DNA from: a virus
DNA length: 64,000 nucleotides
Direction: 5' to 3' (one strand)
Virus record (IMG/VR): IMGVR_UViG_3300030098_002071
Coordinates: 13,759 to 77,758 of that record
Every line of letters begins with the position of its first letter. Position 1 is the stretch's first letter. The position numbers and the translations under genes were made by a program. The notes under the pieces were generated by a model. The model worked only from the letters and a program-made list of their open reading frames with translations, was not told where the DNA came from and made no database searches. This document shows positions 1 through 64,000 of this stretch, in pieces.

Positions 1-309
1 ACCCAAGAACCAAGCAGGTAGCAGATAAGACGCAAACTCCGACTTAGTATGGCGAGGAGGCATATTAATAATAAGTCGCTTAGTTTTGCCCTCTGCTACC
101 TCTTGGAAAGCCTCAGCCATTTTTATGTGGTGTCGCCCTTCTATAAACTCAGGCCACATTGTTTTTACAAATTTAATAAACTCTTTTTCTGCTTTCCTAC
201 GTTCTTGCCGTTTTGCTAGCTCCTCCAACAACTCCAAAGTCTCTGTTTTCTCGTACACCGACATATGAGGTATTTTAGCTCTAATCTGTTGGACTTGTTG
301 TGGGGTCAT
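1..309 (-). CDS. terL: Terminase large subunit, N-terminal part (phage A; runs off the window edge)
   Basis: Not in the ORF track; translated by hand from ATG at 309 (overlaps the upstream stop as ATGA): MTPQQVQQIRAKIPHMSVYEK...FIEGRHHIKMAEAFQEVAEGKTKRLIINMPPRHTKSEFASYLLPAWFLG. RLIINMPPRHTKS is the TerL Walker A region. Confidence 0.93.
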   Translation of the reverse strand, partial: MTPQQVQQIRAKIPHMSVYEKTETLELLEELAKRQERRKAEKEFIKFVKTMWPEFIEGRHHIKMAEAFQEVAEGKTKRLIINMPPRHTKSEFASYLLPAWFLG

Positions 310-944
310 TTTTCTATAGGTTTAGGTTTAATTAACTCTCTTTTTTCTTTAAAACTTTTATGTTCTATCCCCTGACTAAGATCAGGAGAACCTAACTCTG
401 CAACAACATCTATAGACTCAGAAGACACAGACTCTAATACTTCTACTTCTTCTGCATCTATAACTTTTTCTAGTTTTTCATACAGGCGTTTCTCTAATTC
501 CTCAGTGCTCTGATGCTTTATCGTTATTTCGGTTCGTTCCGCAAATAGCCCTACATCTGTAATCTTACCTAGTAACTCCAAAGCCCGCATTCTAGTCCTT
601 GCATCCTTAGAGTTAGACTCTTCAATTAATCTATTGGTTATGTAAGTACGTAACTGTGCAGAGCTATCTACAATCTGTTTATCGTATTCTGTCAGTAGAG
701 CTGCAAGGTGCATTCCAACAGCAGGGTTTTGTAGAGCTGCCGAAACTTTCTTTTCCCCAGTGTAGACTTTACGAGCAGCTTCTTTGTCTTCTTCTGTAGG
801 CTCAATTTTTACCCCAAAACTACCTAGAGCTTGTGCTGTTTGACAAGCAACTTTGGCTCTTTTAAGTGTAGTAGTTAATTCATCGGGAGATAAATCTATT
901 GGTAAAGGTATACCGCTATCAAAAGATACTGAAAGATCACTCAT
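306..944 (-). CDS. Putative terminase small subunit (phage A)
   Basis: Directly upstream of and coupled to TerL; helical protein with RMRALELLGKITDVGLFAER motif. Start moved from 971 to the ATG at 944 (ATGA overlap, AGGAG upstream). Confidence 0.65.
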   Translation of the reverse strand: MSDLSVSFDSGIPLPIDLSPDELTTTLKRAKVACQTAQALGSFGVKIEPTEEDKEAARKVYTGEKKVSAALQNPAVGMHLAALLTEYDKQIVDSSAQLRTYITNRLIEESNSKDARTRMRALELLGKITDVGLFAERTEITIKHQSTEELEKRLYEKLEKVIDAEEVEVLESVSSESIDVVAELGSPDLSQGIEHKSFKEKRELIKPKPIEK

Positions 945-1228
945 CCTTTTATATGCTCCTGTATAGCCCAATCTAGATATACTTTGGCTTTCAGCAAATC
1001 CTGCACCCCGCCTTTATGTTTATACCTAGATGTATATTTGTAAACATTGCCCATACAATACGCTATGTATCCGTCTTTGCCTAGTTTTGCTCGGATATAT
1101 TGAATTACTTCTATGCCACCTTCCGTATAATGTTTGGGGTGATTTACAGAGTCATCTGTATTAGATTCCCCAATGTTGTATTCCCAGTTGGGCACAGTTT
1201 TTCTAGCATCGTCCATGCTTTTCTCCAT
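941..1228 (-). CDS. DUF3310-family protein (T7 gp1.7 nucleotide-kinase-like)
   Basis: DSVNHPKHYTEGGIE...YCMGNVYKYTSRYKHKGGVQDLLKAKVYL signature. Confidence 0.85.
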   Translation of the reverse strand: MEKSMDDARKTVPNWEYNIGESNTDDSVNHPKHYTEGGIEVIQYIRAKLGKDGYIAYCMGNVYKYTSRYKHKGGVQDLLKAKVYLDWAIQEHIKG

Positions 1229-1425
1229 AAATACAGTAATGTATCAAAAAATATTATTTAAGGAAACAGGGGAGGTAAAAAATAAGTGACGGGGGGGTTT
1301 TTTGAAAAAATTTCAAATTGTTTGTGCAGATTAATATATATACATAAAAATATTTTGACAGGTCAGTTTAGGGGCTCCCACCCCCCGTAGGGACACCCCA
1401 CCCCCCTATTATTTCCTAGTATTAC

Positions 1426-1454
1426 TTGACATTAAATGGTAAGTTTGCCATAAT
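1426..1454 (+). promoter_or_regulatory. sigma70-type early promoter P1
   Basis: TTGACA-17 bp-CATAAT with TGn extended -10, upstream of AGGAG and ATG 1502. Confidence 0.75.
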
Positions 1455-1501
1455 AGGTTCACTGGTCGCAGTTAAGGGCCAGCAACCAATAGGAGAATAT
1501 C

Positions 1502-1720
1502 ATGGGACAACCATTAATCAATCCAGAAACACAGTTTAGAACATCAATGGCAATATACATTGACAAGATTAGATATGGCAAGAGAACGTTTACAAAGGAT
1601 CGTGCAGAAAAATATCTAATGCAATTAGCCGCACAACTTGATGAGTTAAAGAGATTAGAGAAAGATACCCATACAGATGCAGGTAAAGAAAAACTTTGCA
1701 GAGCTGTTTGGAGACTGTAG
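1502..1720 (+). CDS. Early hypothetical protein
   Basis: 72-aa ORF with strong AGGAG RBS, first gene after P1. Confidence 0.75.
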   Translation: MGQPLINPETQFRTSMAIYIDKIRYGKRTFTKDRAEKYLMQLAAQLDELKRLEKDTHTDAGKEKLCRAVWRL

Positions 1721-1753
1721 TAATACCGAATGGGGGGACGGTTTCCCCCCTTA
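1719..1753 (+). repeat. 35-bp intergenic direct repeat, copy 1 (G6/C6 hairpin)
   Basis: AGTAATACCGAATGGGGGGACGGTTTCCCCCCTTA, identical to 1955-1989. Confidence 0.95.
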
Positions 1754-1773
1754 TTTTTTATAGGAGAAGTATC

Positions 1774-1959
1774 ATGGAAGCGAAGCAAATCTTAGATTCA
1801 TCTGATGAGACATTACAAAAAGCATTGCACAAGCTAATGTATTGTTCAAATTCAACCCGCATAAAGAATTTGGTGGTACATCACAATGAGAAAGATAAAT
1901 GGTCAATTCACGTTAACTTTATTACCAATGATCAAATTTACGATTACGATGGTAAGTAA
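1774..1959 (+). CDS. Early hypothetical protein
   Basis: Start reassigned to ATG 1774 after TAGGAGAAGTATC (MEAKQILD...). Confidence 0.7.
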   Translation: MEAKQILDSSDETLQKALHKLMYCSNSTRIKNLVVHHNEKDKWSIHVNFITNDQIYDYDGK

Positions 1960-1989
1960 TACCGAATGGGGGGACGGTTTCCCCCCTTA
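1955..1989 (+). repeat. 35-bp intergenic direct repeat, copy 2
   Basis: Exact copy of 1719-1753, again followed by a T-run and TAGGAG RBS. Confidence 0.95.
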
Positions 1990-2007
1990 CTTTTCTAGGA
2001 GAATATC

Positions 2008-2238
2008 ATGAAGTATTTTTACCAAGTAACTATGGTTGTATCCGCAAGCATTGCCGTATTGTTTGCATACTGGGCAGGAATACATACTGGGTTATCAGAT
2101 ACAGATAACTGGGGAACAATAGCTCAGATGTTACCAGACGGAGAGTTTGGTTCCTTGTCAGTACTCTTACTTGTCTTTGCTTTCGCACCATACTTAATAC
2201 TGCAAGATTACATTAACGATACACAATTAGAAGAATGA
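2008..2238 (+). CDS. Small early membrane protein (2 predicted TM segments)
   Basis: AGGAG RBS; two hydrophobic stretches. Confidence 0.7.
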   Translation: MKYFYQVTMVVSASIAVLFAYWAGIHTGLSDTDNWGTIAQMLPDGEFGSLSVLLLVFAFAPYLILQDYINDTQLEE

Positions 2239-2241
2239 CTA

Positions 2242-2270
2242 GGAAGGGGATGAAATATTCCCCTCCTTTT
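2242..2270 (+). terminator. Probable intrinsic terminator
   Basis: GGAAGGGGA-TGAAATAT-TCCCCTCC-TTTT right after the stop codon. Confidence 0.6.
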
Positions 2271-2307
2271 CTGATACCAGTTATCAGACTCTAGGCCTTG
2301 CTTTTCT

Positions 2308-2335
2308 GTAGGACACCATATATATGATACCCTAT
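2308..2335. promoter_or_regulatory. 28-bp palindromic operator-like site 1
   Basis: GTAGG-ACAC-CATATATATG-ATAC-CCTAT; ends 2 bp before the -35 of P2. Confidence 0.7.
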
Positions 2336-2337
2336 GG

Positions 2338-2367
2338 TTGACATTAAATACCAATATGTCCTATTAT
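2338..2367 (+). promoter_or_regulatory. sigma70-type early promoter P2
   Basis: TTGACA-18 bp-TATTAT; shares TTGACATTAAAT and a downstream TCACTGG with P1. Confidence 0.65.
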
Positions 2368-2433
2368 ATAGTCACTGGGCAGGAAACTCTCCAGTAACAT
2401 TATTAAATAACCAATTATGAAAGGTAGTATCTT

Positions 2434-3111
2434 ATGAGTAAGAAACAAGCTAGTGACATCCTTAACTATTCAACAGAATATGCAGGGATTACGCACACCA
2501 TACGGGAACCTAAGGTTCCTTTTAGTGTTTCGGCTATGAGTGACTTATCAGCTAGTAAAGACGAACAACAGCATTCTCTTTGCTTTTCGATACTTCGACC
2601 AGTAGCAATGGGCAATACTATAGCATTTGATAGTTTAACCCCGACAATTCGTAAAGAATTACAAGGGAGTCGGTCATTAAAATCAACTGACTTGAGCGAA
2701 GAATCTAGAGAATTTTTAAAGATACTTAATCAAGCAGGTATAGCTAATGCGAGTGGTAATTTGAGGATAATCCTTAATTATACTAATGAGCAATTAGCTA
2801 AAGCATTTTCGGCAGGATTCGCTAAAGCGAAGAAATTAGGATCACATCTTACACTTCACCAGCTAGCAGGATTCGTTAAGGATTATTTCTCTAAGGATTT
2901 TCCTAAGAGCACTCCGAAGACTGGCGGAGTAGTAGTGACCGAACCTGCTAAAAAGTACAATGATCTGAAAGCTTCAATAGTAAAGTTTGCTATAAGAGAA
3001 TCTAATGGCAACAAGGAATACATCAAAAGAATATGGAAAGAGTTTCTTAAAGACCATATGACAGCGGATGAAGTTAACGACATAGTTAACAAGATAGCAG
3101 AATCTAAGTAA
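2434..3111 (+). CDS. Early hypothetical protein (225 aa), monocistronic
   Basis: ORF bracketed by P2 and a strong terminator; no family recognised. Confidence 0.8.
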   Translation: MSKKQASDILNYSTEYAGITHTIREPKVPFSVSAMSDLSASKDEQQHSLCFSILRPVAMGNTIAFDSLTPTIRKELQGSRSLKSTDLSEESREFLKILNQAGIANASGNLRIILNYTNEQLAKAFSAGFAKAKKLGSHLTLHQLAGFVKDYFSKDFPKSTPKTGGVVVTEPAKKYNDLKASIVKFAIRESNGNKEYIKRIWKEFLKDHMTADEVNDIVNKIAESK

Positions 3112-3118
3112 TACTTTT

Positions 3119-3151
3119 AACCCTCGGCAGAAATGTCGAGGGTTTTTTTTT
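3119..3151 (+). terminator. Intrinsic terminator
   Basis: AACCCTCGGC-AGAAAT-GTCGAGGGTT followed by a long T tract. Confidence 0.9.
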
Positions 3152-3160
3152 GGCTCTGCC

Positions 3161-3243
3161 ACCAGTTCCCTGACTATACGCCTATCTTACCTTTTGATAC
3201 CAGTTCCCTGACTATACGCCTATCTTACCTTTTGATACCAGTT
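3161..3243 (+). repeat. 38-bp tandem repeat (2 exact copies plus partial third)
   Basis: ACCAGTTCCCTGACTATACGCCTATCTTACCTTTTGAT at 3161 and 3199, then ACCAGTT at 3237. Confidence 0.95.
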
Positions 3244-3267
3244 ATCAGACTCTAAGCCTAGCTTTCC

Positions 3268-3295
3268 GTAGGGCTTCATATATATGACTCCATAC
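3268..3295. promoter_or_regulatory. 28-bp palindromic operator-like site 2
   Basis: GTAGG-GCTT-CATATATATG-ACTC-CATAC. Confidence 0.7.
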
Positions 3296-3351
3296 ACTCT
3301 CAATAAATACCATGAAATAAATTGTTATGATGTTTTCTATCATATACTAAA

Positions 3352-3637
3352 GTTTTTACATTTGTAAAAACATTGCTACATCCGCATATAATCAGGGTTT
3401 GCAGGAGATTAGCACGTGAAAAAAGCCCTTTGTTTTTACATATATATTATTTTAGTGTAAAAAAGTATATAAGTAAGTAACCCTCATGTGTCTGTACGAG
3501 GTAGTCTTATTGTTTAAGCTTTCATTTATATTCTCAAAAAACCAGATTTGTAAAAACAAAGCCATTTTTACTCACAGAAATCCCCCCATATCCCGCATTA
3601 TTCCCCATTGTATTAATGTTTAACTAATTGTAAAAAC
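3352..3637. repeat. Iteron-like TGTAAAAAC array in AT-rich non-coding DNA (candidate replication origin)
   Basis: Exact 9-mers at 3352(-), 3363(+), 3432(-), 3549(+), 3629(+); near copy at 3456. Confidence 0.55.
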
Positions 3638-3706
3638 ACCACCTCATATTCTAAAACATTATAACAATACACTACTTGTTATTAGGTATTACTTAGTAGG
3701 ACATAT

Positions 3707-3735
3707 TTGACACCATACAGGAAATATGCTATAAT
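3707..3735 (+). promoter_or_regulatory. Consensus sigma70 promoter P3
   Basis: Perfect TTGACA-17 bp-TATAAT with TGn extended -10, heading the long + strand operon. Confidence 0.9.
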
Positions 3736-3801
3736 AATAATGTAGCAATTCGTCTTGCGTATATGTAGCGTTTGTCCATTTATGTGAGATTTGTTCATTT
3801 C

Positions 3802-3829
3802 GTATGACATCATAATTATGGTGTCCTAC
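3802..3829. promoter_or_regulatory. 28-bp palindromic operator-like site 3
   Basis: GTATG-ACAT-CATAATTATG-GTGT-CCTAC between P3 and the RBS of gene 3848. Confidence 0.75.
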
Positions 3830-3847
3830 AGAATACAGGAGGGTGTT

Positions 3848-4096
3848 ATGTCAGCAATCAAGCAGTTATTATTTTGTAGCGTATGTGATGTAGATGTAGA
3901 TATAGACAGAGTAGATTTCTGTCAGAAAACTTACGGCAAAACCTATTGCCTAGACTGTGGTGATAAGCAAGCCACAATCGCTAGAAGTAAATGGACAGTT
4001 GCTCAGGAGTATACCAAAGGTAACTATCAATTTATTACCCAAGATTCTGTGCGTAGTACCTTACGCCAGACTAACCCCAAAAACACAAGGAGATAA
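3848..4096 (+). CDS. C4 zinc-finger protein (DksA/TraR-like finger)
   Basis: CSVC...R...CLDC; start at ATG 3848 after AGGAGG. Confidence 0.6.
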   Translation: MSAIKQLLFCSVCDVDVDIDRVDFCQKTYGKTYCLDCGDKQATIARSKWTVAQEYTKGNYQFITQDSVRSTLRQTNPKNTRR

Positions 4097-4098
4097 TC

Positions 4099-4308
4099 AT
4101 GGAGCTAGATATAAAATGTCAAACAGCTATAGAGTATCTAAAGAGTAGAGACAAGTATGTAAACGATCCTAGATGTACATTCAGTCCCAAGTCTGCCAAT
4201 CAGATGCAGATGAAGGTGCATCACGTACGAGACACAATCCAAGAGTACCGCACCGCCATGCAGTTGGGTGGTGGATGCACAATGACCAGAATAGAAGGGA
4301 GTGAGTAA
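4099..4308 (+). CDS. Hypothetical protein
   Basis: AGGAG RBS; tightly packed operon. Confidence 0.7.
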   Translation: MELDIKCQTAIEYLKSRDKYVNDPRCTFSPKSANQMQMKVHHVRDTIQEYRTAMQLGGGCTMTRIEGSE

Positions 4309-4495
4309 GATGAAAATGGATGATATAAATCTTGGGGTTGCCATAGGGCTCAACGCTACATGGACACTGGGTGGTTTCTTATTATGTGTAATGGTAGGAA
4401 TAAACCCTGTGCATTATACAATTTTCATAGGATGGTTATGCGTAGGATTATTCGTACTTTATATATTAACGCCAGAGAAAAAAGAGGAGGAGTGA
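4301..4495 (+). CDS. Small membrane protein
   Basis: Two hydrophobic helices; operon packing. Confidence 0.6.
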   Translation: MSKMKMDDINLGVAIGLNATWTLGGFLLCVMVGINPVHYTIFIGWLCVGLFVLYILTPEKKEEE

Positions 4496-4498
4496 GTA

Positions 4499-4684
4499 AT
4501 GAGTTATGTTATTGCAGATATTACCTTTTACAAGGTAGACGAAGATGGTAACGATATTGTAGATGCTGATGGGAAACTAATTCTATTCGAACCGAAAGGC
4601 AGGTGGAAACAGTTAGAGCATTTAACTGAGGGGTGTGATGATTCTGATTTTCAACCAATACATAAGGAGAAGAAAGATGGTTGA
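4499..4684 (+). CDS. Hypothetical protein
   Basis: GAGGAG RBS; operon packing. Confidence 0.65.
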   Translation: MSYVIADITFYKVDEDGNDIVDADGKLILFEPKGRWKQLEHLTEGCDDSDFQPIHKEKKDG

Positions 4685-4847
4685 TCCGATTGTATGTACA
4701 GGTGTATGTCTAGTGTGTACCGCTATGGCTTACTATGTTGGCAAGGGAGTAGGGGGGAAACCCATGAGGTTTCTGTTCTACAAATTACAAGAAGAAGGTT
4801 ATTTTCAAATAACTGAAGACACTAAAATCATAATTAGGAAATCATAA
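4677..4847 (+). CDS. Small membrane-anchored protein
   Basis: AAGGAG RBS, start MVDPIVC, N-terminal hydrophobic helix. Confidence 0.55.
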   Translation: MVDPIVCTGVCLVCTAMAYYVGKGVGGKPMRFLFYKLQEEGYFQITEDTKIIIRKS

Positions 4848-4871
4848 TTAGGAAATCATAAGGAGAATATT

Positions 4872-5780
4872 ATGGAGCAGTACGGAGCAGACGGAGACTA
4901 TGCAACATTGAAATCTAGTGGAGCATTAATATCTCTAAGTTGTAATCAATATCAGAATATGTATAGCCACATACCTTTAGGGGAAGAAGTAGCCCGTGAC
5001 AAAAACGCCAAGACTAAACGAGGCATTAAAGTTAAGGTAAATTTGTTGGCAGAGAATGACCATAAACTTAAGGCTATAGCTAAACACGTATCTCAAGTTA
5101 GGGCTAAGTCTATATATCCTTATGCTTTTCCTTGGACGGCAGGGCAGGGGGGTATGATGTATGTACCCACAGGGAATATACCTATAGTTATGCAGAAGAC
5201 TTCTAGTGACGAGAATTATTTTTGGAAGTTGGTTGATGAGTTCTGTTTGGCGTATCCAAGCCTAAAAGCCAAAATGCCTGATATTTTGGAGGATTTGTAT
5301 GACGAGTCTAAGTATCAGCATGTAGATGAGGTCAGAGCGTCTTTTACTTGGAATCTAAATTGGGGTGATGTAGATGCTACGAGTCATTTCTTTTTGGAGT
5401 TGGAGCAAGACAAGCTCAATGATATGCACGATAAGAAACTCAAGGCTATAAGTAAAGCTGTAGAGGATAATAGTAGGTCTATGTATAAGAAAGTGCATGA
5501 CCATGTGGCGACTCTTATCCACAAAGCGACTACAACTATAGATGAGGAGGGTAACGAAACAAAACCTAGAATACACGATACCCTTATTCCCAAGATGCGA
5601 GAGGACTGTGAGGTACTCAAACATCTAAATGTAATGAATGACCCTACTTTGGAGGCTATGCGAGCTGACTTATTAAAGTTGGTTACAGGTACAGATGTAG
5701 AGGCATTGAGAGATTCAGCGGCAGAACGAGAAGAAATAAAAGCTAAAGCTGAAGCAATGAGAGAGAAGTTCAATTTCTAA
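4872..5780 (+). CDS. DUF3150-like protein
   Basis: 302 aa; PW...GG.MYVP and F...YP pattern with helical C-terminus, as recalled for phage proteins beside AAA/vWA pairs. Confidence 0.55.
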   Translation: MEQYGADGDYATLKSSGALISLSCNQYQNMYSHIPLGEEVARDKNAKTKRGIKVKVNLLAENDHKLKAIAKHVSQVRAKSIYPYAFPWTAGQGGMMYVPTGNIPIVMQKTSSDENYFWKLVDEFCLAYPSLKAKMPDILEDLYDESKYQHVDEVRASFTWNLNWGDVDATSHFFLELEQDKLNDMHDKKLKAISKAVEDNSRSMYKKVHDHVATLIHKATTTIDEEGNETKPRIHDTLIPKMREDCEVLKHLNVMNDPTLEAMRADLLKLVTGTDVEALRDSAAEREEIKAKAEAMREKFNF

Positions 5781-5783
5781 ACC

Positions 5784-5811
5784 GTATGACATCATAATTA
5801 TGATCTCATAC
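5784..5811. promoter_or_regulatory. 28-bp palindromic operator-like site 4
   Basis: GTATG-ACAT-CATAATTATG-ATCT-CATAC in the gap before the AAA gene. Confidence 0.75.
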
Positions 5812-5831
5812 ACAAATATAGGAGAAGTATC

Positions 5832-6935
5832 ATGGCAGATAAAGTTAATCACGCAGAAGCAGTAAACATTATTGAGGCAATGGGGCCAACTGATTGGGTT
5901 CGTTTGATCGGCCCCGTGGGTTGTGGCAAGAGTTCAATCCTTAACACATTGGCAAAACGTAACCCAGAGCATGTGCCTATACATTTAGATGTACCCACAA
6001 TGGACTTTCCTGATTTCTATATGCCATCAGTGGACAAAGAGAAAGAGGAGTCTATGCTCTTTCTTAACCGTAGGTTCGGCAAAAGTGACCCACGACCTAA
6101 GATATATCTGTACGATGAGTGGGATAAAGCTATGGAGAGTGTGAAGAAGATGACCTTACAGCAACTTCTGCATCTAGACTTCAATGGGTGGACACCGCCA
6201 AAAGATACAATGCGATTCTCTACAGGTAACCTGAACAGTGAGGGAGTGGGTGACACTATCCAAGCCCATGCTATGAATCGGAATATCGAGATCGAGATAG
6301 GTAAACCTACAGTCAGTGAGTTGAAGGAATACGCATTGGACAATAATTGGGCTCCAGAAATTATCGTGCTACTACAGGAAGTGCCAGAATGTTTGGATGA
6401 CTACAGGGATATGGACGATGCACAGATTACAACGGAAGAAGAACGTATGAAACATAATCCCTATATACATGACCCCAGAGTACATAAAGGTCAGTTTGTA
6501 AGTCCCCGATCCTTGGAAAGAGGTAGCCGTATCATTAGCAGTAAGTTGGGGGACAACACAGAGTCTATGTTTAAAGCTTGCTCTGGTAATTGGGGGTCAG
6601 CTATGACGGAGAAGTTTCGTACTATATTGCAGACTTCCAATCAATTACCCCGATGGCAGGATATAATGGATGATCCTGATACAGCTAAACTACCAGAAAG
6701 CGGTATTGCTGAGACTATCCTTGTGACTAAAGCACAGAATCAAGTGAAGAGTAGTGATGCTATGACTAAGTGGATGACATATCTTAATCGCATCGAGTCA
6801 GTGGAGACTCAATCCATGTTTGCTACCCTGATGTATCGGATGGGGGGAGAAAAGCAGAGACTTGCTATGCACAATCAGATGTTCACCAAGTGGGCACGAG
6901 ACAATAGGTGGGTATTTGCCGCTGATAAACGATAG
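5832..6935 (+). CDS. MoxR-like AAA+ ATPase
   Basis: Walker A GPVGCGKS, Walker B YLYDE, sensor TGN, arginine finger AMNR, SPRS sensor II. Confidence 0.88.
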   Translation: MADKVNHAEAVNIIEAMGPTDWVRLIGPVGCGKSSILNTLAKRNPEHVPIHLDVPTMDFPDFYMPSVDKEKEESMLFLNRRFGKSDPRPKIYLYDEWDKAMESVKKMTLQQLLHLDFNGWTPPKDTMRFSTGNLNSEGVGDTIQAHAMNRNIEIEIGKPTVSELKEYALDNNWAPEIIVLLQEVPECLDDYRDMDDAQITTEEERMKHNPYIHDPRVHKGQFVSPRSLERGSRIISSKLGDNTESMFKACSGNWGSAMTEKFRTILQTSNQLPRWQDIMDDPDTAKLPESGIAETILVTKAQNQVKSSDAMTKWMTYLNRIESVETQSMFATLMYRMGGEKQRLAMHNQMFTKWARDNRWVFAADKR

Positions 6936-6943
6936 GAGGATAC

Positions 6944-8083
6944 ATGAAACTAACAGTAAAACAACGGCTAGTGAAGAATCATGTGGCTCTAAGGAATAAT
7001 CAACATACAGTTTTGTACAGTGAGATTATTCGATTGGGTAAAGCTACAGTGTGTAAAGATACACCTACAGCGTACACTGATGGGTTGAATGTAGTTTATG
7101 GGCATGATTTTTGTGACCAACTGACAGACTCTGATTTTAGAGGTGTGATACTGCATGAGAATCTACACAAAGCATTTGAGCATTTAGTAGTGTGGAGACA
7201 TCTATCTAAGATCAACCACAGGAAAGCCAATATGTGTGCAGATTATGTCATAAACTGGATTATTGTTGATTTGGAGAAATTGACTAATGGGTTTGTGACT
7301 TTACCTGAATGTGCGTTGTATGATCCCAAGTACAAAAATTGGAGTGTCCAGAGAGTGTGGAACGATCTACCCGATGACCCAGAGGGTGACTCTATGGACG
7401 ACCATGATTGGGAAGGGGCTAAAGAACTATCTGAGGAAGAGCAGAAGAAGCAGTCTGAGAGTATAAAAGAAGCTCTAAGGCAAGGTCAGTTGATTGCGGG
7501 CAAGATGGGGGGAAATATACCTAGAGGTATAGGTGAACTCACAACCCCCAAGGTTGAGTGGAGTAAAGTAGCACTACAGAAGTTGGCATCTGATGTTAAG
7601 GGACATGATAGTCAGTCTTGGAGAAGATTCCAACGTAGGTTTGTACATCAAGAACTCTACTTCCCTGAGCACGTAGGTAACTCTGTGGGGGAGTTGGTGG
7701 TAGCTGTAGACTCGTCTGGCAGTATGGGACAGAAAGAATTACGCCATGCACTATCAGATGTATATGTAATGATGCAAACATTGAATCCCCGGAAGGTGCA
7801 TCTATTGTATTGGGATGCTAGTGTAGATGCACATGAAAGGTATGAACCGTCTACCTATGCGTCACTACCAAAATCTACTAGACCGATAGGGGGTGGTGGT
7901 ACAGACCCCCAATGTGTAGTGGACTACATGAAGAAGCATAAGATGAAACCGTCAGCAACTATGGTGTTTACTGATGGCTACGTTAATTCATGGGGTAAAG
8001 GTTGGACTGTCGACCCCCTGTGGATAATTATACCTAATGGCAGTAAACAAAAACCCAATGTGGGTACAACTATTTATATGTAA
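6944..8083 (+). CDS. Metallopeptidase-like (HExxH) plus vWA domain protein (DUF2201-like)
   Basis: PTAYTDG, HENLH zincin motif, MIDAS DSSGS...GGGTD...FTDG. Confidence 0.88.
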   Translation: MKLTVKQRLVKNHVALRNNQHTVLYSEIIRLGKATVCKDTPTAYTDGLNVVYGHDFCDQLTDSDFRGVILHENLHKAFEHLVVWRHLSKINHRKANMCADYVINWIIVDLEKLTNGFVTLPECALYDPKYKNWSVQRVWNDLPDDPEGDSMDDHDWEGAKELSEEEQKKQSESIKEALRQGQLIAGKMGGNIPRGIGELTTPKVEWSKVALQKLASDVKGHDSQSWRRFQRRFVHQELYFPEHVGNSVGELVVAVDSSGSMGQKELRHALSDVYVMMQTLNPRKVHLLYWDASVDAHERYEPSTYASLPKSTRPIGGGGTDPQCVVDYMKKHKMKPSATMVFTDGYVNSWGKGWTVDPLWIIIPNGSKQKPNVGTTIYM

Positions 8084-8095
8084 AGGAGGTAAGTG

Positions 8096-8263
8096 ATGGA
8101 GTTTGACAGTGACGACTTAGATGATTTTTGCGATCAGCAATTTGGGCATACAGATTGGTCGTTCTACGACATGATGACGGAGGAAGAAATAAAGAAGCAA
8201 AAGAAAAATATGTATGTGATTGCTCTTTTTATAAAACCCAGAGAAGGAGGCAAAAATGAATGA
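8096..8263 (+). CDS. Small acidic hypothetical protein (55 aa)
   Basis: Below the ORF-track cutoff; AAGGAGGT RBS, MEFDSDDLDDFCDQQFGHTDW... Confidence 0.65.
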   Translation: MEFDSDDLDDFCDQQFGHTDWSFYDMMTEEEIKKQKKNMYVIALFIKPREGGKNE

Positions 8264-8468
8264 TACAGAGATCTTAAAAAAAGTTGAGGAATGGCTGATA
8301 GAAGAGGTATATGAGGGTGCAGAAATTGTTGAAGCCAAAGATAACAAGGAGGAGGCCGTCACTTCAGATGGCACTGATGACATCATATATGGTCGAGCCG
8401 AATGTGCAGAAGGTCTTTTAAAACAAATGGCAAAGTGGAAAGGGGAGGGGGTGAAGAATGAAAATTGA
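8256..8468 (+). CDS. Small acidic hypothetical protein
   Basis: AAGGAGG RBS; overlapping chain of ORFs. Confidence 0.7.
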   Translation: MNDTEILKKVEEWLIEEVYEGAEIVEAKDNKEEAVTSDGTDDIIYGRAECAEGLLKQMAKWKGEGVKNEN

Positions 8469-8646
8469 TTTTACGACAGATGTTTTTGGCGAGCATTGTG
8501 ACGTTCAGGCAGAAGTCTTTAACAATAAAATTTCATACATTAAGTTGGATGGCGATAATTATGTGCACGATTTTGATACCCTGCCAAAATTTTTAATCGA
8601 TGCTATTTATCAACGGGCAAAAGAGGAGGGGGTGAGTGATGAGTAA
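8458..8646 (+). CDS. Hypothetical protein
   Basis: GGAGG RBS; overlapping chain. Confidence 0.65.
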   Translation: MKIDFTTDVFGEHCDVQAEVFNNKISYIKLDGDNYVHDFDTLPKFLIDAIYQRAKEEGVSDE

Positions 8647-8872
8647 AACTTTTTTAACCAAGAAACAAAAAGCAACTCTAGAAAAATCGGGGTGGGAAAT
8701 TCCTCCCACTAAGGAGGGAGTCATTTGGTTTGGACAGGATTGGGACAGTAGAAAAAACTCTTTGGTATCAATTAGCAACGAGCATCCTGATTTATTAGAT
8801 GCATCAGATGAGAGCATTGTTGGATATGATTTTTTGGTGGTAGGTATTAGACCTAACAAAGGGGGTGAGTGA
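8636..8872 (+). CDS. Hypothetical protein
   Basis: GAGGAGG RBS; overlapping chain. Confidence 0.65.
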   Translation: MMSKTFLTKKQKATLEKSGWEIPPTKEGVIWFGQDWDSRKNSLVSISNEHPDLLDASDESIVGYDFLVVGIRPNKGGE

Positions 8873-9111
8873 TGCCCAAGTACAAAGTGAGTTTTGAATA
8901 CGAGGCAGAGGTGGAAGCAGACAATGAAGAGGATGCCATCTTCAATTGTTCTACTCTCATATGTGAATACATGGGGGATAACGCAATAGTAGAGGAGATA
9001 GAGGAGGGTAAGACTTGGGTAACTGAGGAGGAGTTGCGACAGCTTTGTTTGAAAGAGACAGAGCAGTTCGTAAAAGAATCAACAAATAAAAAGGAGAATA
9101 AAAATGACTAA
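8869..9111 (+). CDS. Small acidic protein (V-E-A-x-x-E-E-x-A family)
   Basis: YKV....EAEVEADNEEDA; resembles the next gene. Confidence 0.65.
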   Translation: MMPKYKVSFEYEAEVEADNEEDAIFNCSTLICEYMGDNAIVEEIEEGKTWVTEEELRQLCLKETEQFVKESTNKKENKND

Positions 9112-9289
9112 AAGAAAATTTAGGGTGGATGCAGTGCTTGATGTAGGTTATTCACTCATTGTTGAGGCAAGAGATGAGGACGAGGCTTATGAGATTGCCA
9201 AAGAAAGGCCGGAGGATTTCCGAAAAGCTGACGATGGGCATGAATGGACGGTGGACAGCAATGTCATTGAATTGGAGGGAGATGAGTGA
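9104..9289 (+). CDS. Small acidic protein (V-E-A-x-x-E-D-E-A family)
   Basis: FRV......LIVEARDEDEAYEIA; AAGGAG RBS. Confidence 0.65.
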   Translation: MTKRKFRVDAVLDVGYSLIVEARDEDEAYEIAKERPEDFRKADDGHEWTVDSNVIELEGDE

Positions 9290-9666
9290 TGTCTGATAGA
9301 AAAGCATACTTTAAAAAATATCGTGAGAAAAATAAAGAAAAGATAAAAGCATACTTTAAAAAATATCGTGAGAAAAATAAAGAAAGGATAAAAGCACAAC
9401 GTACAAAATATCGTGAGGAGAATAGAGAAAAGAGACACGCATACTCTAAAAAATATCGTGAGGAGAATAAAGAGAAAGAAATAGCACGACATAAAAAATA
9501 TCGTGAGGAGAATAGAGAAGAGTTTAGAGATAGGACGAATAGAAGTAATTTTAAAAGAAGATCTCTTATACCAAGAAAGGAGATTCCAAAAGAGTTAGTA
9601 GAAGCACATGTAACATTAGTTAAAATTAAACGATTTCTTAAAAACCAACAGGAGATAACATCATGA
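9286..9666 (+). CDS. Basic protein with 15-aa KKYRE(K/E)N(K/R)E repeats
   Basis: Five 45-bp units each containing AAAATATCGTGAG (about 9301-9520). Confidence 0.75.
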   Translation: MMSDRKAYFKKYREKNKEKIKAYFKKYREKNKERIKAQRTKYREENREKRHAYSKKYREENKEKEIARHKKYREENREEFRDRTNRSNFKRRSLIPRKEIPKELVEAHVTLVKIKRFLKNQQEITS

Positions 9667-9884
9667 GTAAACCTACAAAATTCTCAAGTAGATCAGGAAT
9701 AGACACGTTAACGGACGATTTACTTGATCTATATAAATGTGCTGTAGCAGGTACTATGAAACGAGCAGATGTAGATACTGCCGCAAATGTAGCAGGTAAA
9801 GCTATTAATGCTTTTAAGGCAAACTATGAGTATAAGAATCTTAGGAAAAATAGAAATATTGATCCAGTTAATTTTGGTGAATAA
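9663..9884 (+). CDS. Hypothetical helical protein
   Basis: AGGAG RBS; coupled to the repeat protein. Confidence 0.7.
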   Translation: MSKPTKFSSRSGIDTLTDDLLDLYKCAVAGTMKRADVDTAANVAGKAINAFKANYEYKNLRKNRNIDPVNFGE

Positions 9885-9894
9885 CAAAGGAGCC

Positions 9895-9922
9895 GTAGGA
9901 AGTCATAATTATGACTTCCTAC
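9895..9922. promoter_or_regulatory. 28-bp palindromic operator-like site 5 (perfect palindrome)
   Basis: GTAGGAAGTCATAATTATGACTTCCTAC equals its reverse complement. Confidence 0.8.
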
Positions 9923-9932
9923 AGAGAACAAT

Positions 9933-10088
9933 ATGAGTTGGATAGTAAAAGTTAAATTTGAAGTAGATGAGGTTGAGAACGCAGATGTATTCACAGAGTT
10001 ACTCTCTAATCTGGGTGATGGCATTCTTAACGGTGATAACCTTATAAGTTTTTCAATTAAAGAAAACCCTGAGTGGAAAGGAGAATAA
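9933..10088 (+). CDS. Small hypothetical protein (51 aa)
   Basis: Hand-translated MSWIVKVKFEVDEV...PEWKGE; fills the operon gap. Confidence 0.55.
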   Translation: MSWIVKVKFEVDEVENADVFTELLSNLGDGILNGDNLISFSIKENPEWKGE

Positions 10089-10090
10089 GC

Positions 10091-10360
10091 ATGAGTGATA
10101 TAGAAGAAGGTTTGTTTTCGGTTCGGCACGTAGAAGTTAATCCGGTTAAGCGTGTAGGTGTACGTGATAACGATCTATTAGGAACCTCTACAGAAATAGA
10201 GGTAAGCATAGGCGAAGCTACATGGATACTAAATTTATTCGGTAATAGTGATCCGTATACTTTGATTAAGTTATTAGAAGATGGTGGGGTTGCTAATGTG
10301 AGTATAAAGAGACGGCTAGGTGATGAGAAAGATAATACAAAATTAAAATCCGTAAAATAA
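10091..10360 (+). CDS. Hypothetical protein
   Basis: AAGGAG RBS before ATG 10091. Confidence 0.7.
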   Translation: MSDIEEGLFSVRHVEVNPVKRVGVRDNDLLGTSTEIEVSIGEATWILNLFGNSDPYTLIKLLEDGGVANVSIKRRLGDEKDNTKLKSVK

Positions 10361-10382
10361 ATTTTAAATAAGGAGAGTAATC

Positions 10383-11324
10383 ATGGCACGAGAAGAAAGA
10401 GAATTTGTATATATGTGTAACTTAGAGGATATAGACAAACAAGGGGATACGGTAAGAGATGGTATGAGGGATTTAGCACGAGAAGTTATATGTCGTTTCC
10501 CTAACTTATGTTTATCTTTTACTAAAAGAGGCAGGGTTTGGGCAGGTGATGACAAAGTAACTTATTCATCTACGAATCAATTTAATATTGCAGATAAGCG
10601 TGATCCATATACATCACTAGCTAAAATGAGTAATCAAGGGAAAAGATATATAGATTCTAGTAGTTCTAATAAGCCGTATTATGGTATCAGTCATAAAGAC
10701 ATTAGACTAAAAAATAATGAAAAGAAATCTACAAATATTAAAGCAATTATAAAAGTGTTAAAGAACTTAAAAGTGCATGAACAGTTTACAGAAAGTTACA
10801 CTGTTAAAGGACACGTAAGATTTGTGTCTAAATTGAACGACTATAAAAGAGTAATGCATAGTAGCCTAAACGGAAATGACTATTACAAAACCCAAATAAA
10901 TATAAAAGAAATACATAACATGGTACAACATGGGTATAAACCTGTAACTGGAACATTTAAAGAAGCTTTTGAAAGGTACTATACACATTACGAAAACAAT
11001 GAAAAAGCTAGAGCGTGGAGTCCTGCAATTTATCATGTCTTTAAAAATGTAGTTACAGATAGATACACGGTTACAAGGGCTACTCTAAAAACAGGTGCTG
11101 ATAGTATAAAATTATTTCTAAACCTACAGAATCCAGAAATAATATGTGAAAGGGTTACTGAGAAAGACGTACCAGAAATTATCTCTGATCGGATGGCGGT
11201 TATGGATATGGGTATGGATATGGATATAGGTAACGACTTAGCTAGAGTAACTGAAAGTAAGTATTTCGAGGGTACAGGCATGAAGGAAAAGCCAAATAGA
11301 TGGTGGGTTATCCTCGATGAGTAG
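10383..11324 (+). CDS. Hypothetical protein (313 aa)
   Basis: Long ORF, AAGGAG RBS; its C-terminal ~50 aa resemble the next gene. Confidence 0.8.
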   Translation: MAREEREFVYMCNLEDIDKQGDTVRDGMRDLAREVICRFPNLCLSFTKRGRVWAGDDKVTYSSTNQFNIADKRDPYTSLAKMSNQGKRYIDSSSSNKPYYGISHKDIRLKNNEKKSTNIKAIIKVLKNLKVHEQFTESYTVKGHVRFVSKLNDYKRVMHSSLNGNDYYKTQINIKEIHNMVQHGYKPVTGTFKEAFERYYTHYENNEKARAWSPAIYHVFKNVVTDRYTVTRATLKTGADSIKLFLNLQNPEIICERVTEKDVPEIISDRMAVMDMGMDMDIGNDLARVTESKYFEGTGMKEKPNRWWVILDE

Positions 11325-11562
11325 GGCTATGGGTTTAGGTTATAAACCAATAAGGTTAGAGGTTAAGCCTGATGGTATTGAATTCTGGGACTATACGGGC
11401 GTAACAGGAAGACAAGGGAGAGAACTTATACAGGAGGAAGATTTACCTGAAGAAGTTATGCGTAAGTATTCACTACTTGCTATAGCTGAAGTAGGTACTG
11501 AAGTATACGGAATCGGTTCAAGAGATACCGAAACTATTTATCACATATCAATAAATATATAG
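11317..11562 (+). CDS. Hypothetical protein
   Basis: EDLPEEVMRKYSLL...EVYGIG motif; overlaps the previous gene. Confidence 0.7.
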   Translation: MSRAMGLGYKPIRLEVKPDGIEFWDYTGVTGRQGRELIQEEDLPEEVMRKYSLLAIAEVGTEVYGIGSRDTETIYHISINI

Positions 11563-11571
11563 GAGAATATC

Positions 11572-12624
11572 ATGGCGTTTGGACAAATAAATTTTAGTCA
11601 TTATCCAGTATTAAATAAATATATAGATGCAGTGGAACGATATGAATCCACAAAACCTATAACCAGAGGGAAATACAAAGGCTTAGTACCTCTTGCTAGG
11701 CGAGCAGATGTATTTCAGTTTATGCAGAAAGATGAACACACAGGAGATGTTAACATCTATCTCGAAACTCCTCCTATGGCACACGCTATAAAATGTTTTG
11801 CAGGGGTAAATCAACCTGTACTATCTTTCCGAAGGGATGGGGGTTTAAAAATAGGCTTTCGTATTCTACATGGTGAACCTGATCTCAATAATAAGGTATG
11901 CCATATGGTGCAATACATATTGGGGAATAGTCTGTATATAGGGTGGACATGGGGCATGCAACCTGTAGTGCATCATCGTCATCTAGTTACAAATACTGAT
12001 ATTAAATATCATGCTTATTTTGCACCTAATGATGGGACGAGGTGGCATTTTGATGGTGACAGAGAATGTTTAAATGCAGGTACAGGTCTAAATTGGGTTG
12101 TTAATAATGATAAGAAACGTGTAATAACACAACAATATCGTGGGTTGTTTGACTACATAAAAACATCCACTGCGTTGATGCAACTTAAAGATAGGAACAG
12201 GTGGGGGGAAACTGTAGTGGATGAATATCGTATAGACAAAGTTTTATCTATGCACGAAGATATAATCCCTGCATTAGCAAATCCTGAGGCTTTTGATCTA
12301 CATTCCCAATTTGTAACTAGTGCGTTAGAATCTTGGGATCAAATGGGATTTGTAAGTAAACGACCTAAAGTAATAGCCGCTATGCTACGGAATGTTATAT
12401 ACAAATATTATGCTCGTTTTATTGTAGAGGAAATTAAGATTGACCAGAGAGCAGATGGTTCGTCTGATCAAGGGCAATTTCCTAGGAGAACTAATGATAA
12501 ATACAGAGGGTGGTACGAATCACGGTCGAGAAAGATAAACGGGCTAAAAGCACTAAACAAATATATTACCGATAATAATCTACCGATGCCTTTGATTAAC
12601 TCCGGTTATGAGGATTGTATATAA
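11572..12624 (+). CDS. Hypothetical protein (350 aa)
   Basis: Long ORF, AGGAG RBS; N-terminal YESTKPITRG...PLARR. Confidence 0.8.
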   Translation: MAFGQINFSHYPVLNKYIDAVERYESTKPITRGKYKGLVPLARRADVFQFMQKDEHTGDVNIYLETPPMAHAIKCFAGVNQPVLSFRRDGGLKIGFRILHGEPDLNNKVCHMVQYILGNSLYIGWTWGMQPVVHHRHLVTNTDIKYHAYFAPNDGTRWHFDGDRECLNAGTGLNWVVNNDKKRVITQQYRGLFDYIKTSTALMQLKDRNRWGETVVDEYRIDKVLSMHEDIIPALANPEAFDLHSQFVTSALESWDQMGFVSKRPKVIAAMLRNVIYKYYARFIVEEIKIDQRADGSSDQGQFPRRTNDKYRGWYESRSRKINGLKALNKYITDNNLPMPLINSGYEDCI

Positions 12625-12803
12625 TGAGTTTAGATAGAGATATATTAGTAGGTATCCTCGACATTATATATGAAGAGTTACCTTCTGAAAGAGATAAAGA
12701 AGTTTTCTCTGAGGCGGTAAAAAATGCTCATACAGAGATAGCTACATTATTAACTATGTTAGCCGATATGGACAAAAAGGGGGACAATCGTGTTTTACAC
12801 TAA
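12624..12803 (+). CDS. Hypothetical protein
   Basis: GAGG RBS; TAATG overlap with the previous gene. Confidence 0.55.
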   Translation: MSLDRDILVGILDIIYEELPSERDKEVFSEAVKNAHTEIATLLTMLADMDKKGDNRVLH

Positions 12804-13041
12804 ATTAAATCATTTCGCTTTTTGGCTATGGGTTTGTTTATTTGTTGCTATGGCATGTACGCCCCTATTAGTAGAGATAGTTAAGAGTATATTAGAAGTT
12901 GTATGAAACCGTTTTATGAAGAAGAAGTATTTATAACGGGGGAGGCATCTAAGGATTCCTCTCACCGTTGTAAAAGAATACACAAACTAGTAAATTTAAA
13001 TTATCAAAGACTTGAAATGGCTCTAAGTGGATGGGTTATAG

Positions 13042-13326
13042 ATGACACCAGAAGCAAAAATAAAACATCAAGTTTACAAAGTATTGCGTAAAAACAATGC
13101 TTATTATTTTTCGCCTATCATGAATGGATATGGTAAATCAGGTGTACCTGACATAATTGTGTGTTATAATGGGAAGTTTGTAGGTATTGAATGCAAGGTC
13201 GGTAAGAAGAAACCTACAGAGTTACAACAAAAAAATTTAAATGAAATTGAGTCATCAGGAGGGCATACGCTAGTAATTAACGAAAACAATATATTAGCGG
13301 TGCAGGATTTACTTAATAAAATGTAA
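13042..13326 (+). CDS. VRR-NUC domain nuclease (Holliday-junction-resolvase-like)
   Basis: TPEAKIK...GVPDIIVC..GKFVGIECK......LQ PD-(D/E)XK pattern. Confidence 0.9.
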   Translation: MTPEAKIKHQVYKVLRKNNAYYFSPIMNGYGKSGVPDIIVCYNGKFVGIECKVGKKKPTELQQKNLNEIESSGGHTLVINENNILAVQDLLNKM

Positions 13327-13382
13327 AGGTTTTCCTGTAGTGTTTGTGGGTTTTAATTGGTTACCACATACTCTGCAATTCC

Positions 13383-13410
13383 GTATGGGGTCATAATTAT
13401 GGCTTCATAC
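13383..13410. promoter_or_regulatory. 28-bp palindromic operator-like site 6, upstream of DNA polymerase
   Basis: GTATG-GGGT-CATAATTATG-GCTT-CATAC, extended by TTCC/GGAA arms. Confidence 0.75.
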
Positions 13411-13441
13411 GGAAACCAGTTCCAACACAGGAGGGTGTATC

Positions 13442-15286
13442 TTGGACTTAGTTACGTTAGATTTTGAGACTTATTATGATGATAAGTATTCACTATCAAA
13501 AATGACTACAGAAGAATATATAAATGACGATAGATTTGAAGCTATTGGAGTGGCTGCCAAAGTTAATGATGGCGAAACTGTATGGTGCACTGGTAATTTT
13601 ACTGAGCTTGAAAAATTTTTAATTCCTTTTAATCTACAAAACTGTGCTGTCCTAGCACATAACTGTATGTTTGACGCTGCCATACTAAATTGGATTTATG
13701 GCATAAAACCTAAACTTTTACTAGATACTTTAAGTATGTCTCGTGCTTTACGTGGAATTCAAGCAAGGCATAGTTTATCTGCTCTAGCTCAAGAGTTTGA
13801 AGTGGGCGAGAAAGGTACTGAAGTTGTAAAAGCAAAAGGCGTAACTAGAGAAGATTTCTTACGGGACAGAGCCTCGCTTTCTGAGTATGGAGGTTATTGT
13901 AAGAATGATGTTGAGCTAACTAAAAAGATATTCGATATTTTGGGAAAAGGTTTTCCTAGGAAAGAATTAGAGTTAATAGATATAACCTTAAGGATGTTCA
14001 CAGAACCCGCATTAAAATTAAATACTCTCTTACTAAATGATCATTTAGATAAAACTATACAGCACAAGGAAAAGTTACTAGCTGACAGTAAGTATGAAAA
14101 AGAAGTTTTAATGAGCAATCCGCAATTCGCAGAGGTACTAAAAGAATTAGGAGTAGAGCCTCCCACTAAGATATCTCCACGTACAGGAAAAGAGACATTT
14201 GCATTTGCCAAAGCAGATAAAGATTTTCAAGCATTGCAAGAGCATGAAGATTTAAGAGTGCAAACCGTAGTTACAGCTAGACTTGGAGTAAAGTCTACGC
14301 TGGAGGAAACTAGAACCAAACGGTTTATAGGTATAGCTGAAAGAGTAGGGATGTTACCGATTCCATTACGTTACTGTGCCGCACATACTACACGATGGGG
14401 TGGGTCAGATAAAATTAATCTGCAGAATTTACCTAGTAGGGGGGTAAATGCGAATACCTTGAAGAAAGCCATAGTAGCACCTTCGGGTTATTCAGTAATA
14501 AATACCGACTCATCCCAAATAGAAGCTAGAACATTGGCTTGGCTTTCTAAGCAAAATAATTTAGTCAAAGCGTTTAAAGAAAAAGAAGATGTCTACAAGA
14601 TTATGGCTTCAAAAATATACCAGAAAAGAATTGATAAGATAACCAAAGGAGAAAGGTTTATAGGCAAGTCTGTAATTTTGGGTTGTGGCTATGGCATGGG
14701 TGCTAAGAAGTTTAAATTATTCATGGAGGTACAAGGAGTAAAACTAACAGATAACGAAGCCGAAGCAATTATAGAGACATATAGGGATTTTAATGAAAAA
14801 ATAGTTGATTTTTGGGGAGGTGTAAATTCCGCATTATACCGAATGATATCGAATGATACTAAAACATATGTGGTAGGTAATGGCCTTATAGAATCTAAAG
14901 GTTCTGGGTTTGTACTTCCTAGTGGTTTAGTTATACAATATCCTGATTTAAAAGTAAAAACTGAAGGAGAAGGTAGGGAAAAGAAAAATAGTATGGTATA
15001 CACATCTCGTATGGGGGACACATACATATACGGAGCTAAGTCAGTAGAGAATATAACGCAAGGAGTAGCGAGATGCATCATAGGGGAACAGATAATACAG
15101 ATAGCTAAAAAATACCGTGTGGTATTAACTGTACATGATTCTGTTATATGTTTAGTCAGAAACGATGAAGTATCACCCGCACTTGATTATATTGAATCCT
15201 GTATGAGATGCACCCCTAAGTGGGCTGAAGGATTACCATTGGATTGTGAGTCAGGAGTAGGAAGAAGTTATGGCGAATGTGAATAG
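13442..15286 (+). CDS. polA: DNA polymerase family A with 3'-5' exonuclease
   Basis: Exo DFETY and AHNCMFD; NLQNLP; motif A DSSQIEAR; motif B RFIGKSVILGCGYG; motif C VHDS. TTG start after AGGAGG. Confidence 0.95.
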   Translation: MDLVTLDFETYYDDKYSLSKMTTEEYINDDRFEAIGVAAKVNDGETVWCTGNFTELEKFLIPFNLQNCAVLAHNCMFDAAILNWIYGIKPKLLLDTLSMSRALRGIQARHSLSALAQEFEVGEKGTEVVKAKGVTREDFLRDRASLSEYGGYCKNDVELTKKIFDILGKGFPRKELELIDITLRMFTEPALKLNTLLLNDHLDKTIQHKEKLLADSKYEKEVLMSNPQFAEVLKELGVEPPTKISPRTGKETFAFAKADKDFQALQEHEDLRVQTVVTARLGVKSTLEETRTKRFIGIAERVGMLPIPLRYCAAHTTRWGGSDKINLQNLPSRGVNANTLKKAIVAPSGYSVINTDSSQIEARTLAWLSKQNNLVKAFKEKEDVYKIMASKIYQKRIDKITKGERFIGKSVILGCGYGMGAKKFKLFMEVQGVKLTDNEAEAIIETYRDFNEKIVDFWGGVNSALYRMISNDTKTYVVGNGLIESKGSGFVLPSGLVIQYPDLKVKTEGEGREKKNSMVYTSRMGDTYIYGAKSVENITQGVARCIIGEQIIQIAKKYRVVLTVHDSVICLVRNDEVSPALDYIESCMRCTPKWAEGLPLDCESGVGRSYGECE

Positions 15287-15947
15287 TTGGTCTTACAGTA
15301 GTATCAGTCTCTTTAAGCAATGTCCTAAAAAATACTATCATTTAAAAGTAATAAAAGACATTAAGGAGCCTAGATCGCCAGCAATGCTGTACGGTAATAA
15401 AGTCCATAAGGCGGCTGAAGAGTACGTAGCAAATAATGTAGGAATACCAAAGCCTTTTAGCTACATAAAGAAATCAATAGATGCTGTTTTAGATAATTTT
15501 GAAGGAGAGCGACATTGTGAGTTACGGTTAGGACTTACTGAAGATTTAGATCCCTGTTCTTTTTATGCCGAAGATGTTTGGTACAGGGGGATTGTAGATT
15601 TACTTATAATAAATGAGGAAAAAAACAATGGGCTTATTGTTGATTACAAAACAGGTAAGCGTCCTGATAAAGCTGATACAGATCAATTAGAACTTATGTC
15701 TTTGGCTGTGTTCAGACACTACCCACATATCAAGAACATAAAAGCAGGGCTAATGTTTTTAGTTAAAGATACTTTAATTAAAGCTAAATATTCTAGTGAC
15801 CAACAGGACGATTTGTGGGTAAAATGGAAAGAAGATATAGATAATTTAAACACTTGTTATGCCAATGGGGTATGGAACGCTATGCAGAACTTTACGTGTA
15901 GTAAATGGTGTCCTGTAACCGATTGCGTTTACAACGGGAAATTTTAA
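15270..15947 (+). CDS. PD-(D/E)XK (RecB/Cas4-like) exonuclease
   Basis: WSYSS...CPK, GNKVH, GIVD...VDYKTGK...QL, C-terminal CxxCxxxxC. Confidence 0.88.
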   Translation: MANVNSWSYSSISLFKQCPKKYYHLKVIKDIKEPRSPAMLYGNKVHKAAEEYVANNVGIPKPFSYIKKSIDAVLDNFEGERHCELRLGLTEDLDPCSFYAEDVWYRGIVDLLIINEEKNNGLIVDYKTGKRPDKADTDQLELMSLAVFRHYPHIKNIKAGLMFLVKDTLIKAKYSSDQQDDLWVKWKEDIDNLNTCYANGVWNAMQNFTCSKWCPVTDCVYNGKF

Positions 15948-15948
15948 T

Positions 15949-16206
15949 ATGCCATATGTAAATAAACCAAGACCTTATAAGAAAGAATATCAACAACAAA
16001 AAGAACGTAATGAGCACGAAAGAAGAATGAAACGCCAAAAAAATAGAAGAGATTTAGATAAAAAAGGCGTGAATAGAAAAGGCAAAGACATAGACCATAA
16101 AAAACCTCTATCAAGAGGTGGTAGTAACAGCCCTAAAAATCTACGTCTAATTAGTAGCAAAAAGAATAGAAAGTTTAAAAGAAGGTCGGATCATAAACCC
16201 GCATAA
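15949..16206 (+). CDS. Small HNH endonuclease-like protein
   Basis: DIDHKKPLSRGGSN...NLRL....NR. Confidence 0.8.
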   Translation: MPYVNKPRPYKKEYQQQKERNEHERRMKRQKNRRDLDKKGVNRKGKDIDHKKPLSRGGSNSPKNLRLISSKKNRKFKRRSDHKPA

Positions 16207-16221
16207 AACTTAGGAGGTTAA

Positions 16222-17775
16222 GTGGATATAGTAGAGAATAAAGCGTTACTTTTAAGGCTTAGAAATCCTGCGTTGGTGTTAGATCAAGTATCTAAGTCTA
16301 AGTTATACAAAAAATCTAATAGTAAAGGTATTAGTGAAGTTTTAGTTTATTGGGGCATAAAAGAATCTCAACAACTTACTGAAATAGGTGTTCAGAATGT
16401 GCCTTCACCTATAAAAACTAATTATGAGTGGTCGGGTAGATTTAAACCTTTTGACCACCAGATAGAGACATCTTCATTTCTTACACTACATAAACGGGCC
16501 TGTTGCTTTAATGAACAGGGTACAGGTAAGACTGCATCCGTTATTTGGGCGGCTGATTACCTAATGAAGCTAGGGTTAGTAAATAGGGTATTAGTTATAT
16601 GTCCACTATCCATTATGCAATCTGCTTGGATGGAAGATTTGTTTTCCTGTGCTATGCACAGAACAGCCGCAGTCTGTCACGGTAGGCGAAATAAAAGGGT
16701 AGAGGTTGTTGAGTCTGAAGCGGAATTTGTAATTATTAATTACGATGGCGTGGAGATAGTAAGAGATGAAATTAAAGATGGCGGGTTTGATTTAATAGTA
16801 GTTGACGAGGCTAACGCATATAAGAATGTGTCAACTAAACGGTGGAAAGTATTACGATCTTTAATAACAGACTCGACAAGATTATGGATGCTTACAGGTA
16901 CACCTGCATCTCAAAGTCCTGTAGACGCTTACGGGTTAGCTAAATTAGTTAACCCTACAAATGTACCTAGATTTTTGGGTAGATGGCGAGAAATGGTAAT
17001 GCGTAAGGTTACACAATTTAAATATATACCTAGAATTGAAGCTAAAGGATTAGTTTATAAGGCGTTACAACCAGCTATAAGATATACGAAAGAGGAGTGT
17101 TTAGATCTACCTGCTATAACTTATGTTACTAGGGATGTAGCTTTAACTGCACAACAAAATAAATATTATAAGCTAATGAAACAACGACTTATAGTTAATG
17201 CCGCAGGGGAAGATATAACAATGGTTAATGCCGCTGCCGCAATGAATAAGTTACTACAGTTATCTGGCGGCACTGTGTATTCCGATGAGGGAGAAATAAT
17301 TACTTTTGATGCCTCCCCTCGCATAAAAGTATTAGATGAGATAATAGAAGAGTCATCCCACAAGTTAATTATATTTGTGCCATATAGACACGCCATATTA
17401 ACTGTATCAGAACACTTAGAAAAATCAGGAATTACCTCCGAAATTATAAACGGTGCAGTCAGTGCATCAAAAAGAGCTGATATATTTAAAAGGTTTCAAG
17501 AAAAAGAAGACCCCGAAGTTTTAGTTATACAACCTCAAGCCGCATCACATGGCGTAACTTTGCATCGTGCGGATACAGTCGTGTATTGGAGTCCTGTCAT
17601 GTCTGTAGAGACTTACCTTCAGTGTAATGCTAGGGCTCATAGGGCAGGACAAAGAAATCCTGTTACTGTTATTCACCTACAGGGCAGTGAAGTTGAGAGG
17701 AAAGTATACAAAATGCTCCAAGATAAAATAGATATCCATTCAAATATTGTAAACTTATATAAAGATGTGTTATGA
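16222..17775 (+). CDS. SNF2-family helicase
   Basis: EQGTGKT, VVDEA, LTGTP, HGVTL, QCNARAHRAGQ. Confidence 0.92.
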   Translation: MDIVENKALLLRLRNPALVLDQVSKSKLYKKSNSKGISEVLVYWGIKESQQLTEIGVQNVPSPIKTNYEWSGRFKPFDHQIETSSFLTLHKRACCFNEQGTGKTASVIWAADYLMKLGLVNRVLVICPLSIMQSAWMEDLFSCAMHRTAAVCHGRRNKRVEVVESEAEFVIINYDGVEIVRDEIKDGGFDLIVVDEANAYKNVSTKRWKVLRSLITDSTRLWMLTGTPASQSPVDAYGLAKLVNPTNVPRFLGRWREMVMRKVTQFKYIPRIEAKGLVYKALQPAIRYTKEECLDLPAITYVTRDVALTAQQNKYYKLMKQRLIVNAAGEDITMVNAAAAMNKLLQLSGGTVYSDEGEIITFDASPRIKVLDEIIEESSHKLIIFVPYRHAILTVSEHLEKSGITSEIINGAVSASKRADIFKRFQEKEDPEVLVIQPQAASHGVTLHRADTVVYWSPVMSVETYLQCNARAHRAGQRNPVTVIHLQGSEVERKVYKMLQDKIDIHSNIVNLYKDVL

Positions 17776-17835
17776 TTGAATTTGTAGTATCAAATAATAA
17801 TAATATGCAGTTATATGTCACAAAATATATAGGAG

Positions 17836-18243
17836 ATGGTAATGGAAAAATCTGGAGTTTCTGCTGATGGACTTGTTAAGGCGTATGTCAATATACGTTC
17901 TAAACGGGAAGAACTGTCTAAAGAATATGATAGTAAAGACAGTGAATTAGCTTCTCAATTAAATTTAATTAAGGAAGAGTTGTTAAAGTTGTGTGCCTCT
18001 ATTGATGCAGATAGCATCAAGACAGGTAGTGGGACAATTACTCGTACCGTAAAGACTAAGTATATGACTACTGATTGGGAGTCTGTGTATGAGTTTATTA
18101 AAAAGAATGACGCAGTGGAGATATTAGAGAAGCGAATACATCAAGGTAATCTTAGGTCACTGATAGAAGAGAACCCTGATTTATTGCCTAAAGGTATGAA
18201 CTGCCTTAGAGAATATGCAATTACAGTTAGGAGATCAAGATAA
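17836..18243 (+). CDS. Conserved phage replication-module protein
   Basis: Coiled N-terminus, IKTGSGTI, DWESVYEFI; AGGAG RBS. Confidence 0.75.
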   Translation: MVMEKSGVSADGLVKAYVNIRSKREELSKEYDSKDSELASQLNLIKEELLKLCASIDADSIKTGSGTITRTVKTKYMTTDWESVYEFIKKNDAVEILEKRIHQGNLRSLIEENPDLLPKGMNCLREYAITVRRSR

Positions 18244-18506
18244 TGACTACGGTTTATGAAGCAAAGCAGGATGACACCCAAATGGTTACGATTGTACAGG
18301 TGGCTAAGTATCTAAACGTGAGTGTTAATACCATTAGAAGTCTTATAAGGAAAAATCAACTCCCTTTTGTAGTTGTAGGGGGAGCCTATAGATTTGACTT
18401 AGATGAAATTAAAAAAACTTTGAAGGATACTACGCCAGACAATCATAAAAATATATCCAGACGAGGTGATTTAAAATCAAATGAAGAAGATATTACTGAA
18501 GAATAG
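18243..18506 (+). CDS. Excisionase/MerR-like HTH DNA-binding protein
   Basis: TIVQVAKYLNVSVNTIRSLIRKNQLP..VVGGAYRF. Confidence 0.85.
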   Translation: MTTVYEAKQDDTQMVTIVQVAKYLNVSVNTIRSLIRKNQLPFVVVGGAYRFDLDEIKKTLKDTTPDNHKNISRRGDLKSNEEDITEE

Positions 18507-19116
18507 TAAATTTTCTATTTCTGAAAATGGGGAGTACGCTCCTGATAATTCTGCTGGTATTCATAAGTGGTTGATAGTTGGAGTTTCAGATACTATGCAT
18601 AGGACATGGTTTGCAAAAAAGATGGATTACGCAGATTCGCCTGATTGTTGGAGTAGTGATGGTGTCAAACCAGACGCAGATGTAGATGATGCTCCTAGTG
18701 ATTCTTGTAAAAAATGCAAGTATGATATAAAAGGGTCAGGAAATCACAATTCTAAAGCCTGTAAGTACAGCATAAGGTTAGCCGTAATGCTAGAGGGGGA
18801 TACAGATTATAATTTATACCAAGTTATACTATCTTCTGCCTCTATATTTGGGGAAGGCAGTATAGGAAAACATCCCTATAATGCTTACGTGAAACACTTG
18901 AAGAAGTATAAGTTAGGCGTTACACATGTAGTAACAGAAGTTAGATTTGATGAGGAGCATTATACTCCTAGAGTTTTGTTTCGTCCTTTACGGGCGGTAA
19001 CTGAGGAAGAGTATAACACTGTCTCCACGAAAGGCAGTGAAACAAAAGATTTAACAAAATTAGTAGTTGAAAAGAATACTGATATGCAGTTTACGAAAAT
19101 TGTAGATCATGTATAA
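18481..19116 (+). CDS. Cys-containing putative ssDNA-binding/annealing protein
   Basis: PDCWSSDG..PD...CKKC...KGSG...KAC...RLAV motif of conserved phage replication-module proteins. Confidence 0.55.
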   Translation: MKKILLKNSKFSISENGEYAPDNSAGIHKWLIVGVSDTMHRTWFAKKMDYADSPDCWSSDGVKPDADVDDAPSDSCKKCKYDIKGSGNHNSKACKYSIRLAVMLEGDTDYNLYQVILSSASIFGEGSIGKHPYNAYVKHLKKYKLGVTHVVTEVRFDEEHYTPRVLFRPLRAVTEEEYNTVSTKGSETKDLTKLVVEKNTDMQFTKIVDHV

Positions 19117-19150
19117 AACCAAAATTTAAATTAAACATAGGAGATGTATT

Positions 19151-19717
19151 ATGGCAGAAGCCAAAAAATTACTATCTGAGCCTCGTAACTTTCGCATGAA
19201 TAATGTGGAGCTTAATTGGCCTAAGTTGGTAAAAGCTGTTAATCCTTTTGGGACAGAACAGTGGGAGTTACAAATTGCTACTACTGATAAAAAGGTAGCA
19301 GACGAATGGGAGAATAATTATTTTAAGGTTAAGTTTGACAAAGAGGGTAAAAAGTACACAGTCAATCTTAAACGAAAGGTATATAGGGCTGACGGCAGTG
19401 AGAATAAACCTGTACGGGTGGTCGATGCTTCAGTTAAACCAATAGATGCTACTAATTTAGGTAATGGTTCTATGGGTAACGTATTGGTTTATCAATATCC
19501 TTACGAAACTGCAGGGCGTACTGGAGTAGCAGCATCATTAACAGCAGTCCAAGTAATTAAGTTTGAGGAGTATACGGGTGGGGGAGAAGACTTTGAAGTT
19601 GTAGATACGTCTGATGCCCTAGATGAACCTACTAAACGTCCTAGTAAAAAAGATAAAACTCCACCGAAGAATGTGGGGGATGTAGTAAAAGATTGGTCTC
19701 AAGAGTCTGACGACTAA
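19151..19717 (+). CDS. Single-stranded DNA-binding protein (T7 gp2.5/DUF2815-like)
   Basis: LGNGS.GNV...L.AVQVIKF.EY motif with acidic tail. Confidence 0.75.
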   Translation: MAEAKKLLSEPRNFRMNNVELNWPKLVKAVNPFGTEQWELQIATTDKKVADEWENNYFKVKFDKEGKKYTVNLKRKVYRADGSENKPVRVVDASVKPIDATNLGNGSMGNVLVYQYPYETAGRTGVAASLTAVQVIKFEEYTGGGEDFEVVDTSDALDEPTKRPSKKDKTPPKNVGDVVKDWSQESDD

Positions 19718-19729
19718 CATTTTGTTTTT

Positions 19730-19798
19730 TGAGATGGGAGCTTTGGGTAAGTTTTTTCTACCTCTTACTTTCGTGGCTTACTTAGAGCTCTCAACTCA
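19730..19798 (+). other. Long intergenic RNA hairpin
   Basis: 19735-19752 pairs fully with 19776-19793 when G-U pairs are allowed; 23-nt pyrimidine-rich loop. Confidence 0.65.
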
Positions 19799-19816
19799 TT
19801 TATTTAGGGGGGTTAC

Positions 19817-20026
19817 ATGGCATATTCTAGGAGAAGTTTAGGAGAACGTTTAGGAGATTGTTGCGTTCGTTTGAAAATAACAGCTACTGATATATCTATA
19901 TTGTTAAATGTATCTAGGCCAACACTATCATCTTGGTTTGAGGGGACTACTTCACCGACACAAGATATACATATTCATAAAGTTAAAATTCTATTGGCTA
20001 TGTTAGATAGAGCAGAAAACAGATAA
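19817..20026 (+). CDS. XRE/Cro-type HTH protein
   Basis: TATDISILLNVSRPTLSSWFEG...P. Confidence 0.75.
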   Translation: MAYSRRSLGERLGDCCVRLKITATDISILLNVSRPTLSSWFEGTTSPTQDIHIHKVKILLAMLDRAENR

Positions 20027-20037
20027 AGGCGGTTGTT

Positions 20038-23000
20038 ATGGACTCTGAAGAATTTTTAAATCATGTGTTACCTGATAATAATGGGGACATATGCTATAAC
20101 CTGACCTGTATAGGTAAAGGCACTAAACAATATTTTTACGACACTATAGAGGAAGCGGCAAAGCAAGCGTTGGTTTTTAGTGAGGAAGAACTAGACGTAT
20201 ATTATGGATTTGCAGGTTTTGATGTAGAGGTCTTAGAAAGATATAAGAAAGGTGAGCGAAAGAATTTAAGGACAGCTGATAATGCTAAATTATTTAAATG
20301 TCTTGCATTAGATATAGATGTAGATGAAAGCGGCTCAAAAATTAATACATATGAGAGCTTAGAAAAAGCAGGGGAAGCACTAAACAAATTTATTACCAAT
20401 AATAATTTACCGATGCCTTTGATTGTATGTTCGGGGCGTGGGCTACACGTTTATCAAGTTTTTACCAACGCAATCCCCCACGACAAGTGGCACAAACTAG
20501 CTACTGCGTACAAAAACCTAGCTATAGAACAGAATCTAATAATAGACCCGTCTGTAACTGCAGATGCGGCTCGTATACTAAGAGTAGTTGGGACTTTTAA
20601 TAACAAGGGAGAAGTAGGTGTTCCAGTTATTGTATTAAATGAAGGGGATGATCCGAGAGCATACACATACTGGAGAAATAAATTAAATACAAGCAGTGCG
20701 GAAACAGTAGTAGAAGAAACTCCTTCAGAACCTAGTGATGCACCTTTAGTGGCTCATAATATTATAGGGCGTAAGGATGATGAACTTTCCTCTACTGTTA
20801 AATATAGTTGGAAGATAATAAAAGAGAGTAGAAACTGTCAGCAAATAAATTTCATGTACGACCACAAAAATGAGGTATCAGAACCTCTCTGGAGATGTGG
20901 TACAGGGGTAGCAACATTTTGTATAGACAGAGATTTTGCGATACATGATTTATCTAAAGGGTATGAAGGGTACGATCCAGAGGAGACTAAGAAGAAAGCA
21001 GATGGGATTAAGTACGGCCCCATCTCTTGCTTAGAGTTTGAAAAACAAAACCCAAACGGGTGTAAGGGATGTGAGTTTAAGTCAAGAAAAGGTAGTAAAG
21101 GCCCACTTAAAAGCCCCATTCTTTTAGGGGCGACAGTAGAGCAAGTTGCTTCTGAGGAGCGTGTTGTACTCGATAAAGACACAGGTATAGAGAAAAAAAT
21201 ATCAATGCCTAAGGATTTACCAGATGGGTATATTAGGAGTGAGAAAGGCATATTTAAAATACGTGAAGGTGACTTACCTCCTTTAGCTATATATCCTGAT
21301 GATTTCTGGGTGCAGGAACGTCTGTATAGTCGGGTTGATGGTCATATGATTAGTTTAGTTCATATATTCCCGCACAAAAATGATGGTATAGAGCAATGGG
21401 TTATGCCTTATGATTTTAAGAGCCATGTTAGTGAGTTAAGTAAACATGGAATAGTGATGGCTACTAAAAAAGAAGAAAACTATATTATGGAATATATAGC
21501 AGCTTGGATTAATAAATTAAAAACAGAAAGAGCATATGGACAAGCGTATGTCCAGATGGGTTGGCAGGATGGGCAAGTTATCGAGGGGTCTAGTGATAAT
21601 GAAATAGAATTTCATACCTCGTTTATTTTAGGTAGGAGAAAGTTTACAGCAGGGGGAGTTGCGGAGTTACCTTTTGAAGAAGGCATTGGTAAATTAATTA
21701 GTGGTGGAGAAAATTCTATTATTGAGGATGATTACATAAAGAATGCTACAAATGTACAGGTTGCATCTATATCATCTACTTTAGAACAGACAGCTAGAGC
21801 TTTTCCTAAGAAAGGTAGCTTGGAGAAATGGACTAAAGCTATTCAGCAGTTATACTCAAGGGATCGGACAGGGCTAAAAGCAGGGGAAGAGGACGGGGAA
21901 GAGACTAAACGTTTTGTCATGGGTTATGGTCTAGCTAGTCCTTTATTTAAATTTACTCCTATTCGTTCTGCTCTATTACACATGGTATCCGGTACTACTG
22001 GAAGTGGTAAGACTAGCACGTTGAGAGCTGTTGCTTCTATATGGGGACACCCAAAGGATGCGTTGAGTCAAGGTGGGGATACTACTTTTAGTTGGTTCCA
22101 AAAGCTAGGCGAGTTTAATAGTGTGCCGTTCTTTATAGACGAGATAACTGAAATGAACCCTAAAGCAATGTCTCAGCTTATATACAGTCTGTCACATGGT
22201 AAAGGACGAGACAGGATGGAAGGTAGCACCAATAGGCTGAGAGTAAATGAAACCACTTGGTGTACTGGAGTTATTACAACTGCTAATACAGAAGTTTCTT
22301 CTGTGTTAAAGAGTATGAAAAATAGGCCAGAAGCAGAATTGGCTAGGATGTTAGAGATACCTGTAATCGATAATGATTTAACTCTACAAGAAAACACTAA
22401 ACTAGTAAGTAGTCTAGATCATAATCACGGTCTTGCGGCAGAAAAATTTATACCTTGGGTTCTTGCTAACCAAGTAGAGTGTGAACGAATTGTCTCAGAA
22501 GTTACTGAAAAGATCGTTAAAGAATGTAATCTGGATAAGCGGCATCGTTTTAAAGCTGCTATGGGTGGTGTTGCTATTGCAGGACTACTGATAGGTAATA
22601 AACTAGGGATATGGGATTTTGAAGTAAAAAGCACTTTCCAGTGGTTCGTTAATATGTTGCTTAGTAACAAAGAAGATGAGGGTACTGATAGGGATAGAGA
22701 GACGAGATCACAAGAAGATTGTTTAAGTATTTTAGGTGAGTTTTTTAACGAGCATAGACCCAATACATTACAAGTAGATGATTCAGATGATTATACAGAC
22801 GGATTGAAAGAACTGATAAACGTGGGAGGGAAGAGATTGCGACCGGAGGCGTTATATATAAGAGATGAGGTACATAGCAAACAGATTGTCGTCATTAGGT
22901 CTCGGTTATTAAATTGGTGTAATGAAAACGCTGTACAATTTAAAGAGTTAATAAATGATATAGCATCTATAAAAGATGGGAAGGGTAACAGTGCAGTATT

Positions 23001-23124
23001 AGAAAAAAACAAGCAAATGAGGATAGGTAAAGGGCATAAGGATGGGGCAGTTGATTTAAATATTCCTTGTGTTGTGTTTGACGCTACAAAACTAATACCA
23101 CTAGACGATGATGACTCCGCATAA
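20038..23124 (+). CDS. Primase-helicase (RepB/AEP-like primase plus DUF927 P-loop domain)
   Basis: LDID and SGRGLHVY primase motifs, ARILRVVGT, Cys cluster, Walker A GTTGSGKT, Walker B FFIDE, GKGRDRM. Confidence 0.88.
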   Translation: MDSEEFLNHVLPDNNGDICYNLTCIGKGTKQYFYDTIEEAAKQALVFSEEELDVYYGFAGFDVEVLERYKKGERKNLRTADNAKLFKCLALDIDVDESGSKINTYESLEKAGEALNKFITNNNLPMPLIVCSGRGLHVYQVFTNAIPHDKWHKLATAYKNLAIEQNLIIDPSVTADAARILRVVGTFNNKGEVGVPVIVLNEGDDPRAYTYWRNKLNTSSAETVVEETPSEPSDAPLVAHNIIGRKDDELSSTVKYSWKIIKESRNCQQINFMYDHKNEVSEPLWRCGTGVATFCIDRDFAIHDLSKGYEGYDPEETKKKADGIKYGPISCLEFEKQNPNGCKGCEFKSRKGSKGPLKSPILLGATVEQVASEERVVLDKDTGIEKKISMPKDLPDGYIRSEKGIFKIREGDLPPLAIYPDDFWVQERLYSRVDGHMISLVHIFPHKNDGIEQWVMPYDFKSHVSELSKHGIVMATKKEENYIMEYIAAWINKLKTERAYGQAYVQMGWQDGQVIEGSSDNEIEFHTSFILGRRKFTAGGVAELPFEEGIGKLISGGENSIIEDDYIKNATNVQVASISSTLEQTARAFPKKGSLEKWTKAIQQLYSRDRTGLKAGEEDGEETKRFVMGYGLASPLFKFTPIRSALLHMVSGTTGSGKTSTLRAVASIWGHPKDALSQGGDTTFSWFQKLGEFNSVPFFIDEITEMNPKAMSQLIYSLSHGKGRDRMEGSTNRLRVNETTWCTGVITTANTEVSSVLKSMKNRPEAELARMLEIPVIDNDLTLQENTKLVSSLDHNHGLAAEKFIPWVLANQVECERIVSEVTEKIVKECNLDKRHRFKAAMGGVAIAGLLIGNKLGIWDFEVKSTFQWFVNMLLSNKEDEGTDRDRETRSQEDCLSILGEFFNEHRPNTLQVDDSDDYTDGLKELINVGGKRLRPEALYIRDEVHSKQIVVIRSRLLNWCNENAVQFKELINDIASIKDGKGNSAVLEKNKQMRIGKGHKDGAVDLNIPCVVFDATKLIPLDDDDSA

Positions 23125-23344
23125 GATAATCGGTTCGTTATCTCAGTTTAACTTAGAGGGAACTCCTGTACACATAGACTGGATGGCGTTTCATGTGGGT
23201 ACTAGTTTTTTCTTGCCTTGTTGTAGATGCATAGCTTTAAAAAATGAAATAGTAAACAAAGCCATTGTAGCTGGACTAGAAGTAGACTCCAGAATAGTAA
23301 TAGAAAATGAAGTAAGGGGCGTAAGAACTTGGAGACTATCTTGA
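23108..23344 (+). CDS. Hypothetical protein (GVRTWR C-terminus, possible DNA binding)
   Basis: IDW..F.VGTSFFLPC...GVRTWR; last gene of the + strand operon. Confidence 0.65.
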   Translation: MMTPHKIIGSLSQFNLEGTPVHIDWMAFHVGTSFFLPCCRCIALKNEIVNKAIVAGLEVDSRIVIENEVRGVRTWRLS

Positions 23345-23349
23345 AGGTT

Positions 23350-26300
23350 TTACCCCCCGCTAAAAAATAGGTCATTAAAGTTGACATCGTGATCGAACTC
23401 TCCGAAATCTTCAAGAGCACTTGCTCTATACCTTTTAGGTACAGATATCCCCCACATCATGCCTCCCTCCATAGTAGAGGCTTTAGCTCTTGATTTTAGT
23501 CTACGCTCTATAGACTTAGGTGTTAAGTTAGTTCTTGGGTCTTTTACTCCAAGTTCTAAGAGTTCTTGATAAGTATCTAAAAATAATTCTGTATCATAAG
23601 TGCGTCTAGCTAAGAATAATTTGTTCATAAGTCGGCTCTCCAACCCACGAATCTCGTTTTGTATTCGTTTTTGCTGTGCATTAGCTTCAGCTACCATCAT
23701 TACTGATTTTGGTGAGAACCCTAAAAGTTGCATGCCTACGTTATACCCTGACACATTCCCTACCATTGTATCGCCTCTAATAGTTTTTGCTCCGTCACTA
23801 GCGTACCTGTAACTTTTAAGGGCATTTCTAAAAGCTAATGGCAGCATGGTTTCTATTCCTCTTGCAGTGTGCCCATTTAACATTAAATTAGCACCTTTTT
23901 CTGTTTGGGTTGCAATACTATATGGAGCTCCTAGTAACTGAGTAAGTATTCTGTCTGTTAGATATACATTCCTGCTTGTATCTGCAAGACCATCTCTAAT
24001 AACAAGATCATTCCAACCTACTCTACTTGAAAAGGATATTCCAAAGGCTTTATCAAATAATGACTCTCCAAAAAACTTTCTAGTTTTAGTTTCAAAATCT
24101 TCTTCGCCTTCTTCTTTTAGTATGTCATGCACTAGTTCTGGAATCCAAAACATAGGTATACCGTGGACTCCTGCTAATAAAGCTGAAGCCCCTATTACTC
24201 CTGATAATTGGAATCTAGCTATACGAGCTTCTGCACGTTCTTCGGGAGTCATACCTTTTCTAGGGAATGCATTCGCCATCATACGGAACAGTAAGGTATA
24301 CATAGCAAAACCGTAAGATTTAAATATAGTAAATACTTTACCTACGTTTGTTTGGGATATTTGTGACGTTGCCCCTAGAGCTGTTGCTCCATGCATTTCC
24401 TGTATACCGTTAGCCATTTGTCTAACTATGCGTCCTAACTCAGAATCTCTGTTCGCATTTCCCTCATCTAGACTCTCAGCTATAGGTTTACCTCCCCACA
24501 TCCCATTAACTATTTTTTTATTCTTTTTAGCTTTAAGTATTTCCATTTGTAATATAGACAGGGCTGTTACTTCCCTACTAAATTGTTCTGCTGCATTAAA
24601 TACTGTCCCACTAAGTTTTAAAAGTTTGCCTTGTGCTCTTTTTATTTTATTAAATTGGGTTGAGTATCGAGATATATCTAAATAATCAAACATAGTGGAT
24701 GTGCCTATGTGATTATGAGTACGTAAATCTTCTAGTACAGCTTTTACTGTACCTGCAGGGGCTCCTATTTCTTTATCTATTTGGCTAAGTCTTTTATCAG
24801 AGTAGTTGAGCATACTTGGGTTACTAGATACAGTATGAGTTTTACCTGACAGATCAGTTACATCTCTTGAAAAACCAGTTCCCATGACATACCGCATAGA
24901 TTTAAGTATGGCTCGTCCCCCACCGGGGCCATATCTTCCTAGTAACATAGGGATAATAACTAAAGGTATTTGGGTAAACTGCATGAAGCCTGATGATATG
25001 TTAAGCCCTAGCATCCAATGGAAACTTGTTGCGGTCATAAAATTAGTCAAACGACTAAAGTTAGGATTTTTTGCGAACTCAACTTGTTTTGCAATTTTAT
25101 CAGCGTAATATGTTGCTTCTTCTGCTCCTAACGGAAATGCAATATCCCCTTGGCTACCTTGATTTTCTTCTATGTGGGCTCTTATCTCCCCCATAGTAGA
25201 TGTCATTTTACTATTAAACTGTATAGCTGATATTTTATTTATCATGCCGTCTGTAGACTGAACAAAAGTTCTAGCAATATCTCTAGATGCTCCTTGTATA
25301 GAAGGTTTTGATCTTAGCCTAACTTTACCCGCCATAACAACTTCAGGCATAGACGCTATAAGCAAATCAAGAAATTCTTTTTTCTGTTCTTTAACAAGTC
25401 TAATTGACTCTATGTTTCCTTCTTTCTCTACGACTTTTATATTGTCGTCTAGGGTCTTTACAAACCCTCTTAGTAAACTATCAGGAGGAATGTTTTTTTC
25501 AAAACTAGCGTCATAACTTTCTTGAAATTTAATAATCCCGTCCATTTTACTCAACGTTATTTTTTGGTCTACAGTTAAACCTTCTTGTATATTGCCAAGC
25601 TCCTCAATAGTTGCTGTTGCTTCTTGTTGAGTTACCCCATCAACCCTTGCAATTTTATCTATCGCTGCATTAAGTTCGTCAACTGTTGCATCTGCTATTT
25701 CTCTCGTATCTATTCCATATCGACTGCGGCTCTCGTAGAGTTTAAAAACTTGAGTTCTTAACTGAGGATCAGTTATATTTGAAGCATACTCATTTATTAA
25801 TTCATTTATTTTATCGTTACGTCTAGCTTCTGTTTCAAAGTGTTCTACCCCTCGCATAGGTTCAGTGGACGTACCCGCATCTGATTTATTAATTTGAAGT
25901 TTAGTAGGATGGGTGTAGCTTAACCTAAATGCACCAAATCTACCTAAAGCAAAATACGGGTCAATCATTGCTCGGTTTATTATGTTGTTTTGTAGGTTTG
26001 TTATGATGTTTCTTTTTTCTTCGGGCTGTAGTTGCAACCTATTTACAACAGGCTGTATTTGTTTCTTTATTTCATTCCACAAAGTTTTATAAGATTCCTC
26101 CATTTGATTATATGCTTCTTTATATTCTGGAGAGAGTGCGTTGTACCTATCTTGTAGTTCTTTATGTTCTGCTAATGCAGCTTCTAACCCCTCATTGTAT
26201 AAACCGTCTGCATTACTTATAATCTTTGCTTTCATCTTTTTATACATCTCGCCCGATTCGGCAGTCTCATCAAGATTTCCCTCTGAATCATAAGCTCGAA

Positions 26301-29300
26301 TTTTTTCTTTACTATTTTCTACATATCGAGGGTTTAATTCTATTTCAGTAGTTTGTATCGTAAGTTCAGCTAATTCTTTAAACGCTTCAGGGTCTTTCTT
26401 TTGTAATCTTTCTATATTATTAATTACGGGCTCAACCCTTTTCCTAAGACTAGCTTCTCTAGCTGGTTTTTGTTGTATTACTTCTTCTAAAATTTTTCCT
26501 TTTTCTTGTAAAAAACTATCAAAAGATGTATTAGCCGCAGGGAGCAACCCTCTAGAAAAAGGTGCAAACGATAACACTGCGTCTTTTATTACTCTAGGTA
26601 ATTTACTAACAAATATAGCCCAATTATTTGACTGTACTCTGGGCACGCCACTTCTGTATTGTTCAATAGTTTGATCTATAACTTCATTATTAACCGCAAA
26701 CTCGTACAAAGTAGGCATATCTTTATTTGAGATAGGAGTGCTTAGAATAGAATTTACACTGCTATAGGCTTCGTCAAATACAGACATCCTTTTTTTAGAT
26801 GGTTTAGTTTTTATAAACGGAAATAAAATACGCTTAACCGTGTCTATTATCTTGTCCCAAAAACTTATTATGGTGTCTTTAAAAGTTTTTTCTTTTATCT
26901 TGCCATCAAAATATCGTAATTCTTTTAACCGTTGTTGTAATACAGGATTCGCAATAACCTCTGCTACAAATTCTCCTATATTGGTATTTGCATTGTTAAA
27001 CATCTCAGGCTCTAAGAAAGGTTTAACGTCATTAAAGATTTGATTTAATAGATACGCAGGGCTACCTTTTTTAGGAGGTGTAATAAATGTGGAGCCATCG
27101 GGAGTTACGTTGAGGACTTGCAAAGTAGCAGCATGAGCCGCTTCGTGTAAAATTACATACGGAGTATTACCTGTTCTGGGGTTTATAAGAATTGTTCCGT
27201 TTACAAATCTGCCCCCTATATGGTCAGGTAATGAGTTGTCGTAGCGTATACCTACCGTTGAAGTTAGTGAAGTTAATCTTTTTGCAATCTTACTCATAAA
27301 AGGTAAAACTGGACTTACTTGTTCCGCTACAGCACGTAGTACATCAGGGGTATTACCGCTTTCTATAGCTAAACCTACTTTTGGAGAAGCTGGGATACTT
27401 AGTATTTTTTGTTTAGCACTTGCTTTAATCCGTTTTTGCATACCTTTAGATAATTTAAGGTCTGCACCTGCTGTGCCATTAGTATTACCGTCATGTTTAT
27501 CTATTATAGCTTCTGCTACTGCGGTTTCTACTGCATCTACAAGATTATTAAAGGCTTCTTTGCCTCCTTCTATAGACTCTAGAGCTGCTTTTTCTTGAGT
27601 TACGTCACGTTTTTTGGTAGCTTTGGCTAGTTTTGCTGTTCTTTCTTTTTCACGTTTTTCTTCTTGAATTTCAGTTTCGGTTTCAGCAATTGTTACCTCA
27701 CTAATTGGCGTTTTATATTGGGTTTTTACAATATTTGCTAACGCTATTTCATTCCGTGTCTTAGTATCAATATCTGCTGATGCATTTATTTTTTCTAGTT
27801 CTTTTGCAACTTTATTACGTAATTCTAATAAACTTTCAGATTGCCGTTTTACTTTAATTAGATCAGTATAAAGTTTAGTTACTTGCTCTATCTTTGCGTT
27901 ACTATCTCCTGTTGTATTGACAGGAATTGACTCAACAAATTTATTTTTTATACTTTCTAGTTTTTTAGAAGTTGTATTGGCATCTAGTAAGGTATCTTGT
28001 AATTGTCTAGTTACATCCTGTGTTGCTGTCCTAAGTCGTCCTAATTGTGCGGCTGTATCAAGTCCTGTTTCTACTGCTTCTAATCTCTGTGCTGCAAGCT
28101 CGGTTTGCTCACGAAGACCATAAGGAAAAGATAGTCTAAACCTTTCGTTTGCAATTCTTTCCGCTGAACTTATTGCCTCTGTATCTGCTGCACTTCTTGG
28201 TGGTTGTGCAATATTTACAATTTCTGCGACTAATCTTGACTCAGCTTGTTTTAAATTATTTTCTGTTTTTGTTAGTTTGGTGGTAATTGGCCTCCCTTTG
28301 CCGTCTTTCCCTTTTAGTTTTATTTCACTACCTGCTTTGCCATCTTCGATTATAAAATTATACTCATTTAATTTGTTTTGTATTAGCTGACTTCTAGCTA
28401 CAACTTCTCCTGCAGCTTTTTCTTCCAGCTTCGTAGCATCAGTTAATGATTTTTCTAATCCTACGAAATTTCCATCGGCATCTCTGAGTTGTTTTATTCT
28501 AGTTTTGGGGGTTGCTGTAAGGTTGTATTTTGTAGTTGCTTTTTCTAACTCCTCAAAAAGGTCTATAATTTCGTTCCGTCTTGTTTCGTTTTCATTCCCT
28601 AGAGCCCCTCTAACTTCTTCTGCTGTAAGTTGTTTAGCTTCTAATACTTTATCTATTGTTTTGTAAGCATCAGCATCCATATCTTCTGTATCTTTTAGTT
28701 CAGGAATAGCTGAATACTGTCTATCTACTATTTTTCTTGTTGCTTCTGCAGCTTTATTAGGAAACCGTTCTAATAACGCTTGATCTCTAGCTTCCAAGTT
28801 ATTGTATCGAGTGCCCTCTATACTCATTCTGTTTATTAAAGGCTCTACATTTGCAGGGTCATCTTGATATAATGTTGTCTCTGCTGTTTTTGCATTGTAG
28901 GCGGCTTGTCCTTGTTCCCATGCTGTGCCTGTCCCTACTTCAATTTTTCTACCACTTTTTTCTTTAGGATCGCCTTTTATTTTCCCTAACGCTTCTTTCC
29001 CTCTTTTTACAGCATCTTCCCTAGTATCTTGAACCGCTGCCTTCTCAATTATGCCTTGAACTTTTGTTTCCTCGTCCTTTTCCCCTCTTTTTATAAGTTC
29101 TTCTTTTAATTTTTGATTAAGAAGTTTTTGGAATATTCTATTTGCTTCCTCGCTATTCTGAGAAAATTTTTCTTGCAACTCTGGGGATATGTCTACTAAC
29201 CCAATATTTTCTAAATAATCTATTCTTTCTTGGAAATCAGTAGGAACATCTCTCATGTCCCCTTCATCTAAAAGACCTTGATTAATTGCAAAATTAGATA

Positions 29301-30504
29301 CAAGTTGGTCAAGCGAGGTATTGTCAATATTAGCACTCGTTGCAACATCCGCTGTAGTATCCGCTGTAGTATCCGCTGTAGTATCCGCTGGGTCATCCGT
29401 TGTAGTCCTTGCTGCAACCCCCGCTCCCGACCCACTAGCGTCATCTGTAGTTTGCTTAGGAGTACTAACTGGAGTTCCTTCACTTTCCGCAGGGGGAGGT
29501 GCGGATATAGCGTTAAGGGACGCACCTAAGGGAGCCCCTAATAGAAGTGCTGCAAATCCTGCTTCTGTGTATTCTTTTCTTGCATCGGCATCGGAAAGGC
29601 TTAGACCTGCTTGCGACCTTTCAGCAACCGCTTGTAGTAATTCCTGTGGCACTTCCATCCCACTAACAGTAATTGCACCTTTGAGAGCTCGTGTGCCTAC
29701 AGTGTCATCGGGAAGGGTTTTAAGTTTTAAAGTTTCTGCTATATCAGAAGCAAATTTTGTAGCTGCTTCCGGCCCTTCAAACCCTACTAATCTAGATAAA
29801 GGTTTAAAAATAAATGGGACTATATCTAGTGATGCTTGAAACCCAGAAGCTAACGCTGCTGACTCCCAATTTGGGTCTCTTATCTCCTCGCCTTGGTTAA
29901 TACGGTCTTGATTTGCTGCTGCTTGACGCTCCATGTTGTCGCCAAAATATTGAGCCGCTGCTGTAACACCAAATCCTAAAGCAGATAAAGCATTCCCCAT
30001 AGGGGTTAATCTAGCAGCTACACCAATACCTTTACCTATAAAGGACGCAGTTATAGGAGCAGTCATAAACCCAACTGAGTCTCCTGCTAGTTGTTTCATG
30101 TAGGTAAAAAATTTAGAAGAAGAAAAATCGTTCTCTTCCCCTACACCTAAAGCCTCATCAAACGAAGTCCTACTTAGAGCCCCCGGTTCTGTAGCAAGTA
30201 TAGCGTCTCTTGTAGTAGATTCTTCTAGACTAGTCTCAGCCCCTGCATAATCTAATGCTTGCCTAATCTTTTCTGGACTAAAAACACCATCTCTAACAGC
30301 ATCTAAAAAACCAGCTTGTCTGTTAGAAATTCCTTCTAAATATCTTTTACGTGCCTCTTCTGGATCATAATTTAAATAATCTAAAGGCAACCCCATTAAA
30401 TCTGGGGGGATAATTATATCTGGGTTAAATCCAGACAGATCAAGGTTTGAACTAGGGCTACTAGTTGTAGCCGAACTATAAATATCATCAAATATACCAG
30501 CCAT
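23350..30504 (-). CDS. Very large internal virion/ejection polyvalent protein (2384 aa)
   Basis: Hydrophobic Gly/Ala N-terminus, coiled coils, zincin HEAAH...EFVAE, PLxRFG-like YFALGRFG, hydrophobic C-terminus; last gene of the virion operon. Confidence 0.75.
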   Translation of the reverse strand: MAGIFDDIYSSATTSSPSSNLDLSGFNPDIIIPPDLMGLPLDYLNYDPEEARKRYLEGISNRQAGFLDAVRDGVFSPEKIRQALDYAGAETSLEESTTRDAILATEPGALSRTSFDEALGVGEENDFSSSKFFTYMKQLAGDSVGFMTAPITASFIGKGIGVAARLTPMGNALSALGFGVTAAAQYFGDNMERQAAANQDRINQGEEIRDPNWESAALASGFQASLDIVPFIFKPLSRLVGFEGPEAATKFASDIAETLKLKTLPDDTVGTRALKGAITVSGMEVPQELLQAVAERSQAGLSLSDADARKEYTEAGFAALLLGAPLGASLNAISAPPPAESEGTPVSTPKQTTDDASGSGAGVAARTTTDDPADTTADTTADTTADVATSANIDNTSLDQLVSNFAINQGLLDEGDMRDVPTDFQERIDYLENIGLVDISPELQEKFSQNSEEANRIFQKLLNQKLKEELIKRGEKDEETKVQGIIEKAAVQDTREDAVKRGKEALGKIKGDPKEKSGRKIEVGTGTAWEQGQAAYNAKTAETTLYQDDPANVEPLINRMSIEGTRYNNLEARDQALLERFPNKAAEATRKIVDRQYSAIPELKDTEDMDADAYKTIDKVLEAKQLTAEEVRGALGNENETRRNEIIDLFEELEKATTKYNLTATPKTRIKQLRDADGNFVGLEKSLTDATKLEEKAAGEVVARSQLIQNKLNEYNFIIEDGKAGSEIKLKGKDGKGRPITTKLTKTENNLKQAESRLVAEIVNIAQPPRSAADTEAISSAERIANERFRLSFPYGLREQTELAAQRLEAVETGLDTAAQLGRLRTATQDVTRQLQDTLLDANTTSKKLESIKNKFVESIPVNTTGDSNAKIEQVTKLYTDLIKVKRQSESLLELRNKVAKELEKINASADIDTKTRNEIALANIVKTQYKTPISEVTIAETETEIQEEKREKERTAKLAKATKKRDVTQEKAALESIEGGKEAFNNLVDAVETAVAEAIIDKHDGNTNGTAGADLKLSKGMQKRIKASAKQKILSIPASPKVGLAIESGNTPDVLRAVAEQVSPVLPFMSKIAKRLTSLTSTVGIRYDNSLPDHIGGRFVNGTILINPRTGNTPYVILHEAAHAATLQVLNVTPDGSTFITPPKKGSPAYLLNQIFNDVKPFLEPEMFNNANTNIGEFVAEVIANPVLQQRLKELRYFDGKIKEKTFKDTIISFWDKIIDTVKRILFPFIKTKPSKKRMSVFDEAYSSVNSILSTPISNKDMPTLYEFAVNNEVIDQTIEQYRSGVPRVQSNNWAIFVSKLPRVIKDAVLSFAPFSRGLLPAANTSFDSFLQEKGKILEEVIQQKPAREASLRKRVEPVINNIERLQKKDPEAFKELAELTIQTTEIELNPRYVENSKEKIRAYDSEGNLDETAESGEMYKKMKAKIISNADGLYNEGLEAALAEHKELQDRYNALSPEYKEAYNQMEESYKTLWNEIKKQIQPVVNRLQLQPEEKRNIITNLQNNIINRAMIDPYFALGRFGAFRLSYTHPTKLQINKSDAGTSTEPMRGVEHFETEARRNDKINELINEYASNITDPQLRTQVFKLYESRSRYGIDTREIADATVDELNAAIDKIARVDGVTQQEATATIEELGNIQEGLTVDQKITLSKMDGIIKFQESYDASFEKNIPPDSLLRGFVKTLDDNIKVVEKEGNIESIRLVKEQKKEFLDLLIASMPEVVMAGKVRLRSKPSIQGASRDIARTFVQSTDGMINKISAIQFNSKMTSTMGEIRAHIEENQGSQGDIAFPLGAEEATYYADKIAKQVEFAKNPNFSRLTNFMTATSFHWMLGLNISSGFMQFTQIPLVIIPMLLGRYGPGGGRAILKSMRYVMGTGFSRDVTDLSGKTHTVSSNPSMLNYSDKRLSQIDKEIGAPAGTVKAVLEDLRTHNHIGTSTMFDYLDISRYSTQFNKIKRAQGKLLKLSGTVFNAAEQFSREVTALSILQMEILKAKKNKKIVNGMWGGKPIAESLDEGNANRDSELGRIVRQMANGIQEMHGATALGATSQISQTNVGKVFTIFKSYGFAMYTLLFRMMANAFPRKGMTPEERAEARIARFQLSGVIGASALLAGVHGIPMFWIPELVHDILKEEGEEDFETKTRKFFGESLFDKAFGISFSSRVGWNDLVIRDGLADTSRNVYLTDRILTQLLGAPYSIATQTEKGANLMLNGHTARGIETMLPLAFRNALKSYRYASDGAKTIRGDTMVGNVSGYNVGMQLLGFSPKSVMMVAEANAQQKRIQNEIRGLESRLMNKLFLARRTYDTELFLDTYQELLELGVKDPRTNLTPKSIERRLKSRAKASTMEGGMMWGISVPKRYRASALEDFGEFDHDVNFNDLFFSGG

Positions 30505-33095
30505 TATTTATCGCCACGCATATACTGGTCATATTCCGCCAAAAATTCGCTTTCTATATGCTGTCTAGCAAATTTTCTTAAATCATTTTCTGTAACTTGC
30601 CCTTCTTTCTTACCACCGAAAAGTCTGCTCCAAAAACCGTCAGTGTATAACTTATTTTTATTAGCTTCTTTTAACTTTTCAAGAGCTTCATTTTCTGCTT
30701 GCATCGCTGCTGAAGTACCTAAGTAGTCTTGAAGTGCCTCTCTTCTATTTCCTCTATACTCTTGTGTTTTTATTGCTTTTCTAAGGGCGGCTGTAGCTTC
30801 TCTACTTTTAATCATTTCGTTAAGTCGTATTCGATTCAACTCAAAGTTTCTATCTTGATTATATTGAAGTTTTTCTCTCTCTAGCTTTCTATCTGCTCTG
30901 GTTTCCTTTCTATCTCGTAGCTTGCCTAATTCAACCAAAAGTGAAACTTCTGTTGCTCTATTTCTATAGGCTTGGGTATTTGCTTCTTGTTGTAACCTAA
31001 ATGCAAAGTCTCTTTCTCCCCTTTGAAACTCTGATTCAGCCTGTCCTAATAAGAAACGAGTTTTTGCATTTTCGTTGTCTAATTGTCGTTTTCTTTCACC
31101 TATATTCATAGCAGTATCTAAATAACTTTTACCCGCTGCAGCCATAGTGCGGAGTACGTTAGGATCATTAGAAGCTAGAGCAGTTAGGGCCGCATTGAAC
31201 AATGGCATCTGATCTAAAAATTTATCTTGTTTTTTCCTATTTAAACCTTGCTCATCTAAGAATTTTCGATAGTCTTCAAAAGGAGACTTCATACCTTCAG
31301 TTTTAGCTGCGGCTTCTATAGCGGTTGGTTTTGTATTTTTAAGGTCTTTTATTAAATTAGTTATCTGTTCTGAGATACTTTTATCTTCGGAAAATTGTAT
31401 AGCCCCATCACCTTTTATTATTGCATTGGGGTTATTGCCTAATAAACTTTGTGCCAATCTATCTCGTACTTTAGCACTATCAGAATCTATAGTAGTGGTT
31501 TGGTCATCTACCGTTGGTACTTTTACTGTTCCTGCTTCTGTTTCTGGTTCCGCTGCGATGTTAGTATCTACTTCTTCTGTTCGCTTTACTTTTTTTGGTG
31601 CATCTGTACCTGTTTCTGTTTCTCCTACAATAATTGGATCCATATATTGTTGTGCACTTGCGAGCACTTCATCGGCTTTTGAACCTTTTGGTACAACTGG
31701 AAAAGTTGTTCTATCGTCTTGTGCTTCTAAAGCTAATCTTGCATCTCTCTCTTCAGTTCCTTCTCCAAAAATAGTTGATTTTCTGCCTCTAGGTGATAAT
31801 TTAGGGTCACCTCTTTCTATTCGTCTGAATTCTTTTTCTCTTTCAGCTAATACCTCATCTGATATAAACCCACCTTGCTCTCTTATCTTGGCTACATCTG
31901 CTAAATTAGCGTCTATATTTTTTCTAAGGTCTTTTGCTCTTTTACTTTCTTTATTTTTAAGTTTTCGTAGGGAGCGTTCTTGTCTATCTATTACTTTTAG
32001 TTTAGCTAACAACTTACTATTAAGTTTTCTTTGGTCTCTTTCGTTAAGTGAAGGTGGCAACATGTTACTAGCCATACCTTCAGTTATTTTTTGATCTTCT
32101 TTTGCTCGATCTTCTTGTTTTTTCCTTTCTTCTGCTGCTAAGGCGGCACGATACGCATCGGTTTGTTGAGGTAGCATATTACTAGCCATACCTTCAGTTA
32201 TTGCTCGGTTTTCTGCGTCAGTAACAGCTTGAGTTTTTGGTAAAGTACCACGAGCATAATCAAGCATTGATTGGTAATTACGCTGATCTGGAGGAGGAGA
32301 AGGCGGAGCCGCTAAAGGATAGTCTGCAGCTAAAGTAGTAGCAAGATAAGCGGGAGTTTTTGGTAAAGTACCACGAGCATAATCAAGCATTGATTGGGGA
32401 TTTGTCTGGTCTGGAGGAGGAGAAGGCGGAGCCGCTGAAGAATAGTCCATAGTCCCTAAATTTTCTCTATCTATTTGCCTATCTATACGTCTTACATCCC
32501 CTGCTGTTTGGGCCGCAGGATTAGTAGAAAGTTCTTCATATATCTGTTTTATTCTTGGTTTTGGCTGTAAATTTTCAGGCTGTGCTAAAAGAGTATCTAA
32601 CTCCCTTTGTAGTTCTTGGTAATAAAAAGGAGATTGTACAAATCCTCGGTTTTGGAATTTAATAACCCCACCACTTCGTGCTGCCATCGTTTGAGATGCC
32701 ATTCTTTGTGCGTCTTGAGCTTGTTCAAACGCAGTAACAGCTCCGGGTATTCCTGCTTCTTGAGGTGCACTACCTACTTGATCTAAGACTTGTTGGGCTA
32801 CAGTTGGTCTTTGCTGTTTAGCTGCGGCATCAGCCATTTGAGCTCGTTTTTGTCCATCTACCCTACGCTGTAATTCTGCCATGACCATATATAAAGGTAT
32901 ATTACCGCTTGGATTACGGACGTATTTTTTAAGATAGTCCATGCTCGCACCTTTAAGTTTTTCTGCCATTTCAAACTGACCAACCATGCTATGAAAAGGA
33001 GCAGCTGAAGGCATAGAAGAACCACCGTACCCACCTATTTGTTGGTTAGCACCTGCATTAGCTCGTAGTCTTTCGTTTGGAGATTTCATTACCAT
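30504..33095 (-). CDS. Internal virion/ejection protein (863 aa)
   Basis: Position between ejection genes; helical; PTVAQQ and SGGVIKFQ motifs; internal duplications. Confidence 0.6.
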   Translation of the reverse strand: MVMKSPNERLRANAGANQQIGGYGGSSMPSAAPFHSMVGQFEMAEKLKGASMDYLKKYVRNPSGNIPLYMVMAELQRRVDGQKRAQMADAAAKQQRPTVAQQVLDQVGSAPQEAGIPGAVTAFEQAQDAQRMASQTMAARSGGVIKFQNRGFVQSPFYYQELQRELDTLLAQPENLQPKPRIKQIYEELSTNPAAQTAGDVRRIDRQIDRENLGTMDYSSAAPPSPPPDQTNPQSMLDYARGTLPKTPAYLATTLAADYPLAAPPSPPPDQRNYQSMLDYARGTLPKTQAVTDAENRAITEGMASNMLPQQTDAYRAALAAEERKKQEDRAKEDQKITEGMASNMLPPSLNERDQRKLNSKLLAKLKVIDRQERSLRKLKNKESKRAKDLRKNIDANLADVAKIREQGGFISDEVLAEREKEFRRIERGDPKLSPRGRKSTIFGEGTEERDARLALEAQDDRTTFPVVPKGSKADEVLASAQQYMDPIIVGETETGTDAPKKVKRTEEVDTNIAAEPETEAGTVKVPTVDDQTTTIDSDSAKVRDRLAQSLLGNNPNAIIKGDGAIQFSEDKSISEQITNLIKDLKNTKPTAIEAAAKTEGMKSPFEDYRKFLDEQGLNRKKQDKFLDQMPLFNAALTALASNDPNVLRTMAAAGKSYLDTAMNIGERKRQLDNENAKTRFLLGQAESEFQRGERDFAFRLQQEANTQAYRNRATEVSLLVELGKLRDRKETRADRKLEREKLQYNQDRNFELNRIRLNEMIKSREATAALRKAIKTQEYRGNRREALQDYLGTSAAMQAENEALEKLKEANKNKLYTDGFWSRLFGGKKEGQVTENDLRKFARQHIESEFLAEYDQYMRGDK

Positions 33096-34096
33096 TACGC
33101 AGTCCCTCTATTTCCTAACATGTTATACGCCCCTAATCCCGCTAAACCTAAACCCAAAGCAGTAGAAAATGGGCTAGGAGAAGGCTGTCTTGATTCCGTA
33201 CCATAAGGAGAAATAGGTTGCAGTCCTCTAATCATAGAAGAATAAAACCCAAGTTGTCTGTATGGGTAATCTTGTTGACGTAAGAAATCTTGATAATCTT
33301 GATCTAAATACCTTTGAGCTTCTGCTTGCCTTAATGTACCCGCACGTTCTAAATTTTGTAACCTTCTAAATTCTGCTTGTTGTTGGGCGGTTCCTAAATC
33401 ACCTAGAGCTTGTGCTCCTGTTATACCTAAACCAAGTCCTCGTTGTCTTAATTCTTCAGCAGTCATACGAGCTGCTCGATCTCTCTCAAACTGTTGTTGG
33501 GCTTGTTGGAACGCAGCTTCTGAGCCTTTGGCTTGTATGTCAGATAGACGAGTACCTAAATCAGAATAAAGTTTACCCTCCATGAGTCCATAACGAGAAC
33601 CACCGAATGCCCCTGCTTTTTGAGCTCGTCCAGCCATATCAGCTCTCATCTTCTCTGCTTCACTTGTAGCCTGTCTCTTAGCAATGTCAGTAACGGCTTG
33701 TTGATATGGAGACATATATTGAGCTGCTTGTTCTGCACCAAATTGTTGAGGTGTAAACCCTTGCATAGCCCCTTGGGTTGCTTGTAGAGCCGCTAATCCA
33801 GCTGCAGGAAAATAAGGAGATGCCCCCATAGATTCATACGCACTTAACGCTCTTTCCTGTGCTGGAGACATAGCTGCAATACGTTGCCCTTCATATGGGA
33901 TGTATTCTTCCGCAGCATATTTCTGAGCTTGTTGGGCTATATCTCTTGCATACGGTACTAATTCTTTTGGCATTTGAGATTGATATACGGTCTGGCTGCC
34001 GCCCCCGCCACCACCTTTACTTCCACCATAAAAAGTAAAAAGCTCCATCCAAAATCGTGGATTTATTAAGTCATAAATTTTCATATCCATTGGCAA
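33095..34096 (-). CDS. Internal virion DNA-pilot/ejection protein
   Basis: Gln/Ala-rich, YMSPYQQAV, AGAFGGSR, C-terminal GLGLAGLG. Confidence 0.65.
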   Translation of the reverse strand: MPMDMKIYDLINPRFWMELFTFYGGSKGGGGGGSQTVYQSQMPKELVPYARDIAQQAQKYAAEEYIPYEGQRIAAMSPAQERALSAYESMGASPYFPAAGLAALQATQGAMQGFTPQQFGAEQAAQYMSPYQQAVTDIAKRQATSEAEKMRADMAGRAQKAGAFGGSRYGLMEGKLYSDLGTRLSDIQAKGSEAAFQQAQQQFERDRAARMTAEELRQRGLGLGITGAQALGDLGTAQQQAEFRRLQNLERAGTLRQAEAQRYLDQDYQDFLRQQDYPYRQLGFYSSMIRGLQPISPYGTESRQPSPSPFSTALGLGLAGLGAYNMLGNRGTA

Positions 34097-34491
34097 TCTC
34101 TCTTATGCATCTCTAATAGAATTAAATCCCCACCGTCATCATGCATTCCTTCCCAACGCATTTTTTCTGTAAAACCTAATTTTATATCGTACTTTAACAC
34201 CTTGTCATTCAAACTATTAACCACACCAAACACAATATCAACCCCACACTTATTAAAAGGATAATCGAAAGCAGCGGATAAGAGAGATTTGGGCGTGTAC
34301 TTATACTCTCCCACACACGCAACATGCATTTGTACAGTTTTTCCAATCCAAGCTGTATACCCCACCACCCAGTCAATAGTGCCTCTTTTACTGTACCAAA
34401 GTAGTGATTTAAGGTCATTTGTAGGTTGTACCAGTGCTCTTTCATATAATATTCCTGCTGATAATTCTTGCGACTTTGGTTCTACTACCAT
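34081..34491 (-). CDS. GNAT-fold (DUF2824-like) virion-associated protein
   Basis: AAFDYPF...V...N......KLGF..E pattern. Confidence 0.7.
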   Translation of the reverse strand: MVVEPKSQELSAGILYERALVQPTNDLKSLLWYSKRGTIDWVVGYTAWIGKTVQMHVACVGEYKYTPKSLLSAAFDYPFNKCGVDIVFGVVNSLNDKVLKYDIKLGFTEKMRWEGMHDDGGDLILLEMHKRDCQWI

Positions 34492-36161
34492 TAAGCGGGC
34501 ATCATTACACTTACGTCAATAGCTGGAGCTTGTTGCATTGTCCCCGTTCTAGCCTTTCTTATTCTGTCCATCATATCGTATAGTCTTTCTGCACCAGATT
34601 CGCTTGACCCGTTGCCTATACCGCTAACTACATCTGCGGGAATTATAAACTCTCCTTCAGACAAAGCTACTTTTTGCATATTGTCTATAGTCCCGTACAC
34701 ATTATCTGACATGCCATCCCCTGCACCACTAACCATGCCTTCTGATATAGTAGTCAGTCCACCTTCTTGCATCCCTATTGGTGGGCCATACTCACCCCCT
34801 CTAGTACCTTCAGTTTGTTCTACTTGAGGTTGATAATCTATATATCTAGCACCCTCTGGTCGATAGGGTATCAATATACCTCTACGGGTTAAATCTTCCA
34901 TTTCCAATGCAGATAAATTTTTAGTAGGCATTAACCTGTATTCTGAAGGTTCAGACATATCCATTCTACCTGTAGATCCGGGTGGATTAACAAGTGTGTA
35001 CATAAATCCTTCAGGAGCTTTTCGATCATCAAAAGAATCAAACCCAAATCTAGGTTCACGACTACCTATACCCCCACTACCAACAGCTACCGGAGCTACT
35101 CCATAGTCTTTTTCCCCCATGTCTGTTCTCATTGTAGGTTGCATGGGAGTAGGATTGTACTCAGGTAATGCTCCTAGCCCAGTATCATAAGAAGGATAGT
35201 TTGCTATTAAAGGAGCATATGCCATAAGCCCTAAGGAATCATCTTCTACAGGACTAGTAGGGTCTACTTCCCCACCTTCTTGCATTTTATTTACATAACC
35301 ACCAGAAGCCCCATAGATACCTGACGGGTCAAAGTATTGAAATTCTCCTACATAACCCGGAGGCTTTCTTCTATATTTACGCCTCCAAGGTTCCGCTAGA
35401 CTTATGCCATATTCTTCTTCTGGTTCTTCTTCTATAGGAGTAGATGCGTAAGCCCCCAACGCTCCTGCCCCACCTAAACCCAATGTGTCCCCATAATTTA
35501 TGTTACGACCTGTTGCATCTTTAGGTAAAAAATCTTTTATACCTATTTTAGACTCAGGAATTCTTGCTTTATCGAGAAGACTAGCAGTACGACTCTTATC
35601 TACAATATCTACTGGATTTGCTACTGCTGCAGGGTTAGTAATAACTGCTCCTGATGGATTGATTGGAGGTGCATTTTGACTAGCTAGACCAATAGGAAAC
35701 TCTGAACTTCTTGTTACAGCGTCAGTTAATTGCTGGTTTACGACCTCTGTTCCGCCCTCTACACCTGAAGGCACTGCTTTTCCAGCACCAGCGAGTTTAG
35801 ACCCTAATCCATAAGTAAGTCCTGCGGTTAAGCCACTAGTTAAGGCTTCATCGGTATTACCCCCTGCTAGTAAAGTACCTAAACCTGACCCTACACCCGA
35901 TAAAGCTGCTTTAGCAAAAACACTAGAGCCCGCTAAAGTAGGAGCCATCGCTGGAAGAGCAATAGACCCTGCAATGGGTAAAGCAAACCGTAAAAAATCT
36001 CTGAACTTAAACGCTTCTGGTAGCCCTGTCTCAGGGTTAATTGTCATCTGCCCCGGAGCTAAAGATGCTATTCCTGCTACTTCTTCGGGGTTCATGTGGA
36101 CGAGCATGGAGTCCCCATACCGTCCTTTACTTGCTAATTCTTGTGCTGTTGGGTTCATCAT
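34491..36161 (-). CDS. Internal virion protein
   Basis: GRYGDSMLVHMNPEE...TINPETGLPE N-terminus; GDGMSD...LSEGEFIIPADVV..IGNGS C-terminal domain. Confidence 0.65.
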   Translation of the reverse strand: MMNPTAQELASKGRYGDSMLVHMNPEEVAGIASLAPGQMTINPETGLPEAFKFRDFLRFALPIAGSIALPAMAPTLAGSSVFAKAALSGVGSGLGTLLAGGNTDEALTSGLTAGLTYGLGSKLAGAGKAVPSGVEGGTEVVNQQLTDAVTRSSEFPIGLASQNAPPINPSGAVITNPAAVANPVDIVDKSRTASLLDKARIPESKIGIKDFLPKDATGRNINYGDTLGLGGAGALGAYASTPIEEEPEEEYGISLAEPWRRKYRRKPPGYVGEFQYFDPSGIYGASGGYVNKMQEGGEVDPTSPVEDDSLGLMAYAPLIANYPSYDTGLGALPEYNPTPMQPTMRTDMGEKDYGVAPVAVGSGGIGSREPRFGFDSFDDRKAPEGFMYTLVNPPGSTGRMDMSEPSEYRLMPTKNLSALEMEDLTRRGILIPYRPEGARYIDYQPQVEQTEGTRGGEYGPPIGMQEGGLTTISEGMVSGAGDGMSDNVYGTIDNMQKVALSEGEFIIPADVVSGIGNGSSESGAERLYDMMDRIRKARTGTMQQAPAIDVSVMMPA

Positions 36162-36445
36162 GTCGCTACTTTCAAAGTTCCACTGTCATTATAAACGGTT
36201 CCTACGGCTAAACCTGACGCTGAAGTCGGTAAATTACTCAATATTATATGTGTTTTTGATGTTGCTGTGTCAAATTCTGTATCTACAATCACCCCACCAT
36301 CGTTATCAAGTATCTGTAATCTTGCGGTTTGGAATATTTCTGGAGTGTCATAGCGAGTAAAAAACAATCTGAGCACACGGTTAAGCTCGTCTAAATACCT
36401 TCTTTCATACTGCATTGGTGGTGTAGGTAGTATTGGTATCGCCAT
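36158..36445 (-). CDS. Small virion/tail protein
   Basis: LPTPP.QY...LRLFF N-terminus; LPTSASGL..GTVYNDSGTLKV C-terminus. Confidence 0.55.
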   Translation of the reverse strand: MAIPILPTPPMQYERRYLDELNRVLRLFFTRYDTPEIFQTARLQILDNDGGVIVDTEFDTATSKTHIILSNLPTSASGLAVGTVYNDSGTLKVAT

Positions 36446-38649
36446 TATCGTTTTCCGTCTGTTCTAATATCCATGCGTGGTGTTCCTAATTGCCACTTGG
36501 TTCCGATAGAGGAACTTCCATCAACTCTAAATTTCATCTGCCTACCTCTAGCTCGCACGTTTACAACGTCTGTGTATAACTCAGTAGGTGATAATGCACT
36601 TGCAGTAACCGATTTAGCGGTTTCTGTGGTATAGGATGCACCCGAAAAATTACGGGGTGTTAATGTCAAAGACACATCTGGGGCTGTAGCTGTAGACCCA
36701 GTAAACGAAAGATCAGGTATTATACGCCATACAAATCCAAAACGCTCGCCATCCCCTATATCAAAATCCGATGATTCTATATAAGAATTAATAGATGCGG
36801 CTGAAGTACCGGACAAATCGTCAATACCGCTTTCATGGTATAAAAGTCTGCTATTATAATCTGCTGCTATTGGGTTACTTTTCGATCCGCTGTCAAGCCA
36901 AGCACTTCTTGCCATAGTGCCAAAATACCATAGGTTTTCAAGATAGTTATATATGACGTAGGAATCTACACTATTAGAACCACTTGAGCAGTAAAACCAC
37001 CAGACCTCATTAAACCCTTCATTCCCTCCTGCAAAAATTTGAAACTTTTGATCGACATTCATACCATCGTATACATAAGATCGTAGTGTAGACGGTAAAG
37101 CTCTAACCTGCCCATCGTATACATAGAATTTATCATTACCCATCCAAAAAACCAAGTTATTTGCAGTAAGAACTGAGTTGGGAGATATAATAGATATATT
37201 GTCAGCTATTAAATTAAATGTGAAAACATAGGGTAAGCCAACAAACTGCATTGAATATATAGCTGAATCTGTAAATATAAGTATTTCTTGTCGAGTTTGT
37301 ATAGCAGTAACTATTTGACTACCTCTATCTAATCTATAATCACCTGCTGTATTATCAGTTCTTGGAACCCACATGGCTTCGTCTTCAGATGCTGACCATC
37401 TAATCTGTAGAGCATCAAATGCCCCACTAGCCCCACCAAATCTATCTGTACCTAGACATACAACGTGTCTTGACTGATCGGCTACTAAAATAGAAGTAGC
37501 TGTACGAGGTATGTAAGCCGCATCAAAACCTGTCGCACTACTAGTACGAGCACTTAAAGCTACTCCTCTAGTGCTTACGCCCGCTGATTTATCCCAGTAA
37601 TAAACGCCTCCTTGATACACATTAAATACCAAATCTTCTCCAAACGTGTCGTGAGACCATATACGTAGCTGTGAAGCAAGATCAGCAACCCCTGTAGTTC
37701 CCCATGTAGAAGTAGTTGTATTTTCTTTGCGGATAGACACTGTGCCTCCCGCAGATGAATCAGAGCTATCAGGATCGTAGGTGACTCCATTTATTACCAA
37801 AGATATCGTGTATGAGTTAGCGTCTAGTTTAGTAATCTGAAAAGCTGTGAGCATAACATCCGTACAAGCGAAACCAGTTCTTCCATCTGTACCACTAAGA
37901 TCAAAAGAAGTGCCTATAGAATTTATGTATATATAATCTCCTGTATCTAGACCATGCCCTGTATGAGTTACGGTAACCGTAGCACTACCCGCACTTACAT
38001 TAAATGGGTCTGTACCTAAAGTTACATCTACATAATCAGGCCATGTACCAGAACCCCACCCTGCTGCATAACTAAAAGACTCTGGCCCTGTATTCAATTG
38101 ATAATCTGCATCTGTAGCAGAACCGCCATTCCCAGAATCAGAAGCGTTAGCTGTAGCACTAGCAGTAAAAGTATAAACAGTAGAACTTAATATAGCCGTA
38201 ATCTCATGCTCGGTATTTATTACAGCAGCCGTTATAAGCCCACCTAAACTGACAGCGTTAGATAAAGTTACATAATCTCCTACATTTGCCCCATGCCCTG
38301 CACTATCCGTAGCCGTTATTACAGCTGATCCATTGGTTGCAGACAGTGTGGTTGTATTTGAATTAGTTGCTCGTACAGGGGTAATATCATTAAATGTGCC
38401 ACCTTCTTCTATATAATACTTTTCGTTAGTGCCTACACCCGTTAAGTTATCTCCATCGAGAGCCACCCAGTTTATAAGATTACGAGCTGTACCTGCGTAT
38501 TGATTAGCCGATACTCTAGTCCACCCACCTATTTGTTCAGGAAATCCTGCTTTAAAACGTATTTTATCTGATTTGTACCAACCACCTTCATTAGAGTAAT
38601 TAGATACTTCTCTATTAACCCCCGGCTTAAATTGTAGTTTCTGTAACAT
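36445..38649 (-). CDS. Tail tubular/nozzle (stabilisation) protein
   Basis: MLQKLQFKPGVNRE start, beta-propeller-like repeats (IRWS, FWMG..KFYVYDG, EVWWFY), inserted beta domains. Confidence 0.7.
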   Translation of the reverse strand: MLQKLQFKPGVNREVSNYSNEGGWYKSDKIRFKAGFPEQIGGWTRVSANQYAGTARNLINWVALDGDNLTGVGTNEKYYIEEGGTFNDITPVRATNSNTTTLSATNGSAVITATDSAGHGANVGDYVTLSNAVSLGGLITAAVINTEHEITAILSSTVYTFTASATANASDSGNGGSATDADYQLNTGPESFSYAAGWGSGTWPDYVDVTLGTDPFNVSAGSATVTVTHTGHGLDTGDYIYINSIGTSFDLSGTDGRTGFACTDVMLTAFQITKLDANSYTISLVINGVTYDPDSSDSSAGGTVSIRKENTTTSTWGTTGVADLASQLRIWSHDTFGEDLVFNVYQGGVYYWDKSAGVSTRGVALSARTSSATGFDAAYIPRTATSILVADQSRHVVCLGTDRFGGASGAFDALQIRWSASEDEAMWVPRTDNTAGDYRLDRGSQIVTAIQTRQEILIFTDSAIYSMQFVGLPYVFTFNLIADNISIISPNSVLTANNLVFWMGNDKFYVYDGQVRALPSTLRSYVYDGMNVDQKFQIFAGGNEGFNEVWWFYCSSGSNSVDSYVIYNYLENLWYFGTMARSAWLDSGSKSNPIAADYNSRLLYHESGIDDLSGTSAASINSYIESSDFDIGDGERFGFVWRIIPDLSFTGSTATAPDVSLTLTPRNFSGASYTTETAKSVTASALSPTELYTDVVNVRARGRQMKFRVDGSSSIGTKWQLGTPRMDIRTDGKR

Positions 38650-38859
38650 TTGTATTGTCTTCCTTTAACGCTCCACAACATTCACCTGTTTTATTTGTCA
38701 GTCTGCTGCCACAACATTTTGTTTGCGGTTCTTTTTGTAAACTCTCTTGCTTGTTGTCTTGTTTTAAATTCTTTAACTCTAGTTCCATTAGGTATCATCC
38801 AATTATTATTCATATGTACTATTCGCCAAACCCCAAATTTATCTATGTATACTTGCCAC

Positions 38860-39294
38860 TCATGCAAAAAACCTTACTCCATCTTTATCAATAGTCAACG
38901 CATTTTTTCTAGGTTCTTCACCCGCTTCATTAGGCACAGATATATGCACCCAACTATCATATTCACATATTACTTGATCGTAACTTATACCTGAATCTAC
39001 TATCTTTCTAACAGCTTCTCTAGGAGTATATCCTGATACACGTATATCGCTCGCACAACCTTTCATATGCTGCGAGGTATCTTTCGACCCACAGGCACGA
39101 TTGAGCTCTTTGCATCTGAAGCCAGAATTTATAAATATAGGAGCATCAAACATATTTCGTAACTCTTGTAGCATATAAGCTAGTCGTCTTAAATTACTTA
39201 ACTGCACATCATTAGGAGTATTATCTATTCCTAGCCTAGCAGCTGTTCCAGAAGCGGTAAGTTCTTCTAAAGTAAAATTAGGTGTTAGTTGCAT
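38860..39294 (-). CDS. Endolysin, peptidase M15A family
   Basis: LTPNFTLEEL, INSGFRC..LN, SQHMKGCASD, WVHIS. Confidence 0.9.
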   Translation of the reverse strand: MQLTPNFTLEELTASGTAARLGIDNTPNDVQLSNLRRLAYMLQELRNMFDAPIFINSGFRCKELNRACGSKDTSQHMKGCASDIRVSGYTPREAVRKIVDSGISYDQVICEYDSWVHISVPNEAGEEPRKNALTIDKDGVRFFA

Positions 39295-39691
39295 CTAGTA
39301 TTACCCTCCCATCTTTTTTGTAATAGGTCATTATTAAACAACATTGCTCTACTGGAATATCCTTACACCTTTCTGCTATTATTTCTTGAATACGAAAAGA
39401 TAATTTGCCTTCTTTCATTAACGTATCTACTTCTAGTTTTAATTTTTCCCACCATGCATTTCTACTCTTAGAATGTGCTTCATTTATAGGGGGAATTCCC
39501 CAAGCTGCGTTTATACGATCTAGGGGTAATCTGCTTTTAACACTATCAAATATATACATAGCTAATTGAACCCTAACCTTACAGTGCTCACTTTTAACAT
39601 CTTTATCCGCTTCTACCTTTATATTAATTAAAAAACTAGTAAAAGTAGTTATTATGGCTAAAACACCGATAGCAAATACTTGTCTACTCAT
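39278..39691 (-). CDS. Secreted/membrane-anchored hypothetical protein
   Basis: N-terminal hydrophobic helix; in the lysis region. Confidence 0.6.
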   Translation of the reverse strand: MSRQVFAIGVLAIITTFTSFLINIKVEADKDVKSEHCKVRVQLAMYIFDSVKSRLPLDRINAAWGIPPINEAHSKSRNAWWEKLKLEVDTLMKEGKLSFRIQEIIAERCKDIPVEQCCLIMTYYKKDGRVILDATNT

Positions 39692-39906
39692 AATGCTATA
39701 ACTTCAGCATCCGTTTCTATCCATACCCTAGCTCCACACGGTAAAGGTCTATCAGGACTGTATATAACTTTAGATGCCCCTTTAATTTCTACTTCATTTG
39801 CGTAGGTATTAGTTTTATATGTCTTAACCGTAAGACAAGGTTTTCTTTCCCCTGTTTTATAGTTACTACGAATAACGTGCTGATTTACGTGTATTTTCTT
39901 TTTCAT
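39688..39906 (-). CDS. Conserved phage hypothetical protein
   Basis: IHVNQHVIRSN...PLPCGARVWIET. Confidence 0.7.
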   Translation of the reverse strand: MKKKIHVNQHVIRSNYKTGERKPCLTVKTYKTNTYANEVEIKGASKVIYSPDRPLPCGARVWIETDAEVIAL

Positions 39907-40174
39907 TTCTTATAGCTTCTTTTCCTTTTTTAAAAATGCTAGCTACTGTTGTTTTACCCATAACCTTTGCTCTTTGCTCTCCAACCGTAAGTATCTGTAT
40001 TTTTCTAGCATAAGGTTTATTTATCTTTTTTACTTTAGCCACTGTAGCTCTTGCATCAGCAGGTGTAGCAAACTTAATGCTAACGGTGTCCTTTGGGTTC
40101 TCATCCGTATATAACCGTCTACCACTACCTTTAGGTTTTTTACCTGTTCCTACCTTTGGATCACGTTTCTTCAT
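39866..40174 (-). CDS. Conserved small basic phage protein
   Basis: DPKVGTGKKPKGSGRRLYTDENPKDTV motif. Confidence 0.75.
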   Translation of the reverse strand: MKKRDPKVGTGKKPKGSGRRLYTDENPKDTVSIKFATPADARATVAKVKKINKPYARKIQILTVGEQRAKVMGKTTVASIFKKGKEAIRNEKENTRKSARYS

Positions 40175-40554
40175 CGTCTACCAAAAAATTTAGTTGCACT
40201 TCTCACACCAAATGAAGCAGCCACAATCACTCCCAAGCTGTATTGATACCACGTTGGCATCATCTCTAATTGCTCGAATCCATTTTGCACTATACCTTCT
40301 GCACCGGGGATAAAAGCAAGTATTAGTGGAAGTGAAAATAGGATTGTCAACCATTCGTCTTTAAATGACTGTTGACTTCCTTGGGCCATGATCTTTTCCC
40401 AGTTGCCTTCTTGAAGAGCAGTTTGTTTATAAACCTCTGCCTCTGCCTCTGCTTTAGCCACAGCAACTTTTGTTTTTCCACGTTGTTTCTCCACTCTAGA
40501 TTCAACAAAACTTCCCACTACAGAAGCTATTGGGTTAATTAAAGACTGCCACAT
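40171..40554 (-). CDS. Putative holin
   Basis: SFKDEW then two TM segments, P.WYQ...AASFG.R; near the endolysin. Confidence 0.65.
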   Translation of the reverse strand: MWQSLINPIASVVGSFVESRVEKQRGKTKVAVAKAEAEAEVYKQTALQEGNWEKIMAQGSQQSFKDEWLTILFSLPLILAFIPGAEGIVQNGFEQLEMMPTWYQYSLGVIVAASFGVRSATKFFGRR

Positions 40555-40799
40555 TATGCTGTCCTCCTATATTTCCTAACTTTTTTAGCAATATTTTTAG
40601 GTTGTTTAACAAATTGTTTGCCTTTTTTGTTGCCTTTGGCTTTTGCTCTGTTAGTAGCTGCTTTTTCTGCAGGAGTTAGACTTTTCCAAGCTGCATCGGG
40701 CAAATACCGTTTTTTACCCTCAGACTTTTTACCATCTGAAGTCCTCCACTTTTGTTTAGTCCAAGACTTTAATGACCTTTGTGACTTCTTTAACGTCAT
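40554..40799 (-). CDS. Small basic protein (DUF5872-like)
   Basis: SLKSWTKQKWRT...RYLP..AW..L...K...GKQFV. Confidence 0.7.
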   Translation of the reverse strand: MTLKKSQRSLKSWTKQKWRTSDGKKSEGKKRYLPDAAWKSLTPAEKAATNRAKAKGNKKGKQFVKQPKNIAKKVRKYRRTA

Positions 40800-40990
40800 G
40801 ATGTGTATCCGCCACCTGCTTTTTTATAGGCTGAAGCAAGCATTTGGGCTTTGCGAGCACTCCATTGCCCCGGTTTCCCACCTTTTGATCCAGCTTTTAT
40901 ACGATTAAATAAACGCTTTCGCATAGTTGGCTTAGTATAATTACCAGCCTCGTTTACTCTACTTTTAGTTTTTTTCTTTTTCACTGCCAT
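40796..40990 (-). CDS. Small basic protein (DUF5872-like N-terminal part)
   Basis: NYTKPTMRK...GGKPGQWSARKAQMLA..YK.AGGGY. Confidence 0.7.
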   Translation of the reverse strand: MAVKKKKTKSRVNEAGNYTKPTMRKRLFNRIKAGSKGGKPGQWSARKAQMLASAYKKAGGGYTS

Positions 40991-41309
40991 TTCGTTTACT
41001 CCATGCACTTGTTGCCATAAACGTAGCCACCATACCCAAATTAGTAATGCTCCAAACCTGTAAAAACGGAATAATAATATTTAGTCTTGCCTCTGATACT
41101 AAAGGGGTTAGTATTACAACCACACCTGCACATACTGACAATAAAGATACCCAACACATCTTTCGTTGCTGGTCAGACATTTGATCTGCATTTTCTATGC
41201 GGATCATCCGCTCTTCTCTTTTTAGCTCTTCGTCTGAAACAACCCCATCGCCATCAAGATCATGAATGGCATATCTGCTATCCGTTTCAAATTTTTTTTG
41301 GTCTGACAA
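40965..41309 (-). CDS. EF-hand-like loop plus two-TM membrane protein
   Basis: DLDGDGVVSDEE followed by two hydrophobic segments. Confidence 0.65.
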   Translation of the reverse strand: MSDQKKFETDSRYAIHDLDGDGVVSDEELKREERMIRIENADQMSDQQRKMCWVSLLSVCAGVVVILTPLVSEARLNIIIPFLQVWSITNLGMVATFMATSAWSKRNGSEKEKN

Positions 41310-41334
41310 TTCTTTTACTCCAATCGAAAAATAC

Positions 41335-41838
41335 TCACCACTTACCTGCTCGTTGTCCCATCCCTATAGCCATGTCCACAATAAACCATATCATAAAACC
41401 ACCAAAACCTAATATAGCAGCAATTGTTCCATAATAAACTATGTTATCAATACGTTGTTTCTTTCTAGCTATCTCCCGTTCCCGTTCTAATTTTTGCTCC
41501 CGAATCATCTGTTGTCGGGTGCGTAAAAAATCCTTCCAAATCTGCCCTCCATCTGGGTATGGCCCCCATAATAACTTTTGTTTTATGTCAGCCAATGCTT
41601 GCTTGGCATTACGCTCTGCGGTTACTATATCCATAGCTTGTTGCGACAGCGACTTACCCTTCTTCCCCTTTCCTACTTCTTTCTTTGCTTGCGATAGTGT
41701 TTCTGTATGATCAAACAACTTCCCTAAGTCTTTGGTAACCTCATTAACATCTTTTGCTGCTGCGATGCCTTTCTTTACAAGCTCCGTAGCGGTTTTTACT
41801 CCCGCTATAGCTAATCCAATACTTGCTGGATCTAACAT
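41335..41838 (-). CDS. Coiled-coil protein with C-terminal TM
   Basis: MLDPASIGLAIAG N-terminus, coiled coil, TM tail. Confidence 0.7.
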   Translation of the reverse strand: MLDPASIGLAIAGVKTATELVKKGIAAAKDVNEVTKDLGKLFDHTETLSQAKKEVGKGKKGKSLSQQAMDIVTAERNAKQALADIKQKLLWGPYPDGGQIWKDFLRTRQQMIREQKLEREREIARKKQRIDNIVYYGTIAAILGFGGFMIWFIVDMAIGMGQRAGKW

Positions 41839-41850
41839 TATCCATCCTCT

Positions 41851-42150
41851 TTACAAACCCTCTTTATCCCTAACCAGTCTAAGTTTAGTAGCCTCTTCTA
41901 AAACTTGATGACTACTCTCATTAGCTTTTACCATCTCATTTCTAAATGACTCTACAGCTGCACCTGTACTTCTTTGCTGCTGAGAGTTTTCTACAAGCAA
42001 AACCGGAAGCCATCCTACTGCACAGCCCCAGTCATCTATTTCTTCTCCAGTATTAGGATTATGCCCCCTCAATTGCGTAAACCAAGCACATTTCAACTCT
42101 ATACAATCTTTTTTAATTAAAGGACAAAAAGACCCTGCTTTTAATTTCAT
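41851..42150 (-). CDS. Cys-rich tail-fibre-associated protein
   Basis: CPLIKKDC...CAWF...GCAV...AAVESFRNEMV, directly after a fibre gene. Confidence 0.65.
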   Translation of the reverse strand: MKLKAGSFCPLIKKDCIELKCAWFTQLRGHNPNTGEEIDDWGCAVGWLPVLLVENSQQQRSTGAAVESFRNEMVKANESSHQVLEEATKLRLVRDKEGL

Positions 42151-43190
42151 TAAGCATCCTTAGAGCAAATTATTACGTCTATGTAATTAACCCCTACATT
42201 TGTTGTACCTGATCCCGAAAAACTAGAAGTAGCTGATAACGCAGGTATGCTGTGCGTATGTGCTGTAGAAGATGCTTTTGAGGTAGATTCAGAACCTGAT
42301 GTACTTGACCCCGATCCACCTGTAGCACCTGTAGTTTTACTGTTTACTCTTGTAGTAGAATCCCCTCCTCCAGCACCATCTGTATTTTCTGAAGCCTGTA
42401 CACCCGCATGTGTATATACGTAGTGAGTGTGACCGGGAATATTTTCTATAGTAAGGGCTGTACCACCAGTAGTTCCTGTGCTTACAGATGTAGACACACT
42501 ACCAGATACTGTTACCGCCCTACTTGTAGCAAATGCTGTAGTAAATGCTACACTACCACCTGATCCTCCACCTGAACCACTGACTACTCGTAGAGCTTTA
42601 TCATTATGGCTAGTAGATTTAGTCCAACCAGTGGGGGCCGCAGATTGGTAAAATAACATTACCGAACCAGTAGGTATAATAGGAGAAGACACCCAAGCAG
42701 ACCCATTAGACCGTAATACATTACCACTTGTACCTGCAGCTGTTAACCCTGTACCTCCACCCTCCGGTGCTAATGCTGCCCCTAAATTAGTTAAGCCCGC
42801 AACTACATTTGTGCCGTCACAAAATACTAAGACTTTATCTCCATTAGCAATAGTTACCCCTGACCCAGAGGATGTTTTAAATACAATAGATTGACTGCCA
42901 GAAGTAGCGTTATCAACTACATACAATTTTTCTTTAGTGGGGCAAATAACATTTCTAGAGGCAGACAATGTGCCTGTCAGTTTAATTATCATTTGTCTTG
43001 CTTCGTCACTGACCCCACTATTAGCTGTTAGGGTGTAATTAGCATCTGACATAGACACTGTAGCGTGTCCTGCTATAGCTTCCTCTATAAGAGTGCCTAT
43101 ATTTACGTTTGTAGTTGTACCCCATGTACCCGACTGTTCGCCTGAGCCTATGAGTTCTAACCGTAATCTATCCGAATATGTACTTGCCAT
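42150..43190 (-). CDS. Tail fibre/tail collar protein (phage A)
   Basis: MASTYSDRLRLELIGSGEQSGTWG N-terminus; collar-like IPTGSVMLFYQSAAPTGW; HTH/HSH fibre motifs. Confidence 0.75.
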   Translation of the reverse strand: MASTYSDRLRLELIGSGEQSGTWGTTTNVNIGTLIEEAIAGHATVSMSDANYTLTANSGVSDEARQMIIKLTGTLSASRNVICPTKEKLYVVDNATSGSQSIVFKTSSGSGVTIANGDKVLVFCDGTNVVAGLTNLGAALAPEGGGTGLTAAGTSGNVLRSNGSAWVSSPIIPTGSVMLFYQSAAPTGWTKSTSHNDKALRVVSGSGGGSGGSVAFTTAFATSRAVTVSGSVSTSVSTGTTGGTALTIENIPGHTHYVYTHAGVQASENTDGAGGGDSTTRVNSKTTGATGGSGSSTSGSESTSKASSTAHTHSIPALSATSSFSGSGTTNVGVNYIDVIICSKDA

Positions 43191-43201
43191 TTTTTATCCT
43201 A

Positions 43202-43711
43202 TTAAGAAGGTATTTCCGTCCAAATTGTACTAGGTTCTGTTATTTCCGTCCAACTACCGGAAGGGCCGTTTGATATCTCTGACCACTGTCCATCTGGGCC
43301 TTCTGGGACAGTTGCAAAGAATCCCGCAATACCACCTTCACCTGCGGTTATAAGTAATCCATCAACACTAATTCCAGCACCTCCCCCCGGTGTTACATTA
43401 TTAGTAGCAGAAATAACAACACCTGCAGTAGTAACTGTTATATTTCCTGTTCCAGTAAGAGTAACGCTTGCTACCCCAGAAGTAATAGCCCCTGCAGTAG
43501 TTAAAGTAACCCCTGCCCCACCAGCAACTGTAACGCTAGATAACCCAGATGTTATTGCACCTGCAGTAGTAACTGTTATATTCCCCGCCCCACTAGGAGT
43601 AACACTAGCAACAGATGAAGTTATAGCTTGTCCTGTTAAGGTTATCGCCCCATTAACATTAAAGTTACCATCTGAAAAACCTGTAGCTGAATATTGGGGC
43701 GTACCAAACAT
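43202..43711 (-). CDS. Thr/Gly-rich repeat virion protein
   Basis: Repeats of TVTTAGAITSG..SVT; C-terminal WTEI repeats. Confidence 0.65.
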   Translation of the reverse strand: MFGTPQYSATGFSDGNFNVNGAITLTGQAITSSVASVTPSGAGNITVTTAGAITSGLSSVTVAGGAGVTLTTAGAITSGVASVTLTGTGNITVTTAGVVISATNNVTPGGGAGISVDGLLITAGEGGIAGFFATVPEGPDGQWSEISNGPSGSWTEITEPSTIWTEIPS

Positions 43712-43830
43712 TTATTCATCCAAACTGTTTAAATATATTATATAAATTAAAAGTATTACAAACCCTACTAAAGACAATCCCGCCAAAACCAAAAAAACCA
43801 CTTCTCCAAACAGCAACACCTTTGAACAAC

Positions 43831-44034
43831 TCAAATTTGTGTCTTACTCACTGCCGTCAAATAAGCAGTTTTTACAGAGTCCGTGTGATGCTCCGCAACT
43901 AGAGCTTTTATCTCATCACTCTCAGAACTTGTGTCATCAAGAGGCGAAATAGTTCGCCTGTGTATCGCACCGTCTGTCTCCTCTCGTATCTCTATAAATT
44001 TAAACTCTCCAACCACTCTTGTTGTCACATTCAT
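43831..44034 (-). CDS. Small tail-fibre-associated protein
   Basis: HRRTISP..D.S.ES..IKA...HT..VK.AY, typical downstream of DDYEEG-type fibres. Confidence 0.6.
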   Translation of the reverse strand: MNVTTRVVGEFKFIEIREETDGAIHRRTISPLDDTSSESDEIKALVAEHHTDSVKTAYLTAVSKTQI

Positions 44035-44046
44035 TTGTCGTTTTCC

Positions 44047-45348
44047 TTATGTTGTGAAATACCTCAAACTGAGCATAAAGTCGGTGTTGTTAGCTAAAAA
44101 TTGTGCTCCTGTATTCACCTGCAAAGTTGACCCCCCAAAACTTGTTGCAAGAGAAAAGCTGGCGGCATTGGCCGTGGCAATTGCATAAACTTGATTTGCC
44201 GTAATTGTTCCAGAACTCCCCGCAAAGTTTAACCCGTAATGCAAAAGCGTGCCACTTGGCACAGAATGGTTACTGGCCGTAAAGGGCAGACTTACAAGGA
44301 ACGTACCCGTTCCCGACCCCAAACTTGTTAAAGTAACCCGACAAGTGATATGGCATATACGTCCTATTTTTGTGTAAAATCCAGCACTGTTCGACTGTGT
44401 GGTACTAGAGCCACCTACTGTAGCGGTAGCCGTGAACGTCCCCTCTTCGTAATCGTCCAAAGTGTTCGCATCTGAACTAGCAACTTGCGTGGCTGGAAAC
44501 GCCACGCCTTTGGCGACAGTTGCAATTTCTGCCAGTGTAACTTTTCCATCGGATGCGATGGTTATGGCATCCGTGTCAGACGCACTACCAATTGTTTTCC
44601 CATCGCCAATGACGAGATCGTCAGCTATGGTCAATAGTCCTGCGGAACTTAGCGACATTTTTTCAGCCGCCGCCTCAGAACTCGCAGTCTTAAAACTCAA
44701 CTTAGTAGCGTTGCTACTGCTACTGAAGTCGCCCTCGGATACAGCCTCAATTCCTGCTGCAACCAACAATGCGTCGGTGCCTGTGCCCTCGTCAGGAGCC
44801 TGAAAATTTATTACTCCCAACTTATCATCAGCAGCAATATCAGTATCGCCAGTTTGTAATAATAATGTTGCCGGACTAGAACTCGTGGCTGGGTTTTTAA
44901 TTGTTAACTTGGTAGCAATGTTCAAATCAACTAATAAATCGTAAACAGCACCACTAGACCCAGCACCGTCTGTGGCAACCATTTTCACGTCGCCATTAGG
45001 AATAGTAATAGTAGCACCTGAGCCTTGTTTAATTGTTATAGCTTTACCGCCTGTGGTGGCGTTTTCTATAATCCAAACTTTAGATAATGTGTTTGGAGCA
45101 AGGGTCACTTCTCTATCTGCACTAAGTGAAGTAGAAGTAATTTTCAAATATAAAGATCTTGCCTCATCTGTTGCACCATCAGCTACTGTAATAGTAGTAT
45201 TAGCATCACTGCCCAAGTTTTCGGTGCCATAGCTAAACGCTTCAGCAATCAGCTCTAGGTTAGTATTGGTGACATTTCCCCATGTACCAGAGGCATCACC
45301 TGTTGCCATCTCATTGAGTCGTAAATCATTTACATAACTACTAGCCAT
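44047..45348 (-). CDS. Tail fibre protein (phage B), mosaic
   Basis: MASSYVNDLRLNEMATGDASGTWG N-terminus homologous to 42150-43190; C-terminal ANTLDDYEEGTFT...YTKIGR module. Confidence 0.75.
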   Translation of the reverse strand: MASSYVNDLRLNEMATGDASGTWGNVTNTNLELIAEAFSYGTENLGSDANTTITVADGATDEARSLYLKITSTSLSADREVTLAPNTLSKVWIIENATTGGKAITIKQGSGATITIPNGDVKMVATDGAGSSGAVYDLLVDLNIATKLTIKNPATSSSPATLLLQTGDTDIAADDKLGVINFQAPDEGTGTDALLVAAGIEAVSEGDFSSSSNATKLSFKTASSEAAAEKMSLSSAGLLTIADDLVIGDGKTIGSASDTDAITIASDGKVTLAEIATVAKGVAFPATQVASSDANTLDDYEEGTFTATATVGGSSTTQSNSAGFYTKIGRICHITCRVTLTSLGSGTGTFLVSLPFTASNHSVPSGTLLHYGLNFAGSSGTITANQVYAIATANAASFSLATSFGGSTLQVNTGAQFLANNTDFMLSLRYFTT

Positions 45349-45358
45349 AACTAAACTC

Positions 45359-45775
45359 CTAGTCTATCCTAATTATTGCATTTGTTCCTGCTGCTGGAAA
45401 TACAATTTTGAATGTCCCACTAGAAACTGTAAAGTCACCACCAAAATCTAAAACAGCTATTGCTTTATCTCCATTAGTGTCATTATAAATCAATGCACCT
45501 CGTGCAGTAAAACTAGCTGAAGTCCATGTTGGATCATCAGCATCAAAAAAAGCTGTAGTGCCAGAGGTTGAAACCGTAGTGCTAGTCAAAGCAACTCCCC
45601 CAGCAGTATAACCACTACCACTAACTTCGTTGCTTGTTGAATAAGCTGTGGTACTAGCACCAAGACTCGCACTGCTAGTAAACAACGCCACTTTAATTGT
45701 ATCTGATGCAAGGTCATGCTGTTCGTCTAAAATTTCTGATTTAAACGAAGTGCACATTGCTTGTGTAATTGCCAT
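45359..45775 (-). CDS. Conserved virion structural protein
   Basis: MAITQAMCTSFK...KVALFTS..GYTAGG...ARGALIYN...VLDFGGD. Confidence 0.75.
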   Translation of the reverse strand: MAITQAMCTSFKSEILDEQHDLASDTIKVALFTSSASLGASTTAYSTSNEVSGSGYTAGGVALTSTTVSTSGTTAFFDADDPTWTSASFTARGALIYNDTNGDKAIAVLDFGGDFTVSSGTFKIVFPAAGTNAIIRID

Positions 45776-46401
45776 TAAATCCCTCCGCTGTATTCTGCCG
45801 TGTAATCACGAGCCATTTCTTGTTGAAACAATTGTATTGCCTCGTCAAACTGTCCTTTATATAATTTTAGCGTTTCTCCAGCTTTAAGAAAAGCTGAAGT
45901 TTCATATAAAGCACCAGAGAGTAGTACATTCTCTGCATTATCTCCTATCCAAGTGTTAGTATTTGATGAAGATAAACCTGTTTCTGGTGATATGAAGTCT
46001 ACCTGATAAGAAAGAGTAGCACTAGGAGTTGGAGCTAAAGTTATTACTGTGCCTGAAGTTGTAGCATTTTTAGTGCTGTACATTATTGGTGTACCTGTTG
46101 TTGCTGAGTTTTTCCAGTAATCTCTTAAATAGGAATCTATTCTATGATCTAAATAATTAACATTACTACTAGAGTCTGTTAAAGAAACCTGACGTATCAT
46201 CCTAGCATTAGCAACAGTGTATTCCGAAGTTCCTACAACAAATGTTCCTGTGACTGAGTTTCTGAAACAAGGTAAGCTCGGCAACTTTTGGAAAATCATT
46301 TCTTCAGTCTGAGCAATTATTACATTAATAGAGTCTGATAGCTCAGTTGAATCGTCCTCTATAAAATTTTTAATATTAGCAACCAATTCTGTATAATTCA
46401 T
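45775..46401 (-). CDS. Head-tail adaptor/tail tubular protein A-like
   Basis: Start MNYTEL; G.P..Y...LAPTP...Y...LS..N..TW...LL.GAL.E. Confidence 0.65.
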   Translation of the reverse strand: MNYTELVANIKNFIEDDSTELSDSINVIIAQTEEMIFQKLPSLPCFRNSVTGTFVVGTSEYTVANARMIRQVSLTDSSSNVNYLDHRIDSYLRDYWKNSATTGTPIMYSTKNATTSGTVITLAPTPSATLSYQVDFISPETGLSSSNTNTWIGDNAENVLLSGALYETSAFLKAGETLKLYKGQFDEAIQLFQQEMARDYTAEYSGGI

Positions 46402-46402
46402 A

Positions 46403-47209
46403 TTAACGTCCCCAAGTTCCAGAACCCCAAGTGTCTTCACCCCAAGCTCTGTTTGTTTCTATCGAAACGCTGCCAACCGCACCTGTACCAGCAACTCCTG
46501 TTTCAGTGATAGATGCTTCTGGAACTTCTGTTCCAACCGCACCTGTAGCAGCAACTCCCACCTCTGTAATTGAGGTTTCAAATGTTTCTGTCCCTATTGC
46601 TCCCGCACCAGAAACTCCTGTTTCAGTTATAGATGCCTCTGGGACTTCTGTTCCTACTGCACCTGTACCAGCCAGCCCTGTTTCAGTGATAGATGCCTCT
46701 AGTGCTTCTGTTCCCACTGCACCTGTAGCAGCAACTCCTGTTTCAGTGATAGATGTTTCAAGTACTTCTGTTCCCACTGCACCTGTACCAGCCAGCCCTG
46801 TTTCAGTTATAGATGCCTCTGGTGTTTCTGTTCCTATTGCTCCAGTGCCTGCAACTCCACTTGGCTCTGTGTCCGTAGATATAAGCAGATCTGTTCTAGG
46901 GTCAAAACCAACCCCACCCACAGCATTTACTCCTACTCCTGGACGCAGTCTAGGGTCAGTAAATATATCTCCATAATTATAACCTACAAAAAAACTTACA
47001 TCATCAGGATCAGAACTCGGTCTAGGCTTAAAGAGTGATGTTGCATCAATTACATTCCTAGGAGGTCTTAGTTGAGGGTGCTTTTTATCATACTCCTCTG
47101 GCTCAACTCTTAAACCTTTCCAAGTAGTCTTCAACGATTTATACGGCACTTTAAATCCACTAATATCGCTCATAGCGACTGATTTTTTGCCTTTTGCGTA
47201 TTTAACCAC
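46403..47209 (-). CDS. Virion protein with 20-aa tandem repeats
   Basis: N-terminus paralogous to 47210-47530, then about 7 repeats of ETGxAxTGAVGTExxExSIT and a WG-rich end. Confidence 0.75.
   Translation of the reverse strand: MVKYAKGKKSVAMSDISGFKVPYKSLKTTWKGLRVEPEEYDKKHPQLRPPRNVIDATSLFKPRPSSDPDDVSFFVGYNYGDIFTDPRLRPGVGVNAVGGVGFDPRTDLLISTDTEPSGVAGTGAIGTETPEASITETGLAGTGAVGTEVLETSITETGVAATGAVGTEALEASITETGLAGTGAVGTEVPEASITETGVSGAGAIGTETFETSITEVGVAATGAVGTEVPEASITETGVAGTGAVGSVSIETNRAWGEDTWGSGTWGR
46470..46860 (-). repeat. 60-bp coding tandem repeat
   Basis: Lines 46501-46860 repeat with a 60-nt period (tttcagt.atagatg...ttctgttcc.actgcacctgta.cagc). Confidence 0.9.
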
Positions 47210-47530
47210 TTAGCTCACCGATATTGTAAAATTTCCTATTGTGCCTTTTGCAGCAATGCCGACATTTATTTTATTTCTATCTTGTGTTAAAGAATAATTG
47301 TAGCCTACAAAAAAAGCAACCTCTTCCTGATCTGCATCTGCTCTAGGTTTAAAAAGTGCAACAGCATCTATTATATTTTTCCTAGGAGTTAACTGAGGTT
47401 GTTTGTGATCGTACTCTTCTGGTTCAACTTTCAGCCCATCCCAAGTAGTTTTTAGTTTCCTATACGGAACTTCAAAACCTGTGATATCACTAATTGCTAC
47501 TGATTTTTTGCCTTTTGCTCGCCTAAGCAT
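47210..47530 (-). CDS. Virion protein, paralogue of the N-terminus of 46403-47209
   Basis: AKGKKSVA.SDI.GF.VPY..LKTTW.GL.VEPEEYD.K.PQL shared. Confidence 0.75.
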   Translation of the reverse strand: MLRRAKGKKSVAISDITGFEVPYRKLKTTWDGLKVEPEEYDHKQPQLTPRKNIIDAVALFKPRADADQEEVAFFVGYNYSLTQDRNKINVGIAAKGTIGNFTISVS

Positions 47531-47531
47531 A

Positions 47532-48212
47532 CTATGATAAATTTAACCCTGTTGGACGAATCCTCATACTAACACCATCATTGTCTGTAGAGGCTGCAAA
47601 TTCAAAAGCCCTTTCATAAACTTGGTTAAGAATATCAAATTTTTCTGGTTGATACTTCATAGCTAATTTACTTGCTAGTCCTGCACAAATACAATCCGAC
47701 CACCTATAGGGCACATCTGCATCTTGATTAGACTCTGTGATATCTTCTAATTGGTTTATTGACCAATAAACTAAACTATAAGAAGTGTCTTCAGGAACTT
47801 GCCATATGTAAATTACAGGTGTGTACTGTTTATCAATCATATACTGACTAGGCTTACCAGAAGAGCTTTTATTAGGCAGTTGATTATAGTCTGCTATGCT
47901 AATTCTTTCTACAGAAGTATCTGTTGTTGTGCTACCAACCGTTTCTCTCACCACAACATCAATTAAATCTATTGTACCAACAGGCAAAGTATAATTTTTC
48001 GTGTCTGCTGCAAGGCTAAGAGTATTATTCTGAACAGCCCAATAGTTTATACCTCTATTGGACCATTCGGAAAAAAGCATGTTTAAACTGCGTCGAGCTG
48101 ATTCAGCATGATAACCTGTGCGAGTTTGAGCATCAATACCACAACGTTCGTATGCTTCGGAAATTATTTCCTCTACATTAGGTCTAAATGCGACTGTGCC
48201 TGAAGTTGTCAT
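47532..48212 (-). CDS. Head-tail connector/tail tubular protein
   Basis: EII.EAYERCG...ARRSLN.LF.EW.NRGIN.W...Y..LPNK...G.P.QY. Confidence 0.7.
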   Translation of the reverse strand: MTTSGTVAFRPNVEEIISEAYERCGIDAQTRTGYHAESARRSLNMLFSEWSNRGINYWAVQNNTLSLAADTKNYTLPVGTIDLIDVVVRETVGSTTTDTSVERISIADYNQLPNKSSSGKPSQYMIDKQYTPVIYIWQVPEDTSYSLVYWSINQLEDITESNQDADVPYRWSDCICAGLASKLAMKYQPEKFDILNQVYERAFEFAASTDNDGVSMRIRPTGLNLS

Positions 48213-48625
48213 TAGTATTGCTTTATTGCTCGGATAACAACTTGGTAAGCATCACCTGTTGCACCTGCACCAGTAGTGGTAAATTTTATATCGCCTGTAC
48301 CATTAGTTCCATAACCAGAGCTCGTAGGCAACCCTCCTAATGTAGAAAAGTTTTGGTAACCGCTTTGCCCTTCTGTTAAATGCAACATAATAACGTCTGT
48401 GTCTGCGTCAGCCAACACCTCTACAGTCATTGCGGATATAACCCACCATATTTCTGCTATCCGAACTCCTGTGCAAGCACTACCATCTGCACTATTACTT
48501 AACCCAGATACATCTATTTTAAGCACAGCACTTTCATTACCTGTGTCAACATATTGATACTGAAAAGCGTAAACGACCTCACGAGTGCTTTCTGATATTT
48601 TAGTTGATGTTGTAATGTCTGCCAT
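48212..48625 (-). CDS. Virion structural protein
   Basis: ESAVLKIDVSGL...GDIKFTT; downstream of the capsid gene. Confidence 0.65.
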   Translation of the reverse strand: MADITTSTKISESTREVVYAFQYQYVDTGNESAVLKIDVSGLSNSADGSACTGVRIAEIWWVISAMTVEVLADADTDVIMLHLTEGQSGYQNFSTLGGLPTSSGYGTNGTGDIKFTTTGAGATGDAYQVVIRAIKQY

Positions 48626-48640
48626 AATCTATCCTCCTTA

Positions 48641-49123
48641 CTAAGAAGCGTCAGAAGAACTAGATAGCCCAAAGAATTTCATAACAACAGTAGTATCTGC
48701 TCCGGGATCTCCAGAGAGAACAATCTCAACCTCATCTGCTGTGGCAGTGGCTGCTGTAGTAGCTCCTCCAGACATTCCTAAAACGCCATTGCAAGGGAAA
48801 AACCCTTTAAATCCCACTGAGTTTACTGCAGCTGAAATACCGTCTACAAATCCATCCGTATCGGCATCTGTGCCTATGTCTTGTAAATTAACAGCATTAG
48901 ATGCAGCTCCAGTAACAGCTATCATTACACCCATTGGGATAAAATTAGAAGGAATACCAATAGCAGATTCTTTGCCTGTGGTATCACCGTCAGCAACGGT
49001 TACAGTTGCCACATAGGTTTCCATAGACATTGTATTAGTAACAGCTCCTGTTGTGCTGTTAGTTATGATGGCATCGAAACCATCTTTGGACCGCACTGGT
49101 CCTGTGAATGTAGTATTAGCCAT
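48641..49123 (-). CDS. Capsid-associated/decoration protein
   Basis: MANTTFTGPVRS..GF N-terminus; first gene after the major capsid gene. Confidence 0.65.
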   Translation of the reverse strand: MANTTFTGPVRSKDGFDAIITNSTTGAVTNTMSMETYVATVTVADGDTTGKESAIGIPSNFIPMGVMIAVTGAASNAVNLQDIGTDADTDGFVDGISAAVNSVGFKGFFPCNGVLGMSGGATTAATATADEVEIVLSGDPGADTTVVMKFFGLSSSSDAS

Positions 49124-49178
49124 AATTAATCTCCTGTCTTGGCTATTGTCAGCTTTACGCTGTCAGAAGTTAAAGATT

Positions 49179-49206
49179 AAGGGGAAAGGCTATTGCCTTT
49201 CCCCTT
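49179..49206 (-). terminator. Hairpin/terminator after the major capsid gene
   Basis: AAGGGGAAAGGC-AATA-GCCTTTCCCCTT perfect 12-bp stem. Confidence 0.7.
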
Positions 49207-49212
49207 ATTTTG

Positions 49213-50121
49213 TTATGCAGCTCCTTCGGAACCAAAAAGTCCACGCCAATCAGTAAACCCGAAAGAATATCTTTCACGCACTTTATAGCGTACATTCCCT
49301 GTTTCAAAGTCACCTTCCATGCCCTTTTTAAGAGGAGAACGTTGGAACATTTTTAAGCCATCAGGAACATCAGTTTTGACGAAGAATGCATCCGAGTCTG
49401 AAAGTCTACGCATAATATGGTAGCCTTGTGGTAAGTAACCACCAGACCTAATAGCATTGATGTCGTTATCAGCTGTGCCTGTTCTAAGCTGTGACTCTAG
49501 TAACCTTTCTGCCACAAAAGTGTAAGCAGTTGGGACAATTAACATTGTGCCTTGTGCAGCAACCCTAAGTCCACGATCGTCTTTCATATCAGCAATCTGA
49601 ATAAGAATAGACTCTAGTGAAGTTTCGGAAAGGTCTGCAGCAGTAGCCAATGTGTTACTTTGGTTCCCGTTACGAGTTGGATGAGATGTGCTTAAAAGAG
49701 TCACCCCATCACCACCTGTAAAGCCAGCAGTTGTTGCATTGTTAAGAATATTTGCTGCTTTAATTTCTTTAGTTGCTGCCATTGAACGTGCTAATGCTTT
49801 TGTGTAACGAGAAGCAATCGATCCATACTGGCCATCCTCTTCTGCCTCTTCTGTTATACTGAAAGCTAAAGCGATTGTTTCATGCTGATAGCGTGCAGTC
49901 CATTGCTGGCTTGCAGTATCATATGATATAGCAGCACCTTCATTCTTAACCGGAGCATTACCAAACCCCTCTAACAAAACATCTTCTTCAAATGCTCTGT
50001 TTGAGCTATTGGCTTCGAACACCGGAGCGTGCTCTGGTGGATAACTATCATACTCAAGACCGAAGAGGGTGTTCAATCCTGGCTCGAGCATTTTAGCAAA
50101 TTGAGCTCTATTCATTGCCAT
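49213..50121 (-). CDS. Major capsid protein (Mu gpT-like family)
   Basis: RAQFAKMLEPGLN.LFGLEY, LARSM..TK, GGDGV.L....HP, DFETGNVRYK.RERYSFG..DWRG. Confidence 0.9.
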   Translation of the reverse strand: MAMNRAQFAKMLEPGLNTLFGLEYDSYPPEHAPVFEANSSNRAFEEDVLLEGFGNAPVKNEGAAISYDTASQQWTARYQHETIALAFSITEEAEEDGQYGSIASRYTKALARSMAATKEIKAANILNNATTAGFTGGDGVTLLSTSHPTRNGNQSNTLATAADLSETSLESILIQIADMKDDRGLRVAAQGTMLIVPTAYTFVAERLLESQLRTGTADNDINAIRSGGYLPQGYHIMRRLSDSDAFFVKTDVPDGLKMFQRSPLKKGMEGDFETGNVRYKVRERYSFGFTDWRGLFGSEGAA

Positions 50122-50137
50122 TGTTTATACCCTCCTA

Positions 50138-50689
50138 TTAAATGCCAGCACTGTCTTTTAGAAGATGCTCGTTTATAAGCACTTCCATGACAGCGTTGGT
50201 TCCAAAAGAATTTTCAGGAGCATCATACAAAGCAATAATTTTAGCTGTTGCTGCACTATTAGCCATTGTTCCTGAAATCTCAAAACCCGATATCCCTGTT
50301 GTAGTAGAACCAGTTCCTGCCACTACATCTGCACAGTTACCAATATTAGTTTGTGCTGGACTGCCAGCTGATTGTACTTTAAATACAGTATATGGGTCGT
50401 CATAAATATAAGCAATTATGTCAGTAGCTGTTGTGCCTGATGGCCAATACTGACTGTATACATAACTACCATCGGATGCGGTGTAACTTACCCCACCAAA
50501 TACTCCAATGTTATTAACCTCTGTTGCGGTGTGAGGTGTAACTTGGCCATTCGCATCAATAATACACAAATCACCTGTAAAAATGTTTTCTGCTAAACCT
50601 GATGCAATGGTGTATTTATTGGCTCTTGGGGCAAATCCACTCATGGTTCGTACTGGTACGAAACCAAATGCTGCGTCTACATTTGCCAT
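50138..50689 (-). CDS. Capsid decoration/minor head protein
   Basis: MANVDAAFGFVPV...IFTGD...GVF.G..Y...DDP; immediately upstream of the capsid gene. Confidence 0.7.
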   Translation of the reverse strand: MANVDAAFGFVPVRTMSGFAPRANKYTIASGLAENIFTGDLCIIDANGQVTPHTATEVNNIGVFGGVSYTASDGSYVYSQYWPSGTTATDIIAYIYDDPYTVFKVQSAGSPAQTNIGNCADVVAGTGSTTTGISGFEISGTMANSAATAKIIALYDAPENSFGTNAVMEVLINEHLLKDSAGI

Positions 50690-50714
50690 TACTTTTTTCT
50701 CCTAAAGCAATAAA

Positions 50715-51194
50715 TTAATCATTCATGATCGATACATCTTGACCACGACTCGTTGTTGTTTGCCTATCTTGCGATATTGGCAACCCCGAGCGTCTTCCCA
50801 ATTTTTCCAGATCGTTGGCGACGGACTCATTTTGCTCTGCGTTTTTACCGGAGTAATAGTCTTTCATTGCTCTGTGTTTTTCCACAGGCATTTCGCACAG
50901 CAACATTCCTTCAACACCAATACAACCTGCCCATTGACCGTGATTAATAGTTGGGTATCTCTTATCACTCACTGTGTCCGAGGGACGTGGGTTCCAGCCT
51001 GCACGCATACGTTTATACACGTTGTCTGGAGTTTCTTTACCTTGAATCGAGGTAGCAATCCACCTTTGGACCATTCCTTGTCGAGGTTCAGGAGCATCCA
51101 ATAAAGAGGGTGGTTTCCATGCAGTTTCCTGCCGAGCCTCTTCTACTCGTATGTCTTTTCTAGTTTCGTTCGCTCTTACATTTCGTCTAGCCAT
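50715..51194 (-). CDS. Conserved head-module protein
   Basis: WKPPSLLDAP...RWI...N...R.GW...G.LLCEMP. Confidence 0.7.
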   Translation of the reverse strand: MARRNVRANETRKDIRVEEARQETAWKPPSLLDAPEPRQGMVQRWIATSIQGKETPDNVYKRMRAGWNPRPSDTVSDKRYPTINHGQWAGCIGVEGMLLCEMPVEKHRAMKDYYSGKNAEQNESVANDLEKLGRRSGLPISQDRQTTTSRGQDVSIMND

Positions 51195-52081
51195 TAGTTG
51201 TTCCTCCTTGATTGATTTCTAACTTCTGCTTCATATTTTTTTAAAGCATCCTGATCTGTTATACCAAGCTCTCTGGCCATCCTAAGTTGATCCTGCGTTA
51301 AACGAACTCTGTTACCTTTATAAACACCAGCTGAGCCACCAGCAGTGGGTGCAACAGGCGGTCTACTTTTTGCTCGCTTTGGTGTTTCTTTAGGATATAT
51401 TAACTCTGGATATATTTTTCGTAAACGATTATTTAATTCTTCGTAATATTCGGAGGAATTTTTATCCAAACCTTCCAGGTCTAATTGAACGTCTATGGCT
51501 CTTGCAGCAGCAGTTTCTTTCTCAAAACCTGCAGAGTTGAACCATTCATTTTCTCGCCACCAGCTCATTGCTTTCTGTGGAGGTGCTGGTTCGTTAGATC
51601 TTGGTTGAGCAGGAGGTTGCTGTTGTTGTGTAATTTGTGATTTCTGCAACTCGTTAACTCTAATCGCAGCTCTCATGTCAGCCAACTGCTCTGAAAAATT
51701 AACTTGAGCTTCTGTGTCACCCTCCTCTACAGCCTTAGTTAGTGCTGATCTGGTTTCTTGGTAGCGTTTTTGAAAGTTGTTTTCGGCTTGGTGCTGAGTG
51801 CCTTTTTCTAAACGATCTAGTCTAGCCTGCAACTGAGAGTATTGTTGCTGGAGTTCAGCAGTCTGTTGCTCAGCAGCTTTACGCTCTGATATTAATTTTT
51901 TAATTCTTTTTTGTACCTTTGCTCCATATTGCTCTTCAGTCGTTTCTTGCTCCACTTTTTGTTCAGGCTTTTGCTCTTCAGCATCGGTAATTTCAATCTG
52001 AAAATCCTCTTCTGAATTTTTTTGTTCTGCAACCTTACTGTCTATTTCCTGTTCTATTTCTTTTATCTGATCTTCAGCCAT
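51194..52081 (-). CDS. Putative scaffolding protein
   Basis: Acidic N-terminus, coiled coil (VQKRI.KL), W...N.WF, C-terminal VRLT.DQ..MA..LGI. Confidence 0.7.
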   Translation of the reverse strand: MAEDQIKEIEQEIDSKVAEQKNSEEDFQIEITDAEEQKPEQKVEQETTEEQYGAKVQKRIKKLISERKAAEQQTAELQQQYSQLQARLDRLEKGTQHQAENNFQKRYQETRSALTKAVEEGDTEAQVNFSEQLADMRAAIRVNELQKSQITQQQQPPAQPRSNEPAPPQKAMSWWRENEWFNSAGFEKETAAARAIDVQLDLEGLDKNSSEYYEELNNRLRKIYPELIYPKETPKRAKSRPPVAPTAGGSAGVYKGNRVRLTQDQLRMARELGITDQDALKKYEAEVRNQSRRNN

Positions 52082-52090
52082 AACAATCTC

Positions 52091-52456
52091 CTAATTAATA
52101 TAAGAGGTTATTTCAGCTCCTTCGGGAAGGATAGAAGTGACCTCGTCATCGTTTAATAAAAGCATTTTCTGGCCATTAACAATAAGTTTCTGACCTGAAT
52201 ATTTGCCATAAGTAATATCATCACCAACTTTTGGAAAATTACGAGATTTCCAAACTGCACCTGTATCTCTTTCTCTATAAGCTAAATCACCCATAGCTAA
52301 AATTGTACCATGTGCTGTTAGATACTCTTCTGCTTCGATTGCTTTGGTTGGGATCACAATACCACCTTGGGTATGTTTTTTTGGTTCATTGGGCTTTACT
52401 AAAATTTTCCAGCCCATTGGTACTGGTAAATCATGTTGATGAGACATGTTATTCAT
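52091..52456 (-). CDS. groES: Co-chaperonin GroES-like
   Basis: P.GWKILVKP...T.GGIVIP...KVGD...GKYSG...LLNDDEV. Confidence 0.85.
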   Translation of the reverse strand: MNNMSHQHDLPVPMGWKILVKPNEPKKHTQGGIVIPTKAIEAEEYLTAHGTILAMGDLAYRERDTGAVWKSRNFPKVGDDITYGKYSGQKLIVNGQKMLLLNDDEVTSILPEGAEITSYIN

Positions 52457-52646
52457 CCTCTTCGTCTAGTTTTTTAATAAATTCGTCAATAATGTCACAA
52501 GCCTGTTGTAAGCCTTCTGCCACCCCGACGTTTCTCGTATAACCATTAAAATCCGTCATACGTCCTGATACCATATCATTTGCTATCGTTGTTTTCTGTT
52601 CCTGGAGCTTCTGTTTCGCCTTCCTCATCACTTCCGTTAGTGTCAT
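52449..52646 (-). CDS. Hypothetical protein upstream of GroES
   Basis: G...DF..Y...VG..EGL pattern; overlaps GroES. Confidence 0.7.
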   Translation of the reverse strand: MTLTEVMRKAKQKLQEQKTTIANDMVSGRMTDFNGYTRNVGVAEGLQQACDIIDEFIKKLDEEDE

Positions 52647-52702
52647 TGTTTACCTTTCCGGAGATGGAAACTCCTGTCACATGAACTTCAACAACGTCAT
52701 TA

Positions 52703-52786
52703 TTAGTATTTTCCACCTTTTTTCCTCATTGGCTTTTTAACCATCTTTTTCATTGGCTTCTTTTTTTTCATATTTCCATATTTCAT
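52703..52786 (-). CDS. 27-aa Lys/Met-rich micro-protein
   Basis: Hand-translated MKYGNMKKKKPMKKMVKKPMRKKGGKY with AAGGAAG RBS. Confidence 0.5.
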   Translation of the reverse strand: MKYGNMKKKKPMKKMVKKPMRKKGGKY

Positions 52787-52853
52787 TTTACTTCCTTTCG
52801 ATATTAATGATGAAAATTGACTACGGTTCATATTATATATTACTTTCTATAAA

Positions 52854-53606
52854 TTATTCGTCTTTTGTTAATCCAACACCTAAACCACCAACGCCAAAAA
52901 TTTTCATCAGCTGGCCTAAAACACCAACAGGTGGTTCTTCAGATATTTTATCCATGGCTTGATTGTACTCGTTCAGATCCATAGCATCCTCAAAGTCCAA
53001 AGCCTGCATCCTTTCACCGTAAACAGGAGTATCAACAGGCAGGTCTTTTAACTTTTCTTGTAATTGGTAAAATTTATCTCTCGCTGATCGGTCTTCAAAA
53101 TCAATAAATCTCTGATCAGGATTCATTTTAAAAACACCATAAGGATAACCCAACTCACTCATGGCTCGAGTGCGATGGCGACCTTGATGCCCTTTAATGT
53201 AAACTGCTGGTGCTTCAGGAGTTACACTGTAACGCAAAAAAGGCATATAGTCTAGTAAATATTTTTGCCTTTCCTGACCGATCATACTCAACGCATTGTC
53301 CATTTTTGCCTGATCAGACTCTGGTAAAGGCATTGCGAGTTTTCTAAAATCTGACGGAGCGATGGTAACAACTTGTGATGGTACAACTGTGCCTTCTGGA
53401 GTGACTGTTGGAGTAAAAGCATCGTAAAGCTGTTGGGGTTCGTAAACATCTACCAGCTCCGGATTCTCATCTATAAAACGCTGTAAACGAGGATCTATGT
53501 ACTTTTCAGCCAACTTTTTATCAGCTTTATTCTTTATAGACTCTAAGAAATTACCCAGCTCTGGTCGGGTTGCAAGCAACTTCATTGCTCTGGTAACTCT
53601 TGCCAT
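52854..53606 (-). CDS. ParB/Srx-like domain protein
   Basis: I.PSDFRKLA...PFL...IKGHQGRHRTRAM..LG resembles the ParB-N GxxR motif. Confidence 0.5.
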   Translation of the reverse strand: MARVTRAMKLLATRPELGNFLESIKNKADKKLAEKYIDPRLQRFIDENPELVDVYEPQQLYDAFTPTVTPEGTVVPSQVVTIAPSDFRKLAMPLPESDQAKMDNALSMIGQERQKYLLDYMPFLRYSVTPEAPAVYIKGHQGRHRTRAMSELGYPYGVFKMNPDQRFIDFEDRSARDKFYQLQEKLKDLPVDTPVYGERMQALDFEDAMDLNEYNQAMDKISEEPPVGVLGQLMKIFGVGGLGVGLTKDE

Positions 53607-55975
53607 TATTGAGCTGGCTCCTCTTGATCTAGTGTCGATAAAGCTCCAGCACCTGCTGCGGTTCCCACAGCAATATTAAATAAGGGTTGTCCTTGCTTAA
53701 CAGCTTTTTTCATCTCTGGAGTAATTCTAATCAGAGTTACCGGAAGGTTTGATTCATCCATTCCTGGCTCGTCTCCAAAATCAGCTCTCCCAATCTCCCC
53801 ATCCGTTAATTCACTATTATATTTTTTAGCATACTTTTGTAAAACACTAGGGATTTTACGATCATAAACCGTTTGATACATTTTTCTGTAAGCTCCTTGG
53901 GGAGCTTCTTTTGTTGCTGGACCTGGACTCCATTTTGTAACTAAAGTTTCTGATTTAGGAACCATGACATAAGTATAGCCTTCATCGACTGCTTGTCTCA
54001 TAAGTTTCTTCAACGCCAACTCGTGCCAAGTATCTTGCCAAGGATTGGGAACATCGGAGTTCGGTTTTGTGTGCACACTTCCTATTTGAGTTAGTTTTGC
54101 TGCAGCAGAAGATAATTTCTCAGCTAAACTATTCTTGTTGGTGTAATCAGCCGAGCCAACGAGCGTGGGAAAGGTTCTGTGATCGTAGGAGTCAGGAGTT
54201 AGTTTGCTGTCGCCATAAATAATAGACTTCAATCTTGGATTTTTTAAAACCTCATCAATCTGATCTCCAGACAAAACAATTTCATTCAGACTTCGTATCA
54301 TATGCGTAATTGCATCTGATACGTCATCGGCAAACATAGCAGTATAATATGGTGCAGAAGGATTTGATTCCGCCATACTCGCATTTTTAATTTTTTTCGC
54401 AGCATATAAAATTCCTTTTCGATAATTTGAGTGGTGGCGAGCATCTACGCCTAACATTTCAAATGCCTCTGCCAAATATTCAAGGTCATCTAACAACGGG
54501 AACACATCTCCTTCCATAATTTTTGTTCTTTGCTGTCGTCTGCTGTTTGCCATTGCATGATCCGATTGCAGCTCATCACCGTATAAAATTGTAGCGTTTG
54601 GCGAAATACTGTCGTCTGCTGTTTTAACAGGAGCATTCCAGTCAGAAGCCATCACACTCGCCACCACAGTATCCTTTGGTTTGTTAAAATGACCTTTTTT
54701 AAATTCTCCAACTTCAGGAGAAGTTATTAAAAATTCTCTTCTATTTTGCTGTGGTGGCATCATATATTCTTCTTCATCAATCTCTACCAGATCAGACAAA
54801 GCATGCTCATCCATCCACTTTAATCCTGTTGATGCGGCACCATCCGTGTACCCTTTTCTGTCTAAAAACATTCTTGCTTGGACTCCAGCTTCTGCTAAAG
54901 TGCTTGCAGTGAAATCTGTCAATTGCTCCCCATCCGTCGTTTTTATATAATACTTTCGGTCCATGGGGTTGGAGGGGTCACGCTCTCGGACCATAGTAAG
55001 GACGTGCTCACCATGAATCATTATCGCAGTTTCTCCTGGCTTTCCACGGTCAAGATCAAATTCAAGCTGGTTTCGGTCTTCGATTTCGTCGATATCTCTG
55101 TTTTCAACAACATTAACCGTAAATCTCTTATCATTAAGATGCTGTGCAAATTTTTCTTTAGTAAATTCAGAATCTAAATTTAGATCCATTGCTTTTATTT
55201 CATTATTGAAGGACTTTACAGGATAACCTTGTTTTACAGCCTGCGACCTCATCTCATTAACAAAATCTTGCCCAGTCCCCTTACCACGTTTAATTAACGG
55301 GATTGTTTCCTGTACAACGCTGTAAAATCCTTCTTGGTCTTGGTAAGGCAAATTAGTTAAAGCACCTTTGGGACCACCAGGAACTATGTTAAGTTGATTC
55401 AATCGTGATAATTGTGACAGTGGACCTTTTAATTCTGTTGGTTTGAGTTTTTCTGATAAATTTTTTGCAAACTCTTTTACAGCAGGGTTTTTCAGAGCTG
55501 TAACCATTGGCTTACCCAGCACAGTTGCTTCGACAGCCGACAACCCTAAATCAGCCATTGGTAAAATAGGTGAATAAATCGGATCCACTTTAGGATCTAT
55601 TTCTTTTAAATCTCGGTATGCTTGTTGACCAGCAAACAATAAACCAGCCGGAGTAAAGTCCAAAGCTCCAATACCACCTTGTGTTAAAGGTGCATTAATA
55701 TCGCCAACAATATACCTAGCAGCACTTTGTGCTTTGTCACGTGGTACTCCTGCTTTGCTTATTACATTACGAACAAAATCACGAGTCGTGTCTTGAACAG
55801 AAGCTGGTGGCAACTGGGTTAGCTCTGCTGGACGTTCTGGTTCTGGTTCTGGTAAAGGTTGTAAATCTATAGAGGTTGGTCGAGGCTTATATCCAGGAGC
55901 TACAACCTTGGCCACAGGGTCAACAAACTCTTGGTAAACTTTATAAAAAGATTCTGGTAAAATCTTAGCCATCAA
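53606..55975 (-). CDS. 789-aa polyvalent-type virion protein
   Basis: GFYS...KGTG domain; GHF...DELQSD...W.ELALK..MRQAVDEGY...YD.KIP...ITPEMK...GQPLF, recalled from large phage virion proteins. Confidence 0.55.
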   Translation of the reverse strand: MMAKILPESFYKVYQEFVDPVAKVVAPGYKPRPTSIDLQPLPEPEPERPAELTQLPPASVQDTTRDFVRNVISKAGVPRDKAQSAARYIVGDINAPLTQGGIGALDFTPAGLLFAGQQAYRDLKEIDPKVDPIYSPILPMADLGLSAVEATVLGKPMVTALKNPAVKEFAKNLSEKLKPTELKGPLSQLSRLNQLNIVPGGPKGALTNLPYQDQEGFYSVVQETIPLIKRGKGTGQDFVNEMRSQAVKQGYPVKSFNNEIKAMDLNLDSEFTKEKFAQHLNDKRFTVNVVENRDIDEIEDRNQLEFDLDRGKPGETAIMIHGEHVLTMVRERDPSNPMDRKYYIKTTDGEQLTDFTASTLAEAGVQARMFLDRKGYTDGAASTGLKWMDEHALSDLVEIDEEEYMMPPQQNRREFLITSPEVGEFKKGHFNKPKDTVVASVMASDWNAPVKTADDSISPNATILYGDELQSDHAMANSRRQQRTKIMEGDVFPLLDDLEYLAEAFEMLGVDARHHSNYRKGILYAAKKIKNASMAESNPSAPYYTAMFADDVSDAITHMIRSLNEIVLSGDQIDEVLKNPRLKSIIYGDSKLTPDSYDHRTFPTLVGSADYTNKNSLAEKLSSAAAKLTQIGSVHTKPNSDVPNPWQDTWHELALKKLMRQAVDEGYTYVMVPKSETLVTKWSPGPATKEAPQGAYRKMYQTVYDRKIPSVLQKYAKKYNSELTDGEIGRADFGDEPGMDESNLPVTLIRITPEMKKAVKQGQPLFNIAVGTAAGAGALSTLDQEEPAQ

Positions 55976-56167
55976 TCACACTTGACCTGCGGAAAGGGTG
56001 GCAGCAAGGATTTGCAATACTTCTTGAAAGCCTTTATCGAGTTTTTTGGCCAATTGAGCAAACTTTTTAGGACTAATCTCGTTGGACTTTATTCCTCGCT
56101 TTTCTAAAAAACTTTTTGCTGCTCGTATTTCTGCCTGTGCTACTTTTTTAATTTTCGCTTTCGCCAT
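55976..56167 (-). CDS. Small basic protein
   Basis: 63-aa Lys-rich ORF with AGGAG RBS. Confidence 0.65.
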   Translation of the reverse strand: MAKAKIKKVAQAEIRAAKSFLEKRGIKSNEISPKKFAQLAKKLDKGFQEVLQILAATLSAGQV

Positions 56168-56810
56168 TAGTTGCTCCTAATAAATTTAATCCACCTACAG
56201 GCACAACTGCCTTTAATATATTACCTGATTTTGCATCTTCAGGGTTGAACTTGCCAAATATAGACCTTACATCTTCAGGGTAAAACAATCCAACTGTTCC
56301 TGGCTCACTCGTTTTATATCCTCTAAAGCCTAATTTTTTAAGAACTTTTTGTACATCTGGATCTTCTAGATATTTGTAATTTCCTTCACCAATTTCATTA
56401 ACATATTGAAGCCAAGCATAATCTCTATAATTTTTTTTTGAAAAAGCAGATCTTAAATTAGTTTCTAATTTTTCCATTTGCTTTTTATTTGTAAAATCAA
56501 ATATTTTTCCTTTTTTTATTTTAACAGGGTAGGTTGTATAAGGTTCAAATTCCTTATCTCCAAGCTCATCAAATGAGTATCTGGCTTCTTCTAATTCTTC
56601 CAGTATGTCTTCAGCATATGTAGGGTCTGATGTAAAATATATGGCACCTCTTGTTGCTCTATCACCAAAGGATGATGGGTAATCGACTTCAAATTTTTCA
56701 ATATCTGGGTTTGGTGAAACATGGTAATAGGTCTTTTTGCGAAAACTTTTTAAAAAGTCAGAAGCATTCTCAATACCTTCCTTTGCTAATTTTTTAAGAA
56801 CACCAGCCAC
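56148..56810 (-). CDS. Putative ADP-ribosyltransferase (ART-PolyVal-like)
   Basis: YYHVS...I..F...GAIYFTSDP.YA...YPV...GF.G.....V..F.PEDVRSIF.KFNP pattern. Confidence 0.65.
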   Translation of the reverse strand: MAGVLKKLAKEGIENASDFLKSFRKKTYYHVSPNPDIEKFEVDYPSSFGDRATRGAIYFTSDPTYAEDILEELEEARYSFDELGDKEFEPYTTYPVKIKKGKIFDFTNKKQMEKLETNLRSAFSKKNYRDYAWLQYVNEIGEGNYKYLEDPDVQKVLKKLGFRGYKTSEPGTVGLFYPEDVRSIFGKFNPEDAKSGNILKAVVPVGGLNLLGATNGESEN

Positions 56811-56813
56811 AAC

Positions 56814-57071
56814 TCACCAAGCCTTGCACGACCAGTAACGTGCCTTTGTTTTTGGACCAGGATTATCGCAGTTGTGTCTTGAGCGGAAATTACTCCTACG
56901 ACCTTTTTGGTTTTTCTTAATACGCATATTCGGATCACCAAACGTCACACGCTTCACCCTATCCCCATCCATGACGTAAACCACGCTTTTCTTTTTCCCA
57001 TAGCTGGTTTCCCCCTTTCTAATTCTTCGAGGGTTGTTGAGCTTTACTTTTTTGCCTTTATACTCTGCCAT
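56814..57071 (-). CDS. Small basic protein (DUF6321-like)
   Basis: V.FGDPNM.IK....RR.NFR.RHNCD....K.KARYWSC. Confidence 0.75.
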   Translation of the reverse strand: MAEYKGKKVKLNNPRRIRKGETSYGKKKSVVYVMDGDRVKRVTFGDPNMRIKKNQKGRRSNFRSRHNCDNPGPKTKARYWSCKAW

Positions 57072-57223
57072 TAACTTTTGTGCACCTTTTGAATTTCAAA
57101 ACTTGCTTTAGTGCTTGCTCCCTTATGCGGTTTGTAACCACCTGCCGGATTTTTCATTAACTTATAACTGTTACCAGATTTCATCCAGTGGAAACCTTTT
57201 GGTGCTTGTACGGATTTTTTCAT
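57071..57223 (-). CDS. Small basic protein (50 aa)
   Basis: Hand-translated MKKSVQAPKGFHWMKSG...YKPHKGAS.KASF. Confidence 0.65.
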   Translation of the reverse strand: MKKSVQAPKGFHWMKSGNSYKLMKNPAGGYKPHKGASTKASFEIQKVHKS

Positions 57224-57372
57224 GATCGTTTTCTCCTAACAGTTTTTGCTGCTGATTTAAAATTAGCCTTTGTTGGTGAGCCTTTAGCTCCTGGTTTTTT
57301 CATACGCTCACCAGACCCAGCTTTGATTCTTTTACGCTTTGCGTGTATGTTTGCGTATAGTCCTTTTTTCAT
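57220..57372 (-). CDS. Small basic protein (50 aa)
   Basis: Hand-translated MKKGLYANIHAKRKRIKAGSGERMKKPGAKGSPTKANFKSAAKT. Confidence 0.7.
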   Translation of the reverse strand: MKKGLYANIHAKRKRIKAGSGERMKKPGAKGSPTKANFKSAAKTVRRKRS

Positions 57373-57620
57373 GTTTTCTTCTTTTTCAATAAATCTGCGT
57401 CAGCTTTTCTCGCACCACCCTTACCACTCACAAAACTATTAACCCTGCCTCTAGCCCAAGCAGTCATACTCACATTTTTACTACCACTGCTCAAATAAGC
57501 ACCTTTGCCTCGGTTCAGAACATTTTTCAGCTGACCATAAGTAAATTTGCTATTTTTAGCTTTATCTTTTAAAAATTTTTCATCACTTTTGCTTACTTTA
57601 GGTTTTGGCTTGTTTGGCAC
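57369..57620 (-). CDS. Small basic protein (DUF5824-like)
   Basis: L..V..RG.GAY.SSGS......WA..RVNSF......K.D.DL. Confidence 0.7.
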   Translation of the reverse strand: MPNKPKPKVSKSDEKFLKDKAKNSKFTYGQLKNVLNRGKGAYLSSGSKNVSMTAWARGRVNSFVSGKGGARKADADLLKKKKT

Positions 57621-57786
57621 GACTCTCGCTCACTTTCTTAATGTTTATGTATTGACCCTTTTTGTACTTTTCTCTTGTTGATAAAATTTCTTTTTCTTTT
57701 GCTTTTTTGTTCCTTGCTCCCGAGAGATAGCTCTTAGGAACTCCTTTTTTAGTTTTTGCAACTTTTCTAAACTTTCTTGCTACCAT
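57598..57786 (-). CDS. Small basic protein
   Basis: GVPKSYLSG motif; Lys-rich. Confidence 0.65.
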   Translation of the reverse strand: MVARKFRKVAKTKKGVPKSYLSGARNKKAKEKEILSTREKYKKGQYINIKKVSESRAKQAKT

Positions 57787-57901
57787 TTTTATATCCTGAT
57801 GCGTAAATTGCTCGACCTTGTTTTTCGGCTTGTTTTCGGGTTTTATATATTTTACCTGATTTTCCCCAACGATAACCGTTTTTGACTTTATAGACTGGCA
57901 T
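57767..57901 (-). CDS. Small basic protein (44 aa)
   Basis: Hand-translated MPVYKVKNGYRWGKSGKIYKTRKQAEKQGRAIYASGYK; TAATG coupling. Confidence 0.65.
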   Translation of the reverse strand: MPVYKVKNGYRWGKSGKIYKTRKQAEKQGRAIYASGYKNGSKKV

Positions 57902-58671
57902 TACTTTTTCTTTTTAACTTGTTCTCGAATCCATTCAAGTTTATCATCGAATGTAATATTTCTAAATGATTTAAGTTTTTTGTAATAAGGTGTTTCTTCT
58001 ATGCCTTTGCTTTTTATCCACTCTATAATAGCGTCTTCCTCATTTTCTGGAGCATCGGGACCATGCTCAAGTCGAAATGCTTCTGTCGTTATATCATCAC
58101 CAGCAACACCACCATAATCAACTGTTTTGTCACCAAAGTATTTCTTTTTGACATCAGCAACAGCTTTTGTTAGCTCTCGTCCATCCTCTGTTTCATCATA
58201 CTCAATAGTGTCAAGCACCTCTATGTTCGCTCCTTTGGAGAATGCTTCGGGTGATTGGTGGTAAGTATCGTTATTTTCAAAATAGTTTAAATATTCAGCC
58301 ATGTCTTTTTCCAAAAGCTCTTTTTTAGAGATCGGATCTCCTGTTCTTACCTCCCAGAGGTCTTTGAGAAAATTCATCATTTGATCAAAGCTCTTGAATA
58401 CTGTCCCACCAAAGGATTTAATTTCTCCTGGTGGTCCAATAATTGGCTCCTGCTCTAATCCTTTTTCAATTAAAGTTGTCAACACTCCACGAGGCAATGC
58501 GGTTTGAGCTACTGTACTTCCTGCCCTTTTTAAAAATTCCCTGCGAGAAGGGACAAACTCCTGCTTTTTCAAAGGTACAAGAGCACCTGCACTCTTAGTC
58601 TCTTCTAAATTGCCTAAAGAACCTAAATCTTTGGGCAATAAAGTCTTTATTATTTTGGTAATTTTAGCCAT
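57901..58671 (-). CDS. Twin-arginine-motif protein 1 (shared leader, acidic C-domain)
   Basis: SRREFLK at residue 42; first ~65 aa nearly identical to 58671-59267. Confidence 0.75.
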   Translation of the reverse strand: MAKITKIIKTLLPKDLGSLGNLEETKSAGALVPLKKQEFVPSRREFLKRAGSTVAQTALPRGVLTTLIEKGLEQEPIIGPPGEIKSFGGTVFKSFDQMMNFLKDLWEVRTGDPISKKELLEKDMAEYLNYFENNDTYHQSPEAFSKGANIEVLDTIEYDETEDGRELTKAVADVKKKYFGDKTVDYGGVAGDDITTEAFRLEHGPDAPENEEDAIIEWIKSKGIEETPYYKKLKSFRNITFDDKLEWIREQVKKKK

Positions 58672-59267
58672 TAATCACCAGCATCATACTTTAATTTTGA
58701 TTGAGGTATAACATTAGCAAAAATTTTAGGAGCACCAGAAAAAAGTGATCCAAATTTATCAAATATTTCTTGATCAGTTGCCTCAGGATATTTTTCTCTT
58801 AGCTCATCAACCATATCTTCGAGAAAACTCCCCTCAAAATCTTCTACATCTCCTATCTCCATTTCTAATAAATCTTTAATAAAATCAGCCTCATCCATGT
58901 CCATCATAAGCTCCGAGTCCATCTCCCGACCTTCATCAACTGCCATTTCAACTAACTGATCCATTTTATTTTTAAAAGAACTTAAACCGCTTAAACTTAA
59001 ACTAGGAAGAGAGGGCGTTTTAATTGCTTCTTTTGCTAAAGGAGTTTTAATTGCTTCTTTTGCTAAAGTTGCTAATGCCCCACGAGGCAATGCGGTTTGA
59101 ACTGCTGTGCTTCCTGCCTTTTTTAAAAACTCCCTACGAGAAGGGACAACTTCCTGTTTGTCCAGAGGCACAAGAGCACCTGCACTTTTAGCCTCTTCTA
59201 AATTGCCTAAAGATCCTAAGTCTTTGGGCAGAAGACTCTTTATTACTTTGGTAATTAGTCTGGCCAA
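58671..59267 (-). CDS. Twin-arginine-motif protein 2 (shared leader, very acidic C-domain)
   Basis: SRREFLK at residue 43; TTG start after GGAG. Confidence 0.75.
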   Translation of the reverse strand: MARLITKVIKSLLPKDLGSLGNLEEAKSAGALVPLDKQEVVPSRREFLKKAGSTAVQTALPRGALATLAKEAIKTPLAKEAIKTPSLPSLSLSGLSSFKNKMDQLVEMAVDEGREMDSELMMDMDEADFIKDLLEMEIGDVEDFEGSFLEDMVDELREKYPEATDQEIFDKFGSLFSGAPKIFANVIPQSKLKYDAGD

Positions 59268-59270
59268 TAC

Positions 59271-59552
59271 TTACTCCACAAGTCTTAACGGATCATGACC
59301 TAAAAGTTTATCCATCATCTCCCGAGCATCACCCTTACCCATCTTTACAATTTTAACTTCGCCATGAGGTTCGCTTTCCATCATCTCCTCGTCCTCGTCA
59401 CCAAAGCCCAACATCTCGTGATTGCAAAGCAACATAAAATTGACGAGCTGACCGTCGGTCATTTCAAGTCCTGCACTGTTATGAGCAAAGCCCATCTTGT
59501 TTTCAAAATCACTTGCCAAAACATCAATATTTTCTACATCAATACTAGCCAT
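59271..59552 (-). CDS. Acidic hypothetical protein
   Basis: AGGAG RBS; operon packing. Confidence 0.7.
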   Translation of the reverse strand: MASIDVENIDVLASDFENKMGFAHNSAGLEMTDGQLVNFMLLCNHEMLGFGDEDEEMMESEPHGEVKIVKMGKGDAREMMDKLLGHDPLRLVE

Positions 59553-59748
59553 CTTGTTCTCCTAAATTTTTTATTATACTACTAAAAGCACCGAGACTTG
59601 CTCCCTCAGCACCCATTCTACGTTTTATCTCCTCTATCTTTCTAAGCAGATATTCCGACATTTCAGCGTCCATGGGCTGTGCTGGTAGTTGCGAAGGAGC
59701 TTGGTTGCCTGAGAATGCTGCTGGATTAATTGGTGGGAGGTTGTACAT
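59545..59748 (-). CDS. Hypothetical protein
   Basis: Overlaps the portal stop; operon packing. Confidence 0.6.
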   Translation of the reverse strand: MYNLPPINPAAFSGNQAPSQLPAQPMDAEMSEYLLRKIEEIKRRMGAEGASLGAFSSIIKNLGEQDG

Positions 59749-62158
59749 TTTTCATTGCTTCCATTTGTATTTTTGCAGCGTTCTTTTCACGCTCCAGTTG
59801 TAAGTCAGCTTCTAATTTCCTGACCTTTGCCTCAAGGTCGGCTCGTGCCTTGGCTGCGTCTATTTCCATGTCTTGACGGGCTTCGGCTTGTTTAATCTGA
59901 ATGTCGGACTGTGCTTTGGCTTGGTCGGCAGCAATCTGAGCTTGTGTCCGTTGTTGTAGTGATTGAGCCTCAAGCTCGGCAAGTTGTTGCGCATATTGTA
60001 ATGGATCTCTCTGTTGTTGACCTCCCATATTAGCAATCCCGGCAATGGCTTGCATTTGAGGTGCCTGTTGAACCACTTGTGCAGCTCTCTGGCTAATCAT
60101 CATGTCGGTTTCCGGATCAATGTCCTCAAACTTAAATTGCGGATCACGTAAATTAGGCAAATTAGGCAACGGCATTGCGATACTTTCTTGCATTCGTTGA
60201 CGGTACAGCAACGCAATATGCTCGGCAATGTGAGCAGTTAGTATTGGTCCCATACTTTGTTGAGCAACAGGGTTGCCAGCCAGCGACGGATCTTGCATAA
60301 ACTGCATGTGAACCAAGATGTGTGCCTGATGATCTTGCTCAGGAAAAGCTCGGATCGCTTTGCCGTACATCACCGACATGTTCTCATCAATGGGATCAAG
60401 CCTCACAGCCTCGTCCGGCTCTTTTAAAACTTCCTCAATATTGGGTATCCGGATTGCTTCGTACATTCGCTTGTAAGCATTGTATCGGTCGTGGAGTTCG
60501 GGAGCACTATTTGCCATCTCAAGAATCGCCTGTGCTTGGGCAATGCGTTGTGCTGTGCTAAATATATTCGGGTCACTGACCGGAACAATGTCCACTCGCT
60601 CGTCAAAGTCTCTAGCATAAATAAAAGCATTGGCTCCTGCAACGCTAAACTCTAACTGCTCCGGCATATACTCTGCGTCTAATTGTGCTAACAGTTTAAA
60701 CTCTTCTCCTTGAGAGTGGTGAAGCCGTTTGTGAATAGCACTGAAACTTTTACTGCCTTGCTCTATTAAAGCAACCGTAGAACCAACTGGAGCGTTTGGG
60801 TTAACATCTCCAACATTTAAATCTGCTGTGGCTGCAAACCTCTGCCCAGCCTCAACAATAAACCCTAGCAACTGAAACAAAGTGCCACTGGGCTCTTTAA
60901 ACGGTAACGGCATAATGCTTTTATTTATGTCGTCAACAGTTGCGTCTAAATCTACAAACTCTCCAGGATTAACTTCTAAATCACCACCGGACACTCTGCC
61001 CTTTAACTTGAAGCCACCTTGCATATTGGCAAAACTAGCCGAGTCAAGCAAAGCTCTCAATGCACCAGTTGCAGCCTTACCCAAACCACCAATCAGATGA
61101 AAAAGTCCAAAACCGTAAAACCCTATCCCTGGAAGAAATTTATAGCTAACAAACCAGTTGCGACGTTCTTTGTTCTCGTCGTCTTCGTGCCAGTTTCTTC
61201 GCACACTTACAATTTTTTCTGAATCCGCATCTATTGTAACAACATACGGCAACGCCACCTCGTCCTCTTCTTGCTCGTCTTCAAACGATTGATAAACGTG
61301 CATCTCCAGCAACGTCATTATTTTATCTTGCGTTCCTTCACCGTACTTATCCACACCTTCAATCTGACCCACTGTGTCGTCACCATACTGTGCATTGTCT
61401 GGGTCGCTTTTGACAGCCATATAGTAACCATTTTGAACATATTTGTTATATTCATTTTTTGGCATCCTTATAACATGAGTGTAACGAACCGATGTTCTCA
61501 AATCATTACTCTCTGGCGAAACAACAAAGTCTTCTGCCCTCACAAACATGCTACGTTGGCGTTGGAGGTTAGCGTCCCACCATATTTTTTTAAATGTATG
61601 ACCAATTAACGGGAGTTGAAAAAGCATCTGATCTAGGTCAGGGAAATACTCCGGCATCTCCTGAGTAATTTGGTAGTTCAGAAACTCTCTAACTCTGCGA
61701 GCTTGGTCTTCTAGTTCTTCGTTTGGTTCGCCAATGATAACTGTTTTAACTGGACCACCCGAAGGATACAGCTCGGCAATAGCACGAGCATTGAACTGGG
61801 TTGCAGCCTCGGCAATCATCGGGTGAATAACAGTGCTCAATCCCCGACTGGCTCGTTCTTCTTCGCCTTCTTCTAAACCACCCTCAACATCTAATGTCTT
61901 CAGCCCAGACTTGTAACGATTCTCCCACTCGGATCTTGATTCTCGGTCGTTGTTGTAATAGCCCATGAGCTGACTACCAATCCGATCAAGCGTTTTGTGA
62001 TCCATGTCCTCAGCCAAGTTATCATCAAATGCGGAATCTTTTTCTGGCGGTAAATCAGAATCAGGATCTCCAATCAAAACATCATTGCCTAAAACCTCAA
62101 TCTGTAAATCATCCGGTGGTGCTCCCTCTGCAAAGGGAATATTATCATTCTCAGCCAT
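59726..62158 (-). CDS. Portal protein
   Basis: FDDNLAE...SR.EW, HPMIAEA..QF.ARA..EL.P..GPVKT, PG.GFYGFGL.HLIG, PLPFKEPS; Gln-rich C-terminal barrel; follows TerL. Confidence 0.9.
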   Translation of the reverse strand: MAENDNIPFAEGAPPDDLQIEVLGNDVLIGDPDSDLPPEKDSAFDDNLAEDMDHKTLDRIGSQLMGYYNNDRESRSEWENRYKSGLKTLDVEGGLEEGEEERASRGLSTVIHPMIAEAATQFNARAIAELYPSGGPVKTVIIGEPNEELEDQARRVREFLNYQITQEMPEYFPDLDQMLFQLPLIGHTFKKIWWDANLQRQRSMFVRAEDFVVSPESNDLRTSVRYTHVIRMPKNEYNKYVQNGYYMAVKSDPDNAQYGDDTVGQIEGVDKYGEGTQDKIMTLLEMHVYQSFEDEQEEDEVALPYVVTIDADSEKIVSVRRNWHEDDENKERRNWFVSYKFLPGIGFYGFGLFHLIGGLGKAATGALRALLDSASFANMQGGFKLKGRVSGGDLEVNPGEFVDLDATVDDINKSIMPLPFKEPSGTLFQLLGFIVEAGQRFAATADLNVGDVNPNAPVGSTVALIEQGSKSFSAIHKRLHHSQGEEFKLLAQLDAEYMPEQLEFSVAGANAFIYARDFDERVDIVPVSDPNIFSTAQRIAQAQAILEMANSAPELHDRYNAYKRMYEAIRIPNIEEVLKEPDEAVRLDPIDENMSVMYGKAIRAFPEQDHQAHILVHMQFMQDPSLAGNPVAQQSMGPILTAHIAEHIALLYRQRMQESIAMPLPNLPNLRDPQFKFEDIDPETDMMISQRAAQVVQQAPQMQAIAGIANMGGQQQRDPLQYAQQLAELEAQSLQQRTQAQIAADQAKAQSDIQIKQAEARQDMEIDAAKARADLEAKVRKLEADLQLEREKNAAKIQMEAMKNVQPPTN

Positions 62159-63659
62159 ACACTGTCATCCTTTTCTTTGGCAACTCGTCTTCGCCATCAT
62201 AATCAGCCGAGTGTGTCACAAACCATCCTTTGCGTAACCTCAGCCATGCTTGTGTGCAAGTATCCACAATATCATCATTGTCTCCTGCAGGAAATGCTGC
62301 ACAAATATCTATTAAGTCTTTTGCCCAATTACGATTAGAAGGATAAAATATTCTGCCATCCTCTAGCAAAGCAGAGCTGGCATGAGCACGAGCCTGTTTA
62401 TCTCGGTCAGGTGTATAGGCAATAACAGGAACTCCTGCCATACGTAAATCCTGAATTAAACTCTGGCCACTGGCTTTCTTTTCAATTAACACTGCGTCTG
62501 GCTCATATTCGTCATAGCTCTCCTGAGCAATTTTGCGTAACTCCGGATATATTACCCTATCATACCACATATCTAAAACAATTGCATTAATTTGACCCTT
62601 CTCCCTAAACACTCCCCAAGTAGTCCGAGCAGAATAAGATGTTTGCTCCTTTGTCCCATAAGCAGTGTCCCAACTTTGTAGTATATACTCAATTTCAGGA
62701 AGATACTCATTTTCCCATGGCACCCACCACTCTTTTTTTAATATTCCGCCACCTTTAGGCATTGGGCGTTGCTGCAGTTGACCAGCCGAAGCATAACTGC
62801 CCAAACTTTTCTCCAACACACTCATAGTTTTACTATCAACCCTTTCTGGCCAAAGCAACTCGCCCTCCTCAGTACGAGGGTCAGTAAAAAACAAACTTGA
62901 GCGAGTAGGTGTCGGATGACCGATCTCGTATCTGGCTGGAAGGCAGAGATGATCCCACTCGCCCTCTAGATCATTAGCGAGTATGTGCCCAGTAAGGTCT
63001 TGTTCATGCACTCGTTGCATTATCAGAACAAACGCTCCAGTCTTCGGGTCATTAAGGCGAGTTTGCATGGCTTGATCCCACCATTCAAGAACACCCTCTC
63101 GGACAGTGCTCGACTCTGCCTCTCTAACATTGTGCGGATCATCAATCACAATAATGTCTCCACCCTCACCAGTTAACGCTCCGTCCACTGAGGTTGCTAT
63201 CCGGTAACCAGTCTTGCTGTTCTCAAACCGTTGCTTCTGATTCTGATCAGTGGTCAGCTCAAACATATCTCCAAAGTGCATTTTGTACCAAGGAGAATCT
63301 ATAAGCCTTCGGCATTTAACCGAGTCTCTAATCGACAGGCTGGAGGCGTAGCTGGCAAACAAAAAGCGTTTCTCTGGCTGAACAGCCCAAGTCCATGCAG
63401 GAAGTGCCACTGCCACCGAAATTGATTTCATGTGCCTTGGTGGAATGTTTATGATCAGTCTGCGGATCTTCCCCTCTACAACTGCCTGTAAATGGTCAGA
63501 TATTGCGTCTATGTGCCAATTATCGTAAAAATCCCGTCCAGGTTCAATCGTTGGCCAAGAGCTCTTTGTGAACTCCCTTAACGACCTCCGCATCTTCTCT
63601 GCTCGGATCTCCGTCAATGACAGCGTGCTCAAGTACTCGTTCAATCGTTGTGAGGTCAT
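62151..63659 (-). CDS. terL: Terminase large subunit (phage B)
   Basis: RLIINIPPRHMKS, TGEGGDIIVIDDP, IMQR, nuclease SWDTA, IEKKASG, FP...DD.VD. Confidence 0.95.
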   Translation of the reverse strand: MTSQRLNEYLSTLSLTEIRAEKMRRSLREFTKSSWPTIEPGRDFYDNWHIDAISDHLQAVVEGKIRRLIINIPPRHMKSISVAVALPAWTWAVQPEKRFLFASYASSLSIRDSVKCRRLIDSPWYKMHFGDMFELTTDQNQKQRFENSKTGYRIATSVDGALTGEGGDIIVIDDPHNVREAESSTVREGVLEWWDQAMQTRLNDPKTGAFVLIMQRVHEQDLTGHILANDLEGEWDHLCLPARYEIGHPTPTRSSLFFTDPRTEEGELLWPERVDSKTMSVLEKSLGSYASAGQLQQRPMPKGGGILKKEWWVPWENEYLPEIEYILQSWDTAYGTKEQTSYSARTTWGVFREKGQINAIVLDMWYDRVIYPELRKIAQESYDEYEPDAVLIEKKASGQSLIQDLRMAGVPVIAYTPDRDKQARAHASSALLEDGRIFYPSNRNWAKDLIDICAAFPAGDNDDIVDTCTQAWLRLRKGWFVTHSADYDGEDELPKKRMTVYG

Positions 63660-63972
63660 TGTCTGATAGCCTTGTTACATCTAAAATTTTATGTTGCTCA
63701 ACTTGAGCTTTTATCTCTACTGCTTTTAAATCTGGTACACATTTCCCGAGCAAAGTCTTTGCTGCCATGACTCTTAGTTCGGGGTCAGCGGAAATCTTGC
63801 CAATGTTTTGAACTTCACCATTTTCTTGCTGGCTATAGACAGGAAAAATCTCTTTACCCTGCATAACTTGCGATAAAAACCCCACCGGATCTGCTTGTCC
63901 CATTATCCAGTTTACCGTTGCATGATGGTTCCATTTGTATGGTTCTTTTCTAGCTTTCTTTTGGTTCTTCAT
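63544..63972 (-). CDS. Putative terminase small subunit (phage B; true start may lie outside the window)
   Basis: Overlaps the TerL start; R..AA..LL.K..PDLKAVE...LSD.DL pattern. Confidence 0.65.
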   Translation of the reverse strand: MKNQKKARKEPYKWNHHATVNWIMGQADPVGFLSQVMQGKEIFPVYSQQENGEVQNIGKISADPELRVMAAKTLLGKCVPDLKAVEIKAQVEQHKILDVTRLSDNDLTTIERVLEHAVIDGDPSREDAEVVKGVHKELLAND

Positions 63973-64000
63973 TGGTTCAACCGACTGAAACCTACCATTC

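Follow-up and report, generated by a model that had tools for sequence, protein, structure and literature searches.

Phage T4 internal proteins evolve fast. They are diverse, and the only thing that they have in common is the capsid-targeting sequence (CTS) (PMC3012670). Polyvalent-protein domains have been described as effectors that are packaged in the virion and injected, T4 Alt being the prototype, and SPP1 gp7 and Mu F are portal-associated minor head proteins that are ejected, their genes lying in a classical place that matches the slot described below (PMC5512222). A further precedent comes from encapsulins, whose cargo enters HK97-fold shells through terminal tags that are short, TVGSL for instance, or disordered (PMC8346489).

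The locus analysed here, in a phage related to CRP-901 and HTVC023P, shares features with each of these systems. As with the CTS of T4 IPI, IPII, IPIII and Alt, a conserved N-terminal leader stands on unrelated accessory proteins encoded near the head genes, and, as with Alt, the leader-bearing set includes an ADP-ribosyltransferase-type protein, found in relatives L002, L005 and L007. Unlike the T4 CTS, which is about 10 residues long and lacks a twin-arginine element, the leader is modular and about 70 residues long, the phage belongs to a different group, no gp21-type (S77) or HK97-type (S78) protease was found, and packaging is deduced from gene position. The slot right after the portal gene, its variable, effector-like content and its ART-PolyVal relative recall the polyvalent, MuF and SPP1 gp7 proteins (PMC5512222); in contrast to these, separate small genes with a common leader take the place of a multi-domain polypeptide, and MuF was not detected. 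With encapsulin cargo tags (PMC8346489) the leader shares a disordered terminal extension and Gly-x-Leu motifs, a likeness of motifs, so that docking to the interior of an HK97-fold shell could apply here by analogy only. Finally, the leader resembles Tat signals (TIGR01409, PF10518) in its S-R-R-x-F-L-K motif with an invariant RR, followed by a small-residue stretch that ends in Pro and by a basic residue, but differs from them in a conserved segment of 40 residues ahead of the RR, a polar h-region of 11 residues and scores below the cut-off. Our preferred reading, to which we assign a probability of roughly 45%, is that the leader loads swappable accessory proteins into the capsid, as the position of the genes suggests.

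Two leader-bearing genes in the head operon

The window studied is the 3′ end, 64 kb in length, of a complete IMG/VR virus record of 77,758 bp (GC 39%). The genes under study, A and B, and the landmarks around them are the following.

57901–58671, minus strand: gene A, 256 aa, ATG start; leader at residues 1–70 (net charge +7), then a cargo domain that is helical and acidic (net −14)
58671–59267, minus strand: gene B, 198 aa, TTG start with GGAG 8 nt upstream; leader at residues 1–70 (net +6), then a cargo domain that is helical and acidic (net −18)
58528–58548, minus strand: SRREFLK in A, residues 42–48, with RR at 43–44
59121–59141, minus strand: SRREFLK in B, residues 43–49, with RR at 44–45
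62151–63659, minus strand: TerL
59726–62158, minus strand: portal gene at the head of the slot, sharing 72% identity with the portal of CRP-901/902
52854–59748, minus strand: accessory genes of the head operon, a cassette of variable content whose ORFs, from the 67-aa through the 250-aa gene, abut or overlap one another
53606–55975, minus strand: 789-aa protein, of which residues 59–210 are homologous to an alternative N-domain that bears the cargo of A elsewhere
51194–52081, minus strand: scaffold-like protein, 295 aa
49213–50121, minus strand: capsid protein

The start of gene A overlaps the stop of gene B by 1 nt. BLASTP aligned the two proteins over residues 1–73 alone, with 56 identities in 73 positions (77%, E 2e-35), and the 5′ DNA of the two genes is 85% identical at the nucleotide level. 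Past the leader the proteins are unalignable, the two cargo domains differ from each other, and tblastn beyond the leader detected no similarity save for low-complexity acidic stretches. The original prediction had described tandem paralogues with a common N-terminus that diverge completely thereafter, both bearing SRREFLK; the comparison bears out the kinship as well as the divergence, and the exact motif is encoded at both predicted positions. Searching the full 77,758-bp record returned two copies of the leader, those of A and B, and no others.

Between these two copies dS is 0.46, dN 0.106 and dN/dS 0.23, and this dS rules out a fresh duplication or gene conversion of the leader. Because dN/dS is similar in all three sub-segments of the leader, with values of 0.13–0.25 for the 40 residues ahead of the RR, the entire leader, and not the motif alone, is translated and under purifying selection. 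The idea of a start codon nearer to the RR was rejected on the same grounds, as the 40 residues that precede the RR are kept in all homologues and evolve under purifying selection. At the RNA level, the SRREFLK codons in both genes make a terminator-like hairpin plus a T-run; a role for this structure was also rejected, since in relative L006 the motif is written in different codons, which break the stem.

The late operon on the minus strand runs from TerL through the portal gene, a 67-aa gene, an acidic 93-aa gene, B, A and six tiny, very basic ORFs, and continues with genes for proteins of 220, 63, 789 and 250 aa, GroES, a scaffold-like protein of 295 aa, two small proteins and the capsid protein. 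All junctions from TerL to the 250-aa gene measure −23 to +3 nt, leaving no space for separate promoters, and A and B are therefore expressed together with the head genes. Among cultured phages, the roseophages CRP-901/902 stand closest, followed by the pelagiphage HTVC023P (PMC10149686).

In the complete record, MuF (PF04233) had no match at E 1 and neither an S77 nor an S78 prohead protease was found, PHROGs likewise giving no protease match; for this reason we do not propose cleavage of the leader. A T4-style scheme in which proteins are loaded and then cut is thus not supported, no enzyme for it having been identified in the complete record.

Anatomy of the leader and its likeness to Tat signals

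The leader is modular, consisting of a first part, a spacer, a twin-arginine-like (RR) module, an R-G-A-L-x-x-L motif and a Pro-rich linker. The positions of these elements in the two genes are as follows.

59193–59267, minus strand: part 1 of the B leader, residues 1–25, a basic amphipathic helix plus LGSLGNLEE
58600–58671, minus strand: part 1 of the A leader, residues 1–24
59148–59192, minus strand: spacer of B, residues 26–40, AKSAGALVPLDKQEV, matching the VVPxEKQE repeat of homologues
59085–59147, minus strand: twin-arginine-like module of B, residues 41–61, VPSRREFLKKAGSTAVQTALP
58492–58554, minus strand: twin-arginine-like module of A, residues 40–60, VPSRREFLKRAGSTVAQTALP
59017–59068, minus strand: perfect 27-bp tandem duplication in B, doubling LAKEAIKTP, the linker that joins the leader to the cargo

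Part 1 follows the consensus M-A-K/R-I-T-K-x-I-K-x-L-L-P-K-D-L-G-S-L-G-N-L-E/K-E and ends in L-E-E or L-K-E, which has the L/I-x-E form of a site for prohead proteases. The VVPxEKQE spacer occurs in 0–3 copies among homologues, and the RR consequently falls anywhere between residues 29 and 50, the extremes being residues 29–30, in P0019 alone, a deletion variant, and residues 49–50 in P0023. The RR module follows the pattern VPSRREFLKKAG-x7-LP, with the consensus V-P-S-R-R-x-F-L-K-K/R-A-G-x7-L/M-P; R-G-A-L-x-x-L comes right after it, and the Pro-rich linker closes the leader. G-[AS]-L motifs recur along the leader, as LGSLGNL, GALVPL and GALATL. The leader had been put forward as a duplicated unit: it is indeed duplicated, but in place of a single unit it comprises three or more modules that can be separated.

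Two AF2 runs predicted the leader to be disordered, with pLDDT values of 30–43 over residues 1–90 and short helices of low confidence at residues ~2–12, 44–55 and 62–73; the cargo domains were predicted to be helical and poorly defined, and mean pLDDT was 50 and 46 in the two runs.

The SRREFLK of both A and B agrees with the S/T-R-R-x-F-L-K consensus of Tat signals. Across about 50 homologues RR is invariant and F-L-K is kept, while x varies among E, D, G, K and N and the residue at −1 among S, G, E and Q. Against TIGR01409, hmmscan gave 13.2 and 13.4 bits and a six-frame search 15.6 and 15.3 bits, for a cut-off of 16.7, the alignment covering model positions 2–15 (A) or 2–19 (B) of 29, and the two motif sites are the only places in the genome that match this model. 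The Pfam model PF10518 (TAT_signal) returned nothing for A or B even at E 10. The TATFIND rule expects RR within residues 2–35; in A and B it lies outside this range, at 43–45. The uncharged stretch after the motif, AGSTVAQTALP in A and AGSTAVQTALP in B, is exactly 11 residues long, bounded by K/R and R, short of the roughly 13 or more uncharged residues expected of an h-region. It contains an invariant Gln, has a mean Kyte-Doolittle value of 0.52, in keeping with the weak h-region that had been predicted, and is the same length in nearly all homologues, a few having 19 residues. An A-x-A site after the stretch is not conserved (A-L-A in B, V-L-T in A, A-L-T in P0022). By the usual criteria, then, the A/B leader falls outside the family of Tat signals.

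Relatives, cargo variety and giant-phage modules

The leader was sought in 5.8 billion proteins by a word-indexed search and in 1.84 billion representatives by a full HMM search, and turned up only in a small group of marine sequences, most of them from viral fractions. Among these relatives at least six unrelated C-terminal domains stand under the one leader. With RR invariant as well, the idea of the original prediction that one targeting leader is reused with different cargo is well supported.

In L002, L005, L006 and L007 the gene order is TerL, portal, a gene of ~65 aa, one of 93 aa, 1–3 tandem leader genes and small basic ORFs; judged against L001, L002 and L005–L009, the number of leader genes in the slot ranges from 0 to 3 and its content differs. 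CRP-901 has no leader and other genes occupy its slot, and no cultured phage carries the leader. The cargo domain of A is found elsewhere on another N-domain, where the 789-aa gene sits here. Because slot content varies and the cargo of A also occurs on this alternative N-domain, the slot behaves as a shuffling cassette.

Part 1 is not tied to the RR motif. Without it, part 1 heads a protein of 338–364 aa in L002, L005 and L007, which has more than 800 homologues, most of them labelled PF18760 ART-PolyVal, the protein itself having a sub-threshold Pfam score for this family. Besides the sub-threshold Tat models, searches of Pfam, PHROGs and NCBIfam assigned neither A nor B to a credible family, ESM Atlas returned only unnamed viral clusters with scores of at most 0.81, and tblastn of A against 50,697 phage records had no match. 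A metagenome search with back-translated RR[ED]FLK[KR]AG produced one useful locus and matched more than 599 other stretches, most of them presumably ordinary Tat signals.

Proteins P0024 and P0026 were also retrieved with the leader profile, and their significance in the library search is owed partly to the two copies of the module in each. A follow-up search found about 20 further module proteins (P0175–P0194) on contigs of up to 423 kb (233–423 kb for P0178, P0185 and P0192), and they were assigned to giant phages on account of this length. At least 20 giant-phage proteins thereby carry one or two copies of the module at positions 26–587, each ahead of a cargo unit, in the form L-D-E-A-x-F-N-P-S/G-R-R-G-F-L-K-K-A-G-x7-M-P-K/R/T-G-L-A-G-A-A; variants with T in place of K/R have 19 uncharged residues. 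The layout common to both groups is L-D-x-x-E-x-x-P-[SG]-R-R-x-F-L-K-K-A-G-x7-[LM]-P-[KRT]-G, with the same spacing and directly ahead of cargo. The giant-phage modules differ from the leader in being more hydrophobic and in lying inside long proteins, after L/V-x-E motifs.

Residues 35–63 of B match residues 107–135 of P0177 with 59% identity over 29 ungapped residues (E 1e-4), a match that takes in the L-D-x-x-E-x-x-P stretch before the RR. As it is on this 29-residue match that homology of the leader and the giant-phage modules would rest, we do not claim it firmly. The RR module ahead of cargo is a recurring phage element and not a one-off, because it is found in giant-phage proteins with the same spacing. 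The two proteins that were scanned, P0024 and P0026, both pass TIGR01409, and P0024 passes PF10518 as well; P0177 bears a precomputed PF10518 label.

Possible roles of the leader

Under the preferred reading, the leader would be a modular, disordered tag by which non-essential head-operon proteins are marked to be built into the procapsid, and the tagged proteins would then accompany the DNA into the next host, where the acidic cargo domains would act early. Part 1, the helix plus LGSLGNLEE, would be the loading tag that docks on the scaffold, the capsid interior or the portal, the spacer and Pro-rich linkers may serve as tethers, and the RR module (VPSRRxFLKKAG-x7-LP-RG) would form a separate junction element directly before each cargo domain. 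Loading is supported by the place of A and B in one overlapping ORF chain that leads from TerL and the portal towards the scaffold and capsid genes. It is the best fit to the variable content of the slot, the leader on unrelated cargo and the ART-family member taken together, and agrees with the acidic cargo and the basic, disordered leader, whose dN/dS is 0.23. Of the options for the leader named in the original prediction, virion loading is accordingly the one favoured by the slot between portal and scaffold, its variable content and the presence of part 1 on an ART-PolyVal effector. The RR module itself seems to us a docking or structural look-alike of a Tat signal with a chance of about 45%, a real Tat or inner-membrane address with about 35% and something else with about 20%; its invariant RR, variable x and kept F-L-K mirror what TatC reads, a pattern that pure docking would leave unexplained.

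One alternative is a scheme in which part 1 packages the protein, the protein is delivered with the DNA, and the RR module then acts as a Tat signal in the new cell. Such a two-step role is unlikely in our view, and so is the destination that goes with it, the inner membrane or periplasm, to which pre-made, folded phage proteins would be sent. It would account for the Tat-like distribution of kept and variable positions around an RR that is invariant in ~50 sequences, for TIGR01409 scores of 15.3–15.6 bits, just below 16.7, at these two sites of the genome alone, and for a similar module in at least 20 giant-phage proteins, of which P0024 and P0026 reach the curated model. It sits poorly with an RR 43–45 residues in, a polar stretch of 11 residues (Kyte-Doolittle 0.5) with an invariant Gln, the negative Pfam TAT_signal search, the sub-cut-off TIGR01409 scores and the lack of a conserved A-x-A (ALA in B, VLT in A); moreover, a protease that could shorten the n-region was not found in the record, and the small, acidic, helical cargo would resemble cytoplasmic anti-restriction or DNA-mimic proteins more than periplasmic ones. 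The earlier proposal of export through the host Tat system therefore loses its classical form, in which the curated models and the rules on position and h-region go against it, and keeps some standing from the similar giant-phage module that passes.

The same shortfalls weigh on the simpler possibility that A and B are ordinary Tat substrates, made late, never packaged and exported from the producing cell through the host Tat, for instance to remodel the envelope, exclude superinfection or time lysis. We consider this improbable: a perfect S-R-R-x-F-L-K with a stretch of small residues and then a basic residue behind it, model scores near the threshold and the more than 599 metagenome stretches noted above speak for it, but the 40 residues before the RR are as conserved as the motif (dN/dS 0.13–0.25), which is unexpected for n-regions, part 1 also heads an ART-family enzyme without the RR motif, the genes lie between portal and scaffold and not among lysis genes, and the module is internal in the giant-phage relatives, at positions 76–587. 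A further candidate role is that of assembly helpers, scaffold-like or portal-associated factors that leave before or during DNA packaging and bind the capsid protein through a basic helix-loop-helix (RREFLKK ... GALATLAKE), their Tat likeness being coincidental. The genes do adjoin the portal gene upstream of the scaffold gene, AF2 places short, low-confidence helices at 44–55 and 62–73, and a basic leader on an acidic body might recall the electrostatic scaffold–coat contacts known from P22 scaffolding biology. Against this, copy number (0–3) and cargo type vary in close relatives and CRP-901 has none, a poor fit to an essential assembly role, and a separate scaffold-like protein of 295 aa is present; we therefore hold assembly helpers to be less probable again than ordinary Tat substrates. 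Most improbable of all is a TatC decoy, a leader that would bind host TatBC without transport and so block Tat export or anchor the protein; it would explain why the RR consensus is kept next to an h-region too short and polar for normal transport, but would need neither the many different cargo domains nor the conserved part 1.

If the leader is a loading tag, as we prefer, it would represent a second, unrelated case of the T4 design of one address for many cargoes, in an abundant marine phage group, and the acidic proteins would become candidate early-acting, injected factors for host takeover or anti-defence. The leader could then also offer a practical handle for packaging foreign proteins in these capsids. 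Further, we see a small chance that the twin-arginine modules common to CRP-901/HTVC023P-related and giant phages constitute a second-stage address after injection, in which case phage proteins made and folded beforehand would pass through the Tat system of the new host and reach the periplasm or inner membrane minutes after infection. Were the module functional in this way, phages would be exploiting the host Tat for proteins that they bring along, a use of which our literature search found no description.

Traces of the leader may extend to other members of the cassette. The 789-aa protein contains PKGALTNLP, comparable to PRGALxxL of the leader, and has SRL in place of SRR, and a weak likeness to part 1 is seen on the 250-aa and 220-aa proteins.

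Leader spacing and the RR-motif codons

Two small sequence features accompany the leaders of genes A and B, a repeat in gene B and a potential hairpin in both genes:

59017-59068, minus strand: perfect 27-bp tandem duplication in gene B, between leader and cargo
59131-59146, minus strand: hairpin with a 5-bp stem (TCCCT..AGGGA) and a T-run behind it, in the P-S-R-R-E-F-L-K codons of gene B
58538-58553, minus strand: the same hairpin and T-run in gene A

The duplication doubles the linker LAKEAIKTP. Within the leader, the spacer that separates the RR module from leader part 1 is made up of 0, 2 or 3 copies of the eight-residue unit VVPxEKQE (homologues P0019, P0054 and P0023; contig L006, 8668-9276), so the RR motif has no fixed distance to the N-terminus (29 to 50). 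The hairpin and T-run gave a terminator-like score in both genes; since L006 encodes the same motif with different codons that break the stem, we ruled out an element in its own right and regard the hairpin as a by-product of the coding sequence.

RR motifs in other phage proteins

Tat-type modules were also observed, singly or in pairs, in at least 20 modular proteins of giant phages (P0024, P0026 and P0175-P0194; metagenomic contigs of up to 423 kb). Here the module reads FNP[SG]RRGFLKKAG..AMP[KRT]GLAGAA, is located at positions 26-587 and is each time preceded by L/V-x-E, and some of these proteins also contain Sigma70_r4 (PF04545).

Closer to the leader genes, a cassette member was compared with contigs L008 (705-1778) and L009 (10004-10963):

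53606-55975, minus strand: gene for a 789-aa protein
54730-54744, minus strand: second RREFL, mid-protein (QNRREFLITSPEVGEF), residues 411-415

Residues 59-210 of this protein are common to a shorter type, P0002, which in other phages bears the cargo domain of gene A and occupies the position of the 789-aa gene. The P0002 junction consists of SRRNVL and a 17-residue hydrophobic stretch; the equivalent junction reads SRLNQL in the 789-aa protein and is devoid of any Arg pair in the 868-aa homologue from L005. The mid-protein RREFL, after which no hydrophobic stretch was found, is conserved as RREIL in that homologue.

Neighbours in the head operon

Further genes in and near the cassette were compared with those of roseophage CRP-901 (L001) and other contigs:

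L001 10172-11542: CRP-901 gp68 (456 aa)
L001 12321-13880: CRP-901 gp66 (519 aa, annotated 'nuclease')
52854-53606, minus strand: 250-aa protein
L006 14701-15795: its 364-aa relative
56814-57901, minus strand: six consecutive overlapping ORFs (44-85 aa), directly after gene A
52091-52456, minus strand: phage-encoded GroES (Cpn10, E 1.8e-12), just upstream of a scaffold-like gene

The N-termini of gp68 and gp66 carry their own similar motif, M-[GA]-N-P-[LV]-K-..-I-..-L-G-..-V-I-D-T, and this common start hints that in other lineages another shared leader is used at this slot. The 250-aa protein (MARVTRAMKLLATRPELGNFLESIK) and its 364-aa relative (MGAFSKVIVPKLGNFLQSIK) begin with sequences loosely resembling leader part 1, with 33% and 31% identity, respectively, to that of gene B over a 35-residue alignment.

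The six tiny ORFs encode strongly basic products (pI 10.4-12.0, net charge +10 to +20), which may be packaged DNA-binding proteins. One matches DUF5824. The ORFs are conserved in CRP-901, which has two of them annotated as 'DUF2213' and 'HVA1 family', and in contigs L005-L009. GroES in CRP-901 likewise lies just upstream of a scaffold-like gene.
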